Positions 1 to 64,000 of a stretch of DNA of 64,000 nucleotides are shown here, in pieces. Location of the stretch: IMG/VR virus record IMGVR_UViG_3300017754_003767. One strand, given 5' to 3'. Numbering within the stretch: the first letter of the stretch is position 1; every line of letters begins with the position of its first letter. Made by a program: the position numbers and the translations under genes. A model generated the notes under the pieces. The model did not search any database, had not been told where the DNA came from, and saw only the letters and a list, made by a program, of their open reading frames with translations. This DNA is from an uncultured virus (IMG/VR IMGVR_UViG_3300017754_003767). Its lineage: Duplodnaviria; Heunggongvirae; Uroviricota; Caudoviricetes.

Positions 1-1
1 T

Positions 2-346
2 AAGTTAAGTTGGGATAAATGGGTAGATAACAATAAAGAACATTATCAAAAAGTTAAAAAACAAGGGCAAGATTTATTACATCACAATCACAAAAAATAT
101 GAGCGCAGAGGAATAACAAAAGAACAATACGATATTGTGCTTGAGGCCCAGGAAGGTTTATGCGCAATTTGCCAAGAGCCTCCCAAGGATAAACAATCTT
201 TAGCTATGGACCATAATCATCAAACCAATGAGTTCAGAGGTTTATTGTGCAAAGAGTGCAATAGAGCCCTAGGTTTATTTGGTGATAATATAGATGTATT
301 GACAAACGCAGTCACTTATCTTAAAGAACGAGGAAGTTATGGCTGA
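2..346 (+). CDS. Endonuclease VII-family (HNH-like) homing endonuclease, 5'-truncated by the window edge
   Basis: Frame is open from base 2; motif GITKEQY..L.AQ.G.CAIC...DHNH....RGLLCKECNRALGLFGD. Confidence 0.85.
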   Translation, partial: KLSWDKWVDNNKEHYQKVKKQGQDLLHHNHKKYERRGITKEQYDIVLEAQEGLCAICQEPPKDKQSLAMDHNHQTNEFRGLLCKECNRALGLFGDNIDVLTNAVTYLKERGSYG

Positions 347-647
347 AGACAAAAGCAAGTACACAAAACCAGACTTACGTGAACGTATTAAAAACCGTGT
401 AATGCGCGAAGGTCGTGGCGGAAAACCAGGGGAATGGTCGTAGCCGTGAGGCTAAATAACTTCAGCACGTAAAGCTCAACTTGTAGCACAAGAATATAAG
501 TCGGAGGGTGGCGGATATAAAGGCGGTAAAGGTGAGAAGCAAAAGTCTTTGGAGAAGTGGGGAGAAGAAAAGTGGCAAACCAAAGACGAGTATGAGAAAC
601 GTTCTAAAGCTAAGGCTGCAGCCAAGAGATATAAAGATGGCGAGTGA
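339..647 (+). CDS. DUF5872-like basic protein (N-terminal half), interrupted by a 24-nt in-frame insert at 441-464
   Basis: ATG339 gives MAEDKSKYTKPDLRERIKNRVMREGRGGKPGEWS, then the insert, then in the same frame ARKAQLVAQEYKSEGGGYKGGKGEKQKSLEKWGEEKWQTK...TGA647; missed by the ORF track. Confidence 0.75.
441..464 (+). other. Candidate translational bypass element (stop codon in hairpin, 24 nt)
   Basis: TCG|TAG CCG TGA GGC TAA ATA ACT TCA|GCA; hairpin TAGCC-GTGA-GGCTA; Ser codons at both ends. Confidence 0.65.
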
Positions 648-846
648 TAAAGCAATTCAACCTGGCTACACCAAGCGTTACTTACCGGAAAAAGCATGGG
701 CTTCTTTATCCAAGGAAGAAAGAGAGGAGACTGACCGCAAGAAACGCGCTGGTAGTAGAGAAGGTAAACAGTTTGTACCTAACACAGAGACAGCAAAGAA
801 AGCTGGTAAAGCAGCCCGTGCATCCAAACGTTACAAAGATAAATAA
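637..846 (+). CDS. DUF5872-like protein, C-terminal half encoded as a separate ORF
   Basis: ATG637 overlaps the upstream stop; KRYLPEKAWASLSKEEREETDRKKRAGSREGKQFVPNT motif. Confidence 0.7.
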   Translation: MASDKAIQPGYTKRYLPEKAWASLSKEEREETDRKKRAGSREGKQFVPNTETAKKAGKAARASKRYKDK

Positions 847-879
847 CTCACTTATACTTAATAAAGATTCCTGATTATC

Positions 880-1050
880 ATGGAAAAGAAAAAGGCTATC
901 CCCCCCAAGAAAGCTGTACCGCCCGCAAAAGGCAAAGCTGCTCCCCCTGTCAAAGGCAAAGGTGGCGCATCTGCCAAGCAAACTGAAGCCCGCGACAAGT
1001 TCAAAGAAATGATTGCGAAGAAGAAAGAAGCTGCCGCTAAAAAGAAATAA
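880..1050 (+). CDS. Small Lys/Ala/Pro-rich basic protein (56 aa)
   Basis: MEKKKAIPPKKAVPPAKGK...AAAKKK*; TATACT box upstream. Confidence 0.6.
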   Translation: MEKKKAIPPKKAVPPAKGKAAPPVKGKGGASAKQTEARDKFKEMIAKKKEAAAKKK

Positions 1051-1071
1051 GGTATCGCGCTATACTTTCAG

Positions 1072-1153
1072 TGCTCAATACACACGTCTCGTCCCGTAGG
1101 TATTGGCGGTAAGTAGTTAGTTTTAGTCCTGGTCTGAGCAACCAGGATTTTTT
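1072..1153 (+). ncRNA. Putative small RNA with its own -10 box and intrinsic terminator
   Basis: TATACT at 1061-1066; hairpin CAATAC/GTATTG; terminator TCCTGGT-ctgagca-ACCAGGA followed by a T-tract. Confidence 0.45.
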
Positions 1154-1168
1154 GTGTATAATAAAATT

Positions 1169-1407
1169 GATAGAGATCAGGTCCCTGCTTGCACACCTGA
1201 TCCATCATCGAAGTCCTGGGTTTCCAGGCCGGAGGTTTGATAGCCTTTGCCAGCTTGATTCCCTGGTGCGCCCTCGACCCATTTGGCAAGCGCGACGAAT
1301 CAGTAACACCCCTCATGCCTAGCTTGATAACGAGGACGGCTTTACACCGGGCGCACGGGCTTGCAGGCATCCTCACTTAGTTATCAATGATGCACAAATA
1401 GAGGGGT
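1169..1407 (+). ncRNA. Large structured ncRNA, possibly manA-like
   Basis: TATAAT at 1157-1162; stems GATCAGG/CCTGATC, TTGCCA/TGGCAA, TGATTC/GAATCA, TTGATAAC/GTTATCAA, ACCCCTC/GAGGGGT; no credible ORF; next to tRNA-like genes. Confidence 0.5.
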
Positions 1408-1410
1408 CAC

Positions 1411-1483
1411 TCAACCGGTAGTCCAGTGGCAGGACACCCCGACAAGGGAGTTAGATAGCTGGTTCGATTCCAGCACGGTTGAT
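1411..1483 (+). tRNA. tRNA-like RNA with shrunken anticodon arm (possible GAC/Val remnant)
   Basis: Acceptor TCAACCG/CGGTTGA, D-arm GTCC/GGAC, T-arm GCTGG-TTCGATT-CCAGC; anticodon stem only about 3 bp. Confidence 0.55.
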
Positions 1484-1484
1484 T

Positions 1485-1560
1485 CACCTGGTCCGAGACA
1501 ATTGGATAGTACGGTTACTGCCGCTGCAGGACGATGTAGGTTCGAATCCTACCCAGGTGC
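1485..1560 (+). tRNA. tRNA-like RNA with perfect acceptor and T arms but aberrant D/anticodon region
   Basis: CACCTGG/CCAGGTG; GTAGG-TTCGAAT-CCTAC; no assignable anticodon. Confidence 0.55.
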
Positions 1561-1589
1561 TTTATACTGAGCGCATCTTGGCAAGTTAG

Positions 1590-2222
1590 ATGAGCTACTT
1601 AAATCACAACCTGCCGACATTTACTTGCTACATCCGAAACGAATTCCTATACAACCACAAACAAGGCCATGGTGACGTAACGTTATGCGACGTACACTCA
1701 GTGGCATCCCTGGAAAAACGCGTTCCTTTATTTGAGGTGTTCCTGGAGAATGGTGTTAACTGGACAAGGCGTCCAATCCACGCCCTTTGCTGGAAACCAG
1801 ATGCCCCTAAGCCTGAGCTTAATGAGTGCATGTGGTGGGATTGTTTTTCTCCGTATATTGACGTACAGGTCAGGTCACGCCTTTCAAACTTACGTGCAGA
1901 GCTAATTAATTTCAAAGGTGAGAAGAAGGGTGGCATCTACATGTTTACCCTTGATTGGTCTTGGGAATCTAAATCAACTCTTAATACAAACTTTAGTGAA
2001 ACACCTGAGCACAAGTGTGCACACTTCTTCCGAATGGACGACGGCAATTTTTACGCATACCCCAATAACCGAATCATCTGGTACGACGATGCATGGCTTA
2101 AGAATCGGATTGAAAAAAATCCTGGATACGAGATTGACTTGACTGAGTACAGTGTGGAGAACTCACGGATGATTGAAACGTCCGATCATTTCATATACGA
2201 GACATCCACTACGGACGGCTAA
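1590..2222 (+). CDS. Conserved hypothetical cyanophage protein
   Basis: 210-aa ORF with globular composition; TATACT box upstream. Confidence 0.75.
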   Translation: MSYLNHNLPTFTCYIRNEFLYNHKQGHGDVTLCDVHSVASLEKRVPLFEVFLENGVNWTRRPIHALCWKPDAPKPELNECMWWDCFSPYIDVQVRSRLSNLRAELINFKGEKKGGIYMFTLDWSWESKSTLNTNFSETPEHKCAHFFRMDDGNFYAYPNNRIIWYDDAWLKNRIEKNPGYEIDLTEYSVENSRMIETSDHFIYETSTTDG

Positions 2223-2253
2223 CTGTTTGTTGTTATATTTAAGACAACAATGA

Positions 2254-2511
2254 TTGGCTTTAGTGCCAACTTCTAAAGAAAAACTCCAGCGCAATAGACA
2301 AAAGTTTCTTGAGTACAAGAAGACTTTGAATTGCCAGCACTGTGGACTGAATGATCATCGTGTCCTTGAGTTTCACCACGTTGGTGACAAGGACCATAAC
2401 ATATCAAATATGGTTAACCATGGATACGGCTGGCGCCGCATCGAAGAAGAAATAAAGAAATGTATTCCGCTGTGCTGCAACTGCCATAGGCTTGAGCACT
2501 GGGTTGATTAA
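2254..2511 (+). CDS. Small HNH endonuclease
   Basis: CQHCG...LEFHH...KCIPLCCNCHRLEH. Confidence 0.75.
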   Translation: MALVPTSKEKLQRNRQKFLEYKKTLNCQHCGLNDHRVLEFHHVGDKDHNISNMVNHGYGWRRIEEEIKKCIPLCCNCHRLEHWVD

Positions 2512-2544
2512 TATGCTATGCTATTCATAATTAAAGTTTAAATT

Positions 2545-3000
2545 ATGAAAACATGCCGCCAATGTGGCTTGGTAAAGCCGTTAAAAGATTTTTACAATGA
2601 GCCAAGAGTTAAAGATGGCAAGCAAGCAAGATGCAAGGCATGTCATGGAAAAACAACAGAAAAATACCGCAAAAAAAATCCTGAGCTTTACAGAAAAGCA
2701 AGTTTAAAAAATTGGCATTCTTTGGATGCTGAAAAAAGACAAGCAAGATGGATTAAGCGGTATGGTATTACTGCAAACGATTACAAACAATTACTTGAAA
2801 AACAAGCAAGTGTTTGTAAGATTTGCCAAAAACCTTGTTCTTCTCGTCAGTTTTTGTCAGTAGACCATTGTCACAAAACAGGAAAAGTTAGAGGCTTGCT
2901 TTGCGTCAAGTGCAATACAGCCTTGGGAATGTTAGATGACAATATTCAGCATTTTGAAACTGCAATTGAATATCTCAAGAGTTTCGAAGAGAAGCTTTAA
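2545..3000 (+). CDS. Endonuclease VII-family homing endonuclease
   Basis: N-terminal CxxC..CxxC; RYGIT..Y..LL..Q...CKIC...VDHCH.TGKVRGLLCVKCN.ALG; AT-rich. Confidence 0.88.
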   Translation: MKTCRQCGLVKPLKDFYNEPRVKDGKQARCKACHGKTTEKYRKKNPELYRKASLKNWHSLDAEKRQARWIKRYGITANDYKQLLEKQASVCKICQKPCSSRQFLSVDHCHKTGKVRGLLCVKCNTALGMLDDNIQHFETAIEYLKSFEEKL

Positions 3001-3529
3001 TAAACCAGGCTGCTTTGAAAGCTTGTGCAGTTAGATCTGCCATATAATTTTGAATATCAATAGCGCCAATTTTTGCAGCAATTGGCTCAAGTTTTTTGGC
3101 TTTCATGCCAAGTTCTTCAAGGTTTTTGTAATACACAGTAAGCATGTCTGTGTATTTATAAGATGTAACCACTTGCATGGCAGGAGCTGCATCTTTAAGC
3201 CCGCATCCACACATGGGCATAAGATAATCCATGCTCCGAACAAATTCAGCAAGTGTGTCAAACTGTTCTAAGTGTGCCTCGTATTGGTCTTTTAAAAATG
3301 CATGAAACGCTAAAAAGTTTGGGCACTCAATATTTAAATGAATCAGATGACTCTGGGTCTCCAGTTCCTTGAGGTAAGCACACAGAGAGATGCACTGCTG
3401 GATGAATGCACCCACATCACCACCAGCCTTGGATTTGGCGGGGGCTTTTGGTTTGTCCTGGGGCTGAGGAACAGCTTGAACCTGGGGCACTTCAGCAGGT
3501 TGATACTGTTGCGGAGCGGGAGCGTACAT
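2975..3529 (-). CDS. dps: Dps/ferritin-like DNA-protecting protein
   Basis: HLIHLNIECPNFLAFHAFLKDQYE..LEQFDTLAEFVR ferroxidase-type motif; C-terminal KAAWFI. Confidence 0.8.
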   Translation of the reverse strand: MYAPAPQQYQPAEVPQVQAVPQPQDKPKAPAKSKAGGDVGAFIQQCISLCAYLKELETQSHLIHLNIECPNFLAFHAFLKDQYEAHLEQFDTLAEFVRSMDYLMPMCGCGLKDAAPAMQVVTSYKYTDMLTVYYKNLEELGMKAKKLEPIAAKIGAIDIQNYMADLTAQAFKAAWFIKASLRNS

Positions 3530-3570
3530 AAGTCTTGACCAATAGTTCTAGTTTATCAGTCATTAACACG

Positions 3571-4890
3571 TCATCTCGATACCTCTTCCCAGTCCATAGC
3601 AGCTAACACTTGCGCAGTGTTATCTTCACTACTGCAAACCAAAGTTAATTCAGTTGTTACACCCGTAAAACTATTACGTTCCAGCTGGAATTTAAACAAT
3701 GCTTCCTTAAGGATGTCAACCACAGCGGAGCCTTGGTTGGAGCCATTGGTAAAACCACTGGCAAGCACACGCCCAGTTCCGAGCGTAAAGGAAGAAGCAT
3801 CAATTTTGTATTCAACGGATGAGTCGTCGCCTAAGTTTGACCAGGTGCCACCGGTTGTTGTGCCTCCAACAATAACTTTCCAGTTATAGTTAGCGTTATT
3901 GGTAATACCCATCAGGGATATTGCAGTCAAAATAACAATTGCATCTAGTCGAGTTGATTTAAGGCGAAGCGAAACAATTGGATAAACAGTAGGTGCAGTT
4001 GTTAATGTATACGGTGTATTGACTGGGGTTCCAACTGCGTTTTGAGCACCTCTTAGCTCATAGCCACCTTCTGAAATAACTGTTGAACACACTTGTTTTA
4101 ATGTGCTACTACTTGCAGTAGTACCAAGGTTTTCAATTTCATAACGAACCGGCAGTGATGCCGTTGTCATGTAAGTAGATGTAAGTAAATTTGCGTGGTG
4201 GAAAGAATGGCAGTGTACAAATTGTCCATTAATTACAAACCCAGTACGCACAGTGCCAAGACCTAGCCATTCAATATCAGTCCAATGGATTTGAGCTTTG
4301 GTGATATCAAGAGTAAAACCAGAGGGACCTTGCCCATCCAACGTATCAATATTCCAGTTTGCTTGAGACACTCGAGTCTCATTAACAGAACCAGAAACTG
4401 AATTACGTTCAACAAAAGATGGCGCACTGGTACCGCTAACTTCTACGTAGATACCGTTATCTGCACCAAAATACCCGACACGTTGACGCAAGTTAGCTTT
4501 GCCAGAAGCCATGACAAAAGTGTTCATAACCTGCAGGCTTTTCCCTGGTTGGTAAGAACATACCTTTGTCGTTTCCCTTAAAACTTTTGCACCAGACGCA
4601 GTGGTTACATTGAGATTAACCAATCCTTCGCCACTGCTAAATACGTAGGTGCCACCAGTTCCTGTTGAGGTAGCCCACAGTCCATTGTCACGATAACGAT
4701 GGCTGGAGTCAAATAATGTCAGTGGGGAAGAAGTACGAAAGCGACCAAATGCGTCGCCTGCTGTACCACCAGCTTGAATGTAAGTTACATTGCCACTTGT
4801 AGTAGTTACTTCAAGCGGTTGGCCACTGCACGTTTGTACTTTAACTACTTCGTATAACGTGCTTGCGCCTACTTCTCTATATACAGGCAT
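3571..4890 (-). CDS. Beta-rich putative virion structural protein
   Basis: 439 aa, Thr/Ser/Gly-rich; DAFGRFRTSSPLTLFDS motif typical of cyanophage structural proteins. Confidence 0.6.
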   Translation of the reverse strand: MPVYREVGASTLYEVVKVQTCSGQPLEVTTTSGNVTYIQAGGTAGDAFGRFRTSSPLTLFDSSHRYRDNGLWATSTGTGGTYVFSSGEGLVNLNVTTASGAKVLRETTKVCSYQPGKSLQVMNTFVMASGKANLRQRVGYFGADNGIYVEVSGTSAPSFVERNSVSGSVNETRVSQANWNIDTLDGQGPSGFTLDITKAQIHWTDIEWLGLGTVRTGFVINGQFVHCHSFHHANLLTSTYMTTASLPVRYEIENLGTTASSSTLKQVCSTVISEGGYELRGAQNAVGTPVNTPYTLTTAPTVYPIVSLRLKSTRLDAIVILTAISLMGITNNANYNWKVIVGGTTTGGTWSNLGDDSSVEYKIDASSFTLGTGRVLASGFTNGSNQGSAVVDILKEALFKFQLERNSFTGVTTELTLVCSSEDNTAQVLAAMDWEEVSR

Positions 4891-4909
4891 TGAACTATGA
4901 AATAGATAG

Positions 4910-5161
4910 TTACATTTTAGAACACATAGTTTCCTTCTTTTTTTGTATATGCAGTTTACGCATTTCTTTATGACTTAAACCACCGTAGTCCCGTGGCTCT
5001 GTCACAGGTAAACTTTTCATGCCACAGACACCACAGTCACCCATGTGATAAGTGGCATAGTGGCTTGGTGGACCAACATAAGAACTACCCTTGTACCAAA
5101 GACCGTGGGTCATCCCACAGTTATCACAGATCCATTCAGGATAATACTCTTGCATCTTCAT
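4910..5161 (-). CDS. Small Zn-ribbon protein
   Basis: CDNCG...CGVCG. Confidence 0.6.
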   Translation of the reverse strand: MKMQEYYPEWICDNCGMTHGLWYKGSSYVGPPSHYATYHMGDCGVCGMKSLPVTEPRDYGGLSHKEMRKLHIQKKKETMCSKM

Positions 5162-5547
5162 TGTTTTTTACACCGCAGAAGATCAACCAACTCCTGAGCT
5201 TTGTCATATTCTTTTTTGACCTGCTCAGCATTGTTACATGCAGCAGTCAAAAAACATTCAAAGAGTTCAGCCCCCGACAGCTCATTGAAAAACTCAGCAA
5301 TAGTATCAGCAAAATACTCAGTTGCTTTGTCTTTAAAGTTGGTAACTTCCATTGGGCTTAAAGTGAGTTTGTCAAAGGCCTCACGCCATTCTGGCATAAC
5401 GCTTGTGACATTGCTTGTATTATGAAGAGACTCACGCGAGTCCTTGGAGACACCTGGTTCATCAATCTCAGCAATCGCACGATTAGATCGATACCATTCC
5501 TGCCATTTGTGAATGGCATCCATAGGTTCATCCACTTGAGTGTCCAC
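5158..5547 (-). CDS. Hypothetical protein
   Basis: 129-aa ORF, coupled to the next gene. Confidence 0.6.
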   Translation of the reverse strand: MDTQVDEPMDAIHKWQEWYRSNRAIAEIDEPGVSKDSRESLHNTSNVTSVMPEWREAFDKLTLSPMEVTNFKDKATEYFADTIAEFFNELSGAELFECFLTAACNNAEQVKKEYDKAQELVDLLRCKKQ

Positions 5548-5550
5548 AAT

Positions 5551-5584
5551 AATAAAAAGAACGTACCACTAGTGTGGCACGTTC
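5551..5584 (-). terminator. Intrinsic terminator
   Basis: GAACGTGCCAC-acta-GTGGTACGTTC followed by TTTTTATT on the - strand. Confidence 0.6.
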
Positions 5585-5612
5585 AATAAGTATAAATTGT
5601 TCAACTTGAACT

Positions 5613-5906
5613 TCAGGCGGCTGCCTCAAGTTTCTTTTGTTTTTCCACCAGTTCCTCGTATTCCTTGACTGCAGCAAGCATCTCAAAGTACCGCTCACGC
5701 ATTGTGGTACCAGCCTCGGTCAAGCAGAACCGTTCCCACAAACCTGTGTAACAATGATTGGCTGGCTTGTAGACCTGGTACAAGCGCTCCATAAAGTCAG
5801 CCTTTTTTTGCTCTTCAACCACGTCCCAGTTACGTAGTTGTTCTTTCAACCAAGGTGTATCAAATGCACCAGTGGTGTTCAGCTTCTTAAGAAGTTCTTC
5901 AGTCAT
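5613..5906 (-). CDS. Hypothetical protein (start MTEELLKK)
   Basis: ATG5906 overlaps the upstream stop. Confidence 0.6.
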   Translation of the reverse strand: MTEELLKKLNTTGAFDTPWLKEQLRNWDVVEEQKKADFMERLYQVYKPANHCYTGLWERFCLTEAGTTMRERYFEMLAAVKEYEELVEKQKKLEAAA

Positions 5907-6096
5907 TGGAATCAATTGCGGTGATGGAAGTGAAGACACCTTTAACGGCAGGGCTTGTTTCAAAGAGGAGATCGTCCAGCTCATCTTGGAGAGCGATGGC
6001 AATATCCTGTGCAGTGCGACCGCCAAAGCTGTCGTATTCAACTTCAAGGTCAACCGCAAACGATACGGTTAGCCGAGGAACAATAACGGGATCCAT
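5899..6096 (-). CDS. Hypothetical protein
   Basis: 65-aa ORF in the operon. Confidence 0.55.
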   Translation of the reverse strand: MDPVIVPRLTVSFAVDLEVEYDSFGGRTAQDIAIALQDELDDLLFETSPAVKGVFTSITAIDSND

Positions 6097-6121
6097 TGCT
6101 GGCAGTAAAGACTGAATTACT

Positions 6122-6379
6122 TTACAGCAACTTTTCTAAAGAGTGCACTTGATTTTGTTGATAGTAACCAAGACGCTCTTGGATCAGGTGTGTGTAATTG
6201 ATGGCAGCATCAACCATCTCAGTTGCGTCCATTGATGCGGCAAGGTTTTCATTAGCTAACATCCCTGCTGTCAGCACAGTCACTTGCCATTCAAGCTTGG
6301 TACCCACCAATGCGGGAAGGGGTGTCCCTGCCTGAGTGAAACCTGCCAGTAAATCAACCAGCTTACTTTCATCAGACAT
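6122..6379 (-). CDS. Hypothetical protein
   Basis: 85 aa; GAGG Shine-Dalgarno upstream. Confidence 0.65.
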   Translation of the reverse strand: MSDESKLVDLLAGFTQAGTPLPALVGTKLEWQVTVLTAGMLANENLAASMDATEMVDAAINYTHLIQERLGYYQQNQVHSLEKLL

Positions 6380-6414
6380 GGAACACCTCTTGTATCTATT
6401 TATTGTATGGCAAC

Positions 6415-6822
6415 TTATTTATCGCCACGAGCCAGGTAGTACCAGTAGGCACGGGCTGCGTTCTGGTGGAAGCGCTTACCAAGCAAAAGCTTAAGTTTCT
6501 TTTGCTCAAGCTCATCGACCTTATCGTTGTGGTAAGGCACGGGCTCGTCACCATCACACAGCATCGACATCTCCAGTTCATTCATCTGGATCTGGAGATT
6601 GAAGTCATCAACACTATGGTTGTGACATGACATGCGGATATGTGCGTCCTCAAGATCAGTCGGGGGTTCCAGCTTCTGGTAGAAGTTCTCCGAGATGTTC
6701 GGATGCCTCCAGATCCACTGACTTGTTTGAGAAGATGCGCTGGGAACGGACCGAGTATTCTTGGACAACTTTGACTCCGTGTGGTAGGTGCTGACCGGTT
6801 TGGTAGGCGTTGCGGATGGCAT
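6415..6822 (-). CDS. Hypothetical protein (start uncertain; overlaps the Gp157-like gene)
   Basis: Protein-like C-terminal ~100 aa; plausible ATG at 6822. Confidence 0.5.
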   Translation of the reverse strand: MPSATPTKPVSTYHTESKLSKNTRSVPSASSQTSQWIWRHPNISENFYQKLEPPTDLEDAHIRMSCHNHSVDDFNLQIQMNELEMSMLCDGDEPVPYHNDKVDELEQKKLKLLLGKRFHQNAARAYWYYLARGDK

Positions 6823-7369
6823 CGAGGTTTGGGAGAACTTCCTGTTTGGTTCGGGGTTCAGTCCTTTCGTCAAGGACTTCTCCTGACATTGAACGTACCA
6901 CGATTCTCTTGGTTGTGGTTGTTTCTTGCTCAATGCAGAATTTGCTGCGTTCTTCAGTGTCCCAAAACTCTGGGTCTGACGTGATCTCAACAGTTAACTC
7001 CTTCTTACGTATAAGGGTGAATTGATAATTGCGTCCACTAATCTTGTTGGAATCAGATGGCAGTGCACGCCGTAACCAACTTAGCAAACCCTTGAGGGAT
7101 CGCAGTTGGGACTCATGGTGACGCTTGGCCTGGGTGATGAGATCCCCTTCCTTCTTGATGCGTTCAAGAGCATCCTCATGGGCCGCCATAGCGTAATAGA
7201 TACGGTCGACCTTCTCTGAACGGAGAGAGGCACAGGCCTCCAGCTCAGCTTGCGCCAGTTCTTGGGACTCAGGAGTGAGGAGAGGAAGACTGCGTTCCAG
7301 GGCACCATAGTGCTCGTAGAGTTTGAGGATGTTTAGATCCTTGAGCTTAGCCTGAGTGATTTGCGTCAT
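6656..7369 (-). CDS. Siphovirus Gp157-like protein
   Basis: Coiled coil EKVDRI...IKKE...K...LK..L; C-terminal PNLDAIR.A...G..LP.GV.V. Confidence 0.65.
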   Translation of the reverse strand: MTQITQAKLKDLNILKLYEHYGALERSLPLLTPESQELAQAELEACASLRSEKVDRIYYAMAAHEDALERIKKEGDLITQAKRHHESQLRSLKGLLSWLRRALPSDSNKISGRNYQFTLIRKKELTVEITSDPEFWDTEERSKFCIEQETTTTKRIVVRSMSGEVLDERTEPRTKQEVLPNLDAIRNAYQTGQHLPHGVKVVQEYSVRSQRIFSNKSVDLEASEHLGELLPEAGTPD

Positions 7370-7384
7370 GGCTGGTTGATTGAA

Positions 7385-7570
7385 TTAAATTTGATTGTTC
7401 ATTTTTCGTATGCGTTTTTCAAGACGCCTTGCTTCACGTTCGCGCAAGCGTTTATATTCACGTGCAGACATTTGAACTGGTTTGTAATTTCCAGCATTGC
7501 CCCCAACAGCTTTAGCTTGCTGTTCCAAGAAAGAATCAAGATTGACTCTAGGATCAAGATTAAAAGACAT
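7385..7570 (-). CDS. Hypothetical basic protein
   Basis: 61-aa ORF. Confidence 0.5.
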   Translation of the reverse strand: MSFNLDPRVNLDSFLEQQAKAVGGNAGNYKPVQMSAREYKRLREREARRLEKRIRKMNNQI

Positions 7571-7573
7571 TGT

Positions 7574-7687
7574 TCAATTAAAACAAGATTGAAGTTTGTT
7601 CAGCGTATAAGCCAGCAGCGCTGCGGCTGCTGTCCAAAGAATATCCTTTAGAACGGGAAGAACAAAGGATGCAATGGCTTCGAACAT
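7574..7687 (-). CDS. Small membrane protein (37 aa)
   Basis: MFEAIASFVLPVLKDILWTAAAALLAYTLNKLQSCFN*; directly downstream of a pseudoknot leader. Confidence 0.55.
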   Translation of the reverse strand: MFEAIASFVLPVLKDILWTAAAALLAYTLNKLQSCFN

Positions 7688-7707
7688 GAGTTGGTTGTAT
7701 AGGTGGT

Positions 7708-7734
7708 GGTCAGTTTTACGTCATGACTAGGACG
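7708..7734 (-). promoter_or_regulatory. H-type pseudoknot leader motif, copy 1
   Basis: CGTC ct AGTCA t GACG taaaac TGACC. Confidence 0.6.
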
Positions 7735-7739
7735 ATTGA

Positions 7740-8066
7740 TCACTCTGGTTTTGTCAGCAGTTCCTTAACGGATTTGATTTCATCCATTAAATCCTGACGA
7801 GTAAAAACCGTGATGCCGTCATAAGAACGTTCCGCAATTTTCTCAGGATTTTCAGTCTTCTGGATCATGCGAGCATCATCGTTTGTATCATACGTAACAC
7901 TCTCGTACATCCGCCAGATCACATCATGGGGCCACCCATTGAGATCTACATTGTGCTCTTGTGCTACGCAAATAAGTGCACGCATTGTTTTAAAAAGAAA
8001 CCTGGCCTTGTCTTCAAAAATCTGAAGGTAACGATCTTCATCAAGGCCGTAAGTGTCAATCGACAT
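7740..8066 (-). CDS. Hypothetical protein
   Basis: ORF, start MSIDTYG. Confidence 0.6.
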   Translation of the reverse strand: MSIDTYGLDEDRYLQIFEDKARFLFKTMRALICVAQEHNVDLNGWPHDVIWRMYESVTYDTNDDARMIQKTENPEKIAERSYDGITVFTRQDLMDEIKSVKELLTKPE

Positions 8067-8247
8067 AGCAATCAAGTGCGTTGGTTAATGCTTCGATGAT
8101 AAAGGATTTTTGCCCTTCTTCACCAAGGCTGTTCCAGTACTCAAGTTCTGGATCCTCATCATCCCAGTGGATGCGTATAGTGCAACCACCATCTTCTTCA
8201 TCAATAACTTCTACTTCTAGCTTTTCAACCCACGTAAGAAAACTCAT
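8056..8247 (-). CDS. Small acidic hypothetical protein
   Basis: 63-aa ORF, coupled. Confidence 0.55.
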   Translation of the reverse strand: MSFLTWVEKLEVEVIDEEDGGCTIRIHWDDEDPELEYWNSLGEEGQKSFIIEALTNALDCYVD

Positions 8248-9191
8248 TTCTTTTTGATTGCAGATTGCAGTTGTGGCAGTGCTGTACCAGGGAATGGTAC
8301 GTATCCAGCTTCCATCATATTGAAGAACAAATCCCAGGCATGCGTCTGGTTAAACACCTCCTTAGGTTTGTAGGTACGCCAGTGGGTCAGTGGAGCCTGG
8401 GCACCAGACTTGGTATGCAGTAGTACAAACTTACCCTCGCTGATGTGGTCAACGGGAGGTGCATACCACCAGGCCACACACTTATCAGGTGTGCCACTGG
8501 GCAGTGCATTACGTACTTCAGTGCGTTTGCACAGAAGCTCACGGTACTTATGGAACCAAGTCAGGTGGATGCACCAGGGTTTAAATCCTTCAATCTCCTG
8601 TTGGAATAACGAAACATTAAGAAGCTGACGCTGAAAGGACCCACATGAGCAGTAAGGTTCAGGAGTGCTGGCCTGAATACCTGAGGCGTTTTCCTCCAGC
8701 TCAGACTCCAAGTCAATTGGCCGATTCGGGCTCCGAAGCCCATCCGGCGCAACCAAATGTCCCAGATCCGTCTGCTCATTCTGAAGGAGGGCGACGACTT
8801 TGGCGGGGTCTGATAGGTGTATAAATTTGTCGGCCCAGTGCTGTTGAAGTTTTGCATTAGCTGTCAGGTGCCCGAGTGCATGGGAATAGTTCCAACCTTT
8901 GAACATGACATAAGCATTGTTATGCCACACACTTGGCCCCCTGTAGCTGGGGCCAAGATAAGCAAAGAAATCTTTAAGGCGATGCGTGTACTGCTGGAAG
9001 GCAGACTTGATCAACTGCCGGTCATAAGCCTGCTCGCTACCATCGCGATGCACCACAATACAATGATCACCTCGCAGATAAATACCAGCGATTTCGGTGT
9101 CATCAAAATCCTGGTACGCACGCCTAATGTTGGTGCGTGTGTAGATCGCAGCTTGCGCCGCGTTGAGTTCCTGCTGAGTTTGGTTGGACAT
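8244..9191 (-). CDS. SWIM zinc-finger protein
   Basis: YCSCGSF...WCIH. Confidence 0.65.
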   Translation of the reverse strand: MSNQTQQELNAAQAAIYTRTNIRRAYQDFDDTEIAGIYLRGDHCIVVHRDGSEQAYDRQLIKSAFQQYTHRLKDFFAYLGPSYRGPSVWHNNAYVMFKGWNYSHALGHLTANAKLQQHWADKFIHLSDPAKVVALLQNEQTDLGHLVAPDGLRSPNRPIDLESELEENASGIQASTPEPYCSCGSFQRQLLNVSLFQQEIEGFKPWCIHLTWFHKYRELLCKRTEVRNALPSGTPDKCVAWWYAPPVDHISEGKFVLLHTKSGAQAPLTHWRTYKPKEVFNQTHAWDLFFNMMEAGYVPFPGTALPQLQSAIKKK

Positions 9192-9215
9192 GAGTTGAGT
9201 TTGAGTTGAGTTTGA

Positions 9216-9413
9216 TCAGACGTGCCAGGAGCTGTCGTCTTCCTGGATAGTAGCACGGCTCTTGGCATCCTGGTACGCCGCCCGCGATACACGGTACGTT
9301 CCGTAAGCAAGCGCAGCCCATGCCACAGGAGTGCCCACAAGAGCAAGGACACCCGCACCAAGTAGGCCAAAGGAACCTCCGACTTTTAGAACAGCTTTGT
9401 GCTCAGGCTTCAT
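9216..9413 (-). CDS. Small membrane protein
   Basis: Hydrophobic GGSFGLLGAGVLALVGTPVAWAALAY. Confidence 0.55.
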   Translation of the reverse strand: MKPEHKAVLKVGGSFGLLGAGVLALVGTPVAWAALAYGTYRVSRAAYQDAKSRATIQEDDSSWHV

Positions 9414-9494
9414 GGTGGTAATCCTTAATACAATCCATTGGTTTCAAATCAGTTTAAATGCAACAAGTAGAATGAACTTAAACAATTTAATCTC

Positions 9495-9728
9495 ATGTTG
9501 AAATTCGAATCATCTGCAGAGGATTTGTTTTGGCAAGAGAAGATGTTCAGAACAATAAATGAATGTACATCACTTAGTGAGTTAAAAGAAATTGCCGTGC
9601 TGTTAACAAAGATTGCAACAACACGGCAGATAGCTATCAAAGGTTTAGTTAATGATGCCCTTGATTTAATGCAGGAGAATTACTCAAGCAAGATCAAGGA
9701 CACCACTGATTCCATCAGGCAAGACTAA
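9495..9728 (+). CDS. Helical protein, weakly NblA-like
   Basis: Lone + strand ORF with TAGAAT/TACAAT boxes upstream; SAEDLFWQEKM...LKEIAVLL. Confidence 0.45.
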   Translation: MLKFESSAEDLFWQEKMFRTINECTSLSELKEIAVLLTKIATTRQIAIKGLVNDALDLMQENYSSKIKDTTDSIRQD

Positions 9729-10734
9729 TGTCTTCACCAGTGGTTTCATCACGAGCAGGCAGGGCTTTCACCTCTACTGCATCCATGGTACGAGACACAG
9801 GAAGAATCTCGACACCATCTTTGATGCCATAGGCACCACCCAACTTCTGTGCATCCTGTTTGGCATGGATGTTGATGTAATCATTGAACAGCTCCTGGTA
9901 CTTCCAAGTAGATTCACGATCTTCATCAGGAATCGACAGGCGATTCAATGATTCGACTGCTTCTTCTTGGGTGCTGTAACCAGGAATGTCAAAAGATTCA
10001 ATTGCACAGATCTCAACGTTGTTGGCTCCGCGCATCTCATTGGCAAGTACCGGAGTAAATACGGTAGTTGCATAGAACTTTTCATTGAAGCTCAGAGGTA
10101 CTTCAGCATCCAGCGCCTTGCTCAGGCACTTGGACATTTCCTTTTCATACAGCTTGACTTTCTCAGAAACGTCAGTACCGTTCAGTCCCTTCAAGGTCAG
10201 GACCATCGGGATCTTATGGGCACGCTTGTTGTCCTGAGTCAAGATGTACACCAGGTACTTTGTACGTACACTGTACTTACGCTTGTAGAGATTGCCTTTG
10301 CTGCCTTCCAGGTCAGCAGCAATCTTGTCAGCTTCCCACAGTTCCTTGACATCAGGGTTGTCAAAGGTACCAATCGTCTGCCTCATCCCCGTGGTTTCCT
10401 CAACCATGAGGGGAGAACGAAGAAGGATTTGAATTCGAGGCTCAACAAAATTGAGTCCTTCTTCCACTGAAGTGTTGGGAGCCATACCAAAAGTTTGCTT
10501 GTAGTTCCAGATAACTGAACCTTTAGCAAACTGATCTTCAGTGGCACTCCATCCGCAAGTGTCCAGGTCTGAGTTCCGCACGAACCAACCTCGAGTCTTG
10601 GACTTGTTGAGGGGCTGGATAGTGACGAGGTTCTGGTACCCCGAAACAAATTCTTTAGATTGAAAAAGTTTGAAGGAATCGAGTCCACGTGTTGCAAGCG
10701 CAGAAGTTTTCTTAGTAGTCATGGAAGCGGTCAT
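9715..10734 (-). CDS. DUF5895-like protein (possible ssDNA-binding or annealing role)
   Basis: 339 aa; PRIQILLRSPL...RTKYLVYIL..DNK..H.IP..LT.KG pattern; sits in the SSB/polymerase cluster. Confidence 0.5.
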   Translation of the reverse strand: MTASMTTKKTSALATRGLDSFKLFQSKEFVSGYQNLVTIQPLNKSKTRGWFVRNSDLDTCGWSATEDQFAKGSVIWNYKQTFGMAPNTSVEEGLNFVEPRIQILLRSPLMVEETTGMRQTIGTFDNPDVKELWEADKIAADLEGSKGNLYKRKYSVRTKYLVYILTQDNKRAHKIPMVLTLKGLNGTDVSEKVKLYEKEMSKCLSKALDAEVPLSFNEKFYATTVFTPVLANEMRGANNVEICAIESFDIPGYSTQEEAVESLNRLSIPDEDRESTWKYQELFNDYINIHAKQDAQKLGGAYGIKDGVEILPVSRTMDAVEVKALPARDETTGEDISLA

Positions 10735-10756
10735 GGTTTGTTCAGGGTTTGGACGT

Positions 10757-10783
10757 GGACGCTTTTAACGCCATCCCGAGGCG
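10757..10783 (-). promoter_or_regulatory. H-type pseudoknot leader motif, degenerate copy 2
   Basis: CGCC tc GGGA t GGCG ttaaaagcg TCC. Confidence 0.4.
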
Positions 10784-10788
10784 GTGAC

Positions 10789-11028
10789 CTATACTAGGTC
10801 CTTGCAAGCATCCTTGTCATAAAGCGCAGCCGCCTTTGACAAAGCTTCACGTTCATCCAAGGATTCCTGGAGCGCAGCGTAAACACTGTCTTCGTTGTAC
10901 CCGCAGCCCTTCATAAACATGATGAAGTGCTCAAGGATTTCATCAGTAGTAACACCGGCGCTTTGGAATACGACAGTGTAATCTTCTTCCTCAAGAGTAA
11001 ACTTCATGCGTTGATCTGGTTTAGTCAT
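10789..11028 (-). CDS. Hypothetical protein
   Basis: DEILEHFIMFMKGCGY, a common small phage family pattern. Confidence 0.6.
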   Translation of the reverse strand: MTKPDQRMKFTLEEEDYTVVFQSAGVTTDEILEHFIMFMKGCGYNEDSVYAALQESLDEREALSKAAALYDKDACKDLV

Positions 11029-11033
11029 GGTAA

Positions 11034-11843
11034 TCAAAAGGGAACTTCTTCAAGGTCAGGTGCAGAACCATACTGACCGGGGAGATCAGGCAGCCCACCA
11101 CCAGAGCTTTGCGTCCAGGGGTCAGAGCCTTCTTCAGCGGTACGGCCACCCCACAGACTAGTGACATTCTCACCAGAAGCAACAGTTGTCTGCGGTGCAA
11201 TTGGCTTCACTTCCCCTTGACCCTTAGGTGCCAGGGTCATGGACACCAGCTGGATCTTGGTGTTAGAGCGCTTCTCACCCGTGTTGGCATCCTTCCACGC
11301 ATCAGTGATCAAACGACCCTGGATCGTAAGGCCAGTTCCTTTACGTGTGAAGTTAACCAGTAGTTCTGCATTGTTCAACTTATCTTCTGCCGAGTTCATG
11401 GCAAAGAAGTTAAACAGATCTGCCTGATTCCTTCCTGTGTTAACAGAAAGAGTTTGGTTGCAGATCATCAAGCCATCGGCAGTTGTCTTGAAGGCTCGTG
11501 CATCTTCTTGATCAATGTCCTTGACGCAGCGACCGCTGAGGATAACTGTGTTGAAGATCGGGAACTGATCGTTAGCCGGAGCAATAATTCCTCCATGTAA
11601 CGAAAACGTTCTGGACTCAAGGTCGAAACGTAGCTTGGCGCCGTGAATGTAGATCTGTGCCCCCTTGGGTACTCGGGAAAAACGCTCGGCATTCTTACCG
11701 TACACATTGAGTTCAATTGGCGTTGGAGCTTTCTTGCCTACGGGAGGCAGCATTACCATGCAACGCATGGCTGTAGAACTTGCGCTGATGAATACCTCGC
11801 GAGGTACTTCGGTGGTCTGAGCGCAAACAGAAACAAAGTTCAT
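11034..11843 (-). CDS. ssb: Single-stranded DNA-binding protein with two OB folds
   Basis: NTVILSGR...KGTGLTIQGRL..DAWKD..TGEKRS; acidic C-terminus EEVPF. Confidence 0.85.
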   Translation of the reverse strand: MNFVSVCAQTTEVPREVFISASSTAMRCMVMLPPVGKKAPTPIELNVYGKNAERFSRVPKGAQIYIHGAKLRFDLESRTFSLHGGIIAPANDQFPIFNTVILSGRCVKDIDQEDARAFKTTADGLMICNQTLSVNTGRNQADLFNFFAMNSAEDKLNNAELLVNFTRKGTGLTIQGRLITDAWKDANTGEKRSNTKIQLVSMTLAPKGQGEVKPIAPQTTVASGENVTSLWGGRTAEEGSDPWTQSSGGGLPDLPGQYGSAPDLEEVPF

Positions 11844-11865
11844 GTGTTCGAGAAGTTAGTTGTTA

Positions 11866-11892
11866 AGGCAGTTTAACGTCTTACCTGGGACG
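11866..11892 (-). promoter_or_regulatory. H-type pseudoknot leader motif, copy 3 (upstream of ssb)
   Basis: CGTC cc AGGTA a GACG ttaaac TGCCT. Confidence 0.65.
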
Positions 11893-11898
11893 AGCAAA

Positions 11899-13764
11899 CT
11901 AGTGGGTGTCTGCCCAGGTGCAGCCCACCTTAGCATCACCTTCTATAGGACAGCGGAATCCAAAGAATTGTTGCGCTTGCGGGAACGCAGCCAATGCTTG
12001 TTCCTTGATTAGCTCAGTGTGCCGTGGGTCACATGCAACTTGAATCTCATCGTGGACAAATAAGAGTTGCTCCCAATCCTTGCCATGTACCAAGCCAAGG
12101 TTTTGTTCAATGTTGTTGTGTGTGGTGACAACAACTTGTTTCATGATTGCTGCACCACTTGCTTGCAACAAAACATTCAATCCTTTAAAAGCGGAACGAC
12201 AATGTAACGTCCGACGATCAAGGCCGATAAGATAACCGCGTAAGCCAATGGTTTCATCAATAAGTTGTTTGAGTTTCCGGAGTGCAGGCACCCCGTCCAT
12301 GAATGAGTTAATTGCAGTAGCTCCTAGTTTCCTAAGAACTACTTCATCTTTTTCATTCGGATCAATAATGGTACCAGCTTTTAACGCACCGGCACCATAC
12401 AAGACTCCATAAAGTAAACGCTTTGCAATGTCCCTGGTTTCTACACCAAACATCTTTTGGTTATAGATGTGGATGTCAATCTCAGGGTTAGTAACCATTG
12501 CTGCGTATTCACCATCATCCCAAATGGCTAGATACCCGGCAAGACACCTAAGCTCCAAAGCTTTAGCATCGATCCCAATAAGATCCCAATTATCAGGAGC
12601 ATGGAATAGCGAGCGACATTCATGACCATAAGGTGAATAACCTGCTGGCACTTGAGCCATGTTGGGATTACGGTGGCTTGCACGTCCCGTAATACATCCA
12701 TTGGTAATGAGATCACCGTGCATACGGCCATCTTCATTATTCACAAGCTTTAGCCAAGCATTGTTACCATCAGCAATCTGACCAAGACGTTTCTTGACTA
12801 ACATATATTCAGCCAATGGCCTGGCTTCCGGGTACGGCAAGGCATCGAGTACATCATCATCAAGAACTGGATTACCCTTCTCAGTATTCTTCTCTGGTAC
12901 CCAACCGTACTTTTGTTGTAGACGTTCAACAATTTGCGTACGAGATCCAGGATTAAATTCCTGATACGTGACTTTAGTAAACGGCTGGCCCTTGACATAA
13001 CCACGTTTCGAGTTGTTTACCTTTGGGACAAAGATTGATTCAATCTTGTTAGGTGGAAAGATCTCTTTTAGGTGTGCCTCAAGTTCTGCTTCCTTTGCTC
13101 TGAGACTATCCACCAGATCAAGACATGCATCCACATCAAAAGGAATGCCTGCTCTAATTTGTTTTTCAATTGCCAAGGCAAGATCATGCTCAAGCTTGAG
13201 CGCAGGCTGCGGGTAGTTTTCTTTTGTGATGTGCTGCCAAAGCTTCTTAGTAACAGCAACGTCCTGCTGACAGTATGCCAACATTTCTTCACTGTATTCA
13301 CTGAAGTCTTTGAAGTCGATCTTGTGATCGGCCAACCTCCATCCCCATGCCTTGAGAGATGCAGAACCCTTAAGTCCCTTTGGAACCTGCGTATATTGTT
13401 CATCGTCAAGGGTGTAGAGAATTTCTTTGGGCCAGATGAGTCTGGTACAGATGAGTGTGTCAATGATTCTTCCGTTGAGTTGAACAGATGGATGCAGTTT
13501 GTTTAGGACAGGGCAGTCGTAAAAAAGGATATTGTGCCCTATTAGAACATCAGCGGTTGCCAGATGAGCAAGAGCATCAGCAATGCGATCAGGCCCATAA
13601 CTAAAAGTTTGTTGGAGTCCAATGTCATGAATGACAATGCAATGGATTACCGTCACATTATCGTAGAGACCATCGGACTCCAGGTCAAAGATTAACCAAT
13701 GTTCACCGCTGGAACCTGGCAACATCTTGAATCGAGAGTTCTTCACCGTTGATGCTGTCGTCAT
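11899..13764 (-). CDS. polA: Family A (T7-like) DNA polymerase with 3'-5' exonuclease; alternative start at 13725
   Basis: ExoI FDLES, ExoII GHNILFYD, ExoIII YCQQD, TGRASH..PN.AQ, motif A DAKALELR, motif B R..AK...YG..YGAG, motif C VHDE. Confidence 0.95.
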   Translation of the reverse strand: MTTASTVKNSRFKMLPGSSGEHWLIFDLESDGLYDNVTVIHCIVIHDIGLQQTFSYGPDRIADALAHLATADVLIGHNILFYDCPVLNKLHPSVQLNGRIIDTLICTRLIWPKEILYTLDDEQYTQVPKGLKGSASLKAWGWRLADHKIDFKDFSEYSEEMLAYCQQDVAVTKKLWQHITKENYPQPALKLEHDLALAIEKQIRAGIPFDVDACLDLVDSLRAKEAELEAHLKEIFPPNKIESIFVPKVNNSKRGYVKGQPFTKVTYQEFNPGSRTQIVERLQQKYGWVPEKNTEKGNPVLDDDVLDALPYPEARPLAEYMLVKKRLGQIADGNNAWLKLVNNEDGRMHGDLITNGCITGRASHRNPNMAQVPAGYSPYGHECRSLFHAPDNWDLIGIDAKALELRCLAGYLAIWDDGEYAAMVTNPEIDIHIYNQKMFGVETRDIAKRLLYGVLYGAGALKAGTIIDPNEKDEVVLRKLGATAINSFMDGVPALRKLKQLIDETIGLRGYLIGLDRRTLHCRSAFKGLNVLLQASGAAIMKQVVVTTHNNIEQNLGLVHGKDWEQLLFVHDEIQVACDPRHTELIKEQALAAFPQAQQFFGFRCPIEGDAKVGCTWADTH

Positions 13765-13936
13765 TCTCTTTGATCCAACTCAAGATTTTCTGTGCACCCG
13801 AGCGGTACGGATGACTGAAGACCTTGGATAATGCAGAGTCTGAGTCTAGCGGAATCAGTTCAAACTTATTAGAAGAACTGGAGGCAGTTACACCGTAAGG
13901 TTTGTTCCACCTCCAGCAGGCCAGCATGTAAGACAT
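13703..13936 (-). CDS. Hypothetical protein
   Basis: 77-aa ORF. Confidence 0.55.
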   Translation of the reverse strand: MSYMLACWRWNKPYGVTASSSSNKFELIPLDSDSALSKVFSHPYRSGAQKILSWIKENDDSINGEELSIQDVARFQR

Positions 13937-13971
13937 CTGTCAATCAAGAAGACTGACAGATGTTACCTCAT

Positions 13972-14760
13972 CTATTTAGCAGCGCAAGGTTCTACAGATT
14001 CTTTTTGGAATGTCTTGCCATATCCGACAAAGCCCCCAGTCTTCTTGCGTTGTGTGACAGCTTGCATGGCATCAGATCCAGCACGCTGGCTCCCATGCAC
14101 TAGGAGTGCAAACGGTTTGTCACCAAGGCAGTGACTGTCATCATGATCAATTTCGAGTCCACGTGCAGCCGCTTGCTCTTCTGTGTACACAACGTAGGCC
14201 ACCCGCTGGAACACATCGGGATACTTGGGGATCAAGTAATCGAGTGTCCCACCGCAAGATGCGGTGAGATAGAAGTTGGATGGGATCTGATCACGCAAGT
14301 TGTACCACATACCAAGGGACTTGGTGTATGCATAGAACTTTTGCTTGGGTCGCTGAGCAGCAACCATCAGCCAAGCCCGCATGTAGTTCTCAGTCCAAAA
14401 GTCACCAGACTCATGGACACGCACCAGTTCCTTGGGTGCTTGCATACTGAGTGACAGATCGATCAAATCACGCAGCAACACAGCCTGGTTCCCATTGCGA
14501 TGCATGGTCTCGCGGATAAGATCCCAGTTGTGCCAGCGTGCCGCACGAACGGTAGGCCGTACTTCTGCCATGGCAGCAAAGCAGCGAAACTCATCTGCTT
14601 CTGTGCCCGTGTACTGAGGCAGATCAGTGATGAGTCCGGTGACCCGGTCAGCAAATGTCTTGCACACACCAGCGTCTGGGCATGAATGACCTGCTGGCAA
14701 CGAGAAGATCAAACGGTTCTTGAGCTTGCCGTTGCCGTTGGAAAATTTGAGGAGTTGCAT
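13972..14760 (-). CDS. GP88-like (radical-SAM-like fold) protein
   Basis: GNGKL..FSLPAGHSCP..C...CFA...VRVHESGDF...FYAYTKS. Confidence 0.7.
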   Translation of the reverse strand: MQLLKFSNGNGKLKNRLIFSLPAGHSCPDAGVCKTFADRVTGLITDLPQYTGTEADEFRCFAAMAEVRPTVRAARWHNWDLIRETMHRNGNQAVLLRDLIDLSLSMQAPKELVRVHESGDFWTENYMRAWLMVAAQRPKQKFYAYTKSLGMWYNLRDQIPSNFYLTASCGGTLDYLIPKYPDVFQRVAYVVYTEEQAAARGLEIDHDDSHCLGDKPFALLVHGSQRAGSDAMQAVTQRKKTGGFVGYGKTFQKESVEPCAAK

Positions 14761-14797
14761 TGGTGTTGAATGTGATTGATAAGCTGAGCTAATGAAT

Positions 14798-14820
14798 GAG
14801 TTTAGGGACATCTCAGGTCC
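14798..14820 (-). promoter_or_regulatory. H-type pseudoknot leader motif, shortened copy 4
   Basis: GGAC ct GAG at GTCC ctaaa CTC. Confidence 0.5.
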
Positions 14821-14862
14821 ATTGAATCTTACCAGATCCCCTGCGGTGCAAGGGTTTTGGTG

Positions 14863-15099
14863 CTACGATTCGTTCGTAGTTTTTTTGGAGTCACTAGGCA
14901 TTCCGTCGCCGGTGGACGGCGGGTAGGTCAGTACGCGAGAGTACTCACCATCCACCACCTCACTCATTAAATCATCTGGAACAAACTCCAAGGCGTTGCG
15001 GATGTACAGCATTGCATGTACGTACTCCCGTGTATCTAAACCGCCAAGAGCAAGTGCTTCCCATGATTCAATAGCTATTTGTTTAACGGAATAATTCAC
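14863..15099 (-). CDS. Hypothetical protein
   Basis: 78-aa ORF, GTG start. Confidence 0.5.
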   Translation of the reverse strand: MNYSVKQIAIESWEALALGGLDTREYVHAMLYIRNALEFVPDDLMSEVVDGEYSRVLTYPPSTGDGMPSDSKKTTNES

Positions 15100-15221
15100 G
15101 GTTAATATGTATATGGGGCAAAGAAGAGCAGCGTCAGCCCCGAGGGAATCAGGATTTCTGCTGCTTCTCCTGGTTTTAAAGCGAATGACCTTGCGGCTTG
15201 ATCACCGTGAGGTCACACCCT

Positions 15222-15728
15222 CTAGCCATTAGGCTCAAATTCTTTTTTAAGTTTTTCATACTGTCGGCGTTTGCGCTCTTCCGCTTTAATTTTTTTCATA
15301 CGGTCCCTTTCTTCTTGTTCTAAACGAGCTTTGCATTCTGCATCAGTCTCATAACGTGTTCTGTATAAACAAGGATATTCATTGTAATAATCACGTTTAA
15401 TTTCAATACCTTCCCATCCTTCTTCAATTAATTCCTCTATGTACTCCATGTATTCTTTCAAGGTTTGATCATACCCTGGCACAAAAGTCCCACAGTCATA
15501 CTCGCGGATTAATTGCTTTGGTAATTGATACGGTGGCATTAAATTACCATCCTCATCAATGATTCCTGCGTTCATAAGAAACTGCCTAGCTTTTTCTGGT
15601 TCTTTGTACTCTTCAATCAGTTTGTCAATTTGCTGAGAATACAGCTTCTCCGATGATAGGGAACTGTTCACAGAAGATGTCTTTGATTTGTTCTGCAATT
15701 TGTCGGTGTTCAAGTTGGGTTGATTCAT
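15222..15728 (-). CDS. Hypothetical protein (start uncertain)
   Basis: AT-rich; C-terminal ERKRRQYEKLKKEFE coiled coil. Confidence 0.55.
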   Translation of the reverse strand: MNQPNLNTDKLQNKSKTSSVNSSLSSEKLYSQQIDKLIEEYKEPEKARQFLMNAGIIDEDGNLMPPYQLPKQLIREYDCGTFVPGYDQTLKEYMEYIEELIEEGWEGIEIKRDYYNEYPCLYRTRYETDAECKARLEQEERDRMKKIKAEERKRRQYEKLKKEFEPNG

Positions 15729-16266
15729 GGCATCGGACCTGTAGATAATGAATGTAAGACCTGATGGTGCCGTTCATATACATCCTAGTTTGTGTTGCAA
15801 TGGGCAGCACTGAGCGTGCGCATTCTTTGGCAACACCTGCACTGACCATCTCCCTGTATAGATGCTCGGCATCCTCAAATAGCTGGCCAATGCGACGGTA
15901 GTAACCACCAAGAGTATCAGGTGACAAATCATCGATACTGTTTTGACGGTTCTTAAGGTCTTGCCTACGCAAGTGTGGAATCTCTGAGGATCCCAATGCA
16001 TTTACGTCTGCATACCGCTGACTAAATTCCTGGAAGCTGAAGGACCGATGCCTAAGAATCTGTGCTGAAATACCACGAGTTGTTTCGATTTCAACACACA
16101 TGTTTGCCATTTCAAACGGTGAGACATGTTTGTGTTTCAACAGATAACGCAACAACCGTGGTGCTGTATCCATATTGTCTTGGTTGGCGGGCGCACTTAC
16201 GCGTGCCATCTTCACAATCAATGATTCAGCATCAGGTGTAGCCCAGATTAATTTAACATTAGACAT
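15625..16266 (-). CDS. thyX: FAD-dependent thymidylate synthase
   Basis: HVSPFE; QILRHRSFSFQEFSQRY ThyX motif; KECARSVLP. Confidence 0.95.
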   Translation of the reverse strand: MSNVKLIWATPDAESLIVKMARVSAPANQDNMDTAPRLLRYLLKHKHVSPFEMANMCVEIETTRGISAQILRHRSFSFQEFSQRYADVNALGSSEIPHLRRQDLKNRQNSIDDLSPDTLGGYYRRIGQLFEDAEHLYREMVSAGVAKECARSVLPIATQTRMYMNGTIRSYIHYLQVRCHESTQLEHRQIAEQIKDIFCEQFPIIGEAVFSAN

Positions 16267-16540
16267 TGGATTCTTCTGGTAGTTCATTGATTAAAGCATA
16301 GTCACCAATGATTGCAAGCGCTGCCTTGTTATAGGCACGTGCTGCGTCTAGTTCATTTTCATAGTTGCCAAGGTAATAACGTTTACCTTTGAAGGTCAAC
16401 ACGGCACGATACATGCCTTTGTTGCCTTTACTTACGCCACGGTATTTGCTAAACGCATTAGCTGGCCGTGGCCTTGATGCCTGGGACAGATAGAAGTCTT
16501 TATCAGACATCTTCCTGGTGAGGTAACTGACTTTAGCCAT
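16259..16540 (-). CDS. Stand-alone AP2-domain DNA-binding protein
   Basis: SKYRGVS...YRAVL..KGKRYYLGNY..E.DAARAYNKAAL...G.YA..N. Confidence 0.8.
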   Translation of the reverse strand: MAKVSYLTRKMSDKDFYLSQASRPRPANAFSKYRGVSKGNKGMYRAVLTFKGKRYYLGNYENELDAARAYNKAALAIIGDYALINELPEESNV

Positions 16541-16549
16541 GGGTGTTTT

Positions 16550-16678
16550 TTAGTTCAGCGGCTGGATGTTTTCTAGTTCAGCGGCGATGGCGAGAAACCA
16601 CTGAGGCCCTTCACGGTTTCCTTCTTCGGAGTAGATCTCAACGGCAGCGCGGAGGGCGGCGGGAGAGAGGTCAGTCAT
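16550..16678 (-). CDS. Short hypothetical protein (42 aa), possibly internally deleted
   Basis: MTDLSPAALRAAVEIY...FLAIAAELENIQPLN*. Confidence 0.5.
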   Translation of the reverse strand: MTDLSPAALRAAVEIYSEEGNREGPQWFLAIAAELENIQPLN

Positions 16679-17003
16679 CGAGGGCCTCTAGGGCGCGGCG
16701 GATGGTGTCAGTGATCTCAGGGATGTAGTGGCCATCGCGCTCAATCGTCCCCAGCATCTGCATCGCAATACTGTTCAAGCTCTGCGGCTTGGGACGGCGG
16801 GCAAAACGAAGCGAATGACCGCACTCTGCGTAATCTTCCACCCACTCACAACATGCCTCCAGCTCCTGGTCGGCGCCCCATTGGGCCGCGCGGTGGGCGA
16901 TGAACAACTCGTATGCCCAGTTTTCGTCGTTGCTTTGAATAGGGCTAGCAGCTGACCACTGCTGCACAAGCTCCGGCGGTGGGGTGATGGGGTGGTTAGT
17001 CAT
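16671..17003 (-). CDS. Hypothetical cyanophage protein (HPITPPPELVQQW family)
   Basis: AAQWGADQELEACCEW...ARRPKP...DTIRRALEAL; GC-rich. Confidence 0.7.
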   Translation of the reverse strand: MTNHPITPPPELVQQWSAASPIQSNDENWAYELFIAHRAAQWGADQELEACCEWVEDYAECGHSLRFARRPKPQSLNSIAMQMLGTIERDGHYIPEITDTIRRALEALDD

Positions 17004-17005
17004 TG

Positions 17006-17308
17006 TTATTCTCCAAGTAATGCGCAGGTTTGATCCATGAGTTGAGGGAATACTTCAACAGGACAGATGCGACATTGCGCATGTTCCGTTGGTGTCTTGA
17101 GGTGATCCCATTGAACACGCAACATCTTCATGGTGCGCTTACTCTTCAATTGCTTGGTGACCACCTCAACCACAGTGCCATACCGCTGGTTGCGGTACTG
17201 AGCAATACGATCTTTAACCTCTTGCCTGATTGCAATTAAGCCATGGGTCTTGGGTCGTTCGGCAACACGGTCACCAACTTGATAGGTAAATTGAGATTTG
17301 GTTGTCAT
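17006..17308 (-). CDS. Hypothetical SH3/KOW-like protein
   Basis: YQVGDRV...YGTVVEV...VQWD. Confidence 0.6.
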   Translation of the reverse strand: MTTKSQFTYQVGDRVAERPKTHGLIAIRQEVKDRIAQYRNQRYGTVVEVVTKQLKSKRTMKMLRVQWDHLKTPTEHAQCRICPVEVFPQLMDQTCALLGE

Positions 17309-17646
17309 TAGATGTGAGTCCAGACTTTGCGGTTGACAATACGTGAGACATGCCCACGATTGATGCCGTAGATAACAGAGATTGCAAAATTAGTTTTGCC
17401 TTCTCGTTTCAACTTGCGAATGTCCAAGATGTTCTGCTCGGTCAACACAGAGAATCCATTCCTGGATCCTTGCGTGTCCGTAAGCTTACCACCTTTCTTG
17501 GGACCACGGCGGTAATGTTCATAACGCTCAACAGTGCGAAACTTAAAGCCGCAGTCAAGGCAGCGGCAGTAGCGTTTGCTAAATGTTTCGCTGTGATCAG
17601 TGCAAGTAACACGTGTGTTCTTGCTGTCACATGATTGACATCTCAT
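17308..17646 (-). CDS. NrdR-like Zn ribbon fused to a C-terminal HTH
   Basis: MRCQSCDS..TRV...RYCRCLDCGFKFRTVE; LTEQNILDIR...ISVIYGINRGHVSRIV..K.W. Confidence 0.65.
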   Translation of the reverse strand: MRCQSCDSKNTRVTCTDHSETFSKRYCRCLDCGFKFRTVERYEHYRRGPKKGGKLTDTQGSRNGFSVLTEQNILDIRKLKREGKTNFAISVIYGINRGHVSRIVNRKVWTHI

Positions 17647-17984
17647 TGTGGATCAATAGAGCAAGGTGCATTGTCTTGTGGTTCAGCAACCTTATCTAAT
17701 TGCAATGCATCAAGAATATACAGAGTGTTTTCATCACCCAGTATCTTGAATGCATCAATAATTAAATCACGGTTACGTTCAGTTGGGTTGTAGTAATCCA
17801 ATAGGATTTCTTCTGCTCGATCAAAGTCGTCGTAGTCACCAGTAAGTTGTGCAACCACTTCACCTGGCATGGCATCAACTAAGTTTGCTACCAGTGAGTC
17901 ACGCACAGCAGGCCATGTCCAGCTTGGGACACGGGAGACTACTTCATCAACGAGATCAAGATCGATAAGATTAGGTTGCGTCAT
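17643..17984 (-). CDS. Hypothetical acidic protein
   Basis: Start MTQPNLID. Confidence 0.6.
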   Translation of the reverse strand: MTQPNLIDLDLVDEVVSRVPSWTWPAVRDSLVANLVDAMPGEVVAQLTGDYDDFDRAEEILLDYYNPTERNRDLIIDAFKILGDENTLYILDALQLDKVAEPQDNAPCSIDPQ

Positions 17985-18013
17985 AGAGAAAGACCCCGAC
18001 TTGCGCCGGGGTC
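17985..18013 (-). terminator. Intrinsic terminator
   Basis: GACCCCGGC-gcaa-GTCGGGGTC followed by TTTCTCT. Confidence 0.55.
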
Positions 18014-18032
18014 CGAACATTCCGTATTAATA

Positions 18033-18395
18033 CTAGACGGGTTCAGCACTGGTGTCCAGTGCATCACCCATCACACCAGAGGATCTTAACTTTTCCAACA
18101 TGTCACACATGATAGTGGCATGGGCATGGGTCTGATCCATGAAGTGCCTGGCACGTTCTGCGCTGATGGTGTGGACGTTGCCATTGGGCTCCACGTATTT
18201 CCAGCTCCCATCAGGCTGAGGATCCCCTTGGAGGGCCAGCCGCTCTGAGTTATGTACATAGCGAAGCTCTAGGTTATGGAAGTCTTGTAGGCCATCCTGA
18301 GCAGTCCAGGTGGCACCAATGTTGTAACGCTTGTCATGATCTGAGTATGCATGGAACTCAGGGACGATGTGCTTGAAGCAGGCAAAGATGTTCAT
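18033..18395 (-). CDS. Hypothetical protein
   Basis: 120-aa ORF. Confidence 0.65.
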   Translation of the reverse strand: MNIFACFKHIVPEFHAYSDHDKRYNIGATWTAQDGLQDFHNLELRYVHNSERLALQGDPQPDGSWKYVEPNGNVHTISAERARHFMDQTHAHATIMCDMLEKLRSSGVMGDALDTSAEPV

Positions 18396-18418
18396 TGTGT
18401 TTGAGTTGAATGAATGGT

Positions 18419-18504
18419 TGGTACAGACAGAGAGACTTGAACTCTCACGACCAAAGGTCTACGGATTTTAAGTCCGTTGCGTCTACCTATTCCGCCATGT
18501 CTGC
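18419..18504 (-). tRNA. trnL: tRNA-Leu(UAA), type II, with encoded CCA
   Basis: GCAGACA/TGTCTGT acceptor; ACGGA-CTTAAAA-TCCGT anticodon arm; long variable arm; GAGAG-TTCAAGT-CTCTC; ACCA. Confidence 0.93.
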
Positions 18505-18714
18505 ATCACTTGGACTTACATCAATTGATGTTGACTGCCAAGTGTGGTCTCGTGGCAATACTTCTAAACCGTATTGCCAACTGTCATAGTCATCCTCATT
18601 GCGAGGATCTTGCTCATCAATCAATACATAATCAGGTGTGCCATGAGTATGTATGTACTCACCAATGTTGGCGAGTGCTTGTGCTAGGAGTTGGTCGTCG
18701 GTGTACTCAGTCAT
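18487..18714 (-). CDS. Hypothetical acidic protein (3' end overlaps the tRNA)
   Basis: 75-aa ORF. Confidence 0.55.
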   Translation of the reverse strand: MTEYTDDQLLAQALANIGEYIHTHGTPDYVLIDEQDPRNEDDYDSWQYGLEVLPRDHTWQSTSIDVSPSDADMAE

Positions 18715-18765
18715 AGATGAATGCCAGCCCTAGTATCGAGGCTAAGGCCGGCAAGCCTGTGCGGG

Positions 18766-20523
18766 CTAGACGGACTCTAGCGCATCTGCTTGAAGTTTCA
18801 ACGCTTTGCCAAAGGCTTCTGTGTAGGAATCCTTTTGCTCTTGCGTCAACCGCTGGTTGGATGTACCAACGATCTGGCTAACGCTCATCATGCCCATCTC
18901 AACTTTGAGTTGGACAGTGAACGTTGGTTTGCCGTCAACCATACAGAGCACAATGAAATGTTTCTTCTTGCGTACACCAGTGGCATACTCACTGGCATTG
19001 CCGACGCAATTACGTACGGCCTGGCCCCATGCTGACAGTTGATGTGTGTCATGAGGCTGGAAGAATGACCAGCGTTCATCACCCACCTCAACCTTGACAG
19101 GCGAGGGGAATAGATCCTGGGGCAGGCTAACGTTTGGATGCTTGATCTTCCATGCTTCTACTTGTACATGATCATGGAATTCAGTCAGACGCCAACGCTT
19201 TGGCGGATCAATAGGCATGTCATTGTTGAGCACATCATTCAGCATTGATAGTGTGTCATTCCATTCAGTGAAATAAAATGTAAGTCTGCCTGTCTCACTG
19301 TTTATGTAGTAAGACAAGCTACTGGATTTGTCATTGATCTGATCTTCGTAGTTTTTCTTGAGGATATGAAAGAATGAAGCTGGTTGCATATATGTGCGCA
19401 ACCAATCTTTGGTCTTTTCACCTACGCAACGATCAAGTCGTGTGCCAATTAAATATTCAATATGGTTCTGATAGAAATCAACAGGGCAGTCTGGCCAAAT
19501 CCTATTGATGTAATCAATAGCTTGCACCAGCTTTTCAATACGATTCCAAGGTTGAGTTATCTTACGGAATAGATTGTTGTCAAGGTTATTAAACATTGCA
19601 ATGGCTTCATCACATTGTGCTTGAATCCACTTGCGAAAGAATGGTGTACCAACTATATTCATATTGCGATCAGCAACGCAATGCATAATTAGACGGTGCT
19701 CAATACTATAATCGCGATTGTGTGTTGTTTTGTATGCATCAGCTAGTCCATAAAACAAATCTGCAGATGGAACCAGATCACGCTTAGCTTGCTTTGGATC
19801 CGCAAAAGTATTCCAATACTTACTGCAATCTTTTAATCCAAGGATCGCAGTCCAGTTATTGATGACAATCCGATCAAAGAATCCACGTGCGTCATCCCAT
19901 TTGGGAATGGTTTGATCAAGTGCAGATTCAAATGCTGATATAGCTGTCTTGATGTTACAACCTTTGCCATATGATACGTATCCAGAGTTCCACCAACGAG
20001 TTGTATTGCCATCAGCAATATCTTCCTTGGTTAAATTCTGGCGTACAACGCAGAACTCACTGCGTCCGTACTTAACATATTCAACTGAAACTTTACTGTT
20101 GTTTTCAAGCAAGGTACTTGGCAGAGACTTGCGTACTGATTCAAGATTCTTGTATGCATATGCGTAGCCATATACATAATCATTCTCTTGTCCTTTGGGT
20201 GGTAGCCATGCTGCATACCACACCTTCTCATAGTGATAGATGATGGCACGAGCAATGGTGCGTGCTCTTGGTGTAGCAACATCCGCTACCTTGGTAAACT
20301 GCGCATGGCGATGTTCTACACCCCTGGCATTGAGATCAGTTACTACTTCCTCAAGCTTTGCAGGAGTAACAACATCAGCAGGTATTAGATCAAAGACTGC
20401 CCCAAGTGGAAACTTAGGTTTAGCTTTGGTTGATGCAGGATTCTTCTCACGTTGTAGCTGTTTGAGCTTGGGATCATAAGCCAGGAGTTCTGTTTGAAGG
20501 TTCGAGGGTAATTGAAACTGCAT
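18766..20523 (-). CDS. PcfJ-domain protein
   Basis: C-terminal EFHDHV...L..WG..VRNCVG...Y......FIV......FTVQL......QI.G..N. Confidence 0.7.
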   Translation of the reverse strand: MQFQLPSNLQTELLAYDPKLKQLQREKNPASTKAKPKFPLGAVFDLIPADVVTPAKLEEVVTDLNARGVEHRHAQFTKVADVATPRARTIARAIIYHYEKVWYAAWLPPKGQENDYVYGYAYAYKNLESVRKSLPSTLLENNSKVSVEYVKYGRSEFCVVRQNLTKEDIADGNTTRWWNSGYVSYGKGCNIKTAISAFESALDQTIPKWDDARGFFDRIVINNWTAILGLKDCSKYWNTFADPKQAKRDLVPSADLFYGLADAYKTTHNRDYSIEHRLIMHCVADRNMNIVGTPFFRKWIQAQCDEAIAMFNNLDNNLFRKITQPWNRIEKLVQAIDYINRIWPDCPVDFYQNHIEYLIGTRLDRCVGEKTKDWLRTYMQPASFFHILKKNYEDQINDKSSSLSYYINSETGRLTFYFTEWNDTLSMLNDVLNNDMPIDPPKRWRLTEFHDHVQVEAWKIKHPNVSLPQDLFPSPVKVEVGDERWSFFQPHDTHQLSAWGQAVRNCVGNASEYATGVRKKKHFIVLCMVDGKPTFTVQLKVEMGMMSVSQIVGTSNQRLTQEQKDSYTEAFGKALKLQADALESV

Positions 20524-20552
20524 GGTAAGTTCGGAGTAGGTTCGTAGTAAAT

Positions 20553-20579
20553 GGACAGTTTAGCGTCATGTCCAGGACG
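20553..20579 (-). promoter_or_regulatory. H-type pseudoknot leader motif, copy 5
   Basis: CGTC ct GGACA t GACG ctaaac TGTCC. Confidence 0.65.
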
Positions 20580-20586
20580 TGTGATG

Positions 20587-20835
20587 TCAGTCGTTATCTA
20601 CTGGGAGTAGTTCCCAGTCAGGGTTGAGCAAAGCAAGATAATCGCAGAAGCCATCTTCGTCAAGAGGGATTTGTTCTCCCTCATCCAGTTCGAAGCTTGT
20701 TCTGCATAGTGCAGGAGCGTACTCATCAGGGTCGAGGTAAGTCGACTTATGGATGAGACGCATGTCGTCAACCACTGCTGTAACTGTGACATCGTTTCCA
20801 TCAATGAATGTGTCTACAAGTGCCAGGACATTCAT
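20587..20835 (-). CDS. Hypothetical protein
   Basis: 82-aa acidic ORF. Confidence 0.6.
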   Translation of the reverse strand: MNVLALVDTFIDGNDVTVTAVVDDMRLIHKSTYLDPDEYAPALCRTSFELDEGEQIPLDEDGFCDYLALLNPDWELLPVDND

Positions 20836-20838
20836 GAG

Positions 20839-21036
20839 TTACACCTGTGTGAGTTGCTTGGCTTGGGCAAACTGACCTTGAGGTCCATACTTCTGTACAA
20901 GGTCAGGGAATGCATCAAGCAAACGCTGCCGATTCTGTGGATCAGCAAAGCGTAGTGCTTGTGCAATTGAGGATACGAATGAGCCGCCATAGCTGTCCAT
21001 GCGGGCAATCATGGCGTGGAGTTCGGTTGAGTTCAT
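20839..21036 (-). CDS. Hypothetical protein
   Basis: YGGSFVSSIAQALRFADPQNRQRLLDAFP, a common small phage family pattern. Confidence 0.7.
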   Translation of the reverse strand: MNSTELHAMIARMDSYGGSFVSSIAQALRFADPQNRQRLLDAFPDLVQKYGPQGQFAQAKQLTQV

Positions 21037-21127
21037 GAGATGAGGTTGAGTTGGACTGGTTAAAAGCTGGGACTTACACTGCGTCTTTCTAAGCTCCAGG
21101 GCTTAACGACTACAGACGCCCAGTTAT

Positions 21128-21325
21128 TTAAAACAACTTGATGTTACGTTTACTCAAGCCTGTGCCAGGCAGTGAAATAGATCCACGTACACCAGATTCT
21201 CTGGCGTTAAGTGTAACTTGGAACGGACCAAGTTGAATTGATTTGGTGAATGATTTAATGCCCCGTTCCGTCACATTAAACCCAGCGATGGTCTTATCAA
21301 AGTTGATGGGTGATTTGTCAGTCAT
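21128..21325 (-). CDS. DUF4236-like small protein
   Basis: FTKSIQLGPFQVTLN..ESGV..SISLPGTGLS. Confidence 0.6.
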   Translation of the reverse strand: MTDKSPINFDKTIAGFNVTERGIKSFTKSIQLGPFQVTLNARESGVRGSISLPGTGLSKRNIKLF

Positions 21326-21620
21326 CGTAGGAATCTGCGTGATGGAGTACAAACTTCAAGTCCAGATACTCGGAAGTATCTTTATCTTTGGGATGGTATG
21401 TAGCTACAAATCCACCACAACTAACTTGTTCTTCGCAAATGCATTCACGTAGTAAGTGACGTGCCATTGCCTTGAGTTTGGTTAGTGTTGGAACTGCATG
21501 TCCATCACCTTCTGTTGTTGCCCATTGCCAGTCAAGTGCTGTCATGGCAATGTGTACTTTTTCAAAGTTGAACTTATCAATGACTTCATCAATCATTGAT
21601 TCATGTACTGACTTAGTCAT
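21318..21620 (-). CDS. Hypothetical protein
   Basis: FNFEKVH.AM..LDW.W...VPT...LK..AR.LL...GGF pattern. Confidence 0.65.
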   Translation of the reverse strand: MTKSVHESMIDEVIDKFNFEKVHIAMTALDWQWATTEGDGHAVPTLTKLKAMARHLLRECICEEQVSCGGFVATYHPKDKDTSEYLDLKFVLHHADSYDD

Positions 21621-21820
21621 TTAAGGTTGTCAGGTATAAGGGCTTGGGCATCTTCATCATCCAAATTTGTCATGATGAATTTCTCTCCATCGGGGGAGAT
21701 GAATCCCCCGATGAAACCAACCCCATGTTTATCAGCTGATTCTTTCATCTTGGCTACAAGCTGCATAGCTTGTAGACGCTGGAGATCAACTGAGTCTGGA
21801 ATGCGAATGCTGTCGGACAT
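21617..21820 (-). CDS. Hypothetical protein
   Basis: 67-aa ORF, coupled. Confidence 0.55.
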   Translation of the reverse strand: MSDSIRIPDSVDLQRLQAMQLVAKMKESADKHGVGFIGGFISPDGEKFIMTNLDDEDAQALIPDNLK

Positions 21821-21925
21821 GGTGTGGTGTCAAGTGGGATCTGAGTGTGGTCACGTCAAGTCTACCAGGTGGCAGCAAGCCATGACCAATGTTCTTAATG
21901 ATTCCTTAATGTTGCGGTAGGGCTG

Positions 21926-22213
21926 TTAGCTGTGCAGCTTCTGGTGCTGACGCCATGCTTCTTCAAGCATCTCCTTGGATGACAGTGGTGGTTCACTGCC
22001 ATAGCCAAGGTCTTCATCTGTTGGTTCCCATTCAAGTTCATTCTGAAGCATGGGAATGATCTCGTCATCTAGTAGAGAGAGCATAGATGAAGTCAAGTGT
22101 TGATCCATTTCATGTCTTTTGCTTTCACGTTGGGAGATAGCTTGTAGTTCTTCAAGAATGTCTCTGAGTTTGTGGTACTCATTAAGGTTGGGTTGACGAT
22201 AGGTAGGTGTCAT
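21926..22213 (-). CDS. Hypothetical protein
   Basis: 95-aa ORF. Confidence 0.6.
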   Translation of the reverse strand: MTPTYRQPNLNEYHKLRDILEELQAISQRESKRHEMDQHLTSSMLSLLDDEIIPMLQNELEWEPTDEDLGYGSEPPLSSKEMLEEAWRQHQKLHS

Positions 22214-22306
22214 GTCTTGGGTTGGTAAGTGAATGAATGGTGTGTAGTACAGAGGTATCTCTTATAGATTAAGGTGCACCTCTGGTACTTCTTGCGGGGG
22301 TGTGGG

Positions 22307-22337
22307 GGTAGGCCAGTAGTTATCTGGCAATACCCTG
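22307..22337. repeat. 31-bp direct repeat, copy 1
   Basis: GGTAGGCCAGTAGTTATCTGGCAATACCCTG, identical to 22547-22577. Confidence 0.9.
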
Positions 22338-22367
22338 TCTTATTATGTTAAATAAAGGATTTAAACA

Positions 22368-22559
22368 ATGCAGTTAGCTGGTAAATACGCACAACAAGCC
22401 TCTGTCTCTGATGTTGTTAAGCTTGCTAAAACAATGATGCCTGGCAAACAACTTGCAGCAGGCGATCAAGAAAGTGAACTTGTTGCACGATTGGTTTCTG
22501 CATCGATGAAGCTAGGTTTAGATCCTGGAACTGTAGTACAACAAGTGGTAGGCCAGTAG
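22368..22559 (+). CDS. Small protein between the direct repeats (MQLAGKY...)
   Basis: 63 aa; AAGGA SD; opposite strand to its neighbours; stop codon lies inside repeat 2. Confidence 0.65.
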   Translation: MQLAGKYAQQASVSDVVKLAKTMMPGKQLAAGDQESELVARLVSASMKLGLDPGTVVQQVVGQ

Positions 22560-22577
22560 TTATCTGGCAATACCCTG
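22547..22577. repeat. 31-bp direct repeat, copy 2
   Basis: Identical to 22307-22337. Confidence 0.9.
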
Positions 22578-22587
22578 GTACTTACAG

Positions 22588-22947
22588 TTAGATCAAACCG
22601 AGAATCCTAAGCCAGGAGTCCGGGTGGTCCGGTTCGACTTCGTCATCACCTGGGGTGAAGCAGACGCTGTCGAACGTCCACTCTTCGATCTCTTCATTGG
22701 TTGGGATGTCGTACCATCCTTCGAGATCTTCTTTGTCCTGGGCTGAGTAATTGCCACCGGCTGGGATCCAGTAGCAACGGAGGATTCCACGCTTGTTTCT
22801 GTAAACGTTACCAGTGCAGGCGATGGCGCCTTTGGGTGCATCCTGGAAGTCTGCGTAGGCTTGGTACTGTTCTGAAGCTTCGTCTGGACCACAGGGTTCG
22901 TAGCCGACGACGCTTGCGATAAGCAGTTGTTCAGGTTGAAGAGACAT
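22588..22947 (-). CDS. Hypothetical protein
   Basis: PTNEEIEEWTFDSVCFTP.DDEVEPDHPDSWLRILGLI. Confidence 0.65.
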   Translation of the reverse strand: MSLQPEQLLIASVVGYEPCGPDEASEQYQAYADFQDAPKGAIACTGNVYRNKRGILRCYWIPAGGNYSAQDKEDLEGWYDIPTNEEIEEWTFDSVCFTPGDDEVEPDHPDSWLRILGLI

Positions 22948-23051
22948 GAGATGAGATCTCCGATGAGTGTGATTGAGATTGAGATGATCGTAAGGATAAG
23001 AATCACTGGATCCTCATCCCATACTTCAGTGCGTTGAGTTGAGTTTGTCAT
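22593..23051 (-). CDS. Overlapping membrane-anchored Ser/Thr-rich protein
   Basis: ATG 2 nt after the upstream stop; N-terminal TM segment; reads through almost the whole of 22588-22947 in another frame. Confidence 0.45.
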   Translation of the reverse strand: MTNSTQRTEVWDEDPVILILTIISISITLIGDLISCLFNLNNCLSQASSATNPVVQTKLQNSTKPTQTSRMHPKAPSPALVTFTETSVESSVATGSQPVAITQPRTKKISKDGTTSQPMKRSKSGRSTASASPQVMTKSNRTTRTPGLGFSV

Positions 23052-23053
23052 GG

Positions 23054-23263
23054 TTAATCACCGTGATGAGTTAGTGGATGTTCAACAAGTTGCCAATCAG
23101 AAACTTGGTTATTAATGAGATCAACCGATATGATTCCAGCGGTACGATCTACATAATGCCAATCGCTTTGCGATGATTCACGCATGGCTTGCTCCTGTTC
23201 GTAGGCAATGTCTGCCATAGCATCAAGCAAGTCAGCGTTGTAGTTCTGATCAAGTTCAGTCAT
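23054..23263 (-). CDS. Hypothetical protein
   Basis: Start MTELDQNYN, after pseudoknot copy 6. Confidence 0.6.
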   Translation of the reverse strand: MTELDQNYNADLLDAMADIAYEQEQAMRESSQSDWHYVDRTAGIISVDLINNQVSDWQLVEHPLTHHGD

Positions 23264-23287
23264 GGTCTGAATTGAAGTGTGGATGTT

Positions 23288-23314
23288 GAGCAGTTTAAGG
23301 ACATGCTCAGGTCC
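23288..23314 (-). promoter_or_regulatory. H-type pseudoknot leader motif, copy 6
   Basis: GGAC ct GAGCA t GTCC ttaaac TGCTC. Confidence 0.65.
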
Positions 23315-23324
23315 ATTCCCTATC

Positions 23325-23693
23325 TTATTGAGAAGAGTTAACTTTAGATAACTCAAACAAATTCAATGTATTATCCATTGTTTTAAATCCCCACAAACGT
23401 CGGTTCTTGTTCTGGCCACTGCGCGTAGCCAATGCAAGGTTTGAAGGATTGTTATTTGATGGACAGTTGTCTAAATGATCAACAGTTTTTGCGTCATCAT
23501 AATAACCATAATGAATGGAATAGACAATTAAGTGTACAGGGTAAACCTTTCGCTTAAGGCTTACCCTCCAATAACCATGAGCACTTAAATGGCCGGCAAC
23601 AGAATCTTTCTGTGTTCTATTATTAATAAAAACTTTCCACCTCAAATAAGATGGAGATGTTTCATCTAAATAAAAGAATTCGTTGAAGTCCAT
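23325..23693 (-). CDS. HNH homing endonuclease (HNH_3 type)
   Basis: GYWRV..K.K.Y.VH.IVY...VDHLDN.PSNN.PSNL..AT...Q..N; AT-rich. Confidence 0.8.
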   Translation of the reverse strand: MDFNEFFYLDETSPSYLRWKVFINNRTQKDSVAGHLSAHGYWRVSLKRKVYPVHLIVYSIHYGYYDDAKTVDHLDNCPSNNNPSNLALATRSGQNKNRRLWGFKTMDNTLNLFELSKVNSSQ

Positions 23694-23714
23694 AAAGTTC
23701 TCAAGTACGTAGGG

Positions 23715-24161
23715 TTAGATCTTCACCTCTTTCCACGCAATGCCACGGGCAATATTGCTTATGGCACAGCCACTCACGTTGTATGCCTTGCCAATTTCAT
23801 TACAGGCTTGCGTGATACCGGTGAACTTACCCATGATGTCCTCATCGGACAGCATGAGTTTAATCTCGCGGACCTGATCATGGGTCAGCTTAGGTGTTGC
23901 TCCACCGTACCTTAGATGTTTAGTACCTGGAGCTCCCACTGGTTTAGTCCTGTTACCTTCCTTGCTAACAGCCATTATCTGTGGTGCTGGCTGTTGCATC
24001 GGGGGTCGGGGGGATGTATTAAACACTCTCCCAGTACCAACAGGTAAACCAATGGTTACGTCTGTCCCCTCCTTGCGGATGGAGATGGTCACCCTACCGT
24101 CTCTGGTAATGACAGAGACATGGTCAGGGTTCTGAACGTCGAGCTGGTTGATGAGTTCCAT
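23715..24161 (-). CDS. Protein with C-terminal HTH
   Basis: PKLTHDQVREIK...EIGKAYNVSGCAISNIARG.AW. Confidence 0.65.
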   Translation of the reverse strand: MELINQLDVQNPDHVSVITRDGRVTISIRKEGTDVTIGLPVGTGRVFNTSPRPPMQQPAPQIMAVSKEGNRTKPVGAPGTKHLRYGGATPKLTHDQVREIKLMLSDEDIMGKFTGITQACNEIGKAYNVSGCAISNIARGIAWKEVKI

Positions 24162-24255
24162 GGAGTTGGTTGGAGCAGGTCTAGGTTACATGCTGGTTGC
24201 TAGCTATGCAACAACGCATGTGGTGTGGTGCAGAGCTGAGACGCTACCTATGGTG

Positions 24256-24597
24256 TTACCTCAGGTACAAGTACGATCCTGCATAGTCACAGTTGTGTAG
24301 GCAGGTTTCAAATGATTGATCATCCAGTAACAGGTACCTGGCATGTTTCGCTGGTGCTTGCCATGATGCAGGCTTATAGAGAGTCCCTGTTTGCCTTGCG
24401 ACAAATGCGTGGACCGACCTGCCTTCATACCTGGTGCCAGGGCTAGAAACGTGGATGATCTTGTAGTACTTAACGCCGCGCTTAACTTCGAAAGCTATGG
24501 GGCTGTTGTACTGTTTGTAGAACTTCTCTTGGAGCGTATCGCAGAGTTCCTGGATACGATCTTCGATGAGCTTGGTGTTAGCGCTGAGTGTTGTCAT
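24256..24597 (-). CDS. Hypothetical phage protein
   Basis: KYYKII...SVHAFV...TG.LYKPASW.APAK.ARY family pattern. Confidence 0.75.
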   Translation of the reverse strand: MTTLSANTKLIEDRIQELCDTLQEKFYKQYNSPIAFEVKRGVKYYKIIHVSSPGTRYEGRSVHAFVARQTGTLYKPASWQAPAKHARYLLLDDQSFETCLHNCDYAGSYLYLR

Positions 24598-24775
24598 GTT
24601 GTTGAGTAGGAGTTTGGTTGGTGATATCCATGCCGACCACTGCACCTGCGGTGAGTGCGGCAATGATTAGTGACAGGGCTGCCACACAGATCTTACTAAG
24701 GCGAGTCTCATGAGACGCATAGTAAGAATCAAGGTGGACAAATTGCCCTGGTGCCAAACGTACTGTGTGTTTCAT
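24578..24775 (-). CDS. Small membrane protein
   Basis: One TM segment. Confidence 0.55.
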   Translation of the reverse strand: MKHTVRLAPGQFVHLDSYYASHETRLSKICVAALSLIIAALTAGAVVGMDITNQTPTQQHDNTQR

Positions 24776-24781
24776 TGGTGT

Positions 24782-25042
24782 TCAATCAACTGCAAGGATG
24801 TACTTAACGCATGCGTAGCTTGGGACTACGTAGTCGTTAGGAATTTCATTGAGGTAATACCATTGACCTTTGCAGTCAATTGATATGCAAGAGTCTTCGG
24901 TCGCAAGCTGCAGTGCTTTGGCACCTGTGGTGCACCAAATCATGTAAACATTCTTGTCAAACAGTAGATAGTAATCAGACTGTTTGATGTTGAACTGTGT
25001 GAGTGCAGCTTCAATTTGATGGTGGTCAAGTGTAACTGGCAT
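24782..25042 (-). CDS. Hypothetical protein
   Basis: 86-aa ORF. Confidence 0.55.
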   Translation of the reverse strand: MPVTLDHHQIEAALTQFNIKQSDYYLLFDKNVYMIWCTTGAKALQLATEDSCISIDCKGQWYYLNEIPNDYVVPSYACVKYILAVD

Positions 25043-25116
25043 GGGTATGCAGTTGGGTTGAGTGTGTGCAGACGGTGAGGTCTGCAGAAAAGGGCCAAAG
25101 CCCCTTAGTGCAAACG

Positions 25117-25305
25117 TCAGAGTGTACGTTTATCCAGGCAATAATACTTATCGCCTAGCATAAGGTCTTTCATGTAGACAAGCTGATGCCCTGCTTTCGC
25201 TGGGCAGTGCTCGACATGATAATTGTTCAGAAGCTTCTGTACTCCAACACAGAGCAGTAAACCTGCTCCTGTGCCTAGAAGATAGGGTAGTACGCAGTCT
25301 TTCAT
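25117..25305 (-). CDS. Small membrane protein
   Basis: N-terminal TM segment. Confidence 0.55.
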   Translation of the reverse strand: MKDCVLPYLLGTGAGLLLCVGVQKLLNNYHVEHCPAKAGHQLVYMKDLMLGDKYYCLDKRTL

Positions 25306-25306
25306 G

Positions 25307-25528
25307 TCAGGAAGGTTGGGTAATAGCTTGGTAGTAATCAGACATTGCAGCTAGTAGTTCCTTGGTACCACAAGGTAATCCTCCCATCAAAGTCTGGGAT
25401 TCACGGTCGATCCAATCAGGATCTCCCTTGTAGTCATCTACTTGCACCTGGTAGTGGAGCATGGTTGATTCTCCACTATGCCAGGTGATGCGCTCAGTCG
25501 CGCCTTCGTAGGGATAATAACAGAGCAT
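25307..25528 (-). CDS. Hypothetical protein
   Basis: 73-aa ORF. Confidence 0.55.
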   Translation of the reverse strand: MLCYYPYEGATERITWHSGESTMLHYQVQVDDYKGDPDWIDRESQTLMGGLPCGTKELLAAMSDYYQAITQPS

Positions 25529-25609
25529 TGAGTTGAGCTCGGTAGGTTTGATGACAGGATGTTGAGTCCTGTTGAGGGGCCGGTTGGCCCCAGAGCAGGA
25601 GTCAGTTGA

Positions 25610-25768
25610 TCACTTAGTTGGATACTTAGTAATCTTCGGCATGATTGCTTGAGCCAGACCAATGCGTACCGCAATGATTGTCTTGCCAAGCTTCTCTTTG
25701 GTTCGGTCTTCTTCCAAAGCTTTGGCAGCTTTGTTGAGACCAGTAGCAATAGATTTACGGATGGACAT
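25610..25768 (-). CDS. Small basic protein (MSIRKSIATG...)
   Basis: Start immediately after leader element 5. Confidence 0.55.
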   Translation of the reverse strand: MSIRKSIATGLNKAAKALEEDRTKEKLGKTIIAVRIGLAQAIMPKITKYPTK

Positions 25769-25774
25769 GTTGCG

Positions 25775-25850
25775 TTGATTGACCACTCTCAGTGAGTGGT
25801 AATAACTGGACCAGGGTTTGCACCTGGTCACCCGCTTTAACGGATCAGCT
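25775..25850 (-). ncRNA. Mini-tRNA-like three-way junction + pseudoknot leader, copy 5
   Basis: AGCTG atccgt-taaa-gcgggt GACCAGG-tgcaaac-CCTGGTC CAGTT att ACCAC tcacTGAga GTGGT caa TCA. Confidence 0.6.
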
Positions 25851-25997
25851 GCGAACGCGTTCTTCACTAATGATGAACCGTTCACCTTCCTCTAGTTCCT
25901 GGGCTTGAACGTAATTGTCAGCCGCTGCACGGCTAGCAAATACTCCCATGAAGTGATCCTGGTACAGATCGCAGAGGGTAACAACGTAAACCGACAT
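25845..25997 (-). CDS. Hypothetical protein (50 aa)
   Basis: AGGAG SD; MSVYVVTL...MGVFASRAAADNYV. Confidence 0.65.
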   Translation of the reverse strand: MSVYVVTLCDLYQDHFMGVFASRAAADNYVQAQELEEGERFIISEERVRS

Positions 25998-26012
25998 GGC
26001 TTACTCCTGTTG

Positions 26013-26087
26013 TGTGGTGCCTATCTCCACTGGAGGCAATAGTTGCCGGTGGGTTTGCACCACCGGACCCGCTTTAACGGATCAACT
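26013..26087 (-). ncRNA. Mini-tRNA-like three-way junction + pseudoknot leader, copy 4
   Basis: AGTTG atccgt-taaa-gcgggt CCGGTGG-tgcaaac-CCACCGG CAACT at TGCCT ccaGTGGagat AGGCA CCAC. Confidence 0.7.
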
Positions 26088-26134
26088 TCTAGACCTAACC
26101 CCTGTAAGGGACCCCACTGGGGATAGGGGAGTAA

Positions 26135-26323
26135 TCAATTAGTGGAGTAGCCGTTAGCTGCGCACCAATCCATGTGAATGTCATGTGCTTGCTTGGGCCA
26201 ATCATGAGTAGCACATTGCTGTGCAGTTGCTTGATCTAGTTGATGCATCATTACTTGCGTGCCGATGCCAATGATGATTGCAGCAACACAAATCGATGTG
26301 GCCCAGTTCTTGAATGCAGTCAT
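26135..26323 (-). CDS. Small membrane protein
   Basis: MTAFKNW + TM; QQCATHDWP..AH..HMDWC. Confidence 0.6.
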   Translation of the reverse strand: MTAFKNWATSICVAAIIIGIGTQVMMHQLDQATAQQCATHDWPKQAHDIHMDWCAANGYSTN

Positions 26324-26337
26324 GATGTTGAGTTGAT

Positions 26338-26408
26338 GTGCGGTACCCATCTCCGCTGTGGGTAATTGTTGAGTGGGGGATTCGATCCCCCGGCTCACGC
26401 CTAGTCAG
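26338..26408 (-). ncRNA. Mini-tRNA-like three-way junction + pseudoknot leader, copy 3
   Basis: GGC-gtga-GCC GGGGG-atcgaat-CCCCC ... TACCC acaGCGGagat GGGTA CCGC. Confidence 0.65.
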
Positions 26409-26596
26409 ATGACCATCTCAACGTCAGACATCATCATCTCGGGGAGAGTGAGTAGTTGGATGTCGTTAGTTCCCTGGACGCCATCGTTTAACTCTGGTGA
26501 GTTGTAGATAAAGTCCAGTTGTGCGGCGTTCTCCATCGCCTCTTCTTTACAGAAGTAGACGCTATGTTGTACGCCGTTGAGGATTACGTAGAACAC
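26405..26596 (-). CDS. Hypothetical protein (GTG start)
   Basis: GGAG SD then VFYVILNGVQH... Confidence 0.55.
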   Translation of the reverse strand: MFYVILNGVQHSVYFCKEEAMENAAQLDFIYNSPELNDGVQGTNDIQLLTLPEMMMSDVEMVI

Positions 26597-26611
26597 GCAA
26601 GTGTCTCCGTG

Positions 26612-26688
26612 TGTGCGGTACCCATCTCCGCTGAGGGTAATTACCAAGCCAGGCATTGCACCTGGCAGGGAGCTATCACTCACTTGGC
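26612..26688 (-). ncRNA. Mini-tRNA-like three-way junction + pseudoknot leader, copy 2
   Basis: GCCAA..GCCAGG-tgcaatg-CCTGGC TTGGT aat TACCC tcaGCGGagat GGGTA CCGC. Confidence 0.65.
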
Positions 26689-26859
26689 TTGAAGCTGCTT
26701 AGCAAACTTACGTGCAGCTTCTAGGGACATGCTGGTACTGCAGTCATATCCCTTATGTGTCTTACGAATCAGCTTCGTGATTCGCGCTAGTCCCACCTCC
26801 TGGTTAGCAACGAAGTGATACGTTGCTTCCTTCGTGGTGATGGTATAGAAGATGTCCAT
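26680..26859 (-). CDS. Hypothetical protein (first gene of the leftward early block)
   Basis: MDIFYTITTKEA... Confidence 0.6.
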   Translation of the reverse strand: MDIFYTITTKEATYHFVANQEVGLARITKLIRKTHKGYDCSTSMSLEAARKFAKQLQAK

Positions 26860-26877
26860 TGTGTTGAGCTGAGTGTG

Positions 26878-26950
26878 TGTGGTGCCTATCTCCACGTGAG
26901 GCAATTGCTGAAGTAGGGATTCGATCCCCGGCTCACGCCTTGTCTTCAGC
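26878..26950 (-). ncRNA. Mini-tRNA-like three-way junction + pseudoknot leader, copy 1
   Basis: GCTGAAG acaa GGC-gtga-GCC GGGG-atcgaat-CCCT a CTTCAGC aat TGCCT cacGTGGagat AGGCA CCAC. Confidence 0.7.
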
Positions 26951-27600
26951 TAAGCATCTACAGTCACAATCAGTTCTCGCTCCACTAAAGTGTAGGCGAG
27001 CTATAATTGTTAGCTTTAGGTGGGTGATTGGGGTGTGCTGAGGTTACAGTTAGGTTACGGTCAGGAAACCCTAACTTATTAAGTGCGAATCTTCACACTC
27101 TCTTAACCTTTCAACGTAGTCAGGTGCTGCGCTCGGCGCTTCATCCCAGGGGTCTTACGCTTAATCTCCCGTCGCTCACTCCTACTACTAAACTTTCACA
27201 CCCCTCACCCTTTCTTTTTTCTATACACATCCTCTCTCGGGTGGGTGGGTGGAGAAGCGTTTAGTTACTAATAACCCAAATGGGGTCTAAACTTGGCGCC
27301 TGCCAAAGGCGCTGCAAATACTATAAATATGTAAGTTAAAAAGTATGTTAGGTAAAGTACCAAAGATTAAAAAATTCAAATTTACAATAAAACAAACAAC
27401 GGTAAACACTAAAAAATAACCGATTATACATAAAGTACAAACGGTGGATTCCCCTGGAACGCCCCTAAAAATATTTACGGCAAATTATTTAAAATTTAAA
27501 ATACACAAAAAAATAAAACCCCTAAATGGGGCTAGAAAGTATGATAAAAATGTAATGAAGTACCCTAGTTAGCCCAAGTTTTTAGACAAAAACCCGTCTT
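26951..27600. other. Long non-coding region at the early/late junction (candidate genome terminus, packaging site or origin)
   Basis: No credible ORF; pyrimidine/G tracts then a very A-rich stretch; gene orientation switches nearby. Confidence 0.45.
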
Positions 27601-27602
27601 AG

Positions 27603-27833
27603 TTACTTATTTTTCTTTACTTGGCGGGCCGCAGCGCGGGCAGCCTTACGGAACGCTTCTTCATCAGGGTGCTTAAATGCAAGTTGCTTAGCACCTTCGT
27701 TAATAAATCCACGAACGGTGAAAGCATCAGCCCCTTCAGACGCCATTTTCTCGGCACGGGACTTAATTGCCTCTAACCCTTCTACTTTTTTGACCTGATC
27801 TTGAAGATCCATGGGGATCTTTACCCGATTCAT
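27603..27833 (-). CDS. Small basic hypothetical protein
   Basis: MNRVKIPMDLQDQVKK... Confidence 0.55.
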   Translation of the reverse strand: MNRVKIPMDLQDQVKKVEGLEAIKSRAEKMASEGADAFTVRGFINEGAKQLAFKHPDEEAFRKAARAAARQVKKNK

Positions 27834-27920
27834 CAACTTTTTACTACTATACAACAAATATTTTTGGATTTTTGTCGCATAGAATAACTCAAGGACTAAA
27901 TATAGTGAGCGATAACCCAA

Positions 27921-30218
27921 ATGTTGCTGTCTCCCGCTGATTTTGACGCTTATTCTCGGGCAACAGGGCGTCCAGTACCAGAAGAACCGGAGGAAAAGGC
28001 TCGCCTGGTACCTGAAGTCTCTGAGTTTCGCCGTAATCAGCTCAAGTCACCCGAAACACAGCGCAGTGAGGGCTCTGGTCTCCTTCAGGCCCTTGGTATT
28101 GGGGCAGCAGTACTTGGTGGCGGGGCATTATTGGCGCGTGGCCTGGGTCGCAGGGGCGGCGTTCGGATGGGCAACGCCCAACAGGCGGCAAAAGAAGCAG
28201 TACAAGAGGTTAACGTTCAAGATTTTGGGAATGTGTACCGTGCGGCGGGGCGTCCTGCACCTTCTCGCCCTGCTCCCACACCAACTCCTACGCAGCGTAC
28301 CGCGACAGCACCTGCACCTACTCCTCGTCCGGCAGGTTCCAGGCAAGGTGGTGTTCAAGTAACCAACCTATACGAACTTGCAAACCTTAAACCGGAAGAT
28401 TTGCGTCGTGCACCTGAAACTTTAAGTGAAGCTGCGCAGTCCTTGAGCAGCAAAGATTTTATTTCCAACTATTTCAAACAATCCGCAACACCCGCAGGTG
28501 CTTTAACAAGTTCCGTAAATAATGTCATTGCTGTAGAAAAAGTTATCCCCGAATCCCTGGTAACCAAACAACAAACTATTGGTGGACGGGTTGCGGATCA
28601 AACTGCAAATGCAATTGATTCGGCAGAAGACCAGATGACTGGTCGCGTCAAATCTCAACTGCAACGCAACGAAGATCTTGACATGAGTCAGATCGACTTG
28701 CTCGAAGAGATGGCAGAACAAGACCGTAATTGGATGATGGAGCAGGATGAGCCCATCAATCAAGTTGCTTCTAAACTTCCTGATGGTTTGCCTGTTGACC
28801 AGGCAGAGGGTCTGGCAAAATCAAGCGCCCAAAGCTTCCTGCAACGTGAACGGGATGAAATTGCATCTCAACTGGGCGAACAAAATCTTCCTGTAACAAG
28901 TACTCGTATTGAACAAGAGCTTTCTCGTCGCCTTGGAAAAGAAGCTTCTGGATATGGCTCCAAGTACACGGCTCGCCGTCAAGCACTTGAACTTTTTGCA
29001 AAAACAGGTGATCCTCAATTAGCTGAAAAAGTACAACGCTTTGGTTTGTCACCGGTTACTTTTGAAACGATGGAAGGAATGCCGGCAGCAAAACGAGCCG
29101 GTTTTGAATCTGCTCCTGCAATGTCCTTGGATTATTACCCAAGTGAAGAGTTGACTGCTGCAGGGTTAAGCTCCAGCCAAAACATTAACCTCCCTGGAGT
29201 TGGCAATGTATCTCTTGCCGACATTAGGCGTCCCGTCGTTACTGAAAGTACTGCTCAACAGGCCGAAGAGTTTTATCAAGGACGCAAAGGCAAGGCACTT
29301 GATTGGCTTGGAGAAAAGAGGGTCGAGCTGGAACCCAAGCGTAATCAAATCCTAAAAGAACGTCAGTTACTTGCTCAACAAAGTGCCAATCAAATCATTC
29401 CACAACTCAATGAAGCAAAAGCAACAGGACAACTAGATAAAGTTGAAGAGCTTGAATTTAGCTTGAATACGCTTCGTAACTTATACAGAAATCCAAGGCT
29501 TGGTACGCACCGTGAAGGTGAACTCAGGTCTCTTGATGCACGTATTGCTAAGGCACAAAATAAAATTGCAGGAGATGTTGCAACGATTCAAAAACGATAC
29601 CCAACAACCCTTGAAGATTGGTCTGGAGAAGCACCTCGTTTATTTGCAGAGTTAGATCCAGATACCGGTGAAATCATTCCCGAAACCGTGGAACTACGTT
29701 CAGAACGTCCCATGGTAGACCTAGAGCCTAAAGGTGGTGGTGGGCGAAATGTTGCTGAGTTTGCCGCTGGCTCACGTAGTGCGACAGAAAATGCTATCCG
29801 TGAAGTTCAACAAGGTGGTCGTCGCACCAGGGTTCGCGACTTTGATATTGAAACCGGTGGCGCAGTTCAAAACTTTGAAGATGATCGTACTCAAACAGGA
29901 AGAGTAATTGGCCGCTATGGCATTCAACTCGCTGGCGAAAAACCTGCAGATACAACAAAACGTCCTTCGTTACCCAGGTACACAAAAGAAGAAATTCTTT
30001 CTACTGCCCTTGAGAATGCACAGGCTGATCCCTATGGAGACGCGCCCCTTCCTCCTGATTACGAAGAGATCACGGCAATCCTTGGCACAAAAGAAAAACC
30101 GTCAACTCGCCAGAATATCCGCGCTTCTGAAGATATACTTAGGATACAAAGATCTGCCCCTCCTGGCAAAGCACAAGCCCTTGTTAACCAATACTTGAAT
30201 AACTTACGCGGAGCTTGA
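27921..30218 (+). CDS. Large putative internal virion protein
   Basis: 765 aa; N-terminal Gly-rich TM segment, Pro-rich linker, coiled coils. Confidence 0.6.
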   Translation: MLLSPADFDAYSRATGRPVPEEPEEKARLVPEVSEFRRNQLKSPETQRSEGSGLLQALGIGAAVLGGGALLARGLGRRGGVRMGNAQQAAKEAVQEVNVQDFGNVYRAAGRPAPSRPAPTPTPTQRTATAPAPTPRPAGSRQGGVQVTNLYELANLKPEDLRRAPETLSEAAQSLSSKDFISNYFKQSATPAGALTSSVNNVIAVEKVIPESLVTKQQTIGGRVADQTANAIDSAEDQMTGRVKSQLQRNEDLDMSQIDLLEEMAEQDRNWMMEQDEPINQVASKLPDGLPVDQAEGLAKSSAQSFLQRERDEIASQLGEQNLPVTSTRIEQELSRRLGKEASGYGSKYTARRQALELFAKTGDPQLAEKVQRFGLSPVTFETMEGMPAAKRAGFESAPAMSLDYYPSEELTAAGLSSSQNINLPGVGNVSLADIRRPVVTESTAQQAEEFYQGRKGKALDWLGEKRVELEPKRNQILKERQLLAQQSANQIIPQLNEAKATGQLDKVEELEFSLNTLRNLYRNPRLGTHREGELRSLDARIAKAQNKIAGDVATIQKRYPTTLEDWSGEAPRLFAELDPDTGEIIPETVELRSERPMVDLEPKGGGGRNVAEFAAGSRSATENAIREVQQGGRRTRVRDFDIETGGAVQNFEDDRTQTGRVIGRYGIQLAGEKPADTTKRPSLPRYTKEEILSTALENAQADPYGDAPLPPDYEEITAILGTKEKPSTRQNIRASEDILRIQRSAPPGKAQALVNQYLNNLRGA

Positions 30219-30220
30219 TC

Positions 30221-30442
30221 ATGGCTGATAAAAAGAAAAAAGATAAAAAGTGGATCCAGGGGATGAGCATGAAGGAAGGCGCCTTCACTGCTAAAGCAAA
30301 AAAGAAGGGCATCACCACTGCTCAACTGCAAGAAAACGTTTTATCATCTCCTGAAAAATACGACGAAAAAACTGTCAAGCAAGCTCGGTTGCGCGAGACC
30401 TTGGTAGGATTACATCACAAGAAAAAACAAAACGATAAGTAA
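30221..30442 (+). CDS. Small basic protein
   Basis: KKWIQ....K.GAFTAKAKK.G...KQARL.ETL pattern. Confidence 0.65.
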   Translation: MADKKKKDKKWIQGMSMKEGAFTAKAKKKGITTAQLQENVLSSPEKYDEKTVKQARLRETLVGLHHKKKQNDK

Positions 30443-30444
30443 TC

Positions 30445-31038
30445 ATGCCACGGGATGCACGCTTAGAAGCAGCCACTTACTTTGATGGTACTTTTAACCG
30501 TAGTACCAAATTAAATTTCAATGACCTGTTCCGTGTACCTGCAGAACGCGTAGGTAAAGAAGCCCCCTGGAACCTAGGCCACTTTACTTCTAACGACTTT
30601 GTAGATCGCGTTAAATCAAAAGAACGTGTCTACAACTTACGCAAAGGTTTTGTAAATCCCGACAATCCGCAACAGTCAGAAGCATTTGTTGGCTTAGGAC
30701 GCTTTGAACCTGACAATCCCGACACTGGATATGACTTTGAAAATGGAAGGCCAATCACGCGTTCATTTACAGAAGATCCCGACTTTAATCCTTTGTGGCG
30801 TGAGAAGTTTTTACTAAGTCCTGTGCGTAGTCCCAAGGACGATATGACCAAAACAATGCCCAGTGTTTCGGACCCAGACCCACAAAACTTCCTTGCAATG
30901 CGTGCTAAAGAGCGTGCTGAACAAGATATGGAAGGATCTCCGACTGCAGAACAAGTTGTTAAATCAAAAGAGTTTAGTAAAAAAGAAGAAGCAGCCGCCG
31001 GTAAGAAAGTAGAGGAAGAAGAGGCCGCAGCGGAATAA
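30445..31038 (+). CDS. Hypothetical protein
   Basis: 197-aa ORF. Confidence 0.65.
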   Translation: MPRDARLEAATYFDGTFNRSTKLNFNDLFRVPAERVGKEAPWNLGHFTSNDFVDRVKSKERVYNLRKGFVNPDNPQQSEAFVGLGRFEPDNPDTGYDFENGRPITRSFTEDPDFNPLWREKFLLSPVRSPKDDMTKTMPSVSDPDPQNFLAMRAKERAEQDMEGSPTAEQVVKSKEFSKKEEAAAGKKVEEEEAAAE

Positions 31039-31075
31039 ATTTCATTGAAATATAATCAAAGAAAAGGTAGAAAAT

Positions 31076-31747
31076 ATGGCTGGCCGCGCTGACGTGCTAC
31101 GTGGATTAGGAGCAACTCTACAGGGCTTGAAGGCGCGTCTGGGCAATATCGGCATGGGCGGCCCCGTCCAACAAGTGCGTGTGTCCGGGCCAGGTGTAGG
31201 CGCCGTACGCAATCTTGGCAACGCAGTAGAAGCCTCCCCCTCAACCACCAGGCAACTAGCAGAAATGCTGGTACCTAATTCACTGTTAGCAGGTGGTCTC
31301 ACCTACATGGGTACGGGAGATCTTGGCCAAGCGGCATTGGCAGCTGGACTTGATTTTGGTGTTGGTGCAGGCGGTGTCGCACTGGCTGGGCGGTTTGCTC
31401 CAGGTCGTTCTGGAACTTTGACCTATAGAAATAAAGAAGGTAAAGAAATTTCTCAAAGTCATTATCAACCTTCCCTTCCGCAAAACATTGCGATGGGTGC
31501 GTCGCCTGTGGTATCAACCCTACTTCTTGCGGGCATGCAACCTCCATATCAACCACAAAGCCAAGAACAAGTTGCCACACAACAAGATGCGCAAAGGCAA
31601 GCAATTAATAACCTTCAGCAGGAATTAACTGCCCCTGGAACCAACTTTCAAATTCAAGGCTTACCGCAACGCGCTTTGAATGGCGAAGCCTCTTACGTTG
31701 CACCTAATGCCCTTGATCCTTATGGTCTTTCCAGGGGAATGATGTAA
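31076..31747 (+). CDS. Gly/Ala-rich putative virion or ejection protein
   Basis: Glycine-zipper-like hydrophobic segments. Confidence 0.55.
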   Translation: MAGRADVLRGLGATLQGLKARLGNIGMGGPVQQVRVSGPGVGAVRNLGNAVEASPSTTRQLAEMLVPNSLLAGGLTYMGTGDLGQAALAAGLDFGVGAGGVALAGRFAPGRSGTLTYRNKEGKEISQSHYQPSLPQNIAMGASPVVSTLLLAGMQPPYQPQSQEQVATQQDAQRQAINNLQQELTAPGTNFQIQGLPQRALNGEASYVAPNALDPYGLSRGMM

Positions 31748-32712
31748 TGTTTGCAAAAAATCTACTTTCAAATATTCCAGAAAAACTGCAACAAGTTGGT
31801 CAAAGCTTTGTTTCAGGTGTCAGAAAAGCGGATGCCGTTCAACGTAGACAGGTTAAAGAAACTGGATCTAACTACGGACAAAGCATTCTCGACCCTCGGT
31901 TCCGCACCAAATTACAAGGTCAAGGCGTAAGTTTTAAAAATAACCCGGCCGAATTCCTTGGCGCATATGCATCTAGGGGTTTAGTTGATATTGCCGCTGA
32001 TGGCACACGCACTTACTTCTGGCGCTACAACCATCCCCTTGCAATTTCTGCTGGGTTAAGCGACCTATACCTAGGTAACTACACACGTTCTGCTACAGGT
32101 AAAGCAGCAATTACTGCGGGTATTGGCATCCCAGCCATTGCAGCTGCTGGTACTTACGACATTACAAATCCTGGGGAGATGTTCCGTCCCAAGGGGTATG
32201 CACAGCGATATAGCGAAGAAGGAACTGATGATCGTCGTCAAACCACTCAACCAGGTGCTGAGTTATTTGAACGTTTCTTCCTGGGACGTACTGGTGATCC
32301 TCTTAAGTACGAAACGGCAAAACAAGATATTCCTGACCTGACACCTGAGCGCTGGGCCAACTATCAACGATTCCTGTACCAAGACAAAGGTTTGCTTGGG
32401 CTTGGTGTTGTGAAAGGAACGATGGAAAATCTGGAGGGCAATCCAGAGGTTCGTCTTCTTGGGTTCCCTGCCAATATCCCAATGGCAGGTGGTTTTGCTG
32501 GCGGTACGCTTGCAGCAAAAGCAGCGTTATCCCAAAAGACTCCCGTCAGTACACCTAACCGTCCAGCACGTCGCCTTGCAGGTGGCTTTGCTGCTGCAGT
32601 TGGCGGCTCTATTGGCGGGGTGTTACTTGGTAATGCAGTTAATGAGGTTATTGCAATGGGTAATCGCCCCACCTACCCATCTACTAATACATACGATCAG
32701 AATATAAGCTGA
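31747..32712 (+). CDS. Putative virion or ejection protein
   Basis: 321 aa; C-terminal Gly-rich TM segments. Confidence 0.55.
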   Translation: MFAKNLLSNIPEKLQQVGQSFVSGVRKADAVQRRQVKETGSNYGQSILDPRFRTKLQGQGVSFKNNPAEFLGAYASRGLVDIAADGTRTYFWRYNHPLAISAGLSDLYLGNYTRSATGKAAITAGIGIPAIAAAGTYDITNPGEMFRPKGYAQRYSEEGTDDRRQTTQPGAELFERFFLGRTGDPLKYETAKQDIPDLTPERWANYQRFLYQDKGLLGLGVVKGTMENLEGNPEVRLLGFPANIPMAGGFAGGTLAAKAALSQKTPVSTPNRPARRLAGGFAAAVGGSIGGVLLGNAVNEVIAMGNRPTYPSTNTYDQNIS

Positions 32713-32747
32713 TAAAATTAAGGTAATAAATAAATCATAAGGTTCAG

Positions 32748-33548
32748 ATGATTAACGAAATGGGACTGGTTCCGTCCAGAGAACCCGACCCCAGCATGTT
32801 TCAAAATCTTTTGAATTTGCTAGGCGGTGGCGTTACTGCAACCACGGAGTTTGTTGATAAAAATCGTGGCGGTCTTGGTAAAGTAGCTCGTTACGCCCCT
32901 GGCGCTTCCGTAGCCGTTGGTGAGCTTGCCCAAGGTGACGTGATGGGTGCACTAGGTGCCGGTGCGGGCGCGTACGGCATGGGCCAAGTAATGAAACGCG
33001 TAGCAGGTGGTATTCCGGCAACCACTCCGGTTGGCATGCTTGCCAAAGGTGCACTGTATGCAGGTGGTAGCCTCCTTGGTTCTAGCCTTGGTGCACAACT
33101 CGGTTCAGGTGTTGGTGCTCTCGGCAACCAGTTAATTGGTGGTACGCAAAACGCGGTGGGTGATGTAGCTAGCGCAATTGCTGGTACTCAACGTGAAGCT
33201 GGTACCGCTGCTGGTACTGGCAAAGAAGCTGGCCTTGGCGGCATGAGTCAACAAGAGATCAATAACATCCGCATGCTCAAAGAGATGGGCGTGAACATGC
33301 CTGCCGAAGCCCTGGAGCGCAGCTTCCAAATCACGAATAAAATGAAAGATCGTGATGTGGGCCGTCAGATGCAAATGAATCAGCAACTGGCAGGGTTAAC
33401 TGCACAGCTCCAGCGTAACCTTGGCGGCATGCAACTTGCAGGCCAGGCAATGTCTGGTGCAACTGGACTTACTTCGCAGATGCTGACTTCTAATCCTTAC
33501 CAGGCTTCCGTGCTGCAGACCGGCGGCATTCGCGGCCCCATGGGCTGA
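32748..33548 (+). CDS. Gly-rich putative virion or ejection protein
   Basis: Glycine zippers plus a Gln/Met-rich coil. Confidence 0.55.
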   Translation: MINEMGLVPSREPDPSMFQNLLNLLGGGVTATTEFVDKNRGGLGKVARYAPGASVAVGELAQGDVMGALGAGAGAYGMGQVMKRVAGGIPATTPVGMLAKGALYAGGSLLGSSLGAQLGSGVGALGNQLIGGTQNAVGDVASAIAGTQREAGTAAGTGKEAGLGGMSQQEINNIRMLKEMGVNMPAEALERSFQITNKMKDRDVGRQMQMNQQLAGLTAQLQRNLGGMQLAGQAMSGATGLTSQMLTSNPYQASVLQTGGIRGPMG

Positions 33549-33561
33549 TAGGAGTTTTGTC

Positions 33562-33975
33562 ATGACCAGCATTGCACAAAAGTATTTAACACCCTTTTCT
33601 TTTCTTAGTTCACCTGAGTACCAAGCTCTTTCCGAAACAGACAAGCCAAGGGCAATTGAAATGTTTAAATCAACCGATCCCGCAGGGGAGCGGTTGATTG
33701 ATTGGGCAATTCAACAAAATACTCCAGAAGCGCGTGAAAAACTTTTAAAACAACAACTGGAGTTTGATAAAGCTCGTGGTGAGCAGCAGATGAAATATCG
33801 TATGACTAACGATATTATCTCCAATATGGGTAAAGCTGCCTACTCAGCTTTTGGTGGCGGGCGCTTACCTTATGAATACTTAGGCCAAGGCATGGCCAAT
33901 GTCGGCAATGCTTACCTGGCTGGTCGTCAAGCTGTTGGTGTACCTGCTCCTGTTGTGGGCCAACGTTATTTTTAA
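33562..33975 (+). CDS. Hypothetical virion-associated protein
   Basis: AGGAG SD; 137 aa. Confidence 0.6.
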   Translation: MTSIAQKYLTPFSFLSSPEYQALSETDKPRAIEMFKSTDPAGERLIDWAIQQNTPEAREKLLKQQLEFDKARGEQQMKYRMTNDIISNMGKAAYSAFGGGRLPYEYLGQGMANVGNAYLAGRQAVGVPAPVVGQRYF

Positions 33976-33993
33976 GTAATGTAGAATAACAAT

Positions 33994-34548
33994 ATGAATT
34001 GGTCAAGCGCAAACTTTGGGTACAACTCAACGGGTGCGTTTAATTCGGCCGGTAATAACTTAACTAAAAATCCTCTAAAAGGAGGTGGAGGAGGCATGGC
34101 ATTTCCCTGGCTGGCTGCAGCTACATTCGGCAGCAGCGCACTCGAAGGTATCATGGGCGGTCGGCAATCAGCTGCAGATCGTGACTTTGCCGTTAAAATG
34201 GGTAAAATGCAGGCGGAAGCAGCTTTTCAGGGAGCTTTCCGTAATGCACAGTTGGGCCAGTGGAATACAACTGTCCTTCCCGGAGTTAACTATGAGATTC
34301 AAAAACAGGCCCGTAATTATGCAAATAAAGTTTTCAGGCCCGAAGAAATGTTTTTAGAGTCTGAAGAAAGAAAACGTATTGCACGCGACGAACTTTCCCC
34401 AGAGGCACGTCAATTAGGCGCACAAAACAGAGCAGATGCCATTGCGCGAAGTGCCGCAGATCGACGAGCAGTAACAGATGCAATGTTTGGTGCACCCGTA
34501 TTTACTTCTTCTCGTTACTCAAATCCAGCCTGGATGCAGACTGCTTAA
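33994..34548 (+). CDS. Pilot-protein-like hypothetical protein
   Basis: MAFPWLAAATFGSSALEGIMGG followed by an Ala/Gln coil. Confidence 0.55.
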   Translation: MNWSSANFGYNSTGAFNSAGNNLTKNPLKGGGGGMAFPWLAAATFGSSALEGIMGGRQSAADRDFAVKMGKMQAEAAFQGAFRNAQLGQWNTTVLPGVNYEIQKQARNYANKVFRPEEMFLESEERKRIARDELSPEARQLGAQNRADAIARSAADRRAVTDAMFGAPVFTSSRYSNPAWMQTA

Positions 34549-34573
34549 AATACAATAAAAGGAATCAGAGAAA

Positions 34574-35491
34574 ATGGGTGGCGGTCGCGGCGGAACAACT
34601 GTAGAGGCTCCTAAAGAGAGCCCAGAACAACGCGCTTATTATGCGCAGTTGGCAAGAGATATTGAAACGTCCCGCCAGAAAAAAGAAGAGCAAGAGCAGG
34701 CAGAAGCTTCCCGTCTCGCCAATTTACGTGCATCGGGCAGGTCTAGCCTTGGTTCTTATTCAAACATTTTTCAACAACAACTTAAAGCTGGCGCATTAAC
34801 GTCTAGCGCTGCAGCTGATCAACTTCGAGATTATCAGCAACGCTATGGACTTGAGGCTGGTGATATTGAGCCCCAACTCCAAGCCATTAAACAATATGAG
34901 CTTGAGCAGCTTCCCACGCAACGGGAAACTCTTGTTCAGCGTACATTCCAGGACATCCTGGGACGCAAAGCCTCTGGTCAGGAATTACAAACACGTCTTG
35001 ATGAAATTGCAAAATCAGGCGGCAGACTTGATGTCAACGCAATTGCTGATTCACTCAAGGGAAGCGATGAGTACAAGGAAAAGGTTGGTGGTAGCTACCT
35101 AGAGAATTACTACCGCACGTACTTTGGTCCCAGTGAAAAAGAAACTGTAAAGGGTGTTGAGGGTGCCCCAGATTGGCAAAAGAGTACCGGACGGTATACC
35201 ATTTCCACCGGCGCAGCGTTCTCCCCTACTCTTGATGAAGCCACCCAAAAAACAATCGGCCTTAAGTTTGGGGAGATGCCAGAAAAATTCACTGGCAGCG
35301 CAGGCGAAATTGAACAGATGCAACAAAAATTGCGTCAGCGCGATGAATTTGCTTACAACTCTGGCCTTACTAAGTTGCAAGGCCAGATTGATTCCGACAT
35401 TCAAAAGATTAAAAGGGGCAGCGCCAAAGAGGTTGCCGAAATTTCTTCCAAGACTGGAATTTATGGCAACCTTGTCTCTGGTTTCTGGTAA
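34574..35491 (+). CDS. Putative internal virion protein
   Basis: MGGGRGG start; coiled coils. Confidence 0.6.
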   Translation: MGGGRGGTTVEAPKESPEQRAYYAQLARDIETSRQKKEEQEQAEASRLANLRASGRSSLGSYSNIFQQQLKAGALTSSAAADQLRDYQQRYGLEAGDIEPQLQAIKQYELEQLPTQRETLVQRTFQDILGRKASGQELQTRLDEIAKSGGRLDVNAIADSLKGSDEYKEKVGGSYLENYYRTYFGPSEKETVKGVEGAPDWQKSTGRYTISTGAAFSPTLDEATQKTIGLKFGEMPEKFTGSAGEIEQMQQKLRQRDEFAYNSGLTKLQGQIDSDIQKIKRGSAKEVAEISSKTGIYGNLVSGFW

Positions 35492-35541
35492 CAATTAGTC
35501 TTGCTATAATTTTTTTAGTTACTTAAACGGAGCAACTACCT

Positions 35542-35802
35542 ATGGCTATTTCTAGCACTGAGTACAACAGGCTTCTTGGTGAAATCAATGCCGCCGGCGG
35601 TGTTGATGAAGCAACCAAAGAAGAGCAACGTAAGCGTCTTTTTGAGGCTGCTTACACCCCTTCTAGTTTTGATATGGCCGAATTCGAAGGTCTTCTGGGC
35701 AAACTCGAAGGCTCTAAAATGAAGCAGCAGCGTCAAAAGTCCGTTGAAGGTCGTCGTGACATCATGACCGGTGGCCTGGCTGGCATGATGAGCAACTTCT
35801 GA
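35542..35802 (+). CDS. Hypothetical protein
   Basis: GGAG SD; TATAAT upstream. Confidence 0.65.
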   Translation: MAISSTEYNRLLGEINAAGGVDEATKEEQRKRLFEAAYTPSSFDMAEFEGLLGKLEGSKMKQQRQKSVEGRRDIMTGGLAGMMSNF

Positions 35803-35812
35803 TCTTTTTTCA

Positions 35813-36190
35813 ATGACCGACGAAGAACGGCTGCAGTCTTACCGCGATGCTGCGGGTGCAGCATATGACTACCAACGCAATCGCGGTGAGTATCAGAGTC
35901 GCGTCTCTGATATTGACGCAGATACTTCTTTGGACGCAGATACTAAATCGCGTTTGAAAAAAGAAGCTGCAGACCGTTTCTATGGTACCGGTCAAGATGA
36001 AGCACGTGCTACTTTAGAACTTGGTGCTGAATTTGGCGAAAAAGCCGCTAAGTACAAAGGAGCTGAAGAACGTGCAACAATCGGAAAAGGGGCAGAAGAA
36101 ACACGCGCTGGAGCAGAGCAGGCTCAACTCTTCAAACAAAAAGACGAAGAGCGCGACTACCAGCAATCGCAACGCGGCTATAGATTCTGA
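35813..36190 (+). CDS. Hypothetical charged protein
   Basis: 125-aa ORF. Confidence 0.6.
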   Translation: MTDEERLQSYRDAAGAAYDYQRNRGEYQSRVSDIDADTSLDADTKSRLKKEAADRFYGTGQDEARATLELGAEFGEKAAKYKGAEERATIGKGAEETRAGAEQAQLFKQKDEERDYQQSQRGYRF

Positions 36191-36677
36191 GTTATTTGAA
36201 TACTGGGTCGACAATCTAGACTCATCGACCCAGGAGTCATTCATCTCCTTTGCACAAAATAACTACTCGGTTATTGAGTGTTATTTATACGCTCGCTTCC
36301 TCGGGTATTGCGGATCAATTGCATCTTGCGATGCCTGGGTTTCGTGTAACTATCCAAAGCCGGATCACCGCAAGATCCTTCTTACTGAAATTGACGAAAT
36401 GTTGGAAGACATTCGCAAGCTCAGGGAAGACATTGAAACATTTCAAATCAAACGTGATGCAGGCGTTGCACGTATTGCAACAATGCAGAAAGAATTACGT
36501 GGCACAATCGCACAGATCGATACATTTACTTCTACACGTGATAGAAAAGGTTTGTTAATGGCCGGTGCGGATCGTGCCATTCGTGAACTCATGTGCATCT
36601 TCAAGGATGATCCCATCGAAGCTCCCTTGCTTGAAGCATCAATGAGCGTGTGGGCAAAGATGCAACTAGACGAATAG
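36021..36677 (+). CDS. Hypothetical helical protein, candidate small terminase (true start probably near 36144-36180)
   Basis: Protein-like from IDSELFEYW; upstream of terL; coiled coil. Confidence 0.5.
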   Translation: MVLNLAKKPLSTKELKNVQQSEKGQKKHALEQSRLNSSNKKTKSATTSNRNAAIDSELFEYWVDNLDSSTQESFISFAQNNYSVIECYLYARFLGYCGSIASCDAWVSCNYPKPDHRKILLTEIDEMLEDIRKLREDIETFQIKRDAGVARIATMQKELRGTIAQIDTFTSTRDRKGLLMAGADRAIRELMCIFKDDPIEAPLLEASMSVWAKMQLDE

Positions 36678-36709
36678 ATGCATTAAACTAAAAAAAAGCA
36701 ATACATAAC

Positions 36710-36898
36710 ATGGGCGCTGGTAGACGTTCGATTCCAATTGCAGGCACAACGCCCCCGTATAGGGGTGGACAGTCGCGTTCACCCGAAGATGCCTTCCCAA
36801 GCCGTAACGCCTCACAGGGGCCAAAACAGCCGTCTCGTGACGTACGTGCACCCCTGGATAGCAAGGGAATTAACGTCGGGCCACGCCGTTCGTTTTAA
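36710..36898 (+). CDS. Small Arg/Pro-rich protein
   Basis: 62 aa; TAAACT upstream. Confidence 0.45.
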   Translation: MGAGRRSIPIAGTTPPYRGGQSRSPEDAFPSRNASQGPKQPSRDVRAPLDSKGINVGPRRSF

Positions 36899-36903
36899 TT
36901 GAT

Positions 36904-37062
36904 ATGAACAAAGGCAAAGTTCCGCCTCAATTCCTGGCACACTTAAAGAAAAAAGAAGCCAAGAACGAAGATGGCACCGAGATGAGTGATAAAGAAAAAC
37001 GTAAAGCAGCCCTTGATAAAGCACGTAAATATCAAGAGCAAAAACGTAAATCCAAAAAGTAG
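36904..37062 (+). CDS. Small basic protein (52 aa)
   Basis: MNKGKVPPQFLAHLKKKE... Confidence 0.6.
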   Translation: MNKGKVPPQFLAHLKKKEAKNEDGTEMSDKEKRKAALDKARKYQEQKRKSKK

Positions 37063-37093
37063 GTTAGTATTTAATTACTAACCAGTTAATGCT

Positions 37094-38620
37094 GTGCCTT
37101 CTCATCTTCACTTAGCTTATCGACGTAACGCTCAAGCTGCAGTTAAGAACCACAAGGTACGCAAACATAAGAACGAAGAGTTACTGCAAAGAGCCCGTGA
37201 AGATTTTGGGTTCTTTTGTGACTATGTAGCAGATAAAGCTCCGGCTCCTCACCATAAACAGTGGCACCGTCACTTTGTAACCGGCCAGGACAGTAGCTGT
37301 TTGGTTGGAATTGCTGGACCCAATATTGATTTACTTGCTCCCAGGGGTAGCGCCAAGAGTACAGTCCTGGGTTTGTTTACGGCATGGGCAATTGGTGTGC
37401 ACACGACAGCCAAGAAGCCATTACAGATTCTTTATCTTTCGTACACAGTTGATATTGCGCGCTCCAAATCTGCAACCATCAAGCGAATCATTGACAGTAA
37501 ACGATATCAAGAAGTTTTCCCGACAGTCAAACTTCTCAAAAACGTAACTAGTAATGAGTACTGGTCTATTGATCACAAATTTGCTGGCATTGACGTTACC
37601 GGTGATGAACAATTCACTTTGTGCGCAGCAGGCTTGAAAGGTTCAGTGACCTCCAAGCGTAGTCACCTCATCTGTATTGATGACCCTACCAAGAGTGCTG
37701 CAGACATTTCTAACCCAGACATCAGGAAGATGATGGAGGATAACTGGAATGCTGTTATTGCTCCTACGATGTTTGAAGGTGGACGAGCGATCTGCCTTGG
37801 GACACGCTTCCGCCACGACGATATTCACGCCACCACATTCAACGAACAAAACAATTGGACTCAAATTGTTCTCTCCGCAATTCAGGCCAACTCCAAAACA
37901 GGTGAAGAAGAATCCTATTGGCCTGAGATGTGGTCACTGGATTATTTAAAGGAAAAGAAACGGCAAGCACCTATTGCTTTTTCGTTCCAGTACATGAACA
38001 GGATTGTTCGCCAAAGCGAGCTGTCCCTGTCCCCAGAACTTTTAATTAAAGCTGAGATTGCAACTGAGTTTGATGCACTTGGCGTAGGTGTGGATCTATC
38101 TGCTGGAACTAAAGAAAAAAATGATTACACCGTATTTGTGCTTGGTGGCCGCATTGGTGATTGTATTCATATTATTGATTATCGGCGCATGCGCGTCATG
38201 GGTAACTTGGAAAAACTGGATGAACTAAAAGAACTTCTCAATGACTGGTGCATTGTAGGTAAAGATGAACAGGGCAACTATTTCCCAACGTATTCAACAT
38301 GTGATGTATGGTCCGAAGCAGTGCAGTATCAGGCATCTTTGGAGGCTGACTTCAAGCGTGTGTGCTTGAATGGCGATGGCCTTTTCAATTTGATCTGGCA
38401 CCCGGTCAAAGGATTCCGCGCTGATAAATTGGCGCGTTTCCGTGGCATCATGGGCCTGTTTGAAGACCGTAAGATCATCTTTAACAAATATCGGAATTTC
38501 GACACAATGTTTGAAGAGCTTACTAACTTTGGCGTAAGTGGACACGATGATTGCGTCGATTCGCTCGTGTGGTTGGTTAACGGTCTAGCTAAAAAGAGCA
38601 ACCTTCAATTTGATTACTGA
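37094..38620 (+). CDS. terL: Terminase large subunit
   Basis: Walker A LLAPRGSAKST; Walker B LICIDD; GTRF motif; nuclease GVDLS...D, HDDCVDS. Confidence 0.93.
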   Translation: MPSHLHLAYRRNAQAAVKNHKVRKHKNEELLQRAREDFGFFCDYVADKAPAPHHKQWHRHFVTGQDSSCLVGIAGPNIDLLAPRGSAKSTVLGLFTAWAIGVHTTAKKPLQILYLSYTVDIARSKSATIKRIIDSKRYQEVFPTVKLLKNVTSNEYWSIDHKFAGIDVTGDEQFTLCAAGLKGSVTSKRSHLICIDDPTKSAADISNPDIRKMMEDNWNAVIAPTMFEGGRAICLGTRFRHDDIHATTFNEQNNWTQIVLSAIQANSKTGEEESYWPEMWSLDYLKEKKRQAPIAFSFQYMNRIVRQSELSLSPELLIKAEIATEFDALGVGVDLSAGTKEKNDYTVFVLGGRIGDCIHIIDYRRMRVMGNLEKLDELKELLNDWCIVGKDEQGNYFPTYSTCDVWSEAVQYQASLEADFKRVCLNGDGLFNLIWHPVKGFRADKLARFRGIMGLFEDRKIIFNKYRNFDTMFEELTNFGVSGHDDCVDSLVWLVNGLAKKSNLQFDY

Positions 38621-38650
38621 ACTTATAATTAAAAGAAAAGCATCAGTCTT

Positions 38651-38944
38651 GTGGGTCCAGAGTACTTAGCAATTGCATTTACGGCAGTTGTTTCTGCTGT
38701 CACAGGCGGATCCTGGGCCGCAAACAAAATTTTATTCAGGGTTCACCAGCGCTTGGTTCAGTTATCAGACGACGTAATAACGCAAGAAAATAAGTTGAAT
38801 AGATTGCAGGAGCAGATTGGGCGCATGCCGATGGACTACGTATTGAAAGTAGATTTCTTACGTGAGATCCAGGAAATGCACGATAATTTTCGACAAATTA
38901 ACACTAAGCTTGATAAGCTAATGGAAAAGCTTTTGTCAAAATGA
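38651..38944 (+). CDS. Membrane-anchored coiled-coil protein (possibly lysis-related)
   Basis: N-terminal TM; YVLKVDF.RE...I..KLDKL. Confidence 0.55.
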   Translation: MGPEYLAIAFTAVVSAVTGGSWAANKILFRVHQRLVQLSDDVITQENKLNRLQEQIGRMPMDYVLKVDFLREIQEMHDNFRQINTKLDKLMEKLLSK

Positions 38945-39123
38945 GCTACATTATTGAGGTTCAAGAGGATGAATTTGGCGATCAATTTATCGCCCTCCCA
39001 GAAGAAATAAGTGAAGAACTTGGCTGGCAAGAAGGCGATATCCTCGAGTGGAACTTGAAAGGTGATGGAATTGTATTGAGTAGACTGAATGAAATAGCTG
39101 GTTACGAAGTACTGGAGGATTGA
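38941..39123 (+). CDS. AbrB/SpoVT-like swapped-hairpin protein
   Basis: GDQFIALPEEISEELGWQEGDILEW....DGIVLSR. Confidence 0.7.
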   Translation: MSYIIEVQEDEFGDQFIALPEEISEELGWQEGDILEWNLKGDGIVLSRLNEIAGYEVLED

Positions 39124-39447
39124 ATGGCTGGTTACTACGGTGGGTACATGGGTAATGAAGCTGGCATGCAAGGTACTATTGCGGGCCGCCCAAGCTTTCA
39201 AATCCCTGGAGCTACGCCCCGATATAAATTTCCGTATCTTCCAAACGAAGATCCAGATTCAGTGCCCATTCAATTAACTCCGCGCCAAGGGCAGCAACTC
39301 TTCCCCGTACCAGGTGCACAACGCCTGCTTCCTCAAGCGATGGGTGGAACTCCCCCCATGGGTAATGCAGGATTTTTCCAAGGTCCTCAATACGGACAGC
39401 AAGTAGGAATTCCTGGAGGCTTTCAAGATAAACATGTGTATTCATGA
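39124..39447 (+). CDS. Gly/Pro/Gln-rich hypothetical protein
   Basis: 107-aa ORF. Confidence 0.55.
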   Translation: MAGYYGGYMGNEAGMQGTIAGRPSFQIPGATPRYKFPYLPNEDPDSVPIQLTPRQGQQLFPVPGAQRLLPQAMGGTPPMGNAGFFQGPQYGQQVGIPGGFQDKHVYS

Positions 39448-39590
39448 AAAAGAAAAAGCTGGCCAAAGAAGCTCTCAAACACCCTGAATTGTTTACGCCA
39501 GGGGAGTTGGCTTACTTTGACCGGTGGTTGTGGCTTAAGAAACAAAAGAAAGCTGCTAAGATCAATACAGATAAAGAGGCTAATACTTAA
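39444..39590 (+). CDS. Small basic protein (48 aa)
   Basis: MKKKKLAKEALKHPELFTPGELAYF... Confidence 0.6.
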   Translation: MKKKKLAKEALKHPELFTPGELAYFDRWLWLKKQKKAAKINTDKEANT

Positions 39591-41923
39591 TGGCTGCCGA
39601 CGCTAAATCAAGGCTCAACGAAATTATTACTGCCTATATTGACAAAGATAGTTCTACTGTCGTCGATACGGGCGTTGTGGCCTCGCATTTGGCGCAGATG
39701 AAATTATTCGGCATCCGTCAGGGTGTTGAATTTTTTCCCAGCCAGGACAACTTTGGAAATCAACGCAAAGATTTTATCGACCGTGTAATCAAATACAATC
39801 AAATTGATGCACGCTTAGATTCAATCTGGGATTATTTCCTGTGTGATGGAAAAGGCCTGTTCTACATCAGGCCTACAAAAATTAACTATCGTATCTACTA
39901 CTTCCGGGAGCATGAGTACCGAACGTTCTACAACGTAGACGGTGACCTGGAAGAGGTGGTGATCATCTACAGCTACAAGGTGCGTCGCCCTAGTGGCTTT
40001 GGAGCCGAGATAGCACAGACAAATATTACCGGCAAAACGCTTGGTGACGGTCAGGCTTCAAGACGTTACATCAGGCTTTCGATTAAGCGTGACGAAATCA
40101 AAGAAACTCACGCAGAAGGTGAATTATCTTTTGACATGCCGGACTATGCAGTCTCCGGTAAAACAAAAACGTTAAAAAATACGCTTGGTTTTATTCCTTG
40201 CGTTGAGATCTTCAATAACCCCAAAGGTTTTGCGAACGACGGCGTTGGTGAATTTGATGCGCTTGCCAATCACATCGTCACGCATGACGAAATGGTTCGC
40301 ACCATGCGTAAGAACGTTCAGTTCTTTGGTAACCCCACACTGCTTTCGTCTCGTCCCAAGACAGACTTGATTGAGGCTGGCGGCGATTCCACAGTTCAGC
40401 GTCCTTCCATTGCAGCAAACTCTGGCTTCACCAGTCCTGCATCATTAAGTGCGTCAATGTTTAAGGCTGATCCCGTTAGCCGTGGCGTTGATGGTCAGAT
40501 TCGAGTTCCAAGGATTATTGCAAACCTGGAGCCGAATGACCGTGTTGGTTACATTGTTCCAGATGCAATTACCGGTGACCAAAACCAATTTGCACGTCAG
40601 TATCGCGAAGAAATTCGCACTGCACTTGGCGGCGTTGATGAACTGTCAATTTCCGCAGGTGTTACCGCAACTGAATACAAGTCACTATTTGGTCGTGTAT
40701 CGGCAACATCCAAGAAAAAAGCAACTGCAATTTACACGTATGGTATCTGCCGTTGCCTTGAATTAATTATTTATCAAGAAGAGCAACTCTTCCGTCAATC
40801 ATTGGCAGCAGCTGCTGGTATTGAGAAACCTGTTGATCTTCCTATTGATGCGCCAGAGGAAGAAATTGCTGCCTATAGGGAAGCAATGAAGATCTTCAAT
40901 GACCAAGTCAAAGAGATTATGATGGCTTGCGTGGAAACAAAAATGATTCCGCCAGGCGTTCTTGGGTTGATTCCCGATGGCGATGTCACAATGCTTTGGC
41001 GTTGGACAGGTCCTGTGTACGAGGAGACCACTCAGGACACACTTAATAATTCTATTGTGGTGCGCAACCTACAAGAATTAGGTGTTGATAGCATTGAAGC
41101 ACTGAAATACCTCTTCCCGTCTAAGACGGATGAGGAGCGGGCCGAGATGTTATCTGGGTTCCCGTTCAGGATGGTGAATGAATTGCAGAATGCTTATTCG
41201 CAATTTGCCAAATTGGTGGGGGGGATGATGCAGACTCCTCACCCTCAATCACCAGACTTACCGATGGCTGCTGATCCTCGTCTGGATCTGACACCCTATC
41301 TGTATCGAACCTTAGAAGCTTTACAAAAGGAGATGAGTTATGCAGGACGCTACCGTCCAATCGATCCCACAGACGAGCCAAGCACCAGCAGCAGTAGCCC
41401 CAAGCAGCTACGTGGTGGCAGCTCCGGCACCTCAGGCAGCGCCGGTGAACTACCAGGCAGCTCCAGTGGCTTATCAGGTGGGTACCAATTACCCTCAAGC
41501 GGTACCTCAGGCGAGCCCCAGCTACCAATCCGCCCCTATTCAGTACGCCCCCCAATCCCAACCGGCGGAAACCTCGGTGGGGAACCCGTGGGAATCGGCG
41601 TTCAACAAGGTGGTGAATCTTCTGAGCGCACCAGTTCAATCCCCGTTCCAGGGAGCACCCTCGCAGAGTCCGACGCAGTATACCCCGGCGAATTACGGAC
41701 AAGTCAGCAGCCCAGCTACGCAACAATCGGCTCCCCAGACTTGGTCGCCCAGCCAGGATTACTCTCCCAGCTATTCCCAAACCTCTTCGATGCTCTACGG
41801 AGCGGCAGCGGAGCAGGCCCACGCGGAAGTGGACAGCGCGATCGCGGACTACTACCATATGAGTCCGGAAACCCGGCAGGTACTAAACGCGTTCGGAACC
41901 GAAGCTCCCGCCGTACTAAATAA
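39590..41923 (+). CDS. Putative portal protein with a long disordered C-terminal extension
   Basis: Synteny terL-portal-scaffold-MCP; NTLGFIPCVEIFN and GVGEFD..ANHI..HD portal-like pattern. Confidence 0.65.
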   Translation: MAADAKSRLNEIITAYIDKDSSTVVDTGVVASHLAQMKLFGIRQGVEFFPSQDNFGNQRKDFIDRVIKYNQIDARLDSIWDYFLCDGKGLFYIRPTKINYRIYYFREHEYRTFYNVDGDLEEVVIIYSYKVRRPSGFGAEIAQTNITGKTLGDGQASRRYIRLSIKRDEIKETHAEGELSFDMPDYAVSGKTKTLKNTLGFIPCVEIFNNPKGFANDGVGEFDALANHIVTHDEMVRTMRKNVQFFGNPTLLSSRPKTDLIEAGGDSTVQRPSIAANSGFTSPASLSASMFKADPVSRGVDGQIRVPRIIANLEPNDRVGYIVPDAITGDQNQFARQYREEIRTALGGVDELSISAGVTATEYKSLFGRVSATSKKKATAIYTYGICRCLELIIYQEEQLFRQSLAAAAGIEKPVDLPIDAPEEEIAAYREAMKIFNDQVKEIMMACVETKMIPPGVLGLIPDGDVTMLWRWTGPVYEETTQDTLNNSIVVRNLQELGVDSIEALKYLFPSKTDEERAEMLSGFPFRMVNELQNAYSQFAKLVGGMMQTPHPQSPDLPMAADPRLDLTPYLYRTLEALQKEMSYAGRYRPIDPTDEPSTSSSSPKQLRGGSSGTSGSAGELPGSSSGLSGGYQLPSSGTSGEPQLPIRPYSVRPPIPTGGNLGGEPVGIGVQQGGESSERTSSIPVPGSTLAESDAVYPGELRTSQQPSYATIGSPDLVAQPGLLSQLFPNLFDALRSGSGAGPRGSGQRDRGLLPYESGNPAGTKRVRNRSSRRTK

Positions 41924-42347
41924 TTACGCCCTTCAACTTGAAGGGATGCTCGACAGTGCTGTTGCCTGGGGCGAGCGTGCTCAGAATGTGATCGTTGGTT
42001 ATGCCAACTTTGCTGTCAACGAGCACCAAGAAAACCTGGCTTACAACGAGATTCTTACCAATCCCGATGTTCTCAGCGACTACACCCTGAAGTTCTTTGG
42101 TCCTGAAGGTCCGTACCCCGTGTACGAAAGCGAAGCAGAACTGGAGACCCGTGGTTATCCCACCACCTCTGCCTATGGTCAGGTCGGTGAGTTCCCCGCT
42201 CCTCCCGCTGCAGCTGCTCCCCAGCAACCTGAAAACTTCTGGGGCAACTTTAGCGAGATCATGAATCGTGATCCCCAGAACGCCTGGCGCATCCTGAACC
42301 AAGCTCAGCCTGCCACTGTTGCAAACAAACTGTTTGTGATGGAGTAA
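41340..42347 (+). CDS. Putative scaffolding protein, overlapping the portal gene by 584 nt
   Basis: AGGAG SD before ATG41340; Pro/Gln/Ala-rich N-terminus and helical core; upstream of MCP. Confidence 0.65.
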   Translation: MQDATVQSIPQTSQAPAAVAPSSYVVAAPAPQAAPVNYQAAPVAYQVGTNYPQAVPQASPSYQSAPIQYAPQSQPAETSVGNPWESAFNKVVNLLSAPVQSPFQGAPSQSPTQYTPANYGQVSSPATQQSAPQTWSPSQDYSPSYSQTSSMLYGAAAEQAHAEVDSAIADYYHMSPETRQVLNAFGTEAPAVLNNYALQLEGMLDSAVAWGERAQNVIVGYANFAVNEHQENLAYNEILTNPDVLSDYTLKFFGPEGPYPVYESEAELETRGYPTTSAYGQVGEFPAPPAAAAPQQPENFWGNFSEIMNRDPQNAWRILNQAQPATVANKLFVME

Positions 42348-42351
42348 GGCC

Positions 42352-42843
42352 ATGCCTGTTGCTGGTAAATACGGACAGGTATTAAACGCAGCAGCGAGAA
42401 ACCCTGCCGGCGCCTTGAAAGCATCTGCTTTGGGCGCTGGCCTTCTTGGTGCAACAGGCTCTGTCATTGGAAACTTGACAGACAAAGAACAAGGCGAAGG
42501 CCCTCTTCGTATCTTGACTGAAGCCGCAAATGCAGGAACCCTTGCAGCTATCCCCGGTTTAATGCCTGGATATGCTGCTGCCGCTCTTGGTACGTTACGT
42601 CAACCGGGCATGGCACGTCGAGCTGTAAATGCTGCAGGTTCTGCAGCAAATGCACGCAAATCTTTCCAAGGTATTACCAGAGGAGCCGCGCTAGCTACGG
42701 CAGCTATTCCGGCTGCTGCTGGACTCGGAGGTTTGGCGGGAGGTGGCACATCTAATCTTTACAGCGCCATCGGCATCCCTGGTTTCCAGGCTGGAATTAA
42801 CCCTGAAGCCGCGAACGGTTCCAGTAATATGCAGTACGTTTAA
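42352..42843 (+). CDS. Ala/Gly-rich virion protein (MPVAGKY...)
   Basis: 163 aa; glycine zippers. Confidence 0.55.
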   Translation: MPVAGKYGQVLNAAARNPAGALKASALGAGLLGATGSVIGNLTDKEQGEGPLRILTEAANAGTLAAIPGLMPGYAAAALGTLRQPGMARRAVNAAGSAANARKSFQGITRGAALATAAIPAAAGLGGLAGGGTSNLYSAIGIPGFQAGINPEAANGSSNMQYV

Positions 42844-42954
42844 TTTTGCGTTCTTAACTAAAAATTAGATCCTGCTAAAATTTGTCTTAGATAAGACAAA
42901 AACTTGTCTAAATCTTTCACCCACAAGTCCCGCGACTCTGGAGGATATTAAAAA

Positions 42955-44118
42955 GTGTTTCTTGATACCGATTTCCCAAAAATCTTGGGTGCGGAACTTT
43001 ACCGTCCCCACCCTGCTTACATTGCCGAGATGGCTGTGGAGCCCGTGGTTGTCCACGACTTCACTCGCCAACCCGGTCAAACCGTTCAGTTAGACCGCTA
43101 CAAGTTCTGGGGTACCCCTGGTACTAAGGACAGCCGTGAGCGTATTGCCGACCAAACCATCGGTACCGCTAACAGCCGGAACATCACCAAGGAAAAGGTG
43201 CTGGTCGTACTTAAAGAGTACACCGGTCCTGCAGACCCCGGCGATCCGACCCAGCCTTCGACCTTCAAGATTGCTCGTGAAACTCTGATTACCGCCCAGC
43301 GTCTGCTGCTGGACACCGGTAACCTGAATATGTTCCACCAGTCCATCGGTAGCCTGACGCTGCTGGATGACTACCGTCGTTGGCGCGACCGCGTGTTCAT
43401 TGATGAACTCGCCAAAGCCGAAGCCAATGGTGCCGCTTCTACCAGCCAGGGTGGTTACTACTTCGCTGGTGGCAAGACCAAGGATTCTTCTGGTCGCGTT
43501 TCCTACACCTCTACCGAATACGGCAACGAAGTTCAGCAGTTCCAGGTGCGTACCGACCTGCTGACCATTGTTAAGGACCTGCGTAAGCGCAACGTTCCTA
43601 CCTATGCCGATGGTCTGTATCGCTGTATCTGCGATCCTACCTTCATGATGCACCTGCGTCGTGACCCCGACTTCCGTGAGATTGCCCGTTATGCTGGCAA
43701 CCCCGGTCAGGGCATGTACATGGGCAACCCCGGCATGCCTAACAATGCCAGCTTCTACATGGGTCCCCAAGCTGGTCAGGGCTACTTCCTGGCTGGTGAA
43801 CCCGTCATGCCTACTGGCGTGCAGTTTGAAGGCGTTAAGTTCTTCGAGTCGACCAACTTCCCGACCAAGAACGTTACTGCTTCTTTCAACGGTGGTTCTG
43901 GTTACTCTTCCCAAGAAGTGGCCCAAGGTTACTTCTTTGGTCCTCAGGCAATTGGCGTGGGTATCGGCGGCCCGAACGCTCAGGTGCTCATCAACAACAA
44001 CGACGACTTCAGCCGCTTTATCATCCTGATCTGGCAACTGTACGCTGGTTTTGAGATCCTGAACAAGGACTTCGTGACCACCGCGTTCAGCTTTGTGTCT
44101 GATGACGGTGCGATCTGA
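42955..44118 (+). CDS. Major capsid protein
   Basis: 387 aa; GGAGG SD; strongest codon bias in the window; HDFTRQPGQTVQLDRY and FEGVKFFES HK97-like patterns. Confidence 0.8.
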   Translation: MFLDTDFPKILGAELYRPHPAYIAEMAVEPVVVHDFTRQPGQTVQLDRYKFWGTPGTKDSRERIADQTIGTANSRNITKEKVLVVLKEYTGPADPGDPTQPSTFKIARETLITAQRLLLDTGNLNMFHQSIGSLTLLDDYRRWRDRVFIDELAKAEANGAASTSQGGYYFAGGKTKDSSGRVSYTSTEYGNEVQQFQVRTDLLTIVKDLRKRNVPTYADGLYRCICDPTFMMHLRRDPDFREIARYAGNPGQGMYMGNPGMPNNASFYMGPQAGQGYFLAGEPVMPTGVQFEGVKFFESTNFPTKNVTASFNGGSGYSSQEVAQGYFFGPQAIGVGIGGPNAQVLINNNDDFSRFIILIWQLYAGFEILNKDFVTTAFSFVSDDGAI

Positions 44119-44152
44119 TCAATAAACAATAACTAAACTATAGGAAAAATAA

Positions 44153-44956
44153 ATGACCTATTTGTCCGCTAAAAAAATCTATCCCGGCAACTGGGCTGAA
44201 CCCCTGAACGGCTGGTATAAGAACATCGACAACAGCCAAGACGGCACCAATGATGGCTCCAAGGGCGGCCCCACTTCTGTGCTGGCCCTCCCTGGCTACC
44301 GTTATTTCCAGCAGCGTGGTTACGTCCCTGTGACGGCCACCTCTGGCGCCGGTCCTGTAGCTAGTGCCAGCGTGATCGTTCCTTCCCCCTACCGGAATGA
44401 CGACACCCGTACCGACATCACCGGCCTGGTGATTTCTGGCACCAGTACCCTGCCTGCTTATGTGTATCGCACTGCTATCTCCGTGGCCTCTGGCTGGGGT
44501 GATGGCCGTGTTGCCTCTGGCGTGTATGCCGCTACCGGTAACGTGATCTCGTTCGGTCGCGACAACTCCGGTAACCCCACTGCCGCTTCTGGCGTTGGCG
44601 AAGGTGTAATCCAAGCCAACCTGACCTCCACTGTGTCTGGTTCCCAAGCTGGCGAAATCTACTTCGCTGGTGGCACCGCTGGCTACGGCACCAACCCCTT
44701 CCTGACCATCACCGGCGCAACCGGCGTTGCTCCTGGCACCGTCAACTATTCCGCCGTTGGTTCGACCACCCTCAAGGTGTTTGCCAAGGAGACCGCCAAT
44801 AGCACCACCACTTCCGGTGGCTTCTACATCTCCAGCGGTGACGCAAATGCTGGCCGCACTGGTTACCTGGTTGTGGAAGTGTGCTACATCCAACCTGATG
44901 AAGCTCCTGGTTACGAAGACATTGACGGCTACCTGACCGGTCGCACTGTCAGCTGA
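44153..44956 (+). CDS. Highly expressed structural protein (decoration or minor capsid)
   Basis: Follows MCP; same codon bias; beta-rich. Confidence 0.6.
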   Translation: MTYLSAKKIYPGNWAEPLNGWYKNIDNSQDGTNDGSKGGPTSVLALPGYRYFQQRGYVPVTATSGAGPVASASVIVPSPYRNDDTRTDITGLVISGTSTLPAYVYRTAISVASGWGDGRVASGVYAATGNVISFGRDNSGNPTAASGVGEGVIQANLTSTVSGSQAGEIYFAGGTAGYGTNPFLTITGATGVAPGTVNYSAVGSTTLKVFAKETANSTTTSGGFYISSGDANAGRTGYLVVEVCYIQPDEAPGYEDIDGYLTGRTVS

Positions 44957-44996
44957 TTAGGGTAAACTAGGACCAGAGATTAACTCCCTGGTCCTT

Positions 44997-45407
44997 ATGT
45001 TGTATCAGCACAAAAAAACCGGCGCACGCGTCAAAGTTGTAAGCGAGTGGGATAACGGTGATTGGTTCATGGTCGAAGACCAAGATGGTCGCCTTTACAC
45101 CGTTTACAAAACAGAGATTGAACCTGACGAATCGGCCACTAAAAAGGTAAAGACTCTTCAGGTTAAAGATCGTGCAGCGCAAGACGAGCCACGCACTTTT
45201 CCTCCCGACACCCGGCTAAATGTAAATTCAGCCACAGCCCAAATGATCGCTGATCATATTAAGGGTATTGGTCTGAAGACTGCTCGGGAAATTAAAGATC
45301 TTCAGATGTCTTTATCGGGTGAAAGATTTAACAGTCTTGAGCAGTTAAAGCAAATTAAACGGGTGGATTGGAATGCTGTAATGGCTGCTGATCTGATTAG
45401 GGTTTGA
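44997..45407 (+). CDS. SH3-like plus ComEA-type helix-hairpin-helix DNA-binding protein
   Basis: RLNVNSATAQMIADHIKGIGLKTAREI...RFNSLEQLKQIKRV. Confidence 0.7.
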   Translation: MLYQHKKTGARVKVVSEWDNGDWFMVEDQDGRLYTVYKTEIEPDESATKKVKTLQVKDRAAQDEPRTFPPDTRLNVNSATAQMIADHIKGIGLKTAREIKDLQMSLSGERFNSLEQLKQIKRVDWNAVMAADLIRV

Positions 45408-45421
45408 TTCTCATCTCAAGT

Positions 45422-45448
45422 AACCCTCGGGAAACCGAGGGTTTTCTT
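45422..45448 (+). terminator. Intrinsic terminator
   Basis: AACCCTCGG-gaaa-CCGAGGGTT followed by TTCTT. Confidence 0.75.
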
Positions 45449-45464
45449 GTCTTAAAATACAGGC

Positions 45465-46157
45465 ATGGCAAAGATTACACGCATAGGTCAGCTCGGTTCC
45501 TCTGGTGTTTCCAGTGGTCCGCATTTACACGCATATGTAAAGAACCTTGTTACTGGCGAGTACGAAAACCCTGAGTATCACCGCAGTAAATTCACAGGTG
45601 TACGGGTCGGCGCCAATAGGGTGCCCAAGTACATCACAGATAGCAAAGGGGAGTTGATCTTAAACCCTGCAGCGGGTTTAACAAAGACTTCCTCCTGGGG
45701 GCCACGCAACACAGGCATCCCTGGTGCAAGTACGTACCATAGGGGTGTTGATTACGGCGGCCAAGAAGGTACCGAAATCTACGTCGAAGGTGATGTTAAG
45801 TTCACTCCGCGCCCCAATGCAGGAGGCTACGGGAATCTTGCTACCTGGACCACAGGAGACAATAAGTACGAGCTTGGTTACGGCCACATGAAGACGCTTG
45901 GGGAGGCAACCGATCTGACCAATACAAGTGTGACTTCAACTCCGCGTGTTTCATACGAAGAAGCCCAGGGCAAAACAAATGACTTGATTGAAGCTTTTAT
46001 GCTTGGCACTAACTATCAGCCACGCGAAAAGAAGCAGACAAGAGAACCTCAATCATTACTTGGCGCATTTAAGAATCAAATATTGGGTGGAATCTTGCAA
46101 AATGCAATGAATCCGTTTACAGGAATTCTAGATCAAGCAGGTGACACTGTCGCTTGA
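45465..46157 (+). CDS. M23 peptidase, circularly permuted
   Basis: GSSGVSSGPHLH at the N-terminus; HRGVD, GGYGN and YGHM later. Confidence 0.8.
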   Translation: MAKITRIGQLGSSGVSSGPHLHAYVKNLVTGEYENPEYHRSKFTGVRVGANRVPKYITDSKGELILNPAAGLTKTSSWGPRNTGIPGASTYHRGVDYGGQEGTEIYVEGDVKFTPRPNAGGYGNLATWTTGDNKYELGYGHMKTLGEATDLTNTSVTSTPRVSYEEAQGKTNDLIEAFMLGTNYQPREKKQTREPQSLLGAFKNQILGGILQNAMNPFTGILDQAGDTVA

Positions 46158-46197
46158 TTTGTTGCTTTTATAATGAAAGGTACACTGGAACATAGAA

Positions 46198-46659
46198 GTG
46201 CAATTTAGCGACTTCGACAAAAGTAGGATTAGGTATCATCTGGGATACTTCACTGTTTCTGTGCCAGCGGGTGACTATGCTCGTTTGGAAGAAGCAATGA
46301 ATACGGTCCCCGATTCCTACTTCTACGATAAAATTGTTATCCAGATTGGGCGTTGCGATACGGCCGAAAAGAAGACAGAGGTTGCATCTTCTCCTTCCAC
46401 TCGGATTGAAAATATTGTTGGCGACGTTGACCGTACTATTCGGTCGAGTAATGCTAAGGAAGCGTTAAAAGTTTGGGACGAGATTTATCTCTACGAAACA
46501 AATCGTTTAGCCGGCATTCTTTACGTTCCTAACTACAAAGATCCGTACCAGGCACGTTACCGTTACGAACGCTCTGGTGCAGAATTTATCCAGGCATTAC
46601 CTGGACCTGCTGATACGGCAGTTGGTTCCCGTATTTATTTACATGAGGTTTGGAGGTAA
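46198..46659 (+). CDS. Putative head-tail connector/adaptor
   Basis: DKSRIRYHLGY helical N-terminus; position after the capsid genes. Confidence 0.5.
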   Translation: MQFSDFDKSRIRYHLGYFTVSVPAGDYARLEEAMNTVPDSYFYDKIVIQIGRCDTAEKKTEVASSPSTRIENIVGDVDRTIRSSNAKEALKVWDEIYLYETNRLAGILYVPNYKDPYQARYRYERSGAEFIQALPGPADTAVGSRIYLHEVWR

Positions 46660-46661
46660 TT

Positions 46662-47744
46662 ATGGCTGGTAATCCAGGTGGGGCTGCTGCTAACCAGCGA
46701 CAGTCAAAAGCTACTTCTCGGCAAGTTCAACAAGCCAGGGAACAACAAGCTGTTCTAAACAATTTACGTCGAGGCGGCGTTGTTTCTGGCGCACAGCCAG
46801 CTAATCCCATCATTGGTGGTATTCAAAGTTTATTTGGTGGTGCGGGTAAAGGTGCTATTCCTGCATTAGGTGCTGCACGCCTTGGTGGCCAAGAAGTATT
46901 AATGAATAGAGGTGGATGGGATACAAGGCGTGCCGGAAGTGGTCCAATTAATGTTGGTGGACAAACTTGGTATCCTGCTCAAAGCGGCCAAGATCTTGTT
47001 TACAAACGTGCACCCGGTTTAGTAGGTGGACAATACGGCAGTCTTTTTTCAGGTGGTACGGTTCCGCCTTCAGCACCGCCCGCAGATAATAGTAATCCCG
47101 CCGCTGAGCGTGCTTACCAGCAGGAAGTTTCGCGTGTTGCCCAGCTCACAGCACAAGACCCTGAACTTCAGCGTTACGAACAGGCTCGTCAAAAAGCAGT
47201 TGCTGCTGGCCCTGGTTCTGCCGCCGAACAATCTGCAGAAGATATCGGGATGCAGATCTGGGCACAAAAGTACGGCAAAACTCTTGCGCCTAAAGTTAAA
47301 CCTGGCCAAGCTGGTTACGACGTAATCCAACGCACCTTAAACGCTGGTCAGATGGGTGCACCTGCTGATTTGGGTGCATTTACTGGTGCTGCTCCTGCAG
47401 GATTCCTTGGCAGCTCTGGTGCTCCTGCAACCAGTAGTTACACGGGTGTTACTCCGGTTAACTTAGGCATGGGTGCTATTGGTCCTAACGCACTGACCAA
47501 TGCATATAACATGCAGACCGCAAGCTCTTTCAACCGTTTTATGGAAGGGCCAACGTTAAGTAGCCAGCCCCTTGGCGCACCGACTGCATCTATTGGTGAA
47601 GTCCCCACTTATTCCCAGCTAAGCCAACCTCAATCCTATGGGTTAGGTCCCATCCCTGGTGAGGAAGAAACTTTTGGTAGCGACGCCTCTCAAAAGTTTG
47701 CCAACACTTATGCTAAGAAGCTGCTAAACTTTCAACCAATTTGA
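46662..47744 (+). CDS. Gly/Ala/Gln-rich virion protein
   Basis: GGAGG SD; about 360 aa. Confidence 0.6.
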   Translation: MAGNPGGAAANQRQSKATSRQVQQAREQQAVLNNLRRGGVVSGAQPANPIIGGIQSLFGGAGKGAIPALGAARLGGQEVLMNRGGWDTRRAGSGPINVGGQTWYPAQSGQDLVYKRAPGLVGGQYGSLFSGGTVPPSAPPADNSNPAAERAYQQEVSRVAQLTAQDPELQRYEQARQKAVAAGPGSAAEQSAEDIGMQIWAQKYGKTLAPKVKPGQAGYDVIQRTLNAGQMGAPADLGAFTGAAPAGFLGSSGAPATSSYTGVTPVNLGMGAIGPNALTNAYNMQTASSFNRFMEGPTLSSQPLGAPTASIGEVPTYSQLSQPQSYGLGPIPGEEETFGSDASQKFANTYAKKLLNFQPI

Positions 47745-47830
47745 TTTATCTGGCAGTGCATAGCATGTAAGCCCAGCCAACTGGACACAGATCTTTGATC
47801 TACGGGGGCCAGTGTTGTTGCTTTAAACCC

Positions 47831-47947
47831 ATGATTCTCTGCCCCAAGTTTGTTAAACGTACTTTGACCTATTTAGCTACGACCCTTGCGCTGCAAACCG
47901 TATTTATCCCTGGTCTCAAAGCAAGTTCAAATTGGGTAGGAGAATAA
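47831..47947 (+). CDS. Signal-peptide-like micro-ORF (38 aa)
   Basis: MILCPKFVKRTLTYLATTLALQTVFIPGLKASSNWVGE*. Confidence 0.45.
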   Translation: MILCPKFVKRTLTYLATTLALQTVFIPGLKASSNWVGE

Positions 47948-47957
47948 GGAGAACAAT

Positions 47958-48629
47958 ATGTCATTAAGCCCCGCCGCAGCTATTGTTGCACGCAAGTTAA
48001 AACAACAAGGCTATACCAACGCGCAGATTGCGGGTGTCCTTGGGAATATCTCCCAAGAGTCTGGCTTCAATCCTCGCGTAAACGAGGGTGGTGCAGTTGG
48101 TGGTCCCATGGGACGTGGCGGGTATGGCTTGGCACAATGGACAGGTGGCCGCCAAACTAACTTAGTTAATTTTGCAAAAACAAAAAAGCTTGACCCAGGT
48201 GATGCCGGTCTTCAAGCCGATTTTTTATTGCATGAATTACAAGGACCCGAAAGCCGTGCAGCCGAATCTCTGCGCAAGGCACAGTCACCTGAGCAAGCAG
48301 CGTTAGTTTTTCGTCGTGACTTTGAACGCGCCGGCATCCCCAAGGATGAGAACCGGATGCGTGCAGCACGCGACTTAATGCCTAAACTGCAATCACTAGA
48401 AGGTGGGATTGATTTTGCACCACCTGCCCTCCCTGGAGAGCAGCAAAGTGTTGCTTATCGTTTAGCGCAAGCAGGTATTGATCTCACTGGTGATCAAGAA
48501 GATAAAAAAACGACGGCCAATACATTGCTAGAAGCATTTAAGCAACAGGTTCTCCCTGCAATGCTTCCACAAGGTATTATGAACATTAACGCCCTTAATC
48601 CGTTCCAAAATCCATTCCAGGTGCTTTGA
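47958..48629 (+). CDS. Phage tail lysozyme (Phage_lysozyme2-like)
   Basis: IAGVLGNISQESGFNP...GGYGLAQWT..R...Q.DFLLHEL...FERAG. Confidence 0.85.
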   Translation: MSLSPAAAIVARKLKQQGYTNAQIAGVLGNISQESGFNPRVNEGGAVGGPMGRGGYGLAQWTGGRQTNLVNFAKTKKLDPGDAGLQADFLLHELQGPESRAAESLRKAQSPEQAALVFRRDFERAGIPKDENRMRAARDLMPKLQSLEGGIDFAPPALPGEQQSVAYRLAQAGIDLTGDQEDKKTTANTLLEAFKQQVLPAMLPQGIMNINALNPFQNPFQVL

Positions 48630-48925
48630 TGGACCGTCGAGATTACGTTGGTAGCGATGATGCGTTACCGGGAGATTACAACCGTTATCTCTCTGGTAAA
48701 GACTCAACCAAGCCCAACCCTAGTAAGGATATTCAATACAGATTGGCCAAGCTGTACAAGGTAGATGATTTCAATCGTCTAGCTTCTTCCGTTGCTGGGG
48801 CACCAAGGTCTGAATCGTTCCAACGTTTTCTCGCTCTTCAGCAAGACCCTGATCTTCTTGCAAGGGCATCGATGAAGATGCCCAATACACCCTTTGGACC
48901 GTTAGGTAGTTTTGCTGAAAGCTAA
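48629..48925 (+). CDS. Hypothetical protein
   Basis: About 98 aa, coupled. Confidence 0.55.
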   Translation: MDRRDYVGSDDALPGDYNRYLSGKDSTKPNPSKDIQYRLAKLYKVDDFNRLASSVAGAPRSESFQRFLALQQDPDLLARASMKMPNTPFGPLGSFAES

Positions 48926-48926
48926 T

Positions 48927-49478
48927 TTATTTTTTAGCAAAGGCTTTTTCAAGCGGCCAGTCTTTATTTAAGCGTTTTTGCATTGACTGGGGAGAGATGC
49001 CAACTTCTTTTGCCCAATCAGCAATACACATAGTTTTTCCTTCAAATGTGTAAAGCCTTGTTGCACGCTTGCCTCCACGGTTACGTGTTTGTTCTTTGTG
49101 AGTAGCCCAGCGACAATTTTCTTTGTAGTAGTTTTTGTCGTTGTCGATTCTTTCTAATTCCATTTTAGGCATTGGTTTTTTACCCATATCAGCAAGGAAT
49201 TGTTCATATTTTTCCCAGCGTGGATCATAAGTAATACCGCGTCCACCATAGCGGGAATAGGATTCGTGTTTCAAGTTATTGCACCTATTTTTCATTGCAC
49301 CCCAAGAAGAATATTCGGCTTCTTGATTTTTATGGCCACCATGCTTGTAACTTCCACAACTTTTAGAACAAAAAACATAACCACGCCTTTTTAATTTGCT
49401 GCGGCAAGTAGCTCCAGCCATGCCCAGTCTTTCAAAGTTGTTGCCACAATTTTTACAAACAAAAATGGTTTGGACCAT
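48927..49478 (-). CDS. HNH homing endonuclease
   Basis: W..MK.RC...YGGRGI....W..Y..FLADMG...LERIDND.NY.KENCRWAT..EQ..N; inverted in the late operon; AT-rich. Confidence 0.85.
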   Translation of the reverse strand: MVQTIFVCKNCGNNFERLGMAGATCRSKLKRRGYVFCSKSCGSYKHGGHKNQEAEYSSWGAMKNRCNNLKHESYSRYGGRGITYDPRWEKYEQFLADMGKKPMPKMELERIDNDKNYYKENCRWATHKEQTRNRGGKRATRLYTFEGKTMCIADWAKEVGISPQSMQKRLNKDWPLEKAFAKK

Positions 49479-49543
49479 TAGAATAGGGGAAGTTTCCCGG
49501 AGACGCCCTGTCAATATAACAGAGGCAGAGCGTTTAGTCTACA

Positions 49544-50329
49544 TTGAGCTCGACATCCACGAACAAACAGCCCTTATTAGTTGATCGCCCGCTTATTGAT
49601 ACGGTGCGCATCACAACGCAAACTGTTGGTAGTGCATCTACCAATACATTGTTTGTGCAGGGTGGCCAAGCGCCTTCCATCCTGGTCGACATGGACGCAA
49701 CTTTAAGCGAAGACAATAGTTCCGGCGGCGTTATTGATTCGATCACCATCACGCGTAATGATTACTACCGTGATGCAGACTATGAAGTTAAGACTGCAAC
49801 CTCAGGCACGCCCATCTCTCTGGTCAGCGGCCAAACTGTATTTATTTCGCAGACAGGGATTTTAACTGGCGGTGGTGCACCCTTCTCTGGCTACGGTTAT
49901 TACACATATACTGGCGCTGCTACTCTCACTGGAATTAATACCGCACTGAATTATTCAGGTGGTATTGCATCTGGTTTTACATACAACGGTATTGCTTACG
50001 GCTATCAGCAGGCTGTGACGTTTGTGTTCTACCACACCCGTGGTACTACAACGCCCATTCCTGGCTCTGGTGACTATCGCATTTTATTTGCTAAGACAGT
50101 TCCTGCAAATACTCAGACTGTTGACTGCTCTGATTTGATGCCACAACTGGCAGTGCCTGCAGTTACCGCAGGAAACACCACTGGACTTGGCGAGACTGCT
50201 CCGCTGCGTAATAAGGGTATCTACCTGGAGCGTGGCGATCGTATTTACGTTGGCGTGTTTCCTGACGGTCCCAACAGTTCTGGTTATATCCCTGGTGCGC
50301 ACGTTATTGCGCAAGGCGGCTTCTTCTAA
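49544..50329 (+). CDS. Putative tail/structural protein (TTG start)
   Basis: 261 aa; beta-rich. Confidence 0.6.
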   Translation: MSSTSTNKQPLLVDRPLIDTVRITTQTVGSASTNTLFVQGGQAPSILVDMDATLSEDNSSGGVIDSITITRNDYYRDADYEVKTATSGTPISLVSGQTVFISQTGILTGGGAPFSGYGYYTYTGAATLTGINTALNYSGGIASGFTYNGIAYGYQQAVTFVFYHTRGTTTPIPGSGDYRILFAKTVPANTQTVDCSDLMPQLAVPAVTAGNTTGLGETAPLRNKGIYLERGDRIYVGVFPDGPNSSGYIPGAHVIAQGGFF

Positions 50330-50332
50330 GTC

Positions 50333-51895
50333 ATGGCCCCAAAGGGCGGAGATAAGTTCGGATCCTTTGTCAGAGCTTCTGACAGGGATCCTTTTCGTTT
50401 AAAACCTATTACAACTGAATTCTCCTCTGGTGCTGTACCAAACTCTTTAAGTGCAATAAACAGGGAATCTGCATGGTCCCGTTGGCGTAGAGGATACGAA
50501 ATTGCAACTGCTTGTTTTTATGACAATGCATATGAGTATCCATTTAGCTATGTAATTCCAGTACCTGCTGGAACACCAGCTTCCGTTGCAGCAGCACAAC
50601 CAACTATCCCTGGAACCTTTGTAGGGTTCCCTACTAAGAACAAAGAGTTTGGCATGCACTGGGCTGGGGCTCGTTTGGCGGGATCCTTGCGGTGCGACAA
50701 CTTGGTTGACAAGACGACAGGGACCAGGCTTTACATTGAAATGGTGACGGAAGATGCTGCGTACTGGTACGTCAAGCTGGCCGGGAACTGGAGTACGAGC
50801 AATCCACTACCCCCACCGTTCTACGTGGCCCTTCCTGGCGTTCCTAACGGCCTTAGAGCGATCAATGGTGAGATCCTGGAAGACCGCGTCATTACCGTTG
50901 GCGCACCTCCGATCACCAAAGAAACAATTGATCCAACAACGCAAAAACGATATGGCTACACACAAGCTGTCATTGTTGAAACATATCCATTCACAGGGAT
51001 CTTAAAGCTACGCAAGGCAGGTTCAGTTGAGGTTACGCCTGACGAAGCTTTTATTACACCAGCAACCAAAGGGCCCAGCCTTAATAGATACCTAATAACT
51101 GGCTCAAGATACTGTTGTTCTTGCCAAGATTTTACACATCGTGATTATTCGTTCATGAATACTCTTGGCGAAGGCACTAAGAGAATATTCCCGCGAACAA
51201 GCCTTGCGTCTGTTAAGCCTGGTCGATATGAGAAAACAAGGTTAAACGGAAAGTTGAATAACAATGCGATGACGAGTGCAACAGTTGATCGCAAGATGGA
51301 TATTATTGCGCCCTCGGCACAGTACACAGTTCCACCTGAAGTCAATACAATTTCAACGGTAGATCCAGATGCCACCAGGGATTTTGCTGGTGTTTACCGT
51401 GAGTTTGGTGCAACATATTTAAGAAGCACAGCGAACCCATCTATACCTGGATCCAGGGCGGAAGGGATGCCGTCCTATGAAGACTACACTTCAGCTAATG
51501 GGCGCATCACTTCTATTACTGATTTTTGGACACCGTTATTGGACGAGATGCGTTATTGCAAACATATCTACGCCATGAAGTTTGCAGAGGGTAACTTCCC
51601 GCCAGAGCCGTCTGATTTCCCAGTGGAAGAAGGAAGCATGGTCGCCTGGGAGCAAAGGTTGGTTGATCAAACTGAAAATGAACAGAAGGAGTTGATAGCA
51701 GCAAACTTATCAAGAACATCTTTGTCGATGATGGATGTGCCCCCATACAACTGCCAGTCTCCAATGATGATGCCCATGATGCAAAAACTGTTTAATATTC
51801 CCGCAAACTTTGTGATGATGAGAGGTTTTACAATGTATGACAAGGATGGCACAGCATACAGGCCATCACTAGGACAAAACCCTTCTTCGTCATGA
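50333..51895 (+). CDS. Protein with a split SWIM-type Zn motif
   Basis: YCCSCQDF ... about 140 aa ... YCKHIYA. Confidence 0.6.
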   Translation: MAPKGGDKFGSFVRASDRDPFRLKPITTEFSSGAVPNSLSAINRESAWSRWRRGYEIATACFYDNAYEYPFSYVIPVPAGTPASVAAAQPTIPGTFVGFPTKNKEFGMHWAGARLAGSLRCDNLVDKTTGTRLYIEMVTEDAAYWYVKLAGNWSTSNPLPPPFYVALPGVPNGLRAINGEILEDRVITVGAPPITKETIDPTTQKRYGYTQAVIVETYPFTGILKLRKAGSVEVTPDEAFITPATKGPSLNRYLITGSRYCCSCQDFTHRDYSFMNTLGEGTKRIFPRTSLASVKPGRYEKTRLNGKLNNNAMTSATVDRKMDIIAPSAQYTVPPEVNTISTVDPDATRDFAGVYREFGATYLRSTANPSIPGSRAEGMPSYEDYTSANGRITSITDFWTPLLDEMRYCKHIYAMKFAEGNFPPEPSDFPVEEGSMVAWEQRLVDQTENEQKELIAANLSRTSLSMMDVPPYNCQSPMMMPMMQKLFNIPANFVMMRGFTMYDKDGTAYRPSLGQNPSSS

Positions 51896-52122
51896 CAACG
51901 CCAAATTTTGGAGATGTTGTAGATACAAACTTTATTTACTCACAAGAACAAGACGATGTTCGCAAGTACGGTTTTAGTGAGTTCCAGATAAGTGGTCGGC
52001 CTACCATTTATCATCCCGGCGATGTCGTGCATCTACCCTTTGCCTCTGGTGAGCTATCGACAATTGAAGCCGTGGGGCTAGCCTGGTCTGGTTATGTGAA
52101 CGGCATCCCGCCAGAAGACTAG
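51892..52122 (+). CDS. Hypothetical protein
   Basis: 76 aa, coupled. Confidence 0.55.
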   Translation: MTTPNFGDVVDTNFIYSQEQDDVRKYGFSEFQISGRPTIYHPGDVVHLPFASGELSTIEAVGLAWSGYVNGIPPED

Positions 52123-52124
52123 AT

Positions 52125-52151
52125 AAAACAAAGCCCCGCACAAGACGGGGC
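52125..52151 (-). terminator. Intrinsic terminator between convergent genes
   Basis: GCCCCG-tcttgtg-CGGGGC followed by TTTGTTTT. Confidence 0.6.
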
Positions 52152-52174
52152 AGTGTATTAATGTTTTAAAATCC

Positions 52175-52393
52175 TCACACAGCCATTGGCTGCATCTCAA
52201 GTTTTTTCAAGTGCTTGCGTACAGCGGAGATGTTCCAGCGGTAGCCGTCACGCGAACGGGTCTCAGGAAAAGCAGCGAAGTGGGGGCCAAGTTTCAGCGT
52301 GCCATTGTCGCGGTACTTGAAGAGAGTCTTGCGATCAATGCCGAGGAGTTCTTCCGCCTGCTGGACGGAGACCCATCCTGGGTGCTTAGCCAT
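52175..52393 (-). CDS. Excisionase/MerR-like HTH protein
   Basis: WVSVQQAEELLGIDRKTLFKYRDNGTLK.G.HF...YRWN. Confidence 0.7.
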   Translation of the reverse strand: MAKHPGWVSVQQAEELLGIDRKTLFKYRDNGTLKLGPHFAAFPETRSRDGYRWNISAVRKHLKKLEMQPMAV

Positions 52394-52529
52394 GACCAAA
52401 GGAGTCGTGTACTCACTTAACTTACAGCATGTCAAGGCAGTGTCAACAGACTTAAGAAAAATTTTATCTCTTTACTTAAGTAAGAATAAATAGGGGTCAA
52501 ATTAAAATAGATTAACAGCACAAAAGAGT

Positions 52530-52892
52530 ATGTTCAATTGCGAACAGGAACCCCTCGCCCTGCTCATTGAATTAACTCCAAAGCTAGCTAAGAAACGTTA
52601 CCGCCAATCTATATATGATGCCTGGGACTGCAAGTGTGCTTATTGCGAGGCGGATGCCACGTCATTAGACCATGTAGTACCGAGGTTTAAATCTGGATCT
52701 AGTAATAGAACAAACCTTGTTCCTGCCTGCCGTAGATGCAATACGTCTAAGGCAAGTACCAAGATGAGCGAATGGTTTGAACGACAAGAGTTCTTTACGC
52801 AGGCTAGGATGGATAGAATTAATGCCTGGATCAAACAAGAACCGTTCGATGTTTTTGTTTGTGATTTAACTGTGTTTAGGGAAGCTGTTTAA
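52530..52892 (+). CDS. HNH endonuclease (McrA-like)
   Basis: CAYC...SLDHVVPR.KSG....NLVPACRRCN.SK. Confidence 0.85.
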   Translation: MFNCEQEPLALLIELTPKLAKKRYRQSIYDAWDCKCAYCEADATSLDHVVPRFKSGSSNRTNLVPACRRCNTSKASTKMSEWFERQEFFTQARMDRINAWIKQEPFDVFVCDLTVFREAV

Positions 52893-52893
52893 A

Positions 52894-55800
52894 ATGCCTA
52901 TTTCATATGATTCGGCTAATAAGCAATTTAACATTCAATACGAAAAACAAGATCATCCAATAACTACTACAGTATCTATTACTCGCAAAGTACCCTACTG
53001 GGGGTATGTAAACTATGGTTCCAAGGGTGCGGGTGTTGGTATTGCTGGATACGCAGACAAAACGGCAACAGTAGATGTTAACGGAGGATACTGGGATATT
53101 ATTAATGCCCTTAATGCAGCAGGTATCCCCAACCCAGAGCCCTGGGAAGCAGAGAATGCTTTAAAAGAAGCCCAGGATCTTGCTCGTATTGATAACAATA
53201 CAAATCAAACAAAAAATACAACAGCAGCAAATAATAATAGTTTGTACAGAACAGTAGATGGTTATTCCAAGGTTGCAGAGCCAGGTAAATATTTACAGTA
53301 CAAACAAACCATTGACAATGCAGGGGTTGATCAAAGCATAAAAGATAGTGCCAGAACTGCCTTTGATCTTTTTTACAAAGACAAAGTTGTTTCTTTATGG
53401 GACACAAGTACAGGCTCAAAAGTTCCCTTTGAAGGGTTTGAAAATACTATTCGATTTGACCCTGAATACTATGGAACTACACCAAGTGGCAAGGGAGCAA
53501 AGGAGTCCTGGAACAAAGCCGTACAAAATGGGGATCTTGACGTATTAGGCCGATACCCTAACTACGAAGCCTATGCGTTATGGCATTACAGCAACATTGG
53601 CAAAAATGACGCAAAGAAAACAGGGGCACGGGATCCAGGCTTCAATCCACGCACGCCTACAGATGGCTTTAAATATGGAAAAATAGAAGAAGCGGCACCA
53701 GGAAAAACAGATGCCGCTCGTCAGTTTGAACGCGACAAAATTGCAACTGACATACTTGGATTAAAACAAACTACAGAAGGTTATCAGCTTCGCGACCTTA
53801 CAACACAATATAGAAACCTTGTTGAAAGCAGCAAAACATTAAAGGATCAATGGTCTACTGCAAAGTCTGAAATACTCTATGCAGAGCGTTTTCCAAAAGA
53901 AGCTAAACAGCCGTGGGCCAAGCTTTATGACGCCGTAAAAGAAGCCACGGGTGCAGAGCCTGAAATTCAAACAGAAGCAGGGTTTGGTGAATTACTGACT
54001 AAAGCCTATCAGTTGGACTCAACTGAATACCCTGGAGCCCAGAAATTAATTGCTGACATACAAGCCAATAAAGAAATTGCCAATATCGACACAAGGCTCT
54101 CCGAATATGATACAGCCCTTACCAAAATTACCGGTGAGTCTGAAGCAAAAGAAACTCAAAAGGCAGCTGTTCTTCAACAAAAGTTTTTAGAAGATTCACG
54201 CAAAGCTTTAATTGATGCAAAAAAAGCAGAGCAGAAGTTTGACTTGTTAAGTGGTACTTCATTTGGCCAAGAACTTCTTGGCATGCGCGAAAATATTGCT
54301 AACTCCATTCTGCAGGAATCTGGCGTGGGTGGCATTCTTTCTTTGGGTGGGCAAAAAAAAGATGATCTTGCTCAAAAATTTAACCTGTCACTTGACACAG
54401 GAAAAGTATTTGGTAGCAACAATGGCTTGCTGTACAACTGGGAAAAATGGTTCTTTGATGAGATTGAGAAAAAATACTCAGGTGGTTTAGATATACCAAA
54501 TGATTACATTCCTGATTACCAGCGTAATGTTGATAATGGTTTTGTTACTGCTGACCAGGTGAAATCTTGGAAGGCGTATGACGATGCTTACGAGACATTA
54601 AAAAAAGATCCAGGAAATATTATTGCGCAGGGAAAAGTTAAACCAGGTAGCCTGCCAAAAGATTACGTGCCTGTTGACAAAAGAAAAACAATTAAACAAG
54701 AGTGGCTTGATTACGAAGCAGCACGGCGTGCAAACGGTTGGGTTGATGATGATACGTTGGCGGCATGGTCTACTTATGATGACGCTTATAAAACATTAAA
54801 TGACCCAAAGTCTACGCAGGATCAACGCTTAAAAGCAGAGGAGATTTATAACAAAAAACCAACTGACTACCTGGAACCAGATAAAAGAATTGGTGCGGAT
54901 ATACAGTTTGCCCAGGACTTTTTCAGTGACTATTTACTGCCTCGTTTTAATGCATCAAAGTCTATCAGTGAATTTAGGGATTACATTAATGTAGACAAGG
55001 ATAAACAAAACATTTTTCAAACAGAAGATCGACTGGAAACCTTGAAGAATGCCGCGCAAGCAGCATCTTCCTCATGGATGAAAGCTCTTGACGCGCTGGG
55101 AACAAGTAAGTTTAATTCAGAGTATTACTTTGATCCTGGTAAATATTACCTTGAAAAAGGCATTGGAAACGAAGGGAAAGCTCCAGTGTTGCTTGGCGAG
55201 CAATTTCAAAAAGAATGGGGTAACACAATACCGGAACAATACATTAAACAAAAAACAGACATTGAAGCTGATTGGGAAAAAGCAAAGGCAGGTGAAATAA
55301 CAAAAGATGACAACGGTAATGATATTAATTGGCAAGCCAAAGCTTATCTCTATGGTTTTGATGTAAACAATAAAGATGATTTTGCTAAGTTACATTATGA
55401 GGTCTTGGGGCAAGCGCGACAATACGACTCAGCGCCTGACGTATTTAATCCACGCATTGCGCAAATTTATTTAAAGCAAGTACTGACTCCTTACATTGCA
55501 GATAAGTATTCAAAAATTGGAACTGTTTTTGGCCAGTTTGTTGATCCGGACAAGTTTGCTGATGAGTTTGTAAACAAATTAGACCCTTTAAAAAACAAAG
55601 AGCAAACAGAAAAAGTACTGAAGCTTTACGGCCTGGACCCAAATACAGAAGATCTTAGTCAACTAAAGCAAATGATCTCAGAAAGCATCCGGAGCTCAGA
55701 TGCAGTGGATGTTAGGGCACAGATTAAAAAGTTGAATCAAGAAAGTGAAACTCCTACGCAAGAGCTTTTAGGAGTTGAGTACATTCAACGCGCTTCTGAC

Positions 55801-56286
55801 AAAAGAGAAGAAGCAATTAAAAGTGATGATGCCTTATTTAATCGTTTTAAATCGGCTGGGTACCAAGGAACGCAGGAAGAGTTCTATGGCGATTTCATGC
55901 CAGATGCAACAGAAGAAGATAAAAAAATATTTCAATCAATGTATAGCGGCAAAGCCCCCAGCGAGTTGTATAAATTCAAGCCCACAGGAGATCCTTTTGC
56001 GGACCTTGGGAAGCTTGAAAGTATGTCGTCTTTTGGCGAGGAAGAAACTACGCCTAAAAAAACAACACCTAAGTCAACCGAACCCAAAAGCAAGTATTTC
56101 TCTTTCTTTCCAGAAGAAGACACAACAGAAGAGGAGGAAGAACCAAGTTCTCCGGTTAAAATTAAAAGAGGTAGTGATATCCTTGCGGCATTTAAATCAA
56201 AACTGAATCTTTCACCTACTGCAGGTAAGGCTGATTCTTCTGATTTGTCCGACCCTTTCTCTAATTCTTTCTTTGGTTCTTTCTAA
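52894..56286 (+). CDS. Very large putative internal virion protein (1130 aa)
   Basis: Helical; internal repeats (W.AYDDAY.TL, FDP.YY); acidic tail. Confidence 0.6.
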   Translation: MPISYDSANKQFNIQYEKQDHPITTTVSITRKVPYWGYVNYGSKGAGVGIAGYADKTATVDVNGGYWDIINALNAAGIPNPEPWEAENALKEAQDLARIDNNTNQTKNTTAANNNSLYRTVDGYSKVAEPGKYLQYKQTIDNAGVDQSIKDSARTAFDLFYKDKVVSLWDTSTGSKVPFEGFENTIRFDPEYYGTTPSGKGAKESWNKAVQNGDLDVLGRYPNYEAYALWHYSNIGKNDAKKTGARDPGFNPRTPTDGFKYGKIEEAAPGKTDAARQFERDKIATDILGLKQTTEGYQLRDLTTQYRNLVESSKTLKDQWSTAKSEILYAERFPKEAKQPWAKLYDAVKEATGAEPEIQTEAGFGELLTKAYQLDSTEYPGAQKLIADIQANKEIANIDTRLSEYDTALTKITGESEAKETQKAAVLQQKFLEDSRKALIDAKKAEQKFDLLSGTSFGQELLGMRENIANSILQESGVGGILSLGGQKKDDLAQKFNLSLDTGKVFGSNNGLLYNWEKWFFDEIEKKYSGGLDIPNDYIPDYQRNVDNGFVTADQVKSWKAYDDAYETLKKDPGNIIAQGKVKPGSLPKDYVPVDKRKTIKQEWLDYEAARRANGWVDDDTLAAWSTYDDAYKTLNDPKSTQDQRLKAEEIYNKKPTDYLEPDKRIGADIQFAQDFFSDYLLPRFNASKSISEFRDYINVDKDKQNIFQTEDRLETLKNAAQAASSSWMKALDALGTSKFNSEYYFDPGKYYLEKGIGNEGKAPVLLGEQFQKEWGNTIPEQYIKQKTDIEADWEKAKAGEITKDDNGNDINWQAKAYLYGFDVNNKDDFAKLHYEVLGQARQYDSAPDVFNPRIAQIYLKQVLTPYIADKYSKIGTVFGQFVDPDKFADEFVNKLDPLKNKEQTEKVLKLYGLDPNTEDLSQLKQMISESIRSSDAVDVRAQIKKLNQESETPTQELLGVEYIQRASDKREEAIKSDDALFNRFKSAGYQGTQEEFYGDFMPDATEEDKKIFQSMYSGKAPSELYKFKPTGDPFADLGKLESMSSFGEEETTPKKTTPKSTEPKSKYFSFFPEEDTTEEEEEPSSPVKIKRGSDILAAFKSKLNLSPTAGKADSSDLSDPFSNSFFGSF

Positions 56287-56573
56287 TGGCTGATAAACGT
56301 AAGAAAGCGGCCAGTGCCGCAAACAGATTTCAGAAAGATAAAATGGAATGCAACAAACCCCAACGTGCCCCTAAAGGGGACAAGCACAAGTACGTGGTCA
56401 AGGGGTGCCAGGACGGGAAGGAGGCCATTGTACGGTTTGGCTTGCGTGGCTATGACGACTACTTGTCGCACCACGACGAGGGAAGACGTGCTAACTTTAA
56501 GGCCAGGCACAACTGCTCCGAGAAGAAGGACAAACTGACTCCGGGGTATTGGGCCTGTAACCACAACTGGTAA
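56286..56573 (+). CDS. Basic protein (DUF5754-like)
   Basis: HKYVV...IVRFG..GY.DY..HHDE.RRANFKARH.C...TPGYWAC. Confidence 0.6.
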   Translation: MADKRKKAASAANRFQKDKMECNKPQRAPKGDKHKYVVKGCQDGKEAIVRFGLRGYDDYLSHHDEGRRANFKARHNCSEKKDKLTPGYWACNHNW

Positions 56574-56578
56574 CAACC

Positions 56579-56704
56579 ATGGCAAAACCAAAGTCCAGCT
56601 CATCTCTTAAAATTGAATCCAAGCCTAAAAAGACAAGACAAGGACAAGGTCAACATTCATTGCCCAATCACGGGCGTAAACAAACTCGCGGCCAAGGCCG
56701 GTAA
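56579..56704 (+). CDS. Small basic protein (41 aa)
   Basis: PKKTRQGQG...RGQGR*. Confidence 0.6.
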   Translation: MAKPKSSSSLKIESKPKKTRQGQGQHSLPNHGRKQTRGQGR

Positions 56705-56739
56705 TTTGTGTATATTGGGGGTAATGAATAGTTACCCCC

Positions 56740-57414
56740 ATGTCTGATTTTTCGCATGCGATTAATTTAATTTGCAAGCATGAGGGCTTTAACGAGAAAG
56801 CTTATGCCGATCCAAGTACAGGTGGAGAACCCTACACTATTGGATATGGCACACAGTTTTATCCCGATGGCTCGCCAGTAAAACGCGGACATCTGTGCAG
56901 TAAAGAAAAGGCGCTTGAATATTTGTTCTACGAAGTAGACGTAATTGATACTCAACTGTCAAAATTAAATATTGGCTTGAGTGAATCTGTTAGGCAGGCC
57001 TTAATTTCATTCATCCATTCTGTCGGCTGGGAATCTTTTTTTTACAGCAGCATTGTTGATAACCTGGAACACGAAGACCTACAGGAAGTCACAGAAGAAA
57101 TGACCAGGTGGGTTTTTGATGTTGATCACCAAGTTGTTGGCAGTCTTCTTGATAGGCGCCGAGAAGAAACCAATTTGTTGCTTCGGGACACCGATGTATT
57201 TATCCAACCTTGTGCACAGATTTTGCTGGCGGCATTCCGCGTTTACTCTGGGGCCGCACACGAATTACAAGCTATTAAGCACCTGGAAGAAAGCCTGAAT
57301 CCTTATATACTGTCCAAGTTTGCAAATGAGTTTAGGGTCAGCGAAAAACCTTGGGACTCTTGCAGCTCTGATGAATACGGCCCCGATGATTTCAACACTG
57401 TCTTTGACAGGTAG
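56740..57414 (+). CDS. Lysozyme/endolysin (GH24-like)
   Basis: LICKHEGF...AY.D...TIGYG...ALISF..SVG...W......L.DRRREE. Confidence 0.85.
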   Translation: MSDFSHAINLICKHEGFNEKAYADPSTGGEPYTIGYGTQFYPDGSPVKRGHLCSKEKALEYLFYEVDVIDTQLSKLNIGLSESVRQALISFIHSVGWESFFYSSIVDNLEHEDLQEVTEEMTRWVFDVDHQVVGSLLDRRREETNLLLRDTDVFIQPCAQILLAAFRVYSGAAHELQAIKHLEESLNPYILSKFANEFRVSEKPWDSCSSDEYGPDDFNTVFDR

Positions 57415-57450
57415 AATTAGAATAGTTGCATTAAAAACGTGCAAAGCGGA

Positions 57451-57741
57451 ATGGAGCGTTCAGTAGAGCCACGGGAATTTGAACTTCCTCTAGAGCTTCA
57501 ATTCTCGATGCGCAAAGCTGAGCTTGCAGCCCAAGAGATGACCTGGGACGACCTGTACGCAGCTCTTCTGAACCTCTACCATCAACGCCTGATGGAGTGG
57601 TATGCAGTGAAAGAGATCATGGCATCTGAAAATATTGACATTGACTTTGATATTCCCACCGATCTAGAGCTAGCAGAACTCGCCGCCGCATGTATATACG
57701 ACGACGAGGACGAGGATGAAGACGATCTTCAGCCGTTCTGA
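57451..57741 (+). CDS. nblA: NblA-like phycobilisome degradation protein with acidic tail
   Basis: LPLELQFSMRKAELAAQEMTWDDLYAALLNLYHQRL aligns with the NblA pattern LSLEQQFS.R.....VQ.MS..QA..FL..LY.QM. Confidence 0.7.
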   Translation: MERSVEPREFELPLELQFSMRKAELAAQEMTWDDLYAALLNLYHQRLMEWYAVKEIMASENIDIDFDIPTDLELAELAAACIYDDEDEDEDDLQPF

Positions 57742-58223
57742 GTTTCGTTGACGGTAATTAGGCGGTCCAAGTACCACTGTGCTTTCTTGAGGTCCTGCAG
57801 ACCGCCTTTGTTACGCCAACGCCACGTGTACTTGACGCAATTACCACGCAGGTAACCCTGGAACTCCTCTGAGGTTAGCTGTGCCTCAATAGCATCGATG
57901 CACTCAATTGCGCCATCAGCGTAGTGAGGCGGGTGGTTTACCAGGTCTCCCTGGAGCACAGGAGCAGCTTCTTTGGTGGCCCAGGGCACTGGGCAAACAC
58001 CATCCTTGCACTCAGTTGAATCGCTGATTATCGGCGCAAACCACGGCGAAGAAGGGACTGTTCCATCAGTTCCTTGTTGGGTGCCCCCAGGTCCAGCACT
58101 AACGCTTTGGGTTTCGGTGAGGCTCCCAGCATCACTCCCTGTTCCATAGTTGGAATATAACCCGTTGCTCCAGGCCGTCCCCCCTCGAGTGCCAAGTTTG
58201 TCCGTTCCCTTCCGTCCTGACAT
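57729..58223 (-). CDS. DUF3310 protein (start uncertain)
   Basis: DLVNHPPHYA.G.IECIDAI...GYLRGN.VKY.WR...K.G.QDL.KA.WYL. Confidence 0.8.
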   Translation of the reverse strand: MSGRKGTDKLGTRGGTAWSNGLYSNYGTGSDAGSLTETQSVSAGPGGTQQGTDGTVPSSPWFAPIISDSTECKDGVCPVPWATKEAAPVLQGDLVNHPPHYADGAIECIDAIEAQLTSEEFQGYLRGNCVKYTWRWRNKGGLQDLKKAQWYLDRLITVNETQNG

Positions 58224-58369
58224 AAAGTCAACCCTCTGTTGTACATATCCATTAAGGGTACATCATTTTCTTCGTTGGCGAGAGGTGCGCCAAAATCTTC
58301 TTCACTAAGACAACGACAATTCAGTTCGTCCTGAACAAAACTATCTAAAAACCCCGCCGCGCCGTGCAT
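58028..58369 (-). CDS. Hypothetical protein
   Basis: 113-aa ORF. Confidence 0.55.
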   Translation of the reverse strand: MHGAAGFLDSFVQDELNCRCLSEEDFGAPLANEENDVPLMDMYNRGLTLCQDGRERTNLALEGGRPGATGYIPTMEQGVMLGASPKPKALVLDLGAPNKELMEQSLLRRGLRR

Positions 58370-58410
58370 GACTCTCTAGTGGCTTGATTTACTGTTTTTA
58401 TAATATTATC

Positions 58411-58791
58411 ATGGCAAGATTCTTCGACGCTACATACGATCCACGCAACGATTCTGGTACGTCAGGAGCTGAAATCTCCGACCTTAACCCAGAGCAGGCG
58501 TATGACACAGACTTGCGTCGTATTGATTCAGACTCAAGATCAGCAGTAGAAGGTATTAACGATTCGCAGCAACGAATTGGAAAGTTCTTGAAGGCTGCCA
58601 AGAGTGCTGGAAAGTTTCAGCAATCCAGTCTATTGCGTGATACAACTATGAATGGGAAAACCCCAAGGTCTGAGGCGTCCATCGGAGGAGTCACCATTCC
58701 AAACCTTGGGGATCGCATCGGTGAAGCAGGCGGTACCAACTATGCCAGGAAGCCAGGGCGTAGTGGTGGCACCTTCTACGGGTTTAGTTAA
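58411..58791 (+). CDS. Hypothetical protein (MARFFDATY...)
   Basis: TATAAT upstream. Confidence 0.6.
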   Translation: MARFFDATYDPRNDSGTSGAEISDLNPEQAYDTDLRRIDSDSRSAVEGINDSQQRIGKFLKAAKSAGKFQQSSLLRDTTMNGKTPRSEASIGGVTIPNLGDRIGEAGGTNYARKPGRSGGTFYGFS

Positions 58792-59375
58792 ACCTGGCTA
58801 TAAACCACCTCATAGGGTTGGTTCTGGTACTTGCCCTTGCGATCTTGGTAGCTTACATCGCAGGGCTCGCCGCGATAAAAGAGGAGCTGTGTAATGCCTT
58901 CGTTGGCATAGATACGATTAAACAGTCCTGTGCAGTTGCTGATCTCAAGGGTCAGGTGTCCTTCCCAGCCAGCTTCTGCAGGTGTAATGTTTACCAGGAT
59001 GCCAGATCGGGCATAGGTTGACTTGCCAACGGCAACAACGGTCACGTCCCTTGGAAGCTTGATGTGTTCCATTGCCACGCCCAGGCAATAGCCGTACGGT
59101 GGAAGAAGAAAGTATTCACCCTTTTCATCTTCCAGCAACTCGGCAGGTTTTAGAATATTCTCATCAAAGGCTTTGGGATCACAGTCCCCTGCCTGGATTT
59201 TACCAAAGATTAAGCATTGCTTTGGCGAGAGGCGAATGTCGTAGCCGTATGAACTGAGACCATAGCTTAGAAGGCGCCTTCCGTCCTCCTTGTTAATCAA
59301 ATGATCAACAAAAGGCGAAATCATTTCTCCTTCTTCCGCAAGCTCTTTGATTTCCCAGTCGGCTAGTACGCTCAT
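58788..59375 (-). CDS. dcd: dCTP deaminase
   Basis: SYGLSSYGYDIRL; GKSTYARSG..VN.TP.EAGWEG.LTLE; Y.DRKGKYQNQ. Confidence 0.95.
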   Translation of the reverse strand: MSVLADWEIKELAEEGEMISPFVDHLINKEDGRRLLSYGLSSYGYDIRLSPKQCLIFGKIQAGDCDPKAFDENILKPAELLEDEKGEYFLLPPYGYCLGVAMEHIKLPRDVTVVAVGKSTYARSGILVNITPAEAGWEGHLTLEISNCTGLFNRIYANEGITQLLFYRGEPCDVSYQDRKGKYQNQPYEVVYSQV

Positions 59376-59407
59376 AAGACCATTGATTCGATGATCAGTC
59401 TACATAC

Positions 59408-60001
59408 TCAGGCAATGATCCGGCCCTTCTCTGAATAAATGTCAATAAAATTTTGGGTGTAGTTGTCCAAGTCATCACTGGGTTGCAAGTAGACAATGAA
59501 AGAACTGCACGTATTTTTGGCCTCGACTCGACCATCTTCAAAATAATGCCGCCGAAGCATTGGGGTGTTTTTTAAAAAACAGATGGGAAAATCAAAAATG
59601 TCCTGGGCATAACGAATCATGTCAGGGCAGTTGCCAAAGTAAAGACCTTGTCTGATCTCGCCAGACAGCCATTTTCTTTTAAGTGTTCGCCACCAGAGTG
59701 CGTACCCAGAAATTAAGGTATGCGACAAACCGCGTGTACGCTTCCACCTCTGGGACTTAATGTCCCAAAAGTACGTGTAGTTTGGCGGGAAAACGTAGAC
59801 ATTTCCGAACCAATCCTGCTCGTTCAAGCCGTCATCTTCTGGTGTATAAAAGTGTTCAGCATTGACATAGCTATTGGCTACGGCAGAACTGGCTGGGTCA
59901 AGATCAATTCCGCCCATTAGCATATGCGCAGAATTAATTAGATCGGCTCCAGACACCCACTCAAATGTATCAGCGTGCGCATTACCACGAAAAGAAGGCA
60001 T
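59408..60001 (-). CDS. Phage Dam-like DNA adenine methyltransferase homologue with degenerate motif IV
   Basis: EW...IDLDPAS...A..FYT.EDDGL.QDW.GNVYVFPPNY. Confidence 0.6.
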   Translation of the reverse strand: MPSFRGNAHADTFEWVSGADLINSAHMLMGGIDLDPASSAVANSYVNAEHFYTPEDDGLNEQDWFGNVYVFPPNYTYFWDIKSQRWKRTRGLSHTLISGYALWWRTLKRKWLSGEIRQGLYFGNCPDMIRYAQDIFDFPICFLKNTPMLRRHYFEDGRVEAKNTCSSFIVYLQPSDDLDNYTQNFIDIYSEKGRIIA

Positions 60002-60387
60002 TACTTTTCACTCACCTGGCAATAATCAATCTCAAGATAACGAATCCCATCATCATCGTTAATAAGGTATCCAGCTTTCTCTTCTGGATTAATTTTTTGC
60101 GCCGCTGCCAATACCCGCCTGAACGTTTCCGCGAGGTCACCATTGTCTTCCCTTTCGCAACTCTCTTGTGCTGAATGCAATTCTTTTAGTGTCATAAAGA
60201 ACATTGAGCGCTCTTTGTTGGTGGGCTGAAATACCATAATGCCAGGACCTTCAGCATCCCACAACTTGCAGTAATGTTGCCCCATGTCACCAAGAATCAA
60301 CTTAATGGTGGCATCAAGCATCCTGGTTTTAGTCGTATCCAAATCCCCCTGGAGCGCGGCGGCAATTAATTTTTCACGTCTATTCAT
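60001..60387 (-). CDS. Hypothetical protein
   Basis: 128 aa, coupled. Confidence 0.65.
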   Translation of the reverse strand: MNRREKLIAAALQGDLDTTKTRMLDATIKLILGDMGQHYCKLWDAEGPGIMVFQPTNKERSMFFMTLKELHSAQESCEREDNGDLAETFRRVLAAAQKINPEEKAGYLINDDDGIRYLEIDYCQVSEK

Positions 60388-60844
60388 TTTTTAAGAGTCC
60401 TTGACGGATTAGTATTTGTTTCATCTTAGGGAGTGGCTTGTAGATAACGACAAGCTTTCCTAGATTTCCTCGTTTTTTTACGAGCTTTTGATTTTCGTCT
60501 TTTAACTTGTCAAACTCTCCGGCTCGAATTAAATACTCGGCTACACAACGCAAGCGTCGTTTAAGGGACAAGTCTGCCTCTGGAAATTTACCACAGATTG
60601 TATCGGGCGCCATATCGGCAAATGCGATACGCAGTCTGTTGGCAAGTGTCACATTAAAATGTGGATCTTCCTTTTCGAATTCTTTTATGTTGTACAGGTA
60701 CCGACGAAGGGTTTTTGTATCAAAAGAACCTTCGGGAGGCAGGAACATTTCCACTTGGTCAGCAAGCCCCTTAGGAAGAAGCTCGCAATAGTTCTCAAGG
60801 GTGACTGAGTCAATATCAATGAAATGAAAACGGTTATTACTCAT
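60380..60844 (-). CDS. Hypothetical protein, possible winged helix
   Basis: Start MSNNRFHFID. Confidence 0.6.
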   Translation of the reverse strand: MSNNRFHFIDIDSVTLENYCELLPKGLADQVEMFLPPEGSFDTKTLRRYLYNIKEFEKEDPHFNVTLANRLRIAFADMAPDTICGKFPEADLSLKRRLRCVAEYLIRAGEFDKLKDENQKLVKKRGNLGKLVVIYKPLPKMKQILIRQGLLKNE

Positions 60845-61286
60845 CTTCACCCTTTGGCACGGAGCGATCAGGCACATGCCGTTGCTTTTGTTCTTGTACA
60901 TCTTTATACTTTGTCCTTGCCCTGAATGACAAGATGGATACTTCATTATTTTTAGCAAAGGATGCGACCAGTCGATTCCAAGGAATTCGAATTGTATCTT
61001 TTTTCTTGATGTCAGGGGAGATGTTGACGTAGTGAATATTTTGCGTCCATCCTTTAGACGGATCTTTTTTGCCGATTAAGATCCAATTGCGAATGGTTTG
61101 ATCTGAAACGTTGAGTCTTTGGGCGCACTCATCCGTTGAAATATATTCATCTGCGTATGCTTCTGGTCCAACCTGGTCGGTCTCGTCATTTTTGTAGCGA
61201 CTATTCCACATGGCCCCAAGGATATTTTTAATCCCCTTGAGTTCGTACGCAATGTCTTCAAGTCCTTTTCGAATGCCGTATGCCAT
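60837..61286 (-). CDS. HTH DNA-binding protein
   Basis: YISTDECAQRLNVSDQTIRNWI...W....HY. Confidence 0.7.
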   Translation of the reverse strand: MAYGIRKGLEDIAYELKGIKNILGAMWNSRYKNDETDQVGPEAYADEYISTDECAQRLNVSDQTIRNWILIGKKDPSKGWTQNIHYVNISPDIKKKDTIRIPWNRLVASFAKNNEVSILSFRARTKYKDVQEQKQRHVPDRSVPKGEDE

Positions 61287-61340
61287 AAAGCAGTTTCTTT
61301 ATTTAGATGCTAGTCTTTTTCTAACATCTTTGCGTGTTTT

Positions 61341-61664
61341 ATGGAAGATCAAATTCCCGCCAGTCAGGTGCCGTCTAGCATTCCTGTGGCTCCCCCAGAG
61401 ACGCAGCAAGTGCCGCCTGGACGCATCAGTGCCCAAGACCTGGAGCTAATGAAGGCTCGTGCCAGGGAGCTTGCTGTGCAGCAGACACTAAGGCAACAGG
61501 TACCTCCTGCGCAACCTCCTCAAGTTGTTTATGTTCGCCGCAATCTTACCGTTGCTGAACTTATTGTTGTCCTTGCGCTTTCCTGTGGAATTGTGGCTAC
61601 TGTTCAGTTTGGTTGGAATTTTGTTACTAACACCCTCCCTAGGTTAGAGATTAAGGTCAAGTGA
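61341..61664 (+). CDS. Membrane protein
   Basis: Pro/Gln-rich N-terminus plus C-terminal TM. Confidence 0.6.
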   Translation: MEDQIPASQVPSSIPVAPPETQQVPPGRISAQDLELMKARARELAVQQTLRQQVPPAQPPQVVYVRRNLTVAELIVVLALSCGIVATVQFGWNFVTNTLPRLEIKVK

Positions 61665-61715
61665 ATTAAACACACCGGAACTATAATCTTTATATAAGGG
61701 ATTCTAGTTTAATAC

Positions 61716-63539
61716 GTGGCCAATCGTCGCATTTCTGAGCTACCTGAATTAGCTGGAGCAGATGTAGCCGAACAGGATCTGCTGACGATGGTCCACGTTT
61801 TTGAGGTGGACCCCACCTTAAAAAACAAGAAGATTACCATATCTGGTTTTAGGGATTATTTAACAACCAAATACTTGGCCACCTCTGGTGGGACAGTTAC
61901 TGGTAATGTTTTAATTCAGGGAGATTTAACGGTAACCGGAGTTACTGTTGTTAACTCTATCACTGCCAGTGGCGCTGCCACATTCAGTGGGGTCCTGGTT
62001 CAAAATAATTTAACAGCTAGTGGAACAATTAGTGGCCAGACCATTACAGGTCAAGCGCTGCAATCTGTAACCATTAATGCAACAACAGGCACATTCACAA
62101 CAGTTACTGGTGCCACAGCAAATTTTGTTAGCGGTGACTTTAGTACTCGTGTATCGGGTGCAACAATTACTGGCAACATTTTACAAGCAACGTCTGGACA
62201 GTTTAATTATTTAAGTGGTAACACCGTTACCGGTAATACCGTTCAGGGCACCAGTGGTGTTTTTGGTACGCTGTCAACGCCGCTGCTAAACGTAAGCGGT
62301 AACCTATCCGTTGCCAGTGGCTTAACGGTTACCGGTTTAGCTCAATTTGGTAGCGGTGTACAAGTAACAGGAACGTTATCTGGAACAACCGTTACAGGTA
62401 CAGCGGCACAATTTACAAGCATCACAGGTGCAACTGGTGTATTCACATCAGTTGTATCAGGCGCGTCAATTACTGGTTCGGTTGTTAACGCAACTCAGAT
62501 CACGGGCATCTCTGGAACTTTTACGTCAAGGGTATCTGGCGCAACCGTTACCGGTAACGTAGGTGCATTTGGTTCAATCACTGGCATCTCGGGCGTATTC
62601 ACCCAGGTTTTGTCTGGTGCCGTAATCACAGGTAACACGGGACTTTTCTCCGTAGTTACTGGAGTTTCTGGAGTCTATACGAATTTATCAGGTGCAACAG
62701 TCACGGGAGACGTTGTACTTGCCGCCACTTTTACAGGTGTAACTGGTGTATTTACCAGTCGTGTGTCGGGTACCACGATTACCGGTAACACTGCCTTGTT
62801 CACAAGTGTCACTGGTGTATCTGGTGTATTTACTACACAGGTATCAGGCGCAACCGTTACAGGCACTAGTGGTTTATTCACAAACTTAACGGCAGGCACT
62901 GGAGTTTTTACTCTTGTTTCAGGTTTTACTGTTACTGGTAACGCAGGTGCGTTTACAACAGTTAGTGGTATTGACGGTGTTTTTACAGGAAACATCTCAG
63001 GTTCCAGTGTTACTGCTACAACAATCTCTGCAACAACCGGAACGTTTACCAGCGTAACGGGAACGACTGTTAACGCACCTACGGGTATCTTTACGTCTGT
63101 AGTTAGTGGCGCAACCATAACGGGAAATACGGGTTTATTCACGGTAGTAACAGGTGCTACTGGCGTTTTTTCCCAGGTTTCCGGCACCACAATCAATGCA
63201 AACAATTTCTTAGGCGGAACTTTTTCAGGTGAGCAATACAAGGTTTCGGGCGATTTAACAATTATTGATGCCTCTGGTGGTGTCAAACCGTACGGTCAGT
63301 TTACTTTTCCAGCGTCTCCTGGTACTAACAACTACATTCTCACCAGTAATGGTGATGGCACCACAATGTGGCGCTCTACATCATTCCCTAGTCAGGGCAT
63401 TATTCTTGAAAGCATTATCGAGATTATTGTCAACACTGCCATTACTAATGGAAACCATGGTTTATCTGTTGGCCCCGTATCGGTTGCATCCGGTGTGGTA
63501 GTCACTGTACCTTCTGGGTCTTATTGGAGAATCGTTTAA
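61716..63539 (+). CDS. Tail fibre-like protein with Thr/Gly/Ser repeats
   Basis: MANRRISELP start; many (T/S)GVFT..VSGAT(I/V)TG repeats. Confidence 0.75.
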   Translation: MANRRISELPELAGADVAEQDLLTMVHVFEVDPTLKNKKITISGFRDYLTTKYLATSGGTVTGNVLIQGDLTVTGVTVVNSITASGAATFSGVLVQNNLTASGTISGQTITGQALQSVTINATTGTFTTVTGATANFVSGDFSTRVSGATITGNILQATSGQFNYLSGNTVTGNTVQGTSGVFGTLSTPLLNVSGNLSVASGLTVTGLAQFGSGVQVTGTLSGTTVTGTAAQFTSITGATGVFTSVVSGASITGSVVNATQITGISGTFTSRVSGATVTGNVGAFGSITGISGVFTQVLSGAVITGNTGLFSVVTGVSGVYTNLSGATVTGDVVLAATFTGVTGVFTSRVSGTTITGNTALFTSVTGVSGVFTTQVSGATVTGTSGLFTNLTAGTGVFTLVSGFTVTGNAGAFTTVSGIDGVFTGNISGSSVTATTISATTGTFTSVTGTTVNAPTGIFTSVVSGATITGNTGLFTVVTGATGVFSQVSGTTINANNFLGGTFSGEQYKVSGDLTIIDASGGVKPYGQFTFPASPGTNNYILTSNGDGTTMWRSTSFPSQGIILESIIEIIVNTAITNGNHGLSVGPVSVASGVVVTVPSGSYWRIV

Positions 63540-63567
63540 ACTGTTATGATGGTAAATAAATAACACT

Positions 63568-63921
63568 ATGGCATACGGATCAGTAAAAAGTGATTACCTT
63601 GTTTACAGCACCATCACAGGTGATGTAACTCTTACCGTATCCGGCATTAACGATAGTTCTACTCTTGCCGGCATTGTTAATTCCACTACCAAAAATATTA
63701 CAACCACTGGCGTTATCTCTGGGTATACGTATAAAACCAGTGGCAACGTTACGGTCATTAGCGGCTCTGGTGACGTGCGTCCCTACGGCCAGTATTCTTT
63801 TCCGACAACGATTGGCACTTCGGGTAACGTGTTGATTACTAATGGAGATGGTACAACGTCTTGGGGGAGTATTGGTGGTGTTACATATGCAACTCTCGGT
63901 CAAATTGTTGCCTTGAATTAA
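63568..63921 (+). CDS. Short tail fibre-associated protein
   Basis: Shares V(R/K)PYGQ..FP...GT....L..NGDGTT.W with the upstream fibre. Confidence 0.6.
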   Translation: MAYGSVKSDYLVYSTITGDVTLTVSGINDSSTLAGIVNSTTKNITTTGVISGYTYKTSGNVTVISGSGDVRPYGQYSFPTTIGTSGNVLITNGDGTTSWGSIGGVTYATLGQIVALN

Positions 63922-64000
63922 ATGACTACCTTAAAGATTGACAATATAATTTTCAGCACTGCGTCAGGTGACGTATCTACGGCAATTTCTGGTGCCATTA
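63922..64000 (+). CDS. Tail fibre-associated protein, 3'-truncated
   Basis: MTTLKIDNIIFSTASGDVSTAISGAI, paralogous N-terminus to the previous gene. Confidence 0.55.
   Translation, partial: MTTLKIDNIIFSTASGDVSTAISGAI

What the first reader, a model, noticed from the sequence alone, without database searches (positions are those of the whole stretch)
339..647. Candidate programmed ribosomal bypass: a 24-nt T4 gene 60-like element inside a DUF5872-like gene
Seen: the ORF reads ...GGKPGEWS(TCG 438-440), then TAG CCG TGA GGC TAA ATA ACT TCA, then resumes in the same frame as ARKAQLVAQEYK. The insert is exactly 24 nt and holds TAG, TGA and TAA. It opens with the hairpin UAGCC-GUGA-GGCUA (GNRA loop) and is bounded by Ser codons UCG and UCA. 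Both flanks look intact. Known: this family normally reads KPGQWSARKAQ uninterrupted. From memory, the T4 gene 60 bypass starts GGA-UAGCC-UUCG-GGCUA...AAAUACCUCA, which has the same 5-bp stem containing the stop codon and a similar following tract (here AAUAACUUCA). Inference: peptidyl-tRNA-Ser(UGA) takes off at UCG and lands on UCA, giving an exact WSARK junction. That would be a minimal 24-nt bypass with a wobble-matched landing site in a cyanophage.
Basis: partly seen in the sequence, partly recalled or inferred. Interest (0 to 1): 0.95.

Follow-up and report, generated by a model that had tools for sequence, protein, structure and literature searches.

The report
Ribosome-hop cassette in a cyanophage-like gene
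A small phage gene is broken by 24 untranslatable bases that arrived with a selfish nuclease gene, and dozens of related phages indicate that ribosomes hop over the break, making this a likely second natural family of the rare phage T4 "gene 60" ribosome hop.

Summary
Window 441-464 is a 24-nt insert after codon 34 of a 94-codon DUF5872-like gene, and independent DNA assemblies contain it.

The insert is the 3' end of a ~763-nt mobile element. The element holds an Endonuclease VII-type homing endonuclease, its own copy of the gene's first 34 codons, and the gap.

I found 112 insert-bearing loci, giving 77 distinct alleles and 27 gap variants of 23-33 nt. 20 of the 77 alleles break the reading frame.
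- Take-off codon is TCG in 77/77.
- The next codon is TAG in 77/77.
- The hairpin UAGCC-loop-GGCUA is present in 75/77, and the loop is GNRA in 73/77.
- The spacer is AU-rich and holds no earlier UC.
- The landing codon is TCG in 72, TCT in 3 and TCA in 2, one being the window.

The downstream frame stays open and evolves under purifying selection, even in a clade with 28/29/32-nt gaps.

The best reading is a programmed translational bypass of the T4 gene 60 type (probability about 0.8). It sits in a new gene and a new phage group, with an endonuclease unrelated to MobA. There is no RNA or protein evidence.

Earlier notes from this scan describe endonuclease-linked micro-gaps in other phages. 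None concerns this element.

The parts
2..346 (+). 3' 114 codons of the element's homing endonuclease gene. The gene is 202 codons in relatives, and its 5' end is cut off by the window edge. Its stop overlaps the next start codon (ATGGCTGA).
   Evidence: Pfam Endonuclease_7 E 1.3e-23. Full-length 202-aa homologues aligned in A1 have an invariant DHNH..N motif and CxxC pairs (Pfam E 7e-23). It is adjacent to the insert in every insert-bearing locus, or present as a truncated remnant, and in none of 72 insert-free loci.
339..440 (+). Element-borne copy of codons 1-34 of the target gene (the counterpart of 'HomR/NTE' in the T4 MobA element). It reads ...GGKPGEWS.
   Evidence: Insert-bearing alleles share this N-terminus: 85-100% identity to the window in the 23/24/27-nt classes, 56-85% in the 28-33-nt classes. 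Native N-termini are 58-74% identical and read GQWS. In occupied loci the native N-terminus still lies upstream of the endonuclease as a remnant ending ..GQ*. pN/pS is 0.042/0.50 in the 23/24/27 class.
438..440 (+). Take-off codon UCG (Ser34).
   Evidence: TCG in 77 of 77 non-redundant insert-bearing alleles. In 71 insert-free loci the Ser codon is TCT 25, AGT 15, TCA 13, TCG 11, TCC 4, AGC 3. Diversity at its third position is 0, against a mean of 0.45 at twelve four-fold sites of the same segment.
441..454 (+). UAG stop codon embedded in the 5-bp hairpin UAGCC-GUGA-GGCUA (GNRA loop).
   Evidence: Fold energy -7.1 kcal/mol. TAG in 77/77. Stem TAGCC/GGCTA in 75/77. Loops are GTAA 42, GTGA 25, GGGA 3, GCAA 1, GAAA 1, GAGA 1, TTAG 2, ATAA 2. 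T4 gene 60 has the same stem with a UUCG loop.
441..464 (+). The 24-nt coding gap, counted as in T4 from the stop codon through the landing codon. It has in-frame TAG, TGA and TAA.
   Evidence: Relatives have gaps of 23 (3 alleles), 24 (28), 27 (28), 28 (10), 29 (5), 32 (2) and 33 (1) nt.
455..461 (+). AU-rich spacer AAUAACU.
   Evidence: Spacers of the 27 variants sum to A 124, T 103, C 26, G 6. None contains a TC dinucleotide before the landing codon (0 of 27; shuffles mean 7.9, minimum 2 in 10,000).
462..464 (+). Landing codon UCA (Ser). It corresponds to the native Ser codon of the target gene.
   Evidence: Landing codon is TCG 72, TCT 3, TCA 2 of 77. The closest empty-site allele, L004, has TCA at this codon. 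The element's 3' boundary maps to this codon.
465..647 (+). Native C-terminal 60 codons (ARKAQLVAQEYK...KDGE) plus stop TGA 645-647.
   Evidence: 98% and 97% amino-acid identity to the insert-free alleles L002 and L004. The frame is open for 47-62 codons (one of 120) in all 73 non-redundant alleles whose locus reaches the stop. Purifying selection is shown. Weak Pfam DUF5872 match, below threshold.

Best explanation
Window 2-464 is the right-hand part of a ~763-nt selfish DNA element. The element inserted into the most conserved spot (..GQW|SARKAQ..) of a small DUF5872-like phage gene.

The element carries three things:
(i) a 202-aa Endonuclease VII/HNH-type homing endonuclease;
(ii) overlapping the endonuclease's stop, a fresh start codon and its own copy of the target gene's first 34 codons;
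(iii) a 23-33-nt untranslatable gap (24 nt here) that ends at the native Ser codon.

Inferred mechanism, by analogy with T4 gene 60:
1. A ribosome translating the element-borne 34 codons stops with peptidyl-tRNA-Ser on UCG and UAG in the A site.
2. The UAGCC-GNRA-GGCUA hairpin forms at the A site.
3. The peptidyl-tRNA unpairs and the mRNA slides through.
4. The anticodon re-pairs with the first UCN triplet downstream (UCG in most relatives, UCA here).
5. Translation resumes with Ala-Arg-Lys, giving a normal 94-aa protein with a WSARK junction.

At the DNA level the gap (perhaps with the Q32E and synonymous changes) would break up the endonuclease's target site. The carrier genome would then be immune to its own nuclease, while empty-site phages are cut and converted.

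Shown here: the anatomy, the presence/absence polymorphism, the linkage to the endonuclease, and the pattern of conservation. Inferred: the hop itself, its efficiency, the tRNA species used, the nuclease's cleavage site, and the immunity role.
For: (1) Same junction from different gap lengths. The 77 non-redundant alleles have gaps of 23-33 nt, and 20 of them are not multiples of 3. All restore ..EWS|ARKAQ.. only if decoding jumps from the take-off Ser codon to the Ser codon at the gap's end. L129 (33 nt) and L168 (29 nt) are nearest neighbours. They differ by one 4-nt repeat inside the gap, and both keep the downstream ORF.

(2) Selective conservation inside the gap. Diversity is 0 at the third base of the take-off codon, 0.125 at that of the landing codon and 0-0.05 in the ten stem positions. 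At four-fold sites of the adjacent element-borne codons it averages 0.45. Loop changes stay within GNRA in 73/77 alleles. The spacer varies freely in length and sequence.

(3) No UC dinucleotide lies between take-off and landing in any of the 27 variants.

(4) The downstream half is under purifying selection.
- pN/pS is 0.114/0.61 in the first sample of the 28/29/33-nt clade.
- In the enlarged 17-allele clade (gaps 28/29/32/33 nt), 8 independent nearest-neighbour pairs that both carry the gap show 91.3 synonymous versus 56.7 non-synonymous differences over 207 and 849 sites (binomial P 9e-29).
- A second insert-only clade shows 31.5 versus 9.5.
- Both clades contain no insert-free allele in my samples.

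(5) No room for a restart. In the 28- and 29-nt classes the downstream frame has TGA directly before the landing codon. In the 33-nt form only UUA lies between the last stop and the landing codon.

(6) Element architecture. Occupied L045 and empty L051 are 99.2% identical on both flanks and differ by 763 nt between CAGTG and TCGGC. The endonuclease, or a remnant of it, adjoins 112 of 112 insert-bearing loci and 0 of 72 insert-free loci. The gap and both coding parts persist where the endonuclease is reduced to 18-91 codons (L082/L134, L130, L129, L124, L123/L201).

(7) Parallels with T4 gene 60: a stop codon directly after take-off, an identical UAGCC/GGCUA stem, a stable tetraloop, an AU-rich 3' gap, an endonuclease ORF overlapping the start of the downstream ORF, and an element-encoded homologous N-terminal region.

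(8) The insert is real DNA in three public runs.
Against: - There is no RNA, protein or reporter evidence. The only RNA-library contig that matched stops at 435, before the gap.
- The stem never varies, so there is no compensatory covariation. Its conservation could partly reflect recent common descent of the cassette.
- Many insertions look recent. Examples are the 99.2%-identical flanks of L045/L051, L104 versus L009 at 97% in the C-term, and native N-terminal remnants that are still intact. For those alleles an intact C-term says little.
The 'insert-only' status of the two clades could therefore be a sampling effect.
- No SD-like purine triplet lies 5-7 nt before the landing codon as in T4. 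The only one (GAGG/AAGG/GGGAGG) is in the hairpin, 9-19 nt upstream.
- Two alleles (the L110/L174 type) lack the hairpin but keep both ORFs.
- The window's own take-off and landing codons differ at the third base.
- The 24- and 27-nt classes contain in-frame AUA/AUU near-cognate start codons.
Confidence: 0.8

Rival explanations
1. Split gene with re-initiation. Translation ends at UAG and releases a 34-aa peptide. A second initiation inside or just after the gap makes the 60-aa C-terminal piece, and the two pieces work together or separately.
For: GAGG/AAGG in the hairpin resembles a Shine-Dalgarno core. The 24- and 27-nt classes have in-frame AUA or AUU between the last stop and the landing codon. 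The 23-nt class is in frame with an AUG inside GAAUGG. Related endonucleases do split other DUF5872-type genes into two ORFs with their own AUG (L199).
Against: In the 28-, 29- and 33-nt classes and one 24-nt variant there is no start or near-cognate codon between the last in-frame stop and the conserved SARKAQ. In the 28/29-nt classes a TGA directly precedes the landing codon. This reading gives no reason for TCG to be fixed at take-off (77/77), for a matched TCG at the gap's end (72/77), or for the absence of UC in the gap. The junction lies between a conserved loop and the start of predicted helix 2 of one small domain, although the model is of low confidence (pLDDT 63).
Confidence: 0.06
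2. Tolerated gene kill. The selfish element simply inactivates a dispensable gene, the downstream half is no longer translated, and it looks intact only because insertions are recent.
For: Many insertions are recent. The gene is small and of unknown function. Homing elements can spread despite a cost.
Against: - Strong excess of synonymous change between insert-bearing nearest neighbours in two insert-only clades.
- 73 of 73 complete non-redundant alleles keep the downstream frame open.
- The cassette has aged: the endonucleases are down to 58% identical, and pS is 0.50-0.57 in the element-borne codons. Yet UAG, stem, take-off and landing codons stay fixed.
- The element carries a start codon and 34 homologous codons under purifying selection, which would be pointless if the gene were dead.
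Confidence: 0.05
3. RNA-level removal. The 23-33 nt between the two Ser codons are cut out of the mRNA and the ends are joined, so ordinary translation reads a repaired message.
For: The gap is bounded by a direct repeat (UCG...UCG) and starts with a conserved hairpin that could be a nuclease mark. No RNA data exclude it.
Against: No known bacterial or phage system splices introns this small. No Rfam family matches at or near the gap (three sub-threshold matches elsewhere in 1-3000). The UAG placed exactly in the A-site position, and the avoidance of UC triplets in the gap, are specific expectations of a scanning peptidyl-tRNA, not of splicing. The nearest known relative, T4 gene 60, keeps its gap in the mRNA. 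That last point is established knowledge and was not re-read here.
Confidence: 0.05
4. Assembly or sequencing artefact.
For: None found.
Against: Contigs of three public runs span the insert without gaps. 111 other loci from many samples carry homologous inserts at the same codon.
Confidence: 0.01

Closest known systems
Phage T4 gene 60 50-nt translational bypass within the MobA homing-endonuclease element, and its homologues (Manning & Atkins, bioRxiv 10.1101/2022.08.31.505936; I read the abstract, Results and the section 'Structure, functions and evolution')
   Same: - Matched take-off and landing codons.
- UAG directly after take-off.
- The identical UAGCC/GGCUA stem capped by a stable tetraloop. 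GNRA and UUAG loops also occur in that family.
- An AU-rich 3' gap, and frame-breaking gap lengths in some members.
- The endonuclease ORF overlaps the start of the downstream ORF.
- An element-encoded homologous N-terminal region precedes the gap, and the element ends at the landing codon.
- The endonuclease is progressively lost while the gap is retained.
- Presence/absence polymorphism between near-identical genomes.
   Different: - The target gene is a 94-aa DUF5872-like protein, not topoisomerase Topo2L. The preprint states the cassette is 'exclusively' in Topo2L.
- The endonuclease is Endonuclease_7-type with no detectable similarity to MobA (BLASTP E 14).
- The codons are Ser UCG, not Gly or Asp.
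- The gap is 23-33 nt, against 50 nt (20 nt in one Aeromonas clade).
- The hairpin is only 5-6 bp.
- There is no SD-like triplet 5-7 nt before landing.
- The element supplies the whole N-terminus including the start codon, and the upstream remnant is a 32-aa stub without a C-terminal extension.
- The phages are S-EIVl-like and freshwater, not T4-like myoviruses.
Streptomyces phage phiHau3 terminase g6/7 bypass at a rare UUA codon (PMC10732093; passages read)
   Same: A phage gene outside the topoisomerase family in which ribosomes hop over a short coding gap. That paper shows a junction peptide by mass spectrometry.
   Different: It is triggered by a rare sense codon, not a stop in a hairpin. 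'Homing endonuclease' occurs 0 times in that paper's text. It is presented there as regulatory.
Byps of Magnusiomyces capitatus mitochondria (Lang et al. 2014; recalled, and seen only as reference 58)
   Same: Short inserts within coding sequences that are skipped by ribosomes using matched take-off and landing codons.
   Different: Those are many copies of a mobile element spread through many genes of one genome. Here the insert is single-copy in the window, is always in one gene, and always comes with an endonuclease element.
Free-standing phage homing endonucleases that split genes without a bypass (e.g. MobE in nrdA, as described; L199 here)
   Same: An endonuclease gene inserted into a conserved coding site, with the element supplying new termini.
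   Different: Those leave two separately initiated ORFs. Here the downstream part has no start codon of its own, and a gap with hop signals is present.

Membership tests
Gene 60-type translational bypass cassette | Matched take-off and landing codons readable by one tRNA | tested here: met
   Take-off TCG in 77/77. Landing TCG 72, TCT 3, TCA 2 of 77. The window itself has UCG/UCA.
Gene 60-type translational bypass cassette | [quoted passage not shown] | tested here: met
   TAG in 77/77; window 441-443.
Gene 60-type translational bypass cassette | Take-off stem-loop that includes the stop codon and is capped by a stable tetraloop | tested here: met
   UAGCC-NNNN-GGCUA in 75/77, GNRA in 73/77, UUAG in 2. 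Energy is -7.1 kcal/mol, or -10.4 for the 6-bp form. It is shorter than T4's 10-bp stem. There is no covariation because the stem is invariant.
Gene 60-type translational bypass cassette | Gap cannot be read through (in-frame stops and/or frame change) while the downstream ORF is conserved | tested here: met
   There are 2-4 in-frame stops in every variant, and 20/77 alleles shift frame. Downstream pN/pS is about 0.1-0.18.
Gene 60-type translational bypass cassette | SD-like triplet (GAG/GGG/GGA/AGG) 5-7 nt 5' of the landing codon | tested here: not met
   Spacers are A/T/C only, except for a TGA in the 28/29-nt forms. The only SD-like run lies in the hairpin, 9-19 nt upstream of landing.
Gene 60-type translational bypass cassette | AU-rich 3' part of the gap | tested here: met
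   Spacer composition is A 124, T 103, C 26, G 6 over 27 variants.
Gene 60-type translational bypass cassette | Nascent-peptide signal that primes take-off | not testable with these tools
   The element-borne 34 codons are conserved (pN 0.042 against pS 0.50) and differ from native copies (E32 against Q32; 76/77 against 0/71).
Gene 60-type translational bypass cassette | Full-length protein actually made by hopping | not testable with these tools
   No proteomic or reporter data. The RNA run was uninformative.
MobA element of T4-like phages (Manning & Atkins) | MobA endonuclease, or its known GIY-YIG/VSR replacements, inserted in the Topo2L gene | tested here: not met
   The target is a DUF5872-like gene. 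The endonuclease has Pfam Endonuclease_7 at residues 122-196. MobA of HY01 has a weak HNH match at residues 24-43, and BLASTP between the two gives E 14.
Homing-endonuclease mobile element | Endonuclease gene present or absent at one fixed site between otherwise near-identical genomes, in a conserved target sequence | tested here: met
   L045 and L051 are 99.2% identical on both flanks and differ by 763 nt. The site is the invariant GQWSARKAQ core. An insert-free allele was seen in the same run as the window's allele (X1 loose end at 468).
Homing-endonuclease mobile element | Endonuclease cleaves the empty site and not the occupied site | not testable with these tools
   This needs an in vitro cleavage or co-infection assay.
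Pfam DUF5872 | Score at or above the Pfam gathering threshold (27.5 bits) | tested here: not met
   Scores are 17.5-24.8 bits for the window's pieces, the read-through with X, and three intact alleles. The label 'DUF5872-like' indicates a weak similarity only.
Multi-copy bypass elements (byps-like) | Many copies of the insert in different genes of one genome | tested here: not met
   One copy in 64 kb at up to 3 mismatches. The two loose hairpin look-alikes at 15223 and 52067 are within chance expectation (3 found, 1.28 expected) and do not sit in visibly interrupted ORFs. No whole genome is held for this window.
Self-splicing intron | Match to a group I/II intron model, or size compatible with one | tested here: not met
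   No Rfam match at the site. The insert is only 23-33 nt.

The most novel reading that the evidence does not exclude
The 14-nt 'UAG-in-a-hairpin' module, together with matched codons, is a portable RNA device of common descent with the T4 gene 60 cassette. It has moved between unrelated homing-endonuclease elements, target genes and phage lineages of Proteobacteria and (presumed) Cyanobacteria. A stop-containing 5-bp tetraloop hairpin, an AU-rich spacer free of cognate triplets, and a repeat of the P-site codon would then be close to a minimal, ribosome-universal signal for long-range hopping (23 nt and up). Homing endonucleases would use it generally to insert into essential conserved codons without killing the gene.
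Probability: 0.3. Interest if true: 0.92.

Novelty: new variant of a known kind. Interest (0 to 1): 0.83.

Why it matters
Long-range translational bypass has stood for decades on one experimental system, T4 gene 60. The 2022 survey that extended it found every homologous cassette in the same topoisomerase gene and called the cassette 'unique'.

If this element hops, 'endonuclease plus hop' becomes a repeatable evolutionary solution rather than a one-off. The same stop-in-hairpin design would work with a different tRNA (Ser), a different nascent peptide and a gap half as long, probably on cyanobacterial ribosomes.

The element also supplies a ready-made natural mutant series: 27 gap variants, 7 lengths, 8 loop sequences, three landing codons and a hairpin-less form. 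These bear on open questions in the bypass field:
- What is the minimal signal?
- Is an internal SD needed?
- How is the landing site chosen?
- How much does the hairpin contribute?

For genome annotation, such genes are currently called as two fragments or as pseudogenes.

Tried and rejected
- **RNA evidence.** Of 24 runs listed I laid 4. The one RNA-library run (X20) has a contig covering 259-435 that ends before the gap, so it says nothing about splicing or expression.
- **Whole-genome search for more copies.** No genome is held for this window.
- **Scan with the 34-aa N-terminal piece.** I used the endonuclease instead.
- **Stem covariation.** Impossible, because the stem is invariant in 75/77 alleles. 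The two exceptions lose the stem altogether.
- **Homology of the endonuclease to MobA.** Rejected.
- **T4-like mini-SD at 5-7 nt.** Absent.
- **Rfam.** Nothing at the site.
- **Multi-copy (byps-like) idea.** Rejected.
- **Search for insert-free close relatives of the 28/29-nt clade.** The best insert-free hits were 83% and 77% amino-acid identity (L217, L222). The 'insert-only clade' therefore rests on incomplete sampling.
- **Structure of the intact protein.** The AlphaFold2 model has mean pLDDT 63 (helices 11-23, 35-47, 74-93). That is too weak for a fold search, so none was run.
- **Host from genome contigs.** Only two short (2.7-2.9 kb) contigs binned into Bacteroidota MAGs turned up, and I take these as mis-binned phage DNA. 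No host inference was drawn.
- **UAG reassignment.** Considered and rejected, because the gap also holds TGA/TAA and 20/77 gaps shift frame.
- **L052.** Its 'gap 13' is an extrapolation artefact. The sequence printed reads as an insert-free allele (GGKKGEWSARKA). I left it out of the codon counts and the trees.
- **Pattern scan.** It was conditioned on the GTGA loop, so it is biased for loop statistics. Its 5 loci remain in the pooled 77-allele counts. All other insert-bearing loci came from the protein-based scans, which are blind to the gap sequence. L297 and L298 are not in the counts.
Full report
**1. The observation**

The window reads ATG(339)...GAA TGG TCG(438-440), then TAG CCG TGA GGC TAA ATA ACT TCA (441-464), then GCA CGT AAA GCT... 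to TGA at 645-647. The nearest cultured relative is Synechococcus phage S-EIVl. It has an uninterrupted 94-codon homologue reading ..GQWSARKSQ.., followed by homologues of the next two window genes in the same order. The insert is therefore exactly 24 nt and falls between Ser34 and Ala35.
- The hairpin UAGCC-GUGA-GGCUA folds at -7.1 kcal/mol (z -2.6 in its 27-nt context, but not remarkable in a 61-nt context).
- The 24-mer is single-copy in the window.
- Contigs from three public freshwater DNA runs cross the insert without a gap. One of these runs may be the source sample.
The 5-bp stem is identical.

**2. Relatives with and without the insert**

- A scan of viral contigs with the C-terminal 60 aa found 251 relatives and kept the best 80.
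- A pattern scan added 5 loci. It was conditioned on the GTGA loop.
- A scan with the upstream endonuclease added 48.
- A metagenome scan with an endonuclease alignment found 265 relatives and kept 80.

Junctions were located by tblastn of the two halves (scripts). 112 loci including the window carry an insert at this codon. After collapsing identical N+gap+C sequences, 77 alleles and 27 distinct gap variants remain. The insert-free set is 72 loci: 71 scored gap 0, plus L052, whose 'gap 13' is an extrapolation artefact. A further 79 insert-free relatives came from a later scan.

Of the 80 metagenome loci:
- 56 have the junction.
- 7 are cut by contig ends before it.
- 17 hold only distant endonuclease homologues (33-42% identity) without the cassette.

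**3. What is conserved and what is not**

- Take-off codon TCG in 77/77. In 71 insert-free loci the same Ser codon is TCT 25, AGT 15, TCA 13, TCG 11, TCC 4, AGC 3.
- The next codon is TAG in 77/77.
- Stem TAGCC/GGCTA in 75/77.
- Loops are GTAA 42, GTGA 25, GGGA 3, GCAA 1, GAAA 1, GAGA 1 (GNRA in 73), TTAG 2, and ATAA 2. The ATAA pair is the L110/L174 form, which has lost the stem.
- Gap lengths are 23 (3 alleles), 24 (28), 27 (28), 28 (10), 29 (5), 32 (2) and 33 (1). 20 of the 77 alleles are not multiples of three.
- The last codon of the gap is TCG in 72, TCT in 3 and TCA in 2 (the window and L156).
- Nucleotide diversity is 0 at the third base of the take-off codon, 0.125 at that of the landing codon and 0-0.05 across the ten stem positions. 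At twelve four-fold sites of the adjoining element-borne codons it averages 0.45.
- The spacer is hypervariable in length and sequence but stays AU-rich (A 124, T 103, C 26, G 6).
- No gap variant contains a TC dinucleotide before the landing codon (0 of 27; mononucleotide shuffles give a mean of 7.9 and never fewer than 2 in 10,000). The variants are related by descent, so this is not a clean probability.

In every allele, the first UCN triplet after take-off, in any frame, is the one that restores ..WS|ARKAQ.. .

**4. The downstream half is kept**

In all 73 non-redundant alleles whose locus reaches the stop, the frame set by the landing codon stays open for 47-62 codons (one of 120). Every locus with a cassette-type endonuclease and enough downstream sequence had a recognisable C-terminal half.

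Pairwise Nei-Gojobori values for the C-terminal half are pS 0.82 and pN 0.12 in the 23/24/27-nt class, and pS 0.61 and pN 0.114 in the first sample of the 28/29/33-nt class. For insert-free alleles they are pS 0.86 and pN 0.20.

Much of that divergence could predate the insertions, so I looked at clades that contain only insert-bearing alleles in the C-terminal tree.
- In the enlarged clade of 17 alleles with 28/29/32/33-nt gaps, 8 independent nearest-neighbour pairs show 91.3 synonymous and 56.7 non-synonymous differences over 207 and 849 sites (P 9e-29 against neutrality).
- In a second clade, 3 pairs show 31.5 versus 9.5.
- One pair, L129 and L168, differs by a 4-nt repeat unit inside the gap (33 versus 29 nt). 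Both keep the ORF.

Caveat: the insert-free sample is incomplete.

**5. The insert is the end of a mobile element**

Occupied L045 and empty L051 are 99.2% identical on both sides and differ by 763 nt. The empty site reads CAG TGG TCG GCA. The occupied locus reads, in order:
- CAG TGA, which ends a 32-aa remnant of the native N-terminus;
- a 36-nt leader with an inverted repeat (TTGTGCT...AGCACAA);
- a 202-codon ORF with a C-terminal Endonuclease_7 domain (Pfam E 7e-23) and N-terminal CxxC pairs;
- overlapping its stop (ATGGCTGA), a new ATG and 34 codons homologous to the native N-terminus (..GEWS in place of ..GQWS);
- the gap;
- the native Ser codon and the rest of the gene.

Other pairs give the same break points. 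The native remnant ending ..GQ* is seen upstream of the endonuclease in most loci with enough sequence.

The endonuclease adjoins all insert-bearing loci. In L082/L134, L130, L129, L124 and L123/L201 it is cut down to 18-91 codons, yet the gap and both coding parts persist. No insert-free locus has it adjacent. Four have a different, 39-44% identical Endonuclease VII gene 1.6-2.8 kb downstream, like the window's second one at 2545-3000.

The element-borne N-terminus travels with the gap. It is 85-100% identical to the window's in the 23/24/27-nt classes, while native N-termini are 58-74% identical. C-terminal identity is independent of insert state: L002, which is empty, is 98% identical.

The window's TCA landing codon matches the native Ser codon of its closest empty-site relative, L004. 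It looks like the native codon left at the recombination boundary.

An insert-free allele was also seen in the same run as the window's allele (loose end at 468 in X1).

**6. Mechanism**

A single mechanism explains all 77 alleles. Peptidyl-tRNA-Ser leaves UCG when UAG sits in the A site and is folded into the hairpin. The mRNA slides, and the tRNA re-pairs at the first UCN.
- Read-through cannot work, because every variant has 2-4 in-frame stops and 20 alleles shift frame.
- Re-initiation cannot be general. In the 28- and 29-nt forms a TGA in the downstream frame directly precedes the landing codon, and several forms have no start-like codon at all.
- UAG reassignment is irrelevant for the same reasons.
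- RNA-level excision cannot be excluded without RNA data, but it has no known mechanism at this size in bacteria or phages.

The DNA-level role is taken from what is reported for MobA and T4, as summarised in the preprint. On that view the gap breaks the nuclease's target in the invariant GQWSARKAQ core and makes the carrier immune. This was not tested here.

That tRNA-Ser(UGA) is the hopping tRNA is an inference. The landing codons UCG, UCA and UCU would all have to be readable by one anticodon.

**7. Comparison with the known**

The architecture matches the MobA/gene 60 element point by point:
- the endonuclease ORF overlaps the start of the downstream ORF;
- an element-encoded homologous region precedes the gap;
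- UAG follows take-off, within a UAGCC/GGCUA stem with a stable tetraloop;
- the 3' gap is AU-rich, and the element ends at the landing codon;
- the endonuclease decays while the gap is retained;
- the insertions are recent and polymorphic.

It is not a member of that family as defined:
- the target is not Topo2L;
- the endonuclease shows no similarity to MobA (BLASTP E 14, different domain position);
- there is no SD-like triplet 5-7 nt before landing;
- the codons are Ser;
- the gap is 23-33 nt.

Whether the hairpin module shares ancestry with T4's or is convergent cannot be decided. Three of the five stem pairs are forced by UAG, and the other two are the usual C-G closure of a tetraloop.

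**8. Novelty**

My full-text searches found no description of this element:
- 'translational bypass' with cyanophage;
- bypassing with phage and 'coding gap' from 2021;
- S-EIVl;
- bypassing with homing endonuclease, take-off and landing;
- DUF5872.

The 2022 preprint states that the cassette is exclusive to Topo2L. A 2023 paper shows a different, UUA-triggered hop in a Streptomyces phage terminase (passages read). Subscription-only papers are not covered by these searches, and the preprint's supplementary tables were not seen.

Earlier notes from this scan report endonuclease-linked gaps of 4-9 nt in other phages. These are unchecked AI notes. None concerns this sequence or genome.

**9. Verdict**

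This is a real and well-populated element, and most likely a programmed ribosomal hop (about 0.8). It is a new variant of a known kind. It lacks any experimental support, but it is unusually testable because nature has supplied the mutant series.

Noticed in passing
window 1411-1483 (+): A tRNA-like gene that ARAGORN cannot assign ('anticodon (ca)', i.e. an irregular anticodon loop). Rfam gives only a sub-threshold tRNA-Sec match (21 bits against 47). The same form occurs in L002 and L004, while the corresponding gene in L104 is a regular tRNA-Leu(CAA). It could be a decayed tRNA or one with an unusual anticodon loop. No link to the hop was shown.
   Followed up: partly
window 2545-3000 (+) and 2254-2511 (+): A second Endonuclease VII-type gene (Pfam E 1.4e-26; 47% identical to the cassette's nuclease over residues 34-109). 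Before it lies an 85-aa ORF with Cys/His pairs that has no Pfam match. The region is therefore a cluster of free-standing nuclease genes. No interrupted gene was seen next to them.
   Followed up: partly
L045 1735-1770 and the same place in most occupied loci (outside the window, upstream of its first base): The element's 36-nt leader holds a conserved 7-bp inverted repeat (TTGTGCT-N10-AGCACAA) just before the endonuclease ATG. It may control the nuclease's expression.
   Followed up: no
L199, L200, L203-L209: Endonucleases 41-42% identical to the cassette's sit in or next to other DUF5872-type genes. In L199/L200 one is inserted after the GGGY motif and splits the gene into two ORFs with no gap cassette. 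In L203/L206 one lies directly upstream of an intact gene whose core reads GGKHSARAMQLA instead of GQWSARKAQ. This nuclease family seems to specialise on this gene family and to use different ways of sparing it.
   Followed up: partly
window 637-846 (+): The next gene (MASDKAIQPGYTKRYLPEKAWASLS...GKQFVPN...) overlaps the stop of the interrupted gene. In other phages (L199, L206) it corresponds to the C-terminal part of one longer DUF5872-type protein. The window's two small genes may therefore be a split form of that protein.
   Followed up: no
L110, L166, L174: A 24-nt gap variant (TAGCT ATAA TATTA AATAATT TCG) has lost the hairpin (fold energy 0). It keeps UAG, the AU-rich tract, the TCG landing codon, an intact endonuclease and both coding parts. 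It is a natural test of whether the hairpin is needed.
   Followed up: partly
L254, L270, L271, L276, L281, L052: Some insert-free relatives natively read GEWS (Glu instead of Gln). The Q32E change of the element-borne copy is therefore tolerated by the protein.
   Followed up: no
L297, L298: Two 2.7-2.9-kb contigs carrying the cassette are binned into Bacteroidota MAGs (Crocinitomicaceae and 'Bacteroidetes bacterium'). This is probably mis-binned phage DNA. L297 adds a 28th gap variant (GCAA loop, spacer ATTACTTATT).
   Followed up: partly

Follow-up and report, generated by a model that had tools for sequence, protein, structure and literature searches.

Gene 60 of bacteriophage T4 is the closest described counterpart of the locus reported here. 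Its coding gap lies within a MobA homing-endonuclease element (Manning and Atkins, bioRxiv 10.1101/2022.08.31.505936, citing Bonocora et al. 2011), and in the accessible part of that preprint the gene 60 cassette is still treated as unique, occurring only in myovirus topoisomerase genes with MobA. The same portion of the text describes for MobA and gene 60 an asymmetry that recurs below, namely, that the gap is retained after the nuclease has decayed. It also mentions GNRA loops in some gene 60 homologues, landing codons that differ at the wobble position and are read by one tRNA, an AU-rich 3′ part of the gap, and one clade (Aeromonas) with a gap of about 20 nt (10.1101/2022.08.31.505936). 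The cryo-electron microscopy study of T4 take-off (PMC5462505), in its accessible sections, places in the A site a hairpin of approximately 12 nt with three G-C pairs, a UUCG loop, and the stop codon inside, and this A-site hairpin is described there as guarding against release factor and read-through.

The inserts known as byps, found in the mitochondria of Magnusiomyces capitatus, are non-coding stretches of 27 to 55 nt in essential coding sequences that are presumed to be skipped by the ribosome (10.1101/2022.08.31.505936; PMC10732093). According to the available portions of these sources, they resemble the insert studied here in being short, non-coding, located within a coding sequence, and presumably skipped, but they spread like GC-cluster elements, have no linked nuclease, and involve a non-decodable sense codon. 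The candidate short bypasses of Streptomyces phages differ, in the partial account available, by their dependence on the rare UUA codon. Free-standing phage homing endonucleases of the endonuclease VII/HNH type have in common with the nuclease described below the PF02945 domain, a DHNH...N motif, and Cys pairs, and they are likewise small and variably present between syntenic genomes. These genes sit between other genes, whereas the present one is intragenic and is accompanied by a replacement 5′ segment and a coding gap. No description of bypassing in DUF5872 or linked to an endonuclease VII-family nuclease was found in a literature search that lay mostly outside subscription journals, and the gapped gene has no record in the cultured-phage collection. 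In that collection, homologues of the DUF5872 gene occur only in Synechococcus phage S-EIVl and in Pelagibacter phage HTVC033P; the S-EIVl match has a length that agrees with an uninterrupted gene.

The window, that is, the whole stretch of 64,000 nucleotides that was analyzed, comes from an uncultured virus of the Caudoviricetes (IMG/VR record IMGVR_UViG_3300017754_003767). Its positions 2 to 464 probably correspond to the right-hand two thirds of a homing element of about 765 nt, which would occupy the Trp33/Ser34 site of a 94-codon DUF5872-family gene and carry a gap that is hopped by ribosomes (Table 1). The window opens inside the nuclease gene, the first ∼88 codons of which lie outside it together with the part upstream; the leftover host copy of the 5′ end is for this reason out of view. 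The nuclease stop codon (TGA, 344 to 346) overlaps the ATG (339 to 341) of the DUF5872-family gene (ATGGCTGA), and the open reading frame (ORF) from this ATG runs for 34 codons before it meets the TAG at 441 to 443. Window positions 441 to 464 read TAG CCG TGA GGC TAA ATA ACT TCA and thus amount to 24 extra bases with three in-frame stops, starting 95 nt downstream of the nuclease stop. After position 464, the frame is unchanged and stays open for 60 codons up to the TGA at 645 to 647. Both the overlap of nuclease stop and start codon and the 95-nt spacing had been placed correctly in the initial annotation.

Table 1. Coordinates of the interrupted DUF5872-family gene, its insert, and the endonuclease genes in the window.
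Feature	Position	Strand	Remarks
Endonuclease VII-family (His-Me finger) homing endonuclease, C-terminal 114 codons	2..346	+	PF02945 match, E 1.3e-23
Element-borne DUF5872 codons 1-33 MAEDKSKYTKPDLRERIKNRVMREGRGGKPGEW	339..437	+	Start overlaps nuclease stop
Proposed take-off codon TCG (Ser34)	438..440	+	TCG then TAG in 50/50 gap-bearing sequences
Non-coding gap, 21 nt, AU-rich 3′ part	441..461	+	TAG first, then in-frame TGA, TAA
Hairpin TAGCC-GTGA-GGCTA, 5-bp stem including stop codon, GNRA tetraloop	441..454	+	Minimum-free-energy fold
Proposed landing codon TCA, the right end of the element	462..464	+	TCG 47, TCT 2, TCA 1 of 50
Host-derived DUF5872 3′ part, 60 codons (ARKAQLVAQEYK...), plus stop TGA 645-647	465..647	+	Aligns to residues 35-94 of uninterrupted homologues
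Two further endonuclease VII/HNH-type genes in the window	2254-2511 and 2545-3000		

Translation of the DUF5872 gene with X at the stops retrieved 665 homologues with E values of ≤0.001, the best of which are 93 to 95 aa long and uninterrupted. In an alignment of 13 sequences (the window and 12 homologues), the window has exactly eight additional codons, situated between W33 and S-A-R. The insert therefore falls, as had been claimed from the sequence, in the most conserved motif, the invariant G-x-W-S-A-R block that forms the core of the DUF5872-related family. The read-through product of the window scores 19.1 bits against the DUF5872 (PF19197) hidden Markov model, for which the cut-off is 27.5; a precomputed PF19197 match is present in most of the 120 homologues listed (65 to 78% identity) and absent from about 20 of them. 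An AlphaFold2 model of the uninterrupted family has a mean pLDDT of 61.8, and in this low-confidence model the insert site is at the start of the second helix. The insert is neither an assembly artefact nor a chance event, because the same kind of insert is present on 49 other viral contigs and a contig of a relative, from a DNA run, spans window positions 342 to 496 with no indel. All gap-bearing sequences are metagenomic contigs.

The nuclease fragment in the window matches PF02945 (Endonuclease_7) with 83.1 bits against a cut-off of 23.6 (E 1.3e-23), in keeping with the family to which it had initially been assigned. Complete copies in relatives are 201 to 202 aa long and have a Cys-rich N-terminal part, and the full-length nuclease of locus L011 (202 aa) matches PF02945 with 80.7 bits (E 7.3e-23) and phrog_2633, “endonuclease VII,” with 5.3e-33. 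One intact copy uses a TTG start. For 21 of the 22 unique nuclease sequences, pN/pS, calculated from uncorrected proportions, is 0.16.

The complete element, approximately 765 nt long, is inserted between the Trp and Ser codons and is the only difference between backbones that are 92 to 98% identical. In complete relatives such as L011, leftover host codons 1 to 32 come first and are closed by a stop that the junction itself creates, followed by a conserved leader with the hairpin TGTGCT...AGCACA and by the gene of the 202-aa nuclease. Next are the element's copy of codons 1 to 33, which overlaps the nuclease stop, and then TCG, the gap of 20 to 30 nt, and the landing codon, with the host's own codons 35 to 94 in last position. 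The initial annotation had described the endonuclease as lying upstream of the interrupted gene. The nuclease does adjoin the codons at 339 to 437, but these are borne by the element, and it is the whole element that lies inside the gene.

Nuclease and gap were followed through the viral contigs by three routes. A protein-guided scan found at least 251 DUF5872 loci, of which the best 80 were examined; an insert is present at the corresponding position in 23 of these and absent from 57. All 23 gap-bearing loci have a close homologue of the nuclease in the window, with its end 4 nt into the start codon of DUF5872, and none of the 57 gap-less loci does. A second scan, for the gap motif, yielded 44 loci, 39 of them in the DUF5872 gene (17 on new contigs). 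The remaining five are unrelated: in L098 the gap letters fall inside an ordinary ORF in another frame, and L082, L089, L104, and L124 were dismissed because of their flanking sequence and because they gave no matches. Scanning with the full-length nuclease returned 47 loci, including 40 of the element type; 39 of these have downstream sequence, all 39 have the gap, and nine contigs were new. The gap-bearing set comprises 49 distinct viral contigs and the window, that is, 50 sequences. Within this set, the nuclease ORF is intact in 37 sequences, truncated or absent in 10, and not assessable in 3 (two contig ends and the window edge). In the 10 sequences (of 47 assessable) in which the nuclease has been truncated or lost, the gap and both gene halves have been kept. 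In a pattern scan of metagenomes with 14 specified bases, 9 of 120 among the matches listed are in this context, and all 9 have both nuclease and gap. The co-occurrence expected in relatives from the initial annotation is thus what the scans revealed, with no nuclease-bearing locus lacking the gap among 39. In the sequences collected, the nuclease is never at this site without the gap, and the gap outlives the nuclease.

In all 50 sequences, the TCG take-off codon is directly followed by TAG. The stem TAGCC/GGCTA is identical in 49 of them, closed by GTAA (31), GTGA (14), GCAA (2), or GGGA (2) loops, all of which are of the GNRA type. As the stem is invariant, it has no support from covariation. 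The hairpin-less type of element (L031, also L178) has an intact nuclease and two intact gene halves. The same hairpin was sought beside more distant endonuclease VII genes (L165 to L172) and elsewhere in the window, with no match. A Shine-Dalgarno (SD)-like AGG is always at the junction of loop and stem, 10 to 19 nt before the landing codon, and an SD-like RAGG with an AU-rich spacer precedes the landing codon in 49 of 50 sequences. There are 18 distinct gap sequences among the 50, and the inserts measure 27 nt (22 sequences), 24 nt (15), 28 nt (6), 29 nt (4), 23 nt (2), or 33 nt (1).

The landing codon is TCG in 47 sequences, TCT in 2, and TCA in the window only. At the same position, the 57 gap-less loci have TCT (19), AGT (17), TCG (9), TCA (6), AGC (5), or TCC (1), and given these varied Ser codons, the conservation of TCG belongs to the element. 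That the landing codon is itself element-borne follows from L023, in which this codon is TCG, as opposed to AGT in the gap-less partners that are 97% identical to it. In the best DNA run, the only contig over the TCA of the window is from a relative with G at position 464. The dinucleotide TC does not occur inside any of the 50 gaps, and the landing codon is therefore in every sequence the first UCN to follow the take-off codon. In 12 of the 50, the insert length is not a multiple of three, so that the frame is shifted and simple read-through cannot join the two halves of the gene. Read-through and frameshifting were both rejected as decoding routes, since these 12 inserts change the frame and every frame of the gap meets stops or needs a second shift.

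The best explanation of how the gene is read is ribosome hopping, which the sequence comparisons make probable. With peptidyl-tRNA-Ser paired to UCG and the A site occupied by UAG and the hairpin, the ribosome would release the mRNA, slide over the gap, and re-pair at the next UCN codon, so that the product would read ...GEW-S-ARK... with a single Ser. The UCA landing codon would still pair with a Ser tRNA with the anticodon UGA, according to wobble rules; landing on UCA in the window could lower the efficiency if a tRNA with the anticodon CGA reads the take-off codon. Contigs from three metatranscriptome runs cover only window positions 92 to 198, 565 to 637, 985 to 1120, and 1207 to 1403, all of which are outside the gap.

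Both halves of the gene are, judging by their substitution patterns, under purifying selection. In uncorrected proportions, pN/pS is 0.18 for the 5′ copy (31 unique DNA versions; pS 0.54, pN 0.098) and 0.16 for the 3′ half (23 of 31 unique sequences, in one length class), and in the 48-codon subfamily (13 contigs, 10 of which have frame-shifting gaps) it is 0.24 for the 5′ copy and 0.18 for the 3′ half. The value of the 3′ half is weaker evidence than that of the 5′ copy, because much of the diversity of the 3′ half may predate the insertion. These values bear on the possibility that invasion broke the DUF5872 gene, leaving the insert as a scar and no full-length protein made. The three in-frame stops and the variant without a hairpin (L031) would fit such an outcome, as would the fact that DUF5872 has no known function and could therefore be dispensable. 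A dead gene is nevertheless unlikely, as the 5′ copy retains its low pN/pS at a pS as high as 0.54 and neither half is damaged in any copy that could be assessed: the element-borne 5′ copy in 49 of 49 and the 3′ half, open for 47 to 62 codons, in 50 of 50. Some of the leftover host copies of the 5′ end, in contrast, have decayed, with a stop and a frameshift in L014, a lost start in L025/27, a few codons remaining in L008, and none in L004 and L015, whereas the element copies have not. The conservation of take-off, stop, and landing triplets across 18 gap variants also argues against a scar, as does the survival of ten gapped genes after loss or truncation of the nuclease.

The SD-like RAGG and AU-rich spacer found before the landing codon in 49 of 50 sequences are also what might be expected if translation terminated at UAG and a second start, helped by the SD-like AGG and the spacer, produced the C-terminal 60 residues as a separate piece. 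The variants of 24 and 27 nt do have an in-frame ATA or ATT immediately ahead of the landing codon. However, there is no ATG, GTG, or TTG from the gap to codon 71, and with inserts of 23, 28, or 29 nt, the triplets that precede the landing codon in frame either are no near-cognate starts or include a stop. Re-initiation, which would also leave unexplained the strict Ser codon identical to the take-off codon, is accordingly held to be quite improbable. Excision of the gap from the RNA, either as a mini-intron or by a nuclease plus ligase with the hairpin as recognition element, would account for the conserved hairpin, and the cut would be an exact one. It is very improbable, given that the same Ser codon at both ends, the stop after the first, and the lack of UCN in the gap are what re-pairing of a tRNA needs and not what splicing needs, and that a search of window positions 1 to 3000 against Rfam gave no match at E ≤ 0.1. 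We know of no self-splicing intron of 20 to 30 nt.

Hopping thus being the preferred reading of the gap, the element that bears it is in addition very probably a mobile cassette of nuclease plus gap, as the comparison of occupied and empty sites suggests. BLASTN of L011 against the gap-less L077 gives 92% identity over 2.4 kb on the left and 94% on the right, L005 is 97 to 98% identical to the gap-less L060/63/65/66, and L023 is 97% identical to the gap-less L054/L017/L018 over about 2.3 kb. Homology on the left covers DUF5872 codons 1 to 32 and ends at the TG of the Trp codon, homology on the right resumes at or just past the Ser codon, and in each pair the flanks join exactly at TG|G-Ser. 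Occupancy of the site therefore differs within three backbones that are otherwise nearly identical and collinear. Elements are 79 to 96% identical between loci with flanks that are about 62 to 78% identical, and L021 and L025 have different element types in a common 92% backbone. In L005, the divergence from its partners is greater in the three codons that directly follow the landing codon and in the 124 nt that precede the junction than elsewhere, which fits co-conversion during homing.

A tree of host sequence (81 rows and 474 columns, element columns left out) requires at least 14 changes of gap state, at least 7 of which are forced by well-supported (starred) branches, and the window clusters in it with L011, which has the gap, and with L077 and L061, which do not. 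The initial claim that endonuclease and insert form a mobile cassette is upheld by this tree and by the near-identical backbones with and without the element. Leftover host 5′ copies vary with the backbone, and element-borne copies differ very little from one element to another. All copies of the element share one left and one right junction, from which a single origin of the element follows. Such a single origin is also what would be seen if nuclease and gap were an immobile pair co-inherited in one clade, a reading made scarcely credible by the interleaving of gap-bearing and gap-less loci in the tree, by the 92 to 98% identical gap-less partners of three backbones, and by elements that resemble each other more than their flanks do.

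In homing, the target cut by the nuclease would be DNA of naive phages in which the GQWSARK-coding stretch is uninterrupted, and DNA that bears the element would be protected by the gap, perhaps together with a Q-to-E codon change. The duplicated 5′ segment would allow the element to restore one whole gene instead of two halves. The residue two codons before take-off is Glu (GAR-TGG) in every gap-bearing copy, whereas it is Gln in the gap-less loci (CAR-TGG in 57 of 57) and in uninterrupted proteins (QWS in all 120 listed). This Q-to-E change may serve immunity or hopping, or it may merely mark the origin of the element. The arguments for self-immunity conferred by the gap are that the gap lies in the presumed target and that T4 MobA and gene 60 offer a precedent, and on these grounds the odds for and against it are about even.

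The locus and T4 gene 60 have several features in common. In both, a conserved phage gene contains the gene of a homing nuclease, behind which come a short coding segment for the N terminus and the gap, in this order. Take-off and landing codons are matched or are read by one tRNA (here UCG/UCG in 47 sequences, UCG/UCU in 2, and UCG/UCA in 1), and UAG directly follows the take-off codon, here in 50 of 50 sequences. Both have a UAGCC/GGCUA stem with a stable tetraloop, UUCG in T4 and GNRA here, as well as an AU-rich 3′ part of the gap, presence/absence polymorphism at one site, and survival of the gap after nuclease decay. In the T4 record NC_000866, the gene 60 take-off region reads GGA TAGCC TTCG GGCTA TC..., in which the five stem pairs are letter for letter those found here. 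Three of the five pairs are already fixed by UAG, for which reason the matching stem is weak support for a common ancestor; that the two converged on one A-site structure is no less likely.

The differences from T4 are equally distinct. The host gene is a 94-aa DUF5872-family gene instead of that of the topoisomerase II large subunit (gene 39/60), and the nuclease has 202 aa and a PF02945 domain, whereas MobA is an HNH protein of 269 to 279 aa, the two being set apart by family and size. No mobA annotation is present among the 25 records listed. The take-off tRNA is Ser (UCG) here and Gly or Asp in the T4 type, and the insert is 23 to 33 nt long compared with the 50-nt gap of T4. The take-off codon is outside the 5-bp stem, in contrast to T4, where it is within the stem, and the SD-like triplet is 10 to 19 nt before the landing codon instead of the 5 to 7 nt seen in gene 60. 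The N-terminal segment is a copy of the first 33 codons of the host gene, by which one whole protein is restored, while in gene 60 the outcome is two subunits with novel tails. The element resides in relatives of Synechococcus phage S-EIVl, uncultured phages of fresh water, and not in T4-like myoviruses. A PF02945 nuclease that is not MobA and a host gene that is not a topoisomerase make this a case separate from T4, in agreement with the independence of T4 that had been proposed at the outset.

On balance, the locus is somewhat more probably than not a second natural family of high-efficiency programmed translational bypassing in phages, with another gene, another homing nuclease, and a Ser tRNA, and with the same A-site hairpin as T4 gene 60, whether converged or inherited. 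If this is true, the combination of a nuclease with a bypass gap would be a general route by which homing elements enter the most conserved parts of genes, and not an oddity of T4. An independent family would reveal which features are essential for hopping: those common with T4 are a stop after take-off, a small CC-tetraloop-GG hairpin, matched codons, and an AU-rich spacer, while the two systems differ in gap length, in the nascent peptide, in where the SD-like triplet lies, and in the long stem at take-off. Reporter and cryo-electron microscopy work could draw on a natural series of gaps of 23 to 33 nt, on the loop variants, on landing codons that differ at the wobble position, and on one form that lacks the hairpin. 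The element would also represent a new design of homing element, which carries a spare copy of the 5′ end of the gene so that the gene it invades is made whole again. Genes of this kind are split or omitted by gene callers, and similar cassettes are probably under-counted in phage metagenomes.

A conserved leader, TTTTGTGCTATWGTAAGAAAAGCACAAAC, forms the left end of the element, the putative homing element of about 765 nt that inserts a nuclease gene, a copy of codons 1 to 33 and the stop-containing gap into DUF5872-family genes. It spans positions 2364 to 2399 in the related locus L011 and occupies the same position in 18 of the 23 loci, with a 6-bp inverted repeat immediately before the nuclease start codon that may control nuclease expression. 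At this position, L004 carries another hairpin, longer and perfect.

Two related loci, L095 (613 to 1180) and L112, have neither the nuclease nor the leftover copy (the host's own codons 1 to 32) at the gapped DUF5872 gene, which is directly preceded by an unrelated 98-aa backbone ORF. This arrangement fits a deletion in which the two 5' copies, the leftover and the element-borne one, recombined as direct repeats. The 5' segment of the gapped gene, in which host-like residues are followed by the element-type G-E-W-S, looks chimeric.

A further variant, present in L031 (3100 to 3126), L149, and L178, has the gap TAGCTATAATATTAAATAATT, in which the CC/GG hairpin has been lost. The nuclease ORF of this variant is intact and 8 codons longer, and both gene halves are retained. 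The variant represents either a hop that is independent of the hairpin or a copy that was disabled recently.

Features of the window outside the element
Feature	Position	Annotation
tRNA call without identity	1411-1483	ARAGORN; 2-base anticodon
210-aa ORF	1590-2222	phrog_3704, labelled 'ferredoxin', E 2.1e-48
Small nuclease-like ORF, 85 aa, adjoining the 2545-3000 gene	2254-2511	Cys pairs and HNH-like motif
Second endonuclease VII-family ORF, 151 aa	2545-3000	PF02945, E 1.4e-26
tRNA-Leu(UAA) gene	18419-18504 (-)	

The PF02945 domain of the second endonuclease VII-family ORF is 47% identical to the first. The 85-aa ORF has no Pfam match at E 0.01. The presence and placement of these two genes differ among relatives, and they therefore look like additional homing genes of the free-standing kind; the sequence next to them showed no coding gap. 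The 'ferredoxin' label of the 210-aa ORF may be unreliable, because this ORF has no Pfam match at E 0.01.

Window positions 1150 to 1590 contain few ORFs and follow a hairpin that resembles a terminator and has a T-run (about 1125 to 1150). In addition to the ARAGORN call, a second T-arm-like sequence, GGTTCGAATCC, lies near 1540. Contigs of three metatranscriptome runs (from two studies, judging by their codes) match positions 1207 to 1403 at 90 to 99%, and their sequence before 1207 is unrelated to the window. The stretch has no Rfam match. It is a candidate for a structured RNA that has so far escaped recognition, or for a tRNA-linked element common to other genomes.

Since no Ser tRNA gene was found within the 64,000-nt window, the proposed ribosome hop over the gap would depend on the Ser tRNA of the host.

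Follow-up and report, generated by a model that had tools for sequence, protein, structure and literature searches.

In phage T7, RNase III sites lie between the early genes and stabilising structures are found at the new ends, and in the MALAT1 and MEN-beta transcripts tRNA enzymes cleave a tRNA-like element (mascRNA) that is part of the long RNA, and a neighbouring structure stabilises the new end. An acceptor/T-arm mimic together with a pseudoknot near a coding start is known from tmRNA and from the tRNA-like structures of plant viruses. Nucleases acting on tRNA ends are also described to define mRNA ends in mitochondrial tRNA punctuation and at tRNA-like sequences of plant mitochondrial mRNA ends (PMC9181182). 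In the TMER transcripts of MHV68, a tRNA-like unit is followed after a few nucleotides by pre-miRNA hairpins, from which it is separated by the host tRNase Z, as reported in PMC3534370. The PeSLs of T4-type phages are presented as short, conserved regulatory repeats that flank variable small ORFs of a hyperplastic early region and mediate their modular shuffling (PMC2839356).

Five element copies ahead of consecutive small genes

The window analysed here, i.e. the whole stretch of 64,000 nucleotides from an uncultured virus (IMG/VR record IMGVR_UViG_3300017754_003767), belongs to a relative of the cyanophage Synechococcus phage S-EIVl. At the head of a leftward operon, five consecutive small ORFs are each preceded by one copy of an RNA element that consists of two parts, here called module A and module B (Table 1). 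The original prediction had placed five such copies on the minus strand before the first five early genes, which is borne out by the covariance model R1: a search over the 64 kb returned five matches at E ≤ 8e-6 (from 4e-19 to 8e-6), all on the minus strand. The next-best match had E = 0.22, and this sixth weak hit (48355-48447) was put down to chance. The closing stems, the small hairpin (GNRA-type or NAAA-type), the 7-nt loops and the A after the closing stem, which had all been described beforehand, match the sequence, and the three-way junction proposed for module A holds in general, except for copy 3, which folds as a four-way junction. Variants of the two modules occur in different combinations in different copies, in line with the shuffling that had been proposed, and the start codons are located 13-19 nt past the end of module B, where about 7-20 nt had been expected.

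Table 1 Coordinates of the five element copies, their structural parts and the adjacent gene ends within the window.
Feature	Position	Strand	Sequence or content	Basis
Five element copies	26950-26879, 26688-26615, 26422-26340, 26087-26014, 25850-25782	-		sequence, repeat families D1-D5
Copy 1 module A	26907..26950	-		fold z = -2.4; CM E = 5.3e-6
Copy 1 closing stem	26950-26944 / 26913-26907	-	GCTGAAG / CTTCAGC	
Copy 1 small hairpin	26939-26930	-	GGC-GTGA-GCC	
Copy 1 T-like arm	26929-26915	-	GGGG-ATCGAAT-CCCT	
Copy 1 module B	26879..26903	-	pseudoknot	sequence, exact pattern match, covariation in relatives
Copy 1 pseudoknot S1	26903-26899 / 26887-26883	-	TGCCT / AGGCA	
Copy 1 pseudoknot S2	26895-26892 / 26882-26879	-	GTGG / CCAC; joint AGAT	
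Copy 1 downstream start	26859-26857	-	ATG	
Copy 2 module A	26643..26688	-		sequence, ORF map, fold; CM E = 5.6e-10
Copy 2 closing stem	26688-26684 / 26647-26643	-	GCCAA / TTGGT	
Copy 2 stop of upstream gene	26682-26680	-	TGA	
Copy 2 small hairpin	26681-26670	-	GAGT-GATA-GCTC	
Copy 2 T-like arm	26666-26648	-	GCCAGG-TGCAATG-CCTGGC	
Copy 2 module B	26615..26639	-	pseudoknot; S1 TACCC/GGGTA, S2 GCGG/CCGC	sequence, exact pattern match, covariation
Copy 2 likely start	26596-26594	-	GTG, preceded by GGAG	
Copy 3 module A	26368..26422	-	four-way junction	fold z = -3.1; pattern match; CM E = 8.1e-6
Copy 3 closing stem	26422-26417 / 26373-26368	-	GTTGAG / CTCAAC	
Copy 3 extra hairpin	26415-26402	-	contains upstream TGA stop (26407-26405)	
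Copy 3 small hairpin	26401-26392	-	GGC-GTGA-GCC	
Copy 3 T-like arm	26391-26375	-	GGGGG-ATCGAAT-CCCCC	
Copy 3 module B	26340..26364	-	pseudoknot; TACCC/GGGTA + GCGG/CCGC	sequence, exact pattern match, covariation
Copy 3 downstream start	26323-26321	-	ATG	
Copy 4 module A	26041..26087	-	closing stem AGTTG/CAACT	sequence; CM E = 4.2e-19
Copy 4 small hairpin	26082-26067	-	ATCCG-TTAAAG-CGGGT	
Copy 4 T-like arm	26066-26046	-	CCGGTGG-TGCAAAC-CCACCGG	
Copy 4 module B	26014..26038	-	pseudoknot; TGCCT/AGGCA + GTGG/CCAC	sequence, exact pattern match, covariation
Copy 4 downstream start	25997-25995	-	SD AGGAG, then ATG	
Copy 5 module A	25804..25850	-	closing stem AGCTG/CAGTT, one G.U pair	fold z = -3.6; CM E = 4.4e-13
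Copy 5 stop of upstream gene	25847-25845	-	TGA	
Copy 5 small hairpin	25845-25830	-		
Copy 5 T-like arm	25829-25809	-	GACCAGG-TGCAAAC-CCTGGTC	
Copy 5 module B	25782..25800	-	plain 7-bp hairpin ACCACTC-ACTGA-GAGTGGT	sequence, fold
Copy 5 downstream start	25768-25766	-	ATG	
Five small ORFs, one after each copy (50-63 aa)	25610..26859	-		no Pfam or PHROG family

The module-A variant of copy 2 recurs in the relatives L126, L184, L194 and L167, and the start of the protein encoded downstream of this copy, VFYVILNG, is shared with relatives. The same leftward unit contains a genuine tRNA-Leu, called by ARAGORN, which immediately precedes another ORF whose CA-rich leader is the same, so that tRNA processing must already act on this transcript. 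At the five copies themselves ARAGORN calls no tRNA; its mitochondrial modes gave none in the copy region, and at a score threshold of 80% only scattered calls appeared, which do not match the helices of the element. Among 231 related loci no tRNA was called by ARAGORN. A tmRNA identity was rejected as well, since ARAGORN found none in the window and the closing stem encloses no ORF. Promoter-like or terminator-like sites are absent from every copy, and across 24500-28200 two promoter-like sites were found vs 4.6 expected. An RNA-binding protein or a phage RNA enzyme able to act on the element was found neither among 79 ORFs searched against Pfam nor among nine searched against PHROGs.

Covariation and geometry of the two modules

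The element is common in related viral contigs, and its fold is maintained there by compensatory changes. Among 52 distinct relatives, 96.4% of the cells in the paired columns are paired and 15 of the 27 pairs changed on both sides, a level of pairing that was reached by none of 500 shuffles. In a set of 130 sequences, which had been picked without regard to module A, all four inner stem pairs show double changes. One pair of the closing stem (columns 4-48) is G.U in 19 of the 52 relatives, and in the wider set it reads G.U in 36 of 96 vs A.C in a single one. Since G.U pairs are thus found on one strand only, the fold belongs to the sense-strand RNA, and from this together with the compensatory changes we conclude that selection acts on the RNA fold and that the conservation does not reflect DNA similarity alone.

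Module A consists of the closing stem and a hairpin with a 7-nt NNCRANN loop, which abuts the 3' closing strand; in the five copies, this loop reads ATCGAAT twice, TGCAATG once and TGCAAAC twice. For its geometry we used 140 relatives anchored on module B. The 3' strand of the helix, counted from the loop to the linker, measures 12 nt in 107 of them and 13 nt in 19, and the distance from the loop end to module B, which comprises this strand, one unpaired nucleotide and UU, accordingly comes to 15 nt (107 relatives) or 16 nt (19 relatives). The split of the 12-nt strand between T-stem and closing stem varies (7+5, 5+7, 6+6), copy 4 representing the first type with a T-like arm of 7 bp and a closing stem of 5 bp. 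Over the whole set the T-like stem has 4-8 bp and the closing stem 3-8 bp, and their sum is 12 in 70, 11 in 27 and 13 in 26 relatives. Counted in a fixed register, stem positions 1-5 are paired in 100-117 of 130 sequences, and past position 7 pairing is found in only 42, 17 and 28.

The loop keeps C-R-A in 129 of 140 relatives, and apart from these three nucleotides no sequence is common to the module-A variants. In tRNAs the T-loop is numbered U54-U55-C56-R57-A58. The canonical UUCGA or UUCAA is present in 17 of the 140; the first two loop positions are UU in these 17, UG in about 80 and AU in about 29, so that at position 54 or 55 most loops (UGCAAAC, AUCGAAU) differ from the T-loop of tRNAs. 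AUU forms the linker in 70 of 140, and almost all linkers end in UU; the U right after the discriminator is invariant, and it is never followed by C. The constant 12-nt helix strand, the NNCRANN loops and the unpaired nucleotide followed by UU strongly support the earlier suggestion of tRNA mimicry, in which module A imitates the acceptor/T-arm minihelix with a probable 12-bp coaxial stack, a T-loop-like loop and an unpaired discriminator, whereby an obvious D-loop partner and an anticodon arm are absent. The constant lengths could partly reflect common descent, against which the varying stem split argues.

Module B was predicted to be an H-type pseudoknot. This proved right for copies 1-4, in which the covariation-supported pseudoknot is present and the crossing stems S1 and S2 each covary in the 52 relatives, and wrong for copy 5, where the proposed ACCAC/GTGGT + TGA/TCA knot is in fact a plain hairpin. 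In S1, columns 53-74 are GC in 40 and AU in 12 of the 52 sequences, and columns 59-71 are CG in 32, UA in 13 and UG in 6; S2 is formed by columns 63-79, 64-78 (CG 37, UA 10, AU 3, GC 2) and 65-77. The classical coaxial geometry did not hold either: as the 3' strands of the two stems follow each other without an intervening nucleotide and all 52 sequences have an AGAU joint of 4 nt, we infer from the geometry that this zero-linker knot cannot be a classical coaxially stacked H-type pseudoknot. Hairpins of the copy-5 type are widespread (24 of 96 distinct relatives), with covarying stems. In total, module B occurs among relatives as four unrelated structure classes, all of which begin 2-3 nt after the discriminator. 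The pseudoknot, within which GGAGAU is invariant, ends 13-17 nt ahead of the start codon in 149 of 172 cases, and in 55 of 157 leaders the SD and the start codon are paired in leader hairpins. In 53 of 107 cases, an AUG within the pseudoknot shares the reading frame of the downstream start, which is attributed to the modal spacing and not to translation.

Candidate cleavage after the discriminator and rival explanations

The element spans the gene boundary: a UGA built into the closing stem is the stop of the upstream gene in 57 of 96 relatives, and the next start codon follows ~45 nt past the discriminator. Because the stop lies inside the closing stem, only a cut on the 3' side leaves the upstream message intact, which speaks against the cut by RNase P that had been considered originally and is in keeping with cleavage behind the discriminator in the manner of RNase Z. 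Pellegrini et al. reportedly noted in 2003 a preference of RNase Z for U after the cut. The enzyme is described to cut directly after the discriminator, where C's suppress cleavage, and to limit its contacts to the T-arm plus acceptor stem (PMC7479834).

In the mechanism that we propose, the early transcript of this S-EIVl-like cyanophage, which is polycistronic and runs leftward, would carry each copy as a cis-acting RNA junction, and the host's CCA-less tRNA 3'-processing endonuclease (RNase Z) would make a single cut in each copy, immediately behind the discriminator. The stop of the upstream cistron, located within the closing stem, would be retained and this cistron would end in a compact tRNA-like 3' structure, and the downstream cistron would open, after 1-3 unpaired nucleotides, with the pseudoknot or hairpin of module B at a fixed distance of ~15 nt ahead of the start codon. 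Structures of this kind would shield the two products from end-dependent RNases, every gene would obtain a standard 5' leader, and the junctions of ~80 nt, which resemble each other, would double as recombination points that reshuffle the intervening small genes. We advance such RNase Z-type processing by tRNA-mimic junctions, i.e. the cleavage, the enzyme and the protective effect, as a tentative reading for which the chances appear somewhat less than even. Protection of the new 5' end against RNase J is pure conjecture, which fits the start of module B 2-3 nt after the proposed cut; a stable structure 1-3 nt past the cut might in turn be a hindrance to a short-form bacterial RNase Z.

It is also conceivable, if rather unlikely, that the element is never cleaved and serves as a translational control unit, in which module B would be a ribosome standby or enhancer structure or the operator of a phage or host protein, and the tRNA-like module would recruit a tRNA-binding factor or insulate the ribosome-binding site from upstream sequence and terminating ribosomes. 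A purely translational role is matched equally well by the tight distance from module B to the start codon, by GGAGAU as an invariant part of the pseudoknot and by the hairpins formed by SD and start codon, and the upstream stop inside module A would couple termination and refolding. Such a unit leaves unexplained why, across widely differing architectures, module A retains a stack of 12 bp, a loop resembling a T-loop and an unpaired nucleotide followed by U; furthermore, the four unrelated structures of module B argue against a sequence-specific operator, and no RNA-binding protein family was found among the ORFs of the window. Cleavage by RNase E in the short AU-rich single strand (A-U-U) between two stable structures has little probability in our view. 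RNase E favours AU-rich single strands adjoining stem-loops, and the linker with its nearly constant UU end and helices on both sides would suit it, but an unpaired stretch of 2-3 nt is short for this enzyme, and the tRNA-like geometry of module A would be left unexplained. A 12-bp acceptor/T-arm stack with a T-loop is a minimal substrate of RNase P, which module A resembles, and the genuine tRNAs of the same operon must be cut by this enzyme; it is nevertheless improbable that RNase P, by itself or ahead of RNase Z, cuts at the closing stem's 5' end, since this would strip the stop from the upstream ORF in the 57 of 96 relatives. In addition, the outermost pair is mostly A-U or G.U and not G-C, the base ahead of it is less often U than C or A (CA 44, AA 25, UA 15 of 96 at pair 6), and the elbow lacks the D-loop partner.

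The remaining explanations concern roles other than message processing by a host RNase. A role at the DNA level, in which the copies would be portable cassette boundaries for homologous swapping of small early genes in the manner of PeSLs and the RNA fold would be secondary, draws on the distribution of the downstream genes: 263 downstream ORFs fall into 83 families, and ten loop classes and every one of the four module-B classes are found ahead of the largest of these (43 members), which supports the recombination and cassette swapping already envisaged in the original prediction. The copies are also grouped in one short region per genome, and shuffling mediated by PeSLs is documented in PMC2839356. 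As the main function this is hardly probable, because the compensatory changes and one-strand G.U pairs reveal selection on the RNA fold, and because the copies, unlike PeSLs, contain no promoter-like or terminator-like site. Even less probable is a decoy or sponge, by which the tRNA-arm mimics would titrate a host factor that binds or cleaves the acceptor/T-arm, e.g. a tRNA-targeting defence nuclease; several early copies and a mimicry limited to this part of the tRNA would fit, but neither the fixed coupling with module B and the start nor the overlap with the stop would be accounted for, and a defence context is not known. The lowest probability is given to a new class of self-cleaving ribozyme, for which a compact junction with a pseudoknot in a phage intergenic region may speak. 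The three-way junction has no unpaired core nucleotides, on which ground a hammerhead-like reading of CUGA was ruled out, the C-R-A of the loop is the sole conserved sequence, plain hairpins can replace module B, and no Rfam ribozyme matched at E ≤ 10.

Spread, novelty and comparison with known systems

Five complete relatives carry 2-5 copies each, within at most 1.9 kb and on one strand. Two copies are present in S-EIVl, on the minus strand at about 4434-4355 and 4140-4070. In 596 Gb of cellular genomes, the module-B pattern matched 62 times vs ~69 expected by chance, and full elements were found among these matches only twice, both on short MAG contigs; a cellular origin was therefore dismissed, as the two full elements look like mis-binned phage. 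No Rfam family matched the five copies: between 25300 and 27400, a search of Rfam 15 gave nine matches at E ≤ 10, all far below the gathering score and none at a copy. In the literature we found no description of this element or of a tRNA-shaped signal punctuating bacteriophage mRNAs; the motif may sit unnamed in a catalogue of 8,495 candidate RNAs from IMG/VR (PMC10690425). The element represents a well-supported new family of cis-acting structured RNAs, even if it is not cleaved, and its zero-linker pseudoknot, whose stems S1 and S2 might instead form alternately, is unusual and merits structural study. The broader picture is a possibility of which we are somewhat less confident than of the cleavage: a freshwater cyanophage lineage with its own 'tRNA punctuation' of mRNAs, in which portable junctions of ~95 nt would let the host tRNA 3' endonuclease produce single-gene messages with a tRNA-arm 3' cap and a knot or hairpin as 5' cap ~15 nt before the start, and would also provide a recombination scaffold. 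Such punctuation would be a natural counterpart to engineered RNA insulators. If cleavage occurs, phages would rely on the host's machinery for tRNA maturation to fix the ends and the stability of mRNAs, a recognisable marker of the early region would be at hand for an abundant uncultured cyanophage lineage, and a compact natural insulator part would become available for synthetic operons in cyanobacteria.

Organelles, animal viruses and long non-coding RNAs already provide examples of processing signals with a tRNA shape. In the MALAT1 and MEN-beta transcripts, the protecting triple helix lies upstream, the cut is made by RNase P and the setting is the eukaryotic nucleus. With T7, the phage element shares the repeated structured RNAs between the early genes of a phage polycistron; those of T7 are long imperfect hairpins for RNase III, whereas here we find a three-way junction shaped as a tRNA arm. 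The acceptor stem of tmRNA joins both ends of the molecule and encloses the ORF, and the tRNA-like structures of plant viruses are 3'-terminal and carry CCA, unlike the phage element, in which mimic, knot and ordinary start follow each other. As with the PeSLs in the account of PMC2839356, the element flanks variable small ORFs and is linked to their shuffling (83 downstream families), but a PeSL combines a sigma-70 promoter with a terminator stem-loop, and the copies described here contain neither and are conserved in RNA base pairs. Mitochondrial punctuation, as far as it is covered in PMC9181182, is organellar and relies on whole tRNAs or near-cloverleaf folds; similar to it, the phage tRNA-arm mimic has its place precisely at the boundary where a stop codon gives way to the following leader, and it differs in being an acceptor/T-arm stack only, in overlapping the upstream stop and in being always coupled to a knot or hairpin, with a putative cleavage. 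The order of tRNA-like unit, few nucleotides and stable hairpin is shared with the TMERs of MHV68 as outlined in PMC3534370; there, an animal virus makes eukaryotic Pol III transcripts, from which a miRNA precursor is released, whereas in the phage the product would be an mRNA with a capped 5' end.

Five copies at the head of the leftward operon

The window represents most of the genome of a relative of Synechococcus phage S-EIVl, a cyanophage from polar freshwater (blastn: 77.8% identity, 10% of a 6-kb query). According to Pfam, terminase, lysozymes and large structural ORFs are encoded on the plus strand, rightward from 27,921, and small unknown ORFs followed by PcfJ-like, ThyX, GP88, DNA polymerase A and SSB genes on the minus strand, leftward from ~27,000. 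From this layout of both strands we conclude that the leftward, replication-side operon opens with five ORFs, each preceded by one of the five copies of the element, which begin shortly past the divergent intergenic region. These ORFs (50-63 aa) matched no Pfam or PHROG family and can fairly be presumed to be early genes. The fifth ORF is not followed by a copy; instead, a GC-rich hairpin nested inside CTCCTG/CAGGA is found there, and S-EIVl has a comparable hairpin in the same place. The ~300-nt untranslated stretch 5' of copy 1 contains a motif in common with S-EIVl, possibly a conserved element of the leader or promoter region.

Coordinates of the element copies and neighboring features (L001, S-EIVl; z, single-sequence fold z-score)
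Feature	Position	Strand	Remark
Copy 1	26950-26879	-	z = -2.4
Copy 2	26688-26615	-	z = 0.0
Copy 3	26422-26340	-	z = -3.1
Copy 4	26087-26014	-	z = -2.5
Copy 5	25850-25782	-	z = -3.6
Motif CTGACTACGTT	~27121-27111	-	5' of copy 1
Motif CTGACTACGTT, L001	~4990 and ~4955	-	two occurrences
Hairpin GGGGCC-AACC-GGCCCC	~25595-25560	-	behind fifth ORF
Hairpin CCCACCC-GCAA-GGGTGGG, L001	~3880-3860	-
AUG directly after GGAG	26352-26347 and 26627-26622	-	also in relatives
SD-plus-start hairpin ACAGGAGAAUCCUGUG	26610-26594	-	relatives e.g. L011, L012, L049
tRNA-Leu(UAA)	18419-18504	-	encoded CCA
ARAGORN 'tRNA-???'	1411-1483	+	two-base anticodon, canonical GGTTCGATTCC T-arm
Weak sixth model match	48355-48447	-	E = 0.22, 14.7 bits

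Each copy consists of module A (closing stem, small hairpin and T-like arm with a 7-nt loop), an unpaired 'discriminator' base, a short linker, and module B, a pseudoknot or hairpin. Apart from module B of copy 5, the sequence agreed with the original prediction of five minus-strand copies, which were also recovered by a repeat finder as families D1-D5. Exact motif searches of the window returned the module-B core four times and two module-A cores one to two times each, none of them outside the copies. When the window was searched, with filters off, using a covariance model derived from 52 relatives, the five copies scored E = 4e-19 to 8e-6 and the next match in 64 kb E = 0.22. This sixth match, with a UGCAAA-type loop and in antisense orientation to the structural genes, is probably due to chance. 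Single-sequence folding reproduced the predicted three-way junction in copies 1, 2 and 5, whereas copy 3 formed a four-way junction; in the minimum-energy fold of copy 4 the small hairpin alone was kept, the T-like arm pairing with module B.

A tRNA-like arm and an exchangeable 3' structure

In a set picked by module B alone, and hence unbiased for module A, the latter was highly diverse, comprising three-way junctions with different small hairpins, forms with only an 8-nt bulge and forms with two hairpins. Constant was a 7-nt-loop hairpin directly adjoining the 3' strand of the closing stem. Among the matches listed, the loop fitted NNCRANN in 129 of 140 (UGCAAAC 53, AUCGAAU 22, canonical UUCGA/UUCAA 17), and it was separated from module B by 15 nt in 107 and by 16 nt in 19, corresponding to a helix strand of 12 (or 13) nt, one unpaired nucleotide and UU. 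In the same 140, the split between T-like and closing stem varied (7+5 in 48, 5+7 in 11, 5+6 in 10, 8+5 in 7, and others), with a summed length of 12 in 70, 11 in 27 and 13 in 26. In tRNA numbering, and by the 7+5 rule, an acceptor/T-arm minihelix comprises 12 bp, a T-loop and one unpaired base. A fixed-register count independent of stem-calling, on 130 sequences among the matches listed, gave pairing in 100-117 at positions 1-5, in 85-88 at positions 6-7, and in 42, 17 and 28 past position 7. The 7-bp arm was 99.7% paired in a 52-sequence alignment, with double changes at six of seven pairs, and all four inner pairs were changed on both sides in the unbiased alignment of 130 of the matches listed. 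Since the second closing pair was G.U in 36/96 instances vs A.C in one, it is the sense RNA that adopts the fold. From sequence comparison we conclude that module A mimics the tRNA acceptor/T-arm stack. Other tRNA parts are absent from it, and ARAGORN, mitochondrial modes included, called no tRNA in ~250 instances.

Module B of 96 distinct instances, which were picked without regard to it, was a GGAGAU pseudoknot (52), a 7-bp hairpin with an ACYRA-type loop (24), a 5-bp hairpin with an AAUCCC loop (9) or another hairpin (11), every class beginning 2-3 nt past the unpaired base. Of the predicted covarying pseudoknots, both stems, S1 and S2, indeed covary in relatives, whereas module B of copy 5 is a plain hairpin (7 bp, ACUGA loop). 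In the 52-sequence alignment, S1 changed at columns 53-74 (GC 40, AU 12) and 59-71 (CG 32, UA 13, UG 6) and S2 at 64-78 (CG 37, UA 10, AU 3, GC 2), with changes on both sides at 63-79 and 65-77 too; the joint AGAU and the preceding GG were invariant. Because 0 nt separate the 3' strands of S1 and S2, our reading of helix geometry excludes a classical coaxial H-type fold, which leaves two possibilities, side-by-side helices or alternation of S1 and S2. The start codon follows the pseudoknot at 13-17 nt in 149/172 cases. A variant with G at a covarying position places an AUG directly after GGAG; the pseudoknot AUG shares its reading frame with the downstream start in 53/107 relatives, probably as a by-product of the modal 15-nt spacing. 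In 55/157 pseudoknot-type leaders a small hairpin (~-6 kcal/mol) is formed by pairing of the Shine-Dalgarno sequence (SD) with the start codon, frequently GTG; this hairpin could constitute a third, translational module.

Processing or translation

The UGA within the conserved module-A CUGAUCC is the stop of the longest upstream ORF in 57/96 instances, and the upstream ORF ends at this UGA in window copies 2, 3 and 5. Cleavage where the closing stem begins, the RNase P position, would therefore deprive the upstream message of its stop codon, whereas a cut after the unpaired base would preserve it. As described in PMC7479834, RNase Z cleaves directly past the discriminator, C's there suppress cleavage, and the B. 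subtilis RNase Z complex contacts the T-arm and acceptor stem only. The linker between the modules is N-U-U and never C-C among the matches listed. The best-fitting mechanism, which we propose tentatively, would be one RNase Z-type cleavage separating module A from module B, after the unpaired base, so that the downstream RNA would begin with 1-3 unpaired bases and then a stable structure, whichever module-B class is present. Terminal structures of such kind slow 5'-end-dependent RNases, and the predicted shape of the element suggests a tRNA arm followed by a protected 5' end. The location of a genuine tRNA-Leu(UAA) within the leftward unit of the copies implies that this transcript is already a substrate of tRNA-end enzymes.

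Counting against processing are the module-B hairpin very near the proposed cut and the fact that most loops are not canonical T-loops. Also weighing against it, a purely translational device would be equally compatible with the constant distance to the start codon, the unchanging GGAG and the small SD-plus-start hairpins. The main rival, that the element stays uncleaved and has a translational or insulating role, appears unlikely to us.

The tRNA-Leu directly precedes another ORF, whose ATG stands about 20 nt further 3', behind the CA-rich leader CAACTCAAACACA, which also follows several copies. The ARAGORN call on the plus strand may be an odd or degenerate tRNA.

Distribution and shuffling among relatives

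S-EIVl has two copies, and five complete relatives (80-88 kb) have 2-5 each, all on one strand and spanning at most 1.9 kb. An IMG/VR scan that used the conserved small hairpin found in copies 4 and 5 yielded 107 loci with 113 instances, 96 of them distinct, and a second scan with the pseudoknot core yielded at least 123 loci and at least 147 distinct upstream contexts. In 596 Gb of cellular genomes this core was observed 62 times vs ~69 estimated by chance, and two of the 62 were full elements of the AUCGAAU/GUCGAAC type, both on short contigs (L257 and L289; 4.7 and 9.0 kb) of Bacteroidota MAGs, the contigs apparently being of phage origin and mis-binned. In two high-GC viral contigs (L202, L203), the GCGGAGAUGGGCACCGC core follows another GC-rich hairpin (GACCCGAG...CTCGGGTC) and the tRNA-like module is absent, reflecting either chance or independent use of the pseudoknot. 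As judged from these sequences, the element represents a genuine family of cis-acting RNAs that is widespread and covaries strongly. It matched no Rfam family, and since no description was found in Rfam or the literature searched, with a large catalogue of unnamed viral RNA candidates lying outside that search, it is apparently new.

The 263 assignable downstream ORFs fall into 83 families. Ahead of the largest one, whose 43 members are homologous to the window's third ORF, 10 loop classes and all four module-B classes occur, and other families show a like pattern. Variants of A and B had been predicted to be shuffled, and each window copy indeed has a different A/B combination. From both observations we conclude that the junctions were exchanged independently of the genes, as would be expected if they served as the recombination points originally proposed. 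No promoter-like or terminator-like sites were found within the five window copies, and the PeSL cassettes of T4-type phages (sigma-70 promoter plus terminator stem-loop), as presented in PMC2839356, resemble these phage junctions in role only.
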